15,962 nt of DNA, from contig JAEOTA010000016.1 in NCBI GenBank assembly GCA_016840085.1, forward strand, positions 1 to 15,962. Reading direction: 5' to 3'. The translations under genes were made by a program, and so were the position numbers. Within the stretch, counting starts at the first letter, position 1. Every line of letters starts with the position of its first letter. Of this stretch, positions 1-15,962 are shown one piece after another. Under the pieces are notes generated by a model that was given only the letters and a program-made list of their open reading frames with translations, did not search any database and was not told the DNA's origin. Source of the stretch: Promethearchaeota archaeon (GTDB lineage: Archaea > Asgardarchaeota > Lokiarchaeia > Sigyniarchaeales > SOKP01).

Positions 1-773
1 GGACAAAAGCAGAAATTTCAATAGACATGTATTCTGTGTCAGAAACATTTAATGTAACTGTTAGTTTGATAAATGATACATGGGGCGAATATACAATTAA
101 TTGGATTAATAGACCTGTGCATAGAGAGGTAATTACTACTTTTACAGTAGCCGAAGGCAAAATCTATAAATTCGATATTACTGATTATATAGAAGGAAGA
201 AATGATATATCTATTTGTCTTAATGCTTCAAATTACTTACAGAATGGATATGTCCAAGGAAATTCAAAAGAAGGAGCTTATTCTAGTGAAGATTATCCTC
301 AATTAATTTGGACATATCCAGAAACTGCTGAAATAACTGTAACAAGTCCTAAGTCTTCTGATGTATGGCGAGATCTTAACTCTTATGATATAAAATGGAC
401 ATCTAAGGGTTTAATCGAATATGTAAAAATAGAATTATATAAAGGCACTACTTTTATAGAAGAAATCACTTATTTGTTTGGTTATACTGAAAATGATGGG
501 GAATATGAATTCTATGTCTCAAGTTCAGAAAATTATAAAGGTACAGATTACAGAATAAAAATCATGGATTATGACGATTCAAAAGTCTATAACTATAGTG
601 ATTATTTTTCTATTAATGAAGAACCCCCATCTGACGGAAATGGAGATACTAATGGGGATGGAGATACGGATGGAAATGGAGAGGTTGCAATTCCTGGATA
701 TAATCTATTAATAATTATCGGTATGGCTCTTGGAACTGGTATTTTTCTAATGAAAAAATTAAGATTTAAATAA
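1..773 (+). CDS. Cell-surface protein, 5'-truncated by the window edge: DNRLRE/CBM96-like domain + Ser/Thr-rich Ig-like (Kre9/GPI-anchored-type) domain + Gly/Asp linker + Loki-CTERM-like sorting signal
   Basis: The frame is open upstream of the ATG at 27 (TKAEISIDM aligns with IKAEISLDV of the 7216 paralog). Motifs: W-x-E-x-x-I-x-W, FDIT, SKE...PQL (DNRLRE-like); ITVTSP...IKWTS...VKIELYKG...NDG.Y...YRIKI...SDYFSI (Ig-like). The C-terminus IPGYNLLIIIGMALGTGIFLMKKLRFK is motif + TM + basic tail. Confidence 0.85.
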   Translation, partial: TKAEISIDMYSVSETFNVTVSLINDTWGEYTINWINRPVHREVITTFTVAEGKIYKFDITDYIEGRNDISICLNASNYLQNGYVQGNSKEGAYSSEDYPQLIWTYPETAEITVTSPKSSDVWRDLNSYDIKWTSKGLIEYVKIELYKGTTFIEEITYLFGYTENDGEYEFYVSSSENYKGTDYRIKIMDYDDSKVYNYSDYFSINEEPPSDGNGDTNGDGDTDGNGEVAIPGYNLLIIIGMALGTGIFLMKKLRFK

Positions 774-774
774 A

Positions 775-789
775 TTTTTTTTCTTTTTT
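775..789 (+). terminator. Oligo-T tract, probable archaeal intrinsic terminator
   Basis: TTTTTTTTCTTTTTT immediately after the stop at 773. Confidence 0.5.
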
Positions 790-837
790 ATAAATTTGGA
801 TTAATATGCTCTCTCAAATGAGCAATGGAAAGTAGAA

Positions 838-1032
838 ATGAGACGCCACTATTCACTTGATATAGGATATTTGAAAATGAGACATCCAACCATCGCTCAA
901 GGATATCTTAAACAAAAGATTGAAGATTGCATTGAAGATAAGGACAAAAAGACAATAAAAGAAAAGTTTCCTGACGTATGGGATGATTGTAAAATAGAAC
1001 TTACTCCACGACTCATTATTAAAAGAAATTAG
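838..1032 (+). CDS. Small hypothetical protein or 3' gene remnant
   Basis: 64-aa ORF. The frame stays open upstream to 805 (YALSNEQWKVE) with no start codon, suggesting a fragment. No recognisable motif. Confidence 0.35.
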   Translation: MRRHYSLDIGYLKMRHPTIAQGYLKQKIEDCIEDKDKKTIKEKFPDVWDDCKIELTPRLIIKRN

Positions 1033-1185
1033 TAAGTAAATATCAATTGTCTTATTCCTAGTATTATCTGACTTGAAAAGACTAGTTACTACCGGTATTA
1101 CAAGATTTTTTATTTAAATTGAAACATTACTAAATTGGATATATGTAATAATTTAAAAATTTCTACAGTTTTTGACTATAATATA

Positions 1186-1959
1186 ATGGCAGTAAAAGAA
1201 AGTAACAGAAAAATTACTATAGGAACTAAAGAATGGGCAGATAGTAATGTTAATTGTTATCTAGGATGCTCCAATGACTGTCGTTATTGTTATGCTAAAA
1301 AAATGGCAATTCGATTTAAAAGAAAGACTGCAAAAAATTGGAGAATAATGGTCCCTAATCAAAAGAATATTGACAAGGGTTATAGTAAACGAAAAGGGAG
1401 AATCATGTTTCCCACATCACATGACATAACAGATGCAAGCTTAAATAATTGTATAATAGTATTAAAAAAGCTTATTAGATCAAAAAATGAAGTCTTAATC
1501 ACAACAAAACCTAGATTTAATTGTGTCTTAGAAATCTGTAGAATATTTCAACAATATAAGAGGTATATTCAATTTCGATTTACAATCACCTCCATAAATA
1601 ATAAAATCTTGGGATTTTGGGAGCCCAGTGCACCATCGTTTGAAGAAAGATTTGATTCTTTAAAGTATGCTTATAAGCAAGGTTATAAGACGAGTATTTC
1701 TGTTGAACCTTTTTTAGATAAGGATCCATTTATTTTAATTGATATTTTGCGTCCTTATATAACAGAATCGATCTGGATTGGGAAGATGAATTATATTGGA
1801 CATAATATTGCTCCTGATATTGAGAAAAAGTATTATACTTTTATTCGAGAGATTAATTCAAAAGATAATTTACTGAAAATTGTGAAAAAGGCTGAATCAT
1901 ATAATGATCTAATTAGAATAAAAGATAGCATTTTTAACTCACTTGAGAACTATCAATAA
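1186..1959 (+). CDS. Radical SAM protein (SPL/Rv2578c-like core with DUF5131/Gp37-Gp68-like N-terminus)
   Basis: TKEWADSNVNCYLGCSNDCRYCYA contains CxxxCxxC. ITTK, FTITS...WEPSAPSFEERFDSL...GYKTSISVEP resemble SPL-like radical SAM enzymes. ATG at 1186 is preferred over TTG at 1135. Confidence 0.85.
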   Translation: MAVKESNRKITIGTKEWADSNVNCYLGCSNDCRYCYAKKMAIRFKRKTAKNWRIMVPNQKNIDKGYSKRKGRIMFPTSHDITDASLNNCIIVLKKLIRSKNEVLITTKPRFNCVLEICRIFQQYKRYIQFRFTITSINNKILGFWEPSAPSFEERFDSLKYAYKQGYKTSISVEPFLDKDPFILIDILRPYITESIWIGKMNYIGHNIAPDIEKKYYTFIREINSKDNLLKIVKKAESYNDLIRIKDSIFNSLENYQ

Positions 1960-2969
1960 CAGAATTCATTTAGAGGTTTAATCCTTCTTACTGCGATATC
2001 AAAGATATGTTTCATAAACTTTGCATTACAGTATTTAAATCTTGTTTCTCTAAGATATTTAATCGATTTTAGCCATTCAGCTCCAACATTCTCTCGACAG
2101 CAAAATAATAACGTGTAGAAAAAATTACCTTCCGATCGTACAGAGATTTCTTCAACTCTTCCAAATCCAATTGACTTTAGCTGTTTGATATATATAGAGC
2201 GACGCGCTTGAATTCCTGTATATTTATCTATTTCGCACCCATAGAAAAATTTATTCTTTTCTTGGTTATGCATTGAACGTGAAAATGCACTATCATGAAA
2301 TGTAATAATAAGATCTCCATATTCATGACACTCTCTTATCTTTTTTATTGTTTTGTATCCAATATCCATACCTTGGTTGTCTATTACCATTAGATAGTTC
2401 GGACAATCATATTTTTCTGTGATATTATTTAGCACATTAATGACCCATTCATTAGAGTCTATTTTCCCCTTATCAGGAGGTTCTATATTGAATTGCAATG
2501 AATTATTATAAAATTGATTTAAAGTTTCAAAGCGGCTCTTAATAACTCCTCTAATCTCAGGATCAATATCATTGATAAAATATGCACTAAACCCTTTTTT
2601 CTTTTTAAGGGAAATTAGAGCTACATTTATAGAAGTCCCAGGCATAATTAAAACGTCTTTTCCATTATTTTTTGTTAACTTTATCATCCCATAATTACTT
2701 AATGGATCAATAAAACAAGTGTCTATGAACTCCTGTTTTTGCAGAATTTTTAAATAAAGGTTTGAATAACTTCTAATGGCCAATTGTTTTATTGGCATCC
2801 ACCATCCTTTTCCATCTGGTCGTTGATAAAAGAACTTATTATTTTTTGGGAAATTTGGAATTTTCATCAAGCTTTTCCCTTCATTTATAAATCTTCTCAT
2901 GTTTGTTACATGATATTCTTGATCAGAACTTTTTTTTCTTTTTGTCGGAGCGTTATAAGAGGTCGTCAT
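1953..2969 (-). CDS. tcmP: Three-Cys-motif partner protein TcmP-like, Rossmann methyltransferase fold, divergent
   Basis: Ordered motifs W-x3-K-x2-AIRSY-x2-LY, FIDPLSNYG (cf. YIDxFAGxG), PGTSINVAL (cf. GSPxxAL), YFINDID, DSN, MVIDNQG (cf. FLDPxG), TIKKI, GDLIITF and FFYTLLFC. Adjacent to a radical SAM gene. ATG at 2969 is preferred over TTG at 3053. Confidence 0.75.
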   Translation of the reverse strand: MTTSYNAPTKRKKSSDQEYHVTNMRRFINEGKSLMKIPNFPKNNKFFYQRPDGKGWWMPIKQLAIRSYSNLYLKILQKQEFIDTCFIDPLSNYGMIKLTKNNGKDVLIMPGTSINVALISLKKKKGFSAYFINDIDPEIRGVIKSRFETLNQFYNNSLQFNIEPPDKGKIDSNEWVINVLNNITEKYDCPNYLMVIDNQGMDIGYKTIKKIRECHEYGDLIITFHDSAFSRSMHNQEKNKFFYGCEIDKYTGIQARRSIYIKQLKSIGFGRVEEISVRSEGNFFYTLLFCCRENVGAEWLKSIKYLRETRFKYCNAKFMKHIFDIAVRRIKPLNEFCY

Positions 2970-3162
2970 TTTTATCAAAAGGATGAATTCAACTGCTCTT
3001 TTTAAACTAGAAGACCATTTAGAATTTTCATAATTTAATGGTCTAATAATCAAAGCTTTATACTATAGAAAGTATTTATAAAATATTTAAAAAGACTTAG
3101 TATTAATCAGCTAATTCTAAATGCAATTCTTTTAATTTTTCATTTCTTAATATAATAATGAC

Positions 3163-3396
3163 ATGACTAATCCTGAGATTACAACTCAAAGAATTTTGTG
3201 GCTATTATCAAATCAATGGCTGCCTTTAAATAAAATTGCTGAGAATTTTCAGATAACAAAATTAACAGATAAGAAGTATTTGAATTTAAAATTAAAGGAG
3301 TTAAACCGCAAGAAGAAGATTGTATATATTTTTCATGTAAATGATATTTATTGGAGTTTTAACTCTTTTATCACTAATCCAATTATTACCGGTTAA
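3163..3396 (+). CDS. Small basic protein, possible winged helix-turn-helix
   Basis: ILWLLS...LPLNKIAENFQI...LNLKLKELNRKKKI...IYW follows a helix-helix-helix-wing pattern. Divergent from tcmP. Overlaps the next ORF by 56 nt. Confidence 0.5.
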   Translation: MTNPEITTQRILWLLSNQWLPLNKIAENFQITKLTDKKYLNLKLKELNRKKKIVYIFHVNDIYWSFNSFITNPIITG

Positions 3397-3987
3397 CGCT
3401 GAAGAGACGATATCATTGCTAAGCTACACATACAGACATCATTATTTCAAAATGGGGAATTTTGATTGTTATGTATGGGAATTTACTTCTTCTACTGAGG
3501 AGATTTTAGATCTTGCTTTAACAAAAAGGCAGTATGATGCCTTCTACAATATTTTCTTATCAGAATACACTGCTATCCTTAATAAACACAGCGGGTTTCA
3601 TGACTCAGGACGGTGGCGACCACCTAGCTCTAATACATGGCATTTTCTCTATATCAATAGAGGATATTCAACTACTTCACTCACCATAAATGACAATGTA
3701 CAGATAAATTATTATTTTCCTTGGATTCCATTAATATTGGGATTAATAATAGGAGTTCCATTAATAGCTATTACGACTTATTATACTCTTAAAAAAGTAA
3801 GAGAGAGAAAAGAAACGCTTATAAGAACGCCAGAACCATCAACTAAATTACCAATGCCCACTCCAGCTATTCAATCGTGTCAGCAATCTCAACAATCCAC
3901 TAAATTTGAATTTCGCCCTAAATGTGGGACAGAGTTACTATAGGGAAGTTCTGTACAAATTGCGGATTTGATATGAGTAAATTATAA
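3341..3987 (+). pseudogene. Signal peptide + beta-rich ectodomain + TM + Pro-rich linker + double zinc ribbon, with the zinc ribbon disrupted
   Basis: The ORF 3341-3943 ends FEFRPKCGTELL*. The -1 frame continues GKFCTNCGFDMSKL* (3943-3987), matching YCPNCGTTIPIEGKFCKHCGFELSNV of the 7216 gene. The first Cys position is CGC (Arg). The gene could still make a truncated membrane protein. Confidence 0.7.
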
Positions 3988-4038
3988 TTTTATAGATGTA
4001 AAATTTTTCATAGACTATATATATGAGAGGAATAAGAA

Positions 4039-4272
4039 ATGAATGTTGATGTTGATCTGATCTCATGTCAATTTCAAAATGAATATGAGATCAATTTTGA
4101 AATTTTTAAAAACGGTGAAGATGTCTTTACATTGATTTTTGAAATACCAAATACAGGGGACTTTTTTGTTAAAATAGATCAAGAACTAGTAGATAAAATG
4201 ACAAAAGCGTTTGGTGTAGTTTCAAAGGTTGGTAGCCGTTCTATTTCTTATGGATCAATTGTGAAACTTTAG
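4039..4272 (+). CDS. Small acidic hypothetical protein
   Basis: 77-aa ORF with ATG and GAGAGG upstream. No recognised family. Confidence 0.55.
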   Translation: MNVDVDLISCQFQNEYEINFEIFKNGEDVFTLIFEIPNTGDFFVKIDQELVDKMTKAFGVVSKVGSRSISYGSIVKL

Positions 4273-4631
4273 GAATAGTTTGGAATGTTTGGTAATCCCA
4301 TCAATGTATCTTATTTTTTTTTTCTTGAATACCTTCAAGAAAATTCTTTCCCTAAATTTTCATCGAAATCTGACTCTGAATTTAACCTTAAAAAGTATAA
4401 GTTAAACCATACTTGTATCAAGACAGAGATTTAAATAGTTCTTTTGATATCTTTATATAACTTTATTATTAGGTAAATCCATAGAGAAGAAAAATGAGAT
4501 TTATAATGAAGAAGGAATCTAAAAGAATACAGATTAAGTTTAAACCTCAACCTATAAGATTAAATCTTCAATGTCCTGTCTTCCTTTTTTTTAATTATAA
4601 ATTTATAACTTATATTAATTATATATCAAAT

Positions 4632-4639
4632 AAGGAGGT
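4632..4639 (+). promoter_or_regulatory. Shine-Dalgarno-like site AAGGAGGT
   Basis: Lies just upstream of the TTG at 4643. Confidence 0.55.
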
Positions 4640-4642
4640 ATT

Positions 4643-6430
4643 TTGAAGGCAATAATGGTGCATATGAAACAAAAGTTTACCTATGAACTCGAAGTAAAGT
4701 TTAATAAAGAATTTAGGTATCATACTAAAATTTATCAAGATATTATGGAAGAGATTTTGCCAAAAAAAATAGAGCAAAAATACTATAAAGATGCTCTAAA
4801 TTGGTTTTTTTATAGAGATAGAAAAGTCCCTTTATATGAAAAACATTCTATCCAAAGAATTGAAGTATATGAAGAAGATAGAATCTTAACTATTTATGCT
4901 AAGAAACAAACCGAAATGTTTAAGAATGTTAAATATCTTGCGTATAAAACTGGTTGGTATTTCTATATTACAGGGGCTCCTTTAAAGAAGGATATTGTCT
5001 CTAAAATTATCGATGATATCCCAAATCATAAAAAGAAAATTAGTTTTACTTGGTCCATATCCAAAAATATTACAATGGATTTAATACCGATTGAAAGTAG
5101 GATAAACAGAAATTCATATCTCTTAAAAATTCAAGATCAAGATTCAACTCAAGAAATAACTATTTTACTCGATGCTGGATTAGACAAGGATGGAATCAGG
5201 ATTTTAAGATCCCAAGTTAAGACTCTAAATCTTATTTTTATCAGTCATGCTCATTATGATCATACTTGTGGTTTAATGGATTTGATAAATGATTTTAAGA
5301 CCACCCCTATAATATCATCTCGTACTACATTTGAGTTCTTTATTCTATATAATTGGCATGTTGGCTCTTTATTTAAGAATAATCAGGATTTAATTAAAGA
5401 AATTATTCTGAGATATTATTTTATAAAAAATTTAGATATTATCGAGATAAATAAGGATTTTAGATTGAAATTTTTTTATGCAGGACATATGCCAGGAGCT
5501 TTAATGTTTTACATTGAATTGGGCGGATATAAATTTCTATATACAGGAGATTTTACGTATTATGATTATTTTCCCATTGCAGGAGTGAAAACACAGCAAA
5601 AGCTTCTACCTCGAAAAATCGATTTCTGCTTAGTTGAAGGTACTTCGAGTTCTCAACAATATGATGCACCATCACATATATTTAGCGTACTTAAAGATAA
5701 AATAACTGAAAGGATAAGACATTATAATCGAATTTTGATCTTAGCAGATTATGGGAGTACAGCAATGGTATATTTTTTTACATTATTTTATCATTTTAGA
5801 AAATCTCAAAAACAAAATGGGTTGGAAGCATTACGTCCTAATATTTATATGACCGAAAATTTAAAACGATTTTTCCAAATTTTAACATTTAACAACGAAT
5901 CCATTCATCCTTATTTGCAGAAAAATATAGGATTAGATTATAATCCTTTTCAGAGTGCTATTATTAAATGGCTAGAAGGATACCGAGATTTGAAAAGAGC
6001 TATAGAAAAAGGAGGAATCTTCATTTTACATGATGCAAACTTAAAAAATAAATTAGCTCAAAAAGCAGTAGAATTAATATCTAAATATAAAAATAATGTC
6101 ATTTTGCTATGTGGGCCTTTAAGAGAAAGACCTTCTATAGAATTAGCCTCAGGTAATGATAGAATTACTCTCGATTCTAACATTATCAACAACAAATCGT
6201 TTATTTGGAACCGATTATATCCCTCATTGCTTTTAAATCTTCATGCAGATGAAATCCAGTTATATAAATTGTTACAGAAGATAAATCCGGAGAAAATATG
6301 CTTTTTCCATCAAAATCCCAGTAAATTAACCGAAGTCCGTATGAACCTAAAGAGGAATTTTAAAGAATTAGAAAGTATGGCAATTTACCCTTATTCTGAA
6401 GACCAAATTCAGTTAATATCTGAAAAATAA
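4643..6430 (+). CDS. Metallo-beta-lactamase-fold beta-CASP nuclease (CPSF-73/aCPSF-like) with N-terminal extension
   Basis: Motifs in order: LLDAG (I), SHAHYDH (II, HxHxDH), YAGHMPGA (III), YTGDF (IV), VEGT (A), LHAD (B), FFH (C). A beta-CASP insert lies between A and B. Confidence 0.9.
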   Translation: MKAIMVHMKQKFTYELEVKFNKEFRYHTKIYQDIMEEILPKKIEQKYYKDALNWFFYRDRKVPLYEKHSIQRIEVYEEDRILTIYAKKQTEMFKNVKYLAYKTGWYFYITGAPLKKDIVSKIIDDIPNHKKKISFTWSISKNITMDLIPIESRINRNSYLLKIQDQDSTQEITILLDAGLDKDGIRILRSQVKTLNLIFISHAHYDHTCGLMDLINDFKTTPIISSRTTFEFFILYNWHVGSLFKNNQDLIKEIILRYYFIKNLDIIEINKDFRLKFFYAGHMPGALMFYIELGGYKFLYTGDFTYYDYFPIAGVKTQQKLLPRKIDFCLVEGTSSSQQYDAPSHIFSVLKDKITERIRHYNRILILADYGSTAMVYFFTLFYHFRKSQKQNGLEALRPNIYMTENLKRFFQILTFNNESIHPYLQKNIGLDYNPFQSAIIKWLEGYRDLKRAIEKGGIFILHDANLKNKLAQKAVELISKYKNNVILLCGPLRERPSIELASGNDRITLDSNIINNKSFIWNRLYPSLLLNLHADEIQLYKLLQKINPEKICFFHQNPSKLTEVRMNLKRNFKELESMAIYPYSEDQIQLISEK

Positions 6431-6489
6431 AGCATTATCGGGCTTATGGGAGAATTATGGACCAAATATCTTAGAGATGAGAATTTTGA

Positions 6490-6794
6490 GGTAAAATATC
6501 TATTTGTTTCTACTCAAAGGTACCATCTCGCCTTTTAGCTAGTGGTCTTGTCAATACAATAAGACCTATTTTCTCCAGATATCGTATGAACTCTTTTTTT
6601 TCAGGTCGTATGGGATCTGACACTCCCATAAAAATAAATGCTCCTGCATCCTTATATCCATTGAGAAAGAGATCTTTTAACTTCTTATAATTAATTCTCG
6701 TACTTTTTATACAAATAGGTTCCAATATAGGGGATGCTATATTAGAACGGTCAATAAAGACCGCCGCTTTCAAACCTGTTCTATTATAACTCAC
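6490..6794 (-). pseudogene. NYN (LabA/DUF88, PIN-like) domain RNase, truncated pseudogene
   Basis: AVFIDRSNI (cf. VFIDGxN). After the TAG at 6512-6510 the same frame reads KQIDIL (cf. EKGVDV). No SGDxDF motif was found downstream before the convergent beta-CASP gene. Confidence 0.75.
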
Positions 6795-7156
6795 ATTAAA
6801 ACCTACTAAATTGTCTTTTTTTTACCTTCTTAATTAGGGGAATTATTACTGTTGGAAAATAAAAATTACTAATAAAAATGGGATGAGAGTAGCGATTTAT
6901 CGTTGAGACATTACATCTTACGCATAATTATATTTCAATGATATTTCATTTATAAAAATGATGGCTCCCGAATTTAAAGATGAAATATTAGCTTATTGAG
7001 TATTTCTACGATAATTTCATTTAAAATATAAGAATGAGAGTCATTAAGCTTTAATGAATTTAAACCATTTGAACAAGATCAATTAAATAATTATGAATTT
7101 TCTGAAAGTCAACTTGAAGTTAAGATTTAAATTTTAAGCTGATAATTTATTTATTG

Positions 7157-7188
7157 TATAGGGAACCATATAGGGATCACTATAAGGC
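7157..7188 (+). repeat. Imperfect 12-bp-period tandem repeat upstream of the 7216 gene
   Basis: TATAGGGAACCA / TATAGGGATCAC / TATAAGGC. Confidence 0.5.
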
Positions 7189-7215
7189 TTTAATTATGTT
7201 AAAAAAAGAGTTAAC

Positions 7216-8391
7216 ATGAAAAAGAAGATTTTATTTTTGGTTGGAGTTTTATTTATAGCTGTATTGGTGTTCTTTCCTTCCCCTACAAGAGCCATAATTA
7301 GAGATCAGACTATTTCAACAATAGCGGACAAGGATAGCTATGTAACTATTAGTGATCCAAATGCGAATTTTGGTGGAAGAGATTGGTTGACATTCGGATT
7401 TGACTTAGGTTTTTCTTCTTGGAATGAAGCATATTTTCACTTTAATTTTTCTGATAAACCGATTAATTGGATAAAAGCAGAAATTTCATTAGATGTATAT
7501 TATGTGTCAGAAACATTTAACATGACTGTATGTTTGATAAATAAGACGTGGAATGAATATGAGATTACTTGGTATGAAAGACCGGAGCATAGAGAAATAA
7601 TTACCACTTTTCCAGTAGCAGAAGAGAAAATCTATAAATTCAATATTACTAATTATATAGAGGGACGAGATGGCATTTCTGTATGTCTTAACATTTCGGA
7701 CCGTGAGCATAAAGGATATGCTAAAGCAAGATCAAAAGAAGGATTTTATTCTTGGAATCCAGAAGATGCCCCTCAATTAATTTGGACATACCCAGAGACT
7801 GTGGAAATAACTGTTATAAGTCCTAAATCTTCTGATGTTTGGGAAGATTTTTATTCGTATGACATAAAATGGACATCAAAAGGTTCAATCGAGCATGTAA
7901 AAATTCAATTATATAAAGGATCTACATTCATAGAAGATATTACATATACATATACTGAGAATGACGGTGAATATGAATTCTATGTCTTTAGTTCAGAAAA
8001 TTATAAAGGTACAGATTACAGAATAAAAATCACGGATTATGACGATTCAAGAGTTTACGATTACAGTGATTATTTTTCAATTAATGAAGAGCCCCCATCT
8101 GATGGGAAAGGAGACGGTAATACTCAATCAATAGCATATGTTCCTGGAATAGGAATTATCATAGGTGTAATTGGAGGTCTTGCGGCAGTAGGGGTAGTAC
8201 TTTATTTAATATTAAGCCAGCAAAGAAAGAAAAGAATTATTTCACCACCAATTCCCCCAATACACCCTTATCAAACTTCAGTTCCCCCACAAACACCTTC
8301 AATGCTCAAATATTGTCCTAATTGTGGCACTACAATTCCTATAGAAGGTAAATTTTGTAAACATTGTGGCTTTGAACTTAGTAATGTTTAA
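7216..8391 (+). CDS. Type I membrane protein: signal peptide + DNRLRE/CBM96-like domain + Ig-like domain + TM + Pro-rich linker + cytoplasmic double zinc ribbon
   Basis: MKKKILFL... signal peptide. ADKDSYV...PNANFGG...AYFHFNF...AEISL...W.E..ITW...SKE...PQL is DNRLRE-like. TM GIGIIIGVIGGLAAVGVVLYLIL is followed by QQRKKR and CPNCG-x7-FCKHCG. Confidence 0.9.
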   Translation: MKKKILFLVGVLFIAVLVFFPSPTRAIIRDQTISTIADKDSYVTISDPNANFGGRDWLTFGFDLGFSSWNEAYFHFNFSDKPINWIKAEISLDVYYVSETFNMTVCLINKTWNEYEITWYERPEHREIITTFPVAEEKIYKFNITNYIEGRDGISVCLNISDREHKGYAKARSKEGFYSWNPEDAPQLIWTYPETVEITVISPKSSDVWEDFYSYDIKWTSKGSIEHVKIQLYKGSTFIEDITYTYTENDGEYEFYVFSSENYKGTDYRIKITDYDDSRVYDYSDYFSINEEPPSDGKGDGNTQSIAYVPGIGIIIGVIGGLAAVGVVLYLILSQQRKKRIISPPIPPIHPYQTSVPPQTPSMLKYCPNCGTTIPIEGKFCKHCGFELSNV

Positions 8392-8723
8392 CTTTGATCT
8401 TAGTAAATTATTCTTTTTTATAATCTTAAATTTCTATTTATATCTTAGAAGAGGGGTATTGTCTAGATATGTAACTACCAAAGAGAGATAGTACACACCT
8501 TTGGTAAAGATATTGCTATAAGAGTGTCTGTGTAAATATGTTAACCATTGTTTGAGTTATAGATGTAACAACGCCAATCGTTCCGATTTAATTTTCGCTA
8601 TGAAAATTTAACAAAACTTTTTCATATTATAAATTTTAAATAGTTGATTTTTCCTTTAATAATTGTAGGAATATTAATAGTAAAGATAAAAATACAAATA
8701 CAATAGTAAAATGATGAATTAGA

Positions 8724-9115
8724 ATGACAGAAATTCATGAAGAAATTAATCAACGGATAAAAGAGCTTTCAGATATCTTAAGCATTGATGATTCAAGACT
8801 AACCAATGCTTCTATTATCTTTGGACTTTATAAATATTTATTACCTTATCAAAAACGAAGAGATAAGCTTCATAAAGAGAAGGTATATAAACAGACTGAT
8901 GAGATATTTTGATTTATTGTATTTATACCATGTTGAAATATTTCTTGTGGGTTAAAAAGTATAAAAGATGGAGCGATGTAATCTATCAGATAAGAACTAA
9001 TATTTTTAAAAGATTACACATTTCTGGGTTTCAGAGTGTCGGAAAATCAAGAGAAATGATTAAAGCCTTAGTCATAAAAAATGTTAATACTAAACTCTCT
9101 GAATCAAAAGATTAA
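8724..9115 (+). other. Two short overlapping hypothetical ORFs (8724-8912 and 8909-9115), possibly one frameshifted gene
   Basis: The ORFs abut in different frames, and the third frame is open across the junction (YINRLMRYFDLLYLYHVEIFL). No recognised motif. Confidence 0.35.
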
Positions 9116-9132
9116 GTGGTAGAGTCAGATTC

Positions 9133-9528
9133 TTAATAAGTCTTCTCTTTATTATTATCTGACCGTGTGGTTAAATTTCTTGCTTTTATATAATCAGAAA
9201 GCTCCTGCTGTAATAATTCTTTATCAGACTTTATTGGATTAGCTGCCTTTAGTTGTTTCGAAAAACTAATTTCTGATCGCTTCTTCTCATCGATAGGAAG
9301 TTCTGTGATAAATTTATTAGAAAGATCTTTAATCAGTTTATCTTTAATAGGATCTACCTTACCATAGCGATGACCTGTAAAATTGCACTGAACAAATTTT
9401 TCACCATCTGATTCATAATATCCACATCTACGGCAAAATAAATCCTGTAAATATAAATTTGTCTTTGGGCATAATACTAAGTCTATTCCTATTTTATCGG
9501 GTCTAATTGGTATTTTTTTAACGTTCAT
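9133..9528 (-). CDS. Hypothetical protein with N-terminal four-Cys metal-binding motif
   Basis: CPKTNLYLQDLFCRRCGYYESDGEKFVQC followed by a charged helical tail. Confidence 0.7.
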   Translation of the reverse strand: MNVKKIPIRPDKIGIDLVLCPKTNLYLQDLFCRRCGYYESDGEKFVQCNFTGHRYGKVDPIKDKLIKDLSNKFITELPIDEKKRSEISFSKQLKAANPIKSDKELLQQELSDYIKARNLTTRSDNNKEKTY

Positions 9529-10032
9529 ATATTCACTATTTTTAATTTTGCTGTGAAGAAGAGATGAGATTCAACCGGATCTATCTTATAATAATTAGAT
9601 AAATACTGTCGATTAAATAATAAAATTACAATATTAAAAATTTATTTTAAAGAAAATGATGATTATTATACAACTAGACGAACTTGCTTTTCATTGGCAC
9701 TTCTAATCTTACATTGATTTTTAATCATAAGCGCAACCCAATTGGCATTGAATTCTTTTTAATTGAAAACTCTCATTATAAAGGTATCTATAAATTGCCG
9801 TAATTACAAAAATAATGTAGTATTTTACTCTTTACAATAAAATCTATTACTATCAGAAGAAAGTTGGAAATGAAAGATTAGCTTAATATACTTCCAAAAG
9901 TAGTGGTTCTACTAGAAATAACAATTCTTTAGAAAAAAGATATTAATGTAAAAAAAAGTATATTATCATATGAAACAAGAAATAATTGCTTAGTAATAAT
10001 ATGTAATTAAAATCTAAGTGGTCAGGAAATAT

Positions 10033-10560
10033 ATGTCCTTCGAAAAGACCATATGTCCATATATAAGTAAATGTTTAAAATATGTTAATGGGGGCTGTTC
10101 TAAATTGAGGAAATTTCAGGAATGCGGTGATTATGAGGATTTCGAAGCGGAATCATCTGGAGTTAACCTCAATGATGTGTCAAGATATGTCGTAGAAAAA
10201 ATGAGCAAGGTTGATAAAAGTGAAATGAAAATTGACAAAATATTTGAAGAATGTCCTTATAAATTGAATTGCCATCTTATATTTGAAAAAGAGTGCGATA
10301 AAAGAAGATTAAATAATGAATGCGATACTATATGCGAAGACTGTGGGCTTTATTTACCCGAATATGGTGTGTACTGCGAAACAATTGAATATAATAAATG
10401 TGAGTCTTATAAAGTTATGTCAGTTTTAAAGGAGAGTTATGCAGAAGTTGGGGTGTATAACACTAATGATTTAAAGGAATTTTATGGTGAAGAATTATAT
10501 GATCAGCTCGGAGCATATATTAGATGTACATTCATAGAGCTAGAAGACTGTCAAAAATAA
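10033..10560 (+). CDS. Cys-rich hypothetical protein with duplicated CPY-initiated four-Cys module
   Basis: 14 Cys, with two copies of C-x5-C-x7-C-x8-C. ATG at 10033 is preferred over GTG at 10018. Confidence 0.75.
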   Translation: MSFEKTICPYISKCLKYVNGGCSKLRKFQECGDYEDFEAESSGVNLNDVSRYVVEKMSKVDKSEMKIDKIFEECPYKLNCHLIFEKECDKRRLNNECDTICEDCGLYLPEYGVYCETIEYNKCESYKVMSVLKESYAEVGVYNTNDLKEFYGEELYDQLGAYIRCTFIELEDCQK

Positions 10561-10747
10561 TTCTGATCTCCATGTATCCTTAAATTATTTAAGAAAATAC
10601 TTTAATTTATTATTATCTTCTGACATTTTCGTAGTAAAGATTTAAAAAAGACCCATAAATTCAATCTTCTTACTCTTTCTTTATTGTCAAGACACTCTTT
10701 GCATTCTAGATTTTTGCTTAAGAAATGGTGTTTTTATTATTCCTTTG

Positions 10748-11249
10748 ATGAAAAGAATCAGATAAGCATAAATTATTAAAAGAATTTGGAAAACTTATAG
10801 TAAATAAAGAACTGCAAGTTCCAAATGATCATATTTATGAAGAATTTTCTATAGGCTCTGCAAAATTTGATGTGATTGCTTACCCTCCAGTTAATATGAA
10901 TGATTTAAGAATCATTGGAATAGAATGTGGAACAAAGAAAAGCAATAAAAAAGAGATTTATATTCATTTTAAGAAATGTTTGAAATTTGTTGATTATATC
11001 ATATGGATACCTTATGATGCACTACTTGCACCCTTCATCGATTTAATAAATGCCAAAATTAATGAATTACTATTTTTACCTTGTTCATTTAAGATAAATA
11101 ATCCAAAATATTTTGAAATCGCCAATTATGTATATGAAAATAAAGTTGGAGCCTTATTAATAACTATGGAAGACAGATATCCTTATTTGGAAAGTGAAAT
11201 GAGAATGATAAGAATTATTTTTAATGATCTAAATCCAGATAATAATTAG
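10748..11249 (+). pseudogene. PD-(D/E)XK-like nuclease (CoiA-like ESxxH N-terminus) whose start codon is out of frame by one base
   Basis: The frame of ORF 10872-11249 is open back to 10752: KESDKHKLLKEFG...IYEEFSIGSAKFDVIAY...IIGIECG. The ATG at 10748 is followed by AAAA; removing one A gives MKESDKH. Confidence 0.6.
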
Positions 11250-11815
11250 TATATAATTATTGATGAAAACTATTTCACATCTGATATTTTATAAATCTAA
11301 ATATATCATGAATAATAAAAAAATTTTAACCTATTCTAATTGCCCCTCTTAAGTTCTTAAAAGTTACTTCCTTGAGAACAAGTTGTTTATTTGGCAGATT
11401 TATTTCAAAAACACCACCTTTTTTTTCCCTTAATTAGAACATCCTTAAATTTCATATTAATCTCTTCAATTATCAAGTTATGAATTGGTTGTGTAACTAT
11501 TTTTAGGGCAATTTTTCTTAAATTTCTACGGATTGTTATGTAATTTGATGCAATTGAACATTTTTTAATATTAGATGAAGGCTAATATTGAAGCCGGCAA
11601 TTTACTTTTCTATAGGATCCATTGTTATCTTTCACTACTTCAATATTTATAATAAATAAAATGCTCACACTTAAAAAAATGGGTTTACTCACTTAGAGTT
11701 TTGAGATTTTTAACTACTAAATATATAATTTTAAAATATTTATAACGCACTAAATAATTTTCCATATTTTAATTCAAAATATATAAATAGTCAATTGAAG
11801 GTTATATTATTTAGT

Positions 11816-12226
11816 ATGTCAATTTCATCAAAAACTATAAATGTAATCCTTCTCAGTGGCGTAGTTCTCTTTTTTATTGGAACCTTTTCAATTATTTTTT
11901 ATTTCATAATGTGTTCTGTAATTGAGATAATTATATCTCCTTTATATTCTATAATTGGATGGTTATTATTTGCTATTGGAGGATTTTTTATTGGAATAAC
12001 ACCAAGGAAGTATTACCATACTATAAAAAGGGGGAATAAGAGAACCTTGGAAATAGAATTACTTATTATAGGTTTATGTGGATTAATATTAGGTACTTTT
12101 ATATCTATAGCTGTTGATATTTATATTTATAGAAATGATGGGGTATTTCCCTTTCGAACATTATTATTTTTTACTGCTGGTTTTGTAGGATTTATTATAG
12201 TAAAAATAATACGGAAAAAAAAGTAG
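11816..12226 (+). CDS. Hypothetical integral membrane protein, about 4 TM helices
   Basis: Four hydrophobic segments and a basic C-terminus (IIRKKK). ATG at 11816. Confidence 0.75.
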   Translation: MSISSKTINVILLSGVVLFFIGTFSIIFYFIMCSVIEIIISPLYSIIGWLLFAIGGFFIGITPRKYYHTIKRGNKRTLEIELLIIGLCGLILGTFISIAVDIYIYRNDGVFPFRTLLFFTAGFVGFIIVKIIRKKK

Positions 12227-12323
12227 TAGGCGAAATTATTTATTGCGTTATAAATAGTTTATAATGATAAATGTGATATTATAATAATGTTAAAGAGTCT
12301 TTACTTTTTATCGAGTGATTATA

Positions 12324-12746
12324 ATGAAGCCTGAGATTTATATTAAAAAAATAATTGACAGCACTGGATTAACCAAAAGCAAAATTGAGGAGTTGGTTGA
12401 AAAGAAAAAGGATGAATTAAAAGGATTAATTTCTAATGAGGGTGCTTTATTCATTATTGCAAGAGATTTGGGCGTTGACATGAAGGATGAGAATAGCGAA
12501 ATTGTAAAAGATATAGAACTGAATATTTCCAGTATTAGTGAAAACATGAAAAACATTGAAATTTTCGGGAGAGTCAGGGAAGTTCATGATATCCGTAGTT
12601 TTAAGAGGGATAGTAATGAAATTGGACACGTTGGATCGTTTGTCCTCTATGACACGACAGGAGAGATTCGAATTATATTATGGGATGATCAAGTTAACGT
12701 TCTTAAAGACTCCCGTTTCGAAAAAAACGGATTGGTCAAGATATAA
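12324..12746 (+). pseudogene. rpa: Replication protein A-like gene (DUF2240 N-terminal domain + incomplete first OB fold), 3'-truncated
   Basis: TGLTKSKIEELVEKKKDELKGLISNEGALFIIARDLGV is DUF2240-like. IEIFGRV...IRSFKRD...GHVGSFVLYDTTGEIRIILWDDQV is OB-fold-like. It stops at LVKI followed by TAA TAG, before the last OB strands. Confidence 0.75.
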
Positions 12747-12804
12747 TAGAAAGTAGAAAGTGAAATTATTAAAAAATGATTAGCATTCATAGTTTTCATT
12801 GAAA

Positions 12805-13800
12805 TTATATGGGTTTGACGAGAGTTTTTAAAAACTCTGGATCCATTTTTTCAATAATTTCTGCCAATTTTGCATTTACTTCTGATATTTTCACCCGACT
12901 TTTTTCAGAATTAAGGTCATTAAAAAAATCATCAGCACTTTGATCTAATGGGACGGACTCGTGAAACTCCTGAGTTTCTTTTGATTCTTCTTTTTTAAAA
13001 TCTGTAGTATAATCAATTTCTTCACCATTATATTCAGTGAAGCGAAATCTCGGATTCTTTAATAGCCTATTTATAAACTCTTCTTGCATTAATTTAAGAG
13101 ATACATTTATTCCAATTAAGACTCTATCTATATAGAATTTAATGAAATAGTACAAATGCTTTTCGTTTTGCCATTCATCAACATAAATATAGAATGCCGG
13201 TTGGTTTGGTCTCAGGGGTTTTCTATATACCTCAAAAAGTCTAGGCTTTGGCTTGATATTATTCATTATAGTTCTTCTAATCTTTTTTAGGAGAACATCT
13301 AAAAATAAAACTTCCGAAATTTTCTCTTTGGTTTGATTTATGTTTTTTTCAGGTGCATTTTGCTCTCCGACTTTAATTACCTCTTCTACTTGGAGGTCGT
13401 TATTGAGAACTAATAAACCAATGTTAAAATGCTTTAAAATAGATTCAAAGTCTTGAAAATACTCCTCTTTTATAATTTTCTCCAGATACTCTTTTTCAAA
13501 GAAAATATATAAATAATCACAATAATTTCTATTTGAGATCCCTTGACCAATCACTTCCCAGAGCTTTCCTTTAACATTTTTAATAAGTTTTCCTTGACAG
13601 AGATATATTTTATCTCCTCCAATACCATACACATCTGGATTTGAACAGTAATTATTTAGTTCCAATCTCCAACCAGTATTCTTTGGTACACCTTCATGAG
13701 AGTCATACCCAAATGATTCTATAGATTCTGAACTGTTAGAAAGCTTTTTTAAATAATTCTTAACTGGTTCAAACATTTCTCCCTCATAATTAATAGGCAT
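12805..13800 (-). CDS. PD-(D/E)XK-superfamily (restriction endonuclease-like) protein with C-terminal unknown domain
   Basis: YEGEMFEPVKNYL...NPDVYG...IYLCQGK...EVIGQGISNRNYCDYLYIFF...NIGLLVL fits the E...PD...(E/Q)xK...GQ...GIGLL pattern. SD-like AGAGGT lies upstream of the ATG. Confidence 0.75.
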   Translation of the reverse strand: MPINYEGEMFEPVKNYLKKLSNSSESIESFGYDSHEGVPKNTGWRLELNNYCSNPDVYGIGGDKIYLCQGKLIKNVKGKLWEVIGQGISNRNYCDYLYIFFEKEYLEKIIKEEYFQDFESILKHFNIGLLVLNNDLQVEEVIKVGEQNAPEKNINQTKEKISEVLFLDVLLKKIRRTIMNNIKPKPRLFEVYRKPLRPNQPAFYIYVDEWQNEKHLYYFIKFYIDRVLIGINVSLKLMQEEFINRLLKNPRFRFTEYNGEEIDYTTDFKKEESKETQEFHESVPLDQSADDFFNDLNSEKSRVKISEVNAKLAEIIEKMDPEFLKTLVKPI

Positions 13801-13934
13801 TCAATTAATACCTCTTACATCTTTTTTATTAAATTCCATTAAAATTATTATCGTTTAAAAGTTTTTATACTAAAGGATGTATAAGCGTGTTTAAGATAAT
13901 TTATTGTATTCTCCTATCGCATATACTATCATTT

Positions 13935-14285
13935 TTAGTCCTGCACTTCATATAATCTAAAACAACTGCAACATTCTAATTGATATTTTCTTGGTAAAAG
14001 TCCACTTTTTTGTAATTGCCAACATAATAATACATATCCTCTATTTAACAATTCATTTTGATTTTTACACTTTTCACAGTATTTATGTTTCTGATAAAAT
14101 TTCAAAAAATTTTCATCATTCCAAATAACACAATCCTTATAATAGACACAATCTTGGCAATACTCCCTAGAGGGAATTCCTTCATTTTGTAACTCTTTTG
14201 TTTTACATGTTACATTTGTAATTGACAAAAAATCTAATATATATTCTTTTGTAAAATTTAATTCTGGATAAAACAAAATTCTCAA
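13935..14285 (-). CDS. Cys-rich hypothetical protein
   Basis: 10 Cys including CQDC, CEKC and CCSC. The TTG start is uncertain. Confidence 0.6.
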   Translation of the reverse strand: MRILFYPELNFTKEYILDFLSITNVTCKTKELQNEGIPSREYCQDCVYYKDCVIWNDENFLKFYQKHKYCEKCKNQNELLNRGYVLLCWQLQKSGLLPRKYQLECCSCFRLYEVQD

Positions 14286-14580
14286 ATAAAATTGATAAAA
14301 AATTATTCCGTTTTATATTAACTTTTATATGATTTAAATGTTTATGAGATCATTTCGACAATTTACCTTTAATCCCTATTTATTTTTGCTTATAAGTAAT
14401 ACTCATTTATCTCAATATCAGTATGCTTAATCTTTTTTTATCAATTGGATTACATTAGAGCGATACATTAATAATTTATGGATAAAGGTTTTATTGGGAA
14501 ACGTAAGAAAAACTTAGAAAAAGACACACGTTCTTGGACATGTTTATGTCAATAAAATCTAGGTCAAAGATAGATTTAGT

Positions 14581-15405
14581 TTGAAAAGCCAGATTGAGTC
14601 CGATTATGATATAATAGAAAATCTTGAAAAATTCGAAAAAGAATTTGAAAGTAGGTATCAAGATAAGACCTTTACTACTTTTGAAGAATGGCGCGATGAA
14701 TTTTTATTTTATTTAGAAGCCCCCGCTGAGCAAGTAATAGAGCAAGTAGAAGTAATAACAGAAGAAAGGGAATCTATTATATCATTATTAAGAAGAAGAC
14801 TTTTAAGAGAAAGACCTGAAAAGATTAAGATCACAAAGGAACGCTATGAGCCGCCCATAAAACTATTACCTAAAGAAAAGATTTGGAAGTATCTTTTCTT
14901 CCCCTCAGTGTTGTTATTAATAGAATTTATATTCATTTGGGCTTTCTTTCCAGAGCTTCAATTCTTACATGGCTATTCTGTTATAACGACAGGTGTATTA
15001 TTATCGCTTATCGGTCTAGGATTAGTGATAAATTACCGCCAAGTAACAAATTGGGTTTATTTCATTCATAGGCACGGATTGTTTTTCATCTTTGCGACAT
15101 TGACGCCAGTTATACTATTTACACCACTTAGATTTTCAGAAGTATATATTTGGGTATATAACTTCACACTCGCCTTCTTTTTTCTCATAATAATTCCCTT
15201 ATGTGTTATGGGGTTTATAGGGGCATTTTATTATCATTACTTTCCTTCATTGGCAGAGTGGAAAGACAAGCGAAACGTTAAAAGGATGACTTATAGATTT
15301 ATAGCAGAATGCCCATACGGAACATTTAAAGATTCATATGAAAGTGCTAAGGCATTTGCCGGATTCATACAAGATCAAGATAAGGTCGGAGATTTGCTCG
15401 AATAA
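14581..15405 (+). CDS. Hypothetical membrane protein: charged N-terminal domain + about 4-5 TM helices; true start uncertain
   Basis: 274-aa ORF with an acidic/charged N-terminal third followed by hydrophobic segments. The TTG start may be an artefact of an upstream frameshift (ATG 14546 frame MSIKSRSKIDLV stops at 14582). Confidence 0.75.
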   Translation: MKSQIESDYDIIENLEKFEKEFESRYQDKTFTTFEEWRDEFLFYLEAPAEQVIEQVEVITEERESIISLLRRRLLRERPEKIKITKERYEPPIKLLPKEKIWKYLFFPSVLLLIEFIFIWAFFPELQFLHGYSVITTGVLLSLIGLGLVINYRQVTNWVYFIHRHGLFFIFATLTPVILFTPLRFSEVYIWVYNFTLAFFFLIIIPLCVMGFIGAFYYHYFPSLAEWKDKRNVKRMTYRFIAECPYGTFKDSYESAKAFAGFIQDQDKVGDLLE

Positions 15406-15709
15406 TTTTGCTCAAGAATATATATAAGTAGTAGTATCGAATTGTATAGTTTGTTGGTCTTCCAAGATAATTGAGACTATGACATCCCAAATTATCTCCC
15501 CATCATCATACACGATTAAAATCTCTCTAATTTTTTTTGTTTGTAAATATTTTATTTGGCAATTTAAAATAATAGTTAAAAAAATTTAGTAATAAAAAGA
15601 CATAAAAATTTTGATATAATTAAGGTAGCAGTTTTAATATGTGAATATTCATAGAATTAATTAGATGTTGTTAATTTAAATTTAAAAGTAAATGGAGGGA
15701 ATTTATAGA

Positions 15710-15962
15710 ATGCTAAATTTCACAGTAAAAGAATCAAAAATAATACTTTTAATAGGAACTTGTTTGACCTCTACAATCTTATTAATTTACTTATTTAGGA
15801 GATTAACATTCGGATTTTCTGAAATACCATATTACATAAGCCTTATTTTTATAGCTGGGCTGTTTTTATTTATGTTTGGATTAATTGCTTTAAAGAGTGC
15901 ATCAAAAAAAAATTATCATATCATTAAGTTGAAAAATAAATACGAAGTAAAATCTGAAGATA
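15710..15962 (+). CDS. Hypothetical membrane protein, 3'-truncated by the window edge (not in the supplied ORF track)
   Basis: ATG at 15710 (alternative in-frame ATG at 15692), GGAGG at 15694-15698. Open to the end: MLNFTVKESKIILLIGTCLTSTILLIYLFRRLTFGFSEIPLHKPYFIAGLFLFMFGLIALKSASKKNYHIIK..., two TM helices. Confidence 0.7.
   Translation, partial: MLNFTVKESKIILLIGTCLTSTILLIYLFRRLTFGFSEIPYYISLIFIAGLFLFMFGLIALKSASKKNYHIIKLKNKYEVKSED

What the first reader, a model, noticed from the sequence alone, without database searches (positions are those of the whole stretch)
1186..3396. Archaeal radical SAM + TcmP-like module of atypical type: candidate nucleic-acid modification or defence system
Seen: a radical SAM gene and a TcmP-like gene converge and overlap by 7 nt (1953-1959), and a small wHTH-like gene is divergent from tcmP. 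Known: TcmP usually partners DUF5131 (phage Gp37/Gp68) proteins that carry a Cx6Cx2C three-Cys motif, and the function of the pair is not established. Here the partner has a DUF5131-like start (TKEWADSNVN..GC), a canonical Cx3Cx2C and an SPL/Rv2578c-like body (WEPSAPSFEERF), so it looks intermediate between the families. Inference: a variant two-enzyme base-modification, repair or anti-virus system in Asgard archaea. Several nucleases in the same window would fit an accessory defence context.
Basis: partly seen in the sequence, partly recalled or inferred. Interest (0 to 1): 0.72.

Follow-up and report, generated by a model that had tools for sequence, protein, structure and literature searches.

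The report
Asgard radical-SAM plus TcmP gene pair
Two tail-to-tail genes in an Asgard archaeon encode a DNA-repair-lyase-like iron-sulfur (radical SAM) enzyme and a very diverged methyltransferase-shaped "TcmP" partner; this is an archaeal variant of a widespread, catalogued gene pair that nobody has tested, so its chemistry is still unknown.

Summary
A 257-aa radical SAM gene (1186-1959, +) and a 338-aa gene (1953-2969, -) converge and overlap by 7 nt.

- **Minus-strand protein.** It misses the TcmP model TIGR04474, but it is a diverged TcmP. Its profile recovers proteins of which 79 of 90 hit TIGR04474. It matches PADLOC PDC-M41A. Its model (pLDDT 95) is a class I methyltransferase fold closest to RlmJ (Z 16.4).
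- **Radical SAM protein.** It has an invariant Cx3Cx2C, a DUF5131-like N-terminus just under Pfam's cut-off, and an SPL-like core. The catalytic Cys140 of SPL appears not to be conserved.
- **Linkage.** A TcmP gene sits next to the radical SAM gene in 11 of 20 Asgard loci, in every orientation. Fused forms exist. The cultured Promethearchaeum syntrophicum MK-D1 has the same convergent, overlapping layout.
- **Evolution.** The radical SAM gene is conserved (55-70% identity) while TcmP partners are swapped. In viral contigs the radical SAM gene is mostly solo (2 of 22 have TcmP).
- **Distribution.** It is patchy (9-17 of 301 genomes), and some loci lie beside defence genes.
- **Not supported.** The "wHTH" gene and the "several nucleases" are not part of the module.

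The function is untested. The most likely role is an accessory module that modifies or repairs DNA bases. This scan has noted the same Asgard variant several times on other DNA.

The parts
1186..1959 (+). Radical SAM enzyme, 257 aa. It has a Cx3Cx2C cluster motif (C28/C32/C35), flanking tyrosines Y34 and Y36, a DUF5131-like N-terminus and an SPL-like core. The ORF is open from a TTG at 1135.
   Evidence: - Pfam: Radical_SAM 29.6 bits (cut-off 29.5); DUF5131 25.6 bits (cut-off 28.9), residues 16-86 only.
- NCBIfam: rSAM_mob_pairB 40 bits against a cut-off of 410.
- PADLOC: PDC-M41B 3e-6.
- Invariant residues.
- AF2 model: pLDDT 90.8.
- Structure matches: SPL Z 15.1 and SuiB Z 15.5.
- Profile search of solved structures: best match SPL, E 0.002.
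1953..2969 (-). Diverged TcmP-family protein, 338 aa from M29 (the ORF is open to a TTG at 3053). It has a class I methyltransferase fold of the RlmJ/Trm1 type. Invariant residues are K89, G122 and D225 in the numbering of the 366-aa ORF.
   Evidence: - No TIGR04474 or Pfam hit.
- PADLOC PDC-M41A 9e-10.
- The A1 profile finds 465 representative clusters; 79 of 90 aligned members hit TIGR04474.
- BLASTP E 9e-21 to L027, a TcmP scoring 97 bits.
- AF2 pLDDT 95.4, pTM 0.92.
- RlmJ Z 16.4, Trm1 Z 14.7.
- Motif conservation.
1953..1959 (.). 7-nt overlap of the two 3' ends (tail-to-tail).
   Evidence: The same tight tail-to-tail layout occurs in MK-D1 (9-nt overlap), in L014 (6-nt gap) and in L035 (1-nt gap).
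2970..3162 (.). AT-rich spacer upstream of the TcmP-like gene. It is the presumed promoter region. It is shared with the unrelated divergent 77-aa ORF.
   Evidence: Sequence. Inference only; no archaeal promoter test was run.

Best explanation
This is an Asgard-lineage variant of the TcmP / 'three-Cys-motif' radical-SAM gene pair. That pair is defined by NCBIfam TIGR04474 plus Pfam DUF5131, and PADLOC lists it as the untested defence candidates PDC-M41 and PDC-M30. It is an optional, horizontally moving two-enzyme module that most likely acts on DNA bases.

**Proposed working (inferred).**
- The 257-aa enzyme binds a [4Fe-4S] cluster through C28, C32 and C35. It cleaves S-adenosylmethionine to a 5'-deoxyadenosyl radical and abstracts a hydrogen atom from a nucleobase or sugar, as its nearest characterised relative, spore photoproduct lyase, does on DNA.
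- The tyrosines on either side of the third cysteine (Y34-C35-Y36) are invariant, as in SPL. This suggests a similar radical relay.
- The TcmP-like partner is an RlmJ/Trm1-type methyltransferase-fold protein. It keeps a cofactor-binding loop, the acidic residue at the end of strand 2, and a lysine-aspartate pair. It probably binds SAM and holds or flips the target base, and it may methylate it.
- TcmP evolves and is exchanged far faster than the radical SAM enzyme. I therefore read it as the target-choosing part and the radical SAM enzyme as the conserved chemical engine.
- The biological role is most likely marking or altering DNA in conflicts between hosts, viruses and mobile elements.

**Shown here:** homology, folds, linkage, fusion, patchy distribution and partner swapping.

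**Inferred:** the substrate, the chemistry and the role.
For: **Identity.** Both proteins hit the two components of one PADLOC candidate, PDC-M41A at 9e-10 and PDC-M41B at 3e-6. The TcmP-like profile retrieves TIGR04474 proteins: 79 of 90, and L027/L028 at 97 and 108 bits.

**Folds.** The TcmP-like model has pLDDT 95.4 and matches RlmJ at Z 16.4 with 217 residues aligned. The radical SAM model has pLDDT 90.8 and matches SPL at Z 15.1 with the highest identity, 16%.

**Linkage.** 11 of 20 Asgard radical SAM loci carry a TcmP gene directly alongside, in convergent, co-directional, reversed and divergent orders. The same convergent overlapping pair is present in Promethearchaeum syntrophicum MK-D1. 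Fused TcmP::radical-SAM proteins of 634 aa occur in another Asgard family.

**Partner swapping.** The window's radical SAM sits in a well-supported clade of 8, all TcmP-linked (100/97). Their partners belong to three TcmP subfamilies. Radical SAM identity is 63-70%, while TcmP identity is 45% or lower, or the proteins cannot be aligned.

**Accessory nature.** The TcmP-like gene is in 9 of 301 and the radical SAM gene in 17 of 301 sampled Asgard genomes, and the TcmP-like gene was found in only 1 of the 22 other sampled genomes of the genus. The window is a mosaic contig built from repeats. The own-genome paralogue lies among a kinase, Mrr, GHKL ATPase, Eco57I-type methylase and R.HinP1I genes. 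Neighbours at other loci include type IIG RM, NsnB, AriA/GajA-like ATPases and NERD+UvrD.

**DNA as the likely substrate.** SPL is the closest solved relative by profile. RlmJ's active site is reported to resemble DNA m6A methyltransferases (PMC3814359).
Against: - Nothing has been tested. PDC-M systems are untested candidates (bioRxiv 10.1101/2024.01.29.577857).
- The window protein itself fails TIGR04474 and PF07505.
- TcmP lacks the (N/D)PP(Y/F/W) motif of amino-methyltransferases. It has D-N-Q-G here and D-P/N-x-G in the wider family, so methyl transfer is not assured.
- The structural match of the radical SAM enzyme is generic. SuiB, RlmN and viperin score within about 1.5 Z of SPL.
- In viral contigs the radical SAM gene is mostly solo: 2 of 22 close relatives have TcmP. 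The enzyme therefore does not need TcmP.
- No nuclease or other effector is linked, which is unusual for a modification-based defence.
- Many neighbours are housekeeping genes such as hydantoinase, PfkB and Ras GTPases.
- SplB-like radical SAM genes are SOS-regulated in bacteria (PMC8565304, PMC3765255). This points to repair instead.
Confidence: 0.5

Rival explanations
1. DNA-damage repair module. The radical SAM enzyme is an SPL-like lyase that directly reverses a specific base lesion, such as a thymine-dimer-type or alkyl/radical adduct. TcmP is a lesion-recognising, base-flipping helper. Viruses carry the lyase alone to mend their packaged DNA.
For: - SPL is the best solved-structure profile match, and the Y-C-Y around the third cluster cysteine is invariant as in SPL.
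- JGI names homologues 'DNA repair photolyase'.
- SplB-like COG1533 genes are reported as SOS-regulated in several bacterial phyla and linked to ImuB-C repair genes (PMC8565304, PMC3765255).
- Earlier notes of this scan report LexA boxes in front of bacterial TcmP/DUF5131 pairs (not checked here).
- The solo radical SAM gene is common in viral contigs.
Against: - The position aligned to SPL's hydrogen-donor Cys140 is Thr or Ser in all 35 relatives. This rests on a weak HMM alignment.
- Distribution is patchy. The gene is absent from most genomes of the same genus.
- The TcmP partner is fast-diverging and swapped, which is not expected for a lesion reader.
- The own-genome paralogue and several other loci sit among restriction and defence genes.
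- Archaea have no LexA system, so the bacterial regulation argument does not transfer.
Confidence: 0.27
2. RNA modification. The pair modifies a tRNA or rRNA nucleotide. The radical SAM enzyme would act in the way RlmN, Cfr or TYW1 do, and TcmP would be an RlmJ/Trm1-like RNA methyltransferase.
For: The best structural neighbours of the TcmP-like model are rRNA and tRNA methyltransferases: RlmJ Z 16.4, Trm1 Z 14.7, TYW4 Z 13.7. RlmN is among the radical SAM matches at Z 14.4.
Against: - Translation-machinery modifiers are normally conserved within a lineage. This pair is in 9-17 of 301 Asgard genomes, can be multi-copy in one genome (G195 has three radical SAM copies and three TcmP-type partners) and occurs in viral contigs.
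- Partner swapping does not fit a fixed RNA target.
- No tRNA or rRNA gene is nearby.
Confidence: 0.08
3. No functional pairing. The two genes are independent cargo that happen to lie side by side in a variable region.
For: The radical SAM gene is often found without TcmP in viruses and in 9 of 20 cellular loci. The orientation is not conserved.
Against: - TcmP genes of three subfamilies lie directly next to closely related radical SAM genes in 11 of 20 loci, at gaps from -9 to about 300 nt.
- Single-polypeptide fusions exist.
- Both components of PADLOC PDC-M41 are hit.
- In other Asgard genomes, TcmP genes sit next to DUF5131 or other radical SAM genes in 14 of the 16 loci where both sides of TcmP could be read.
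Confidence: 0.03

Closest known systems
TcmP / three-Cys-motif protein pair (NCBIfam TIGR04474 + Pfam PF07505 DUF5131 'phage Gp37/Gp68'); PADLOC-DB v2 candidates PDC-M41 and PDC-M30 (Payne et al., bioRxiv 10.1101/2024.01.29.577857)
   Same: - It is a two-gene module of a methyltransferase-fold TcmP protein and a small radical-SAM-type Fe-S protein.
- Both window proteins hit PDC-M41A/B.
- The N-terminal 'T-K-x-E-W-..-GC' block and the C-Y-A after the cluster are shared with DUF5131.
- Distribution is mobile and patchy, and the pair is found in cells and viruses.
- Canonical DUF5131+TcmP pairs also exist in Asgard genomes (L032-L034).
   Different: - The radical SAM partner has Cx3Cx2C instead of Cx6Cx2C. 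It matches PF07505 only over its first third and below the cut-off, and its body is SPL-like.
- The TcmP partner is too diverged for TIGR04474.
- The function of the reference pair is itself unknown.
Spore photoproduct lyase SplB/SPL (PDB 4FHC/4FHD; Pfam PF20903) and the 'SplB-like DNA repair photolyase' group COG1533 (PA0069, Rv2578c families)
   Same: - Radical SAM core with Cx3Cx2C.
- Tyrosines flanking the third cysteine.
- The 'FRF-x-I-x-S ... EP-x-x-x-S/P-F-x-x-R' block aligns.
- Z 15.1 with 216 residues aligned.
- A DNA substrate is plausible.
   Different: - It is about 85 residues shorter than SPL (257 against 341 aa).
- There is no PF20903 hit for the window protein.
- NCBIfam PA0069 and Rv2578c scores of 21-27 bits are far below their cut-offs of 360-430.
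- SPL's Cys140 position is Thr/Ser.
- It is partnered with TcmP, which SPL is not.
RlmJ (23S rRNA m6A2030 methyltransferase) and Trm1 (tRNA m2,2G26 methyltransferase)
   Same: - Closest solved folds to the TcmP-like protein: Z 16.4 and 14.7.
- An N-terminal helix carries an invariant Lys, and motif IV carries an invariant Asp. This is analogous to RlmJ K18 and D164, which are essential for catalysis (PMC3814359). The equivalence is inferred from the aligned ranges and is not residue-checked.
   Different: - Only 9-17% identity, and no sequence-level hit.
- Motif IV is D-N-Q-G, not DPPY.
- The gene is accessory, not housekeeping.
- It is always next to or fused with a radical SAM enzyme.

Membership tests
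TcmP (NCBIfam TIGR04474, three-Cys-motif partner protein) | Scores above the curated TIGR04474 cut-off (53 bits) | tested here: not met
   No hit even at E 10 for the 339- and 366-aa forms. The own genome gives no TIGR04474 match.
TcmP (NCBIfam TIGR04474, three-Cys-motif partner protein) | Homologous to bona fide TcmP proteins (profile or transitive) | tested here: met
   - The A1 profile finds 465 representative clusters.
- 79 of 90 aligned members hit TIGR04474.
- The window protein matches L027 at BLASTP E 9e-21, and L027 scores 97 bits on TIGR04474.
- P0026 (40% identity) scores 55.8 bits and is named TcmP by NCBI.
TcmP (NCBIfam TIGR04474, three-Cys-motif partner protein) | Encoded next to a three-Cys / radical-SAM-type partner | tested here: met
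   7-nt overlap with the radical SAM gene. The same family is adjacent to the radical SAM gene in L009, L011, L012, L013, L133 and L136.
TcmP (NCBIfam TIGR04474, three-Cys-motif partner protein) | Class I (Rossmann-like) methyltransferase fold with cofactor loop and motif IV Asp | tested here: met
   - pLDDT 95.4.
- RlmJ Z 16.4, Trm1 Z 14.7.
- The loop is D-P-L-S-N-Y-G, against D-L-x-A-G-S-G in the wider family.
- There is an acidic residue at the end of strand 2 and an invariant D in D-N-Q-G.
- SAM binding itself was not tested.
DUF5131 (Pfam PF07505, phage Gp37/Gp68) | Scores above Pfam gathering threshold (28.9 bits) over the full model | tested here: not met
   25.6 bits, residues 16-86 against model positions 5-86 of 243. 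The genome search gives 25.4 bits.
DUF5131 (Pfam PF07505, phage Gp37/Gp68) | Cx6Cx2C three-Cys motif | tested here: not met
   The window has C-SND-C-RY-C (Cx3Cx2C), invariant in 35 relatives. True Asgard DUF5131 proteins have, for example, C-TKISPG-C-EH-C.
Radical SAM superfamily (Pfam PF04055) | Cx3Cx2C cluster motif, family score and partial TIM-barrel fold | tested here: met
   - 29.6 bits against a cut-off of 29.5, so only marginal by score.
- The motif is invariant.
- The model matches many radical SAM structures at Z 13-15.5.
Spore photoproduct lyase (Pfam PF20903 / SplB) | Family HMM score | tested here: not met
   No PF20903 hit for the window protein at E 1. The paralogue scores 17.2 bits against a cut-off of 27. 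The profile match to the SPL structures has E 0.002 only.
Spore photoproduct lyase (Pfam PF20903 / SplB) | Hydrogen-donor cysteine (Cys140 in G. thermodenitrificans SPL) | tested here: not met
   In the HMM alignment to the C140S and C140A chains, residue 140 aligns with T77 of 'F-P-T-S-H-D'. That column is T/S in the family. The alignment is weak (accuracy about 0.74), so this is provisional.
Spore photoproduct lyase (Pfam PF20903 / SplB) | Tyrosines flanking the third cluster cysteine (radical relay) | tested here: met
   Y34-C35-Y36 is invariant and aligns with H-Y-C-Y of SPL. Their role in SPL is taken from my own knowledge of the SPL literature and was not checked here.
PADLOC PDC-M41 (candidate defence pair) | Both components present and adjacent | tested here: met
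   PDC-M41A 9.1e-10 on the TcmP-like protein and PDC-M41B 3.2e-6 on the radical SAM protein. PADLOC has no curated cut-offs in this tool.
PADLOC PDC-M41 (candidate defence pair) | Anti-virus activity | not testable with these tools
   PDC systems are untested predictions from 'guilt by embedding'.
Radical SAM mobile pair protein B (NCBIfam TIGR04470) | Equivalog cut-off 410 bits | tested here: not met
   40.4 bits, E 2e-10, covering residues 21-216. This is a distant relative only.

The most novel reading that the evidence does not exclude
TcmP is a rapidly diversifying, swappable specificity subunit. It directs a conserved SPL-like radical SAM enzyme to chosen DNA bases or sequences. Together they would form a radical-chemistry DNA-marking or immunity system shared by bacteria, phages, archaeal viruses and Asgard archaea. 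No such system has been described. It could be tested directly in the cultured Promethearchaeum syntrophicum MK-D1, which carries the same convergent pair.
Probability: 0.25. Interest if true: 0.8.

Novelty: new variant of a known kind. Interest (0 to 1): 0.45.

Why it matters
The TcmP/radical-SAM pair is one of the more widespread two-gene modules with no known function. It occurs in bacteria, phages, archaea and archaeal viruses, and it is listed only as an untested defence candidate.

The Asgard form helps in four ways:
- It links DUF5131 to canonical Cx3Cx2C, SPL-like enzymes.
- It shows that the radical SAM half is the conserved engine and TcmP the exchangeable half.
- It provides natural fusions.
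- It is present in a cultured Asgard strain.

If the chemistry is a new DNA modification or a new radical repair reaction, it would add a new class to either DNA-modification-based immunity or direct damage reversal. As a single locus, however, this window adds one more member to a variant this scan has already met several times.

Tried and rejected
- **Contig look-up.** The neighbourhoods of the closest metagenomic homologues (55-69% identity) could therefore not be read. Shared contig lengths only suggest co-location. One metagenome locus (L136) shows a co-directional 256-aa ORF of radical-SAM size followed by a TcmP-like ORF; the identity of the first ORF was not checked.
- **Direct family assignment.** Assigning the minus-strand protein by Pfam, NCBIfam or PHROGs gave nothing. 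A profile search of solved structures also gave nothing.
- **288-aa neighbour of the own-genome paralogue (C84).** hhalign to A1 found no similarity. The ESM Atlas gives only a lead to PP_RS20740-like and O-methyltransferase-like clusters.
- **wHTH gene as a regulator of the pair.** Rejected. It has no homologue beside any other pair, and its C-terminal third belongs to a repeat shared with contigs C84 and C10.
- **'Several nucleases'.** Rejected.
- **Viperin-like reading.** PADLOC pVip hits on the paralogue cover only the cluster motif (E 6e-4, residues 28-66). Rejected.
- **SPL orthology.** Rejected (see the membership test).
- **Empty-site test in the genus.** The window is a whole, mosaic contig whose pieces recur on C10, C66, C78 and C84. 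C78 carries window segments 776-869, 8485-8906 and 14584-15518 contiguously without the pair. These are paralogous repeats, not a clean empty site.
- **Deposited phage genomes (INPHARED).** One weak radical SAM hit and no TcmP-like hit.
- **RNA genes.** No tRNA or Rfam family in the window.
Full report
**1. What is in the sequence**

The window is an entire 15,962-bp contig (C1) of a 4.68-Mb Asgard (Promethearchaeota, Loki-type) MAG with 28-30% G+C. Named relatives of the same genus and family are 'Promethearchaeota archaeon Loki_b32' and similar.

On the + strand an ORF runs from 1135 to 1959. Homologues begin at the ATG at 1186, which gives 257 aa. On the - strand an ORF runs from 1953 to 3053. 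Homologues begin at M29, so the gene is 1953-2969 and encodes 338 aa. The two stop codons interlock, so the genes converge and overlap by 7 nt.

A 77-aa ORF (3163-3396) is divergent from the minus-strand gene. Its HTH assignment rests on E values of 0.04-0.09. No relative of it lies near any other copy of the pair. Its last 30 residues fall inside a repeat that recurs on contigs C84 and C10. It is a bystander.

**2. The radical SAM protein**

Family scores:
- Pfam Radical_SAM 29.6 bits, against a cut-off of 29.5.
- Pfam DUF5131 25.6 bits, against a cut-off of 28.9. The match covers only residues 16-86.
- NCBIfam gives only distant hits: rSAM_mob_pairB 40 bits against 410, and PA0069 and Rv2578c at 21-27 bits against 360-430.
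- PHROGs gives phrog_13321 at 2e-16, and PADLOC gives PDC-M41B at 3e-6.

Across 35 relatives the invariant residues include G-T-K-E-W, G27-C28-x3-C32-x-Y34-C35-Y36-A37, H79, K108-P109, F-R-F-T, E146, R155 and S-x-E-P. An extra cysteine upstream of the cluster is not conserved.

A profile of the family finds spore photoproduct lyase as the only meaningful solved relative (E 0.002). The alignment covers the cluster motif and the 'FRF...EP...SF..R' block. The AF2 model has pLDDT 90.8 and is a radical SAM core. SPL scores Z 15.1 with 216 residues aligned and 16% identity. That ties with SuiB at Z 15.5, and many other radical SAM enzymes follow at Z 13-14.5.

In the HMM alignment, SPL's hydrogen-donor Cys140 falls on Thr77. 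The protein is therefore SPL-like but not an SPL orthologue.

The two families are already grouped together in RadicalSAM.org's Megacluster 5 (PMC9477430).

**3. The partner protein**

It has no Pfam, NCBIfam or solved-structure hit, but it hits PADLOC PDC-M41A at 9e-10.

Close homologues number 28 and all are from Asgard MAGs or metagenomes. One of them is named TcmP by NCBI. A profile search of 1.84 billion representatives gives 465 clusters. Of 90 aligned members, 79 hit TIGR04474. Two distant members of the window's own family score 97 and 108 bits against the 53-bit cut-off.

The AF2 model (pLDDT 95.4, pTM 0.92) is a class I methyltransferase fold. RlmJ (Z 16.4, rmsd 3.4 Å, 217 residues) and Trm1 (Z 14.7) stand above the generic methyltransferases at about Z 12.5.

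Three columns are invariant across the wide family:
- a Lys in the N-terminal helix;
- the last Gly of the cofactor loop;
- the Asp of motif IV.

The end of strand 2 always carries Asp or Glu. In RlmJ the corresponding K18 and D164 are essential (PMC3814359). I infer the equivalence from the aligned ranges only.

TcmP lacks the DPPY-type motif. It has D-N-Q-G here. The protein may therefore bind SAM and a flipped base without being a conventional amino-methyltransferase.

**4. Linkage**

In a sample of 301 Asgard genomes, the TcmP-like family is in 9 and the radical SAM subfamily (E ≤ 1e-30) is in 17.

I read 20 radical SAM loci. Eleven have a TcmP gene directly alongside:
- five of the window's type: the window itself (convergent) and L009, L011, L012 and L013 (radical SAM upstream, same strand);
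- six with bona fide TIGR04474 proteins (83-197 bits): downstream in L010, convergent in L014, upstream in L015, L017 and L019, and divergent in L023.

Promethearchaeum syntrophicum MK-D1, a cultured strain, carries the same two families convergent with a 9-nt overlap.

Other Asgard TcmP genes sit beside several kinds of partner:
- canonical DUF5131 with Cx6Cx2C;
- other Cx3Cx2C radical SAM enzymes;
- a Cx3Cx3C type;
- two tandem SPL-like enzymes.

In one family TcmP is fused to the radical SAM enzyme in a single 634-aa protein.

**5. How the two halves evolve**

The window's radical SAM lies in a strongly supported clade of eight, all TcmP-linked (100/97). Their partners belong to three TcmP subfamilies that are barely alignable with each other. 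Against the window, radical SAM identity is 63-70%. TcmP identity is 45% within the subfamily and 33% or lower, or local-only, between subfamilies. On the tree the TcmP-linked state needs at least 7 changes.

IMG/VR holds at least 307 viral stretches that encode relatives. Of the 22 closest (37-51% identity), only 2 have a TcmP gene within 6 kb. This holds even when the search uses all TcmP subfamilies.

The radical SAM enzyme is therefore the conserved unit and can stand alone. TcmP is an exchangeable add-on found mainly in cellular copies.

**6. Context**

This window shows no defence genes by PADLOC and only one MBL-fold protein. It is a mosaic of repeats around paralogous CBM96/Kre9-type surface-protein genes.

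The genome's second radical SAM copy (53% identity, contig C84) lies in a clear defence island. That island holds a PD-T4-6-like kinase, Mrr, a GHKL ATPase, an Eco57I-type methylase and R.HinP1I. The copy sits next to an unrelated 288-aa protein instead of TcmP.

I scanned 61 neighbours of the pair in ten other loci. Defence-type hits include AriA/GajA/HEC-like ATPases, NsnB, MADS components, type IIG and type II restriction enzymes, NERD+UvrD and IetA. Plain metabolic and GTPase genes are also present. This is suggestive but is not a statistical test.

**7. Reading**

The identity is secure, about 0.9: this is a diverged Asgard variant of the TcmP/three-Cys radical SAM pair, PADLOC PDC-M41/M30. 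That pair is an untested 'guilt-by-embedding' candidate.

The function is inferred. I favour an accessory DNA-base-modifying module in which TcmP supplies target choice and the radical SAM enzyme supplies the chemistry (0.5).

The main rival is direct DNA-damage reversal (0.27). SplB-like genes are SOS-regulated in bacteria, and viruses carry the enzyme alone. RNA modification (0.08) and chance adjacency (0.03) are unlikely.

**8. Novelty**

The library holds no paper on the pair's function. Only four papers mention the terms at all.

This scan has already noted the bacterial pair in hundreds of windows. It has noted the Asgard Cx3Cx2C variant several times on other DNA. My results agree with those notes and add:
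- the solo state of the radical SAM gene in viruses;
- the quantified partner swapping;
- the SPL Cys140 and Y-C-Y comparison;
- the MK-D1 instance.

I class it as a new variant of a known but uncharacterised kind, of moderate interest.

**Limits**

- No multimer prediction was possible.
- All function statements are inference.

Noticed in passing
window 11721-12272: A stretch of about 530 bp (11730-12256) is 92-97% identical in four other species-level genomes of the genus, while the rest of the window matches them at 70% or lower, or not at all. It is bracketed by 40-nt inverted repeats (11721-11760 / 12233-12272, 88% complementary). It holds a 143-aa ORF (11795-12226) with no Pfam hit. It looks like a small mobile element.
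   Followed up: partly
window 4341-4389: A 45-50-nt intergenic sequence upstream of the MBL-fold gene recurs at 84-94% identity at many places in most genomes of the genus. It may be a dispersed short repeat or a regulatory element. No Rfam or tRNA match was found.
   Followed up: no
window 1-808, 3347-3988, 7111-8114, 8435-8906, 14577-15520, 15632-15962: The contig is a mosaic of segments repeated at 76-97% identity on contigs C3, C10, C66, C78 and C84 of the same assembly. Window segment 1-646 also matches 7469-8114 at 80%, which reflects paralogous CBM96 + Kre9/KNH surface-protein genes. Both contig ends lie in repeats, so the assembly broke there.
   Followed up: partly
L007 (G000:C84) 3428-17632: This is the own-genome defence island. 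It holds a PD-T4-6-like protein kinase, an Mrr_cat protein, a paralogous radical SAM (7066-7866), a 288-aa PP_RS20740-like protein (an ESM Atlas lead only), a GHKL ATPase (618 aa), a 193-aa protein, an Eco57I-type methylase, a decayed radical SAM fragment at about 14255-14536 with five stop codons, and an R.HinP1I-like nuclease. A homologue of the 193-aa protein also follows the radical SAM gene in L019.
   Followed up: partly
L029 (G199:C68) 1478-3382; L030; L031; L039 3361-4437; L043 2553-3629: These are radical SAM partners of TcmP with a Cx3Cx3C motif (G-C-S-H-G-C-K-Y-P-C-Y-A). They occur either as separate 358-aa proteins with an N-terminal extra domain or fused behind TcmP in one 634-aa protein.
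   Followed up: partly
L027 (G048:C321) 2413-5760; L028 (G039:C58): Two tandem SPL-like radical SAM genes (379 and 396 aa, both with G-C-P-F-N-C-A-Y-C-Y) directly precede a TcmP gene. This is a three-gene form of the module.
   Followed up: no
L133 (Promethearchaeum syntrophicum MK-D1, NZ_CP042905.2 299915-308937) 4025-5809: The cultured Asgard strain carries the same TcmP-like / radical SAM pair, convergent with a 9-nt overlap.
   Followed up: partly
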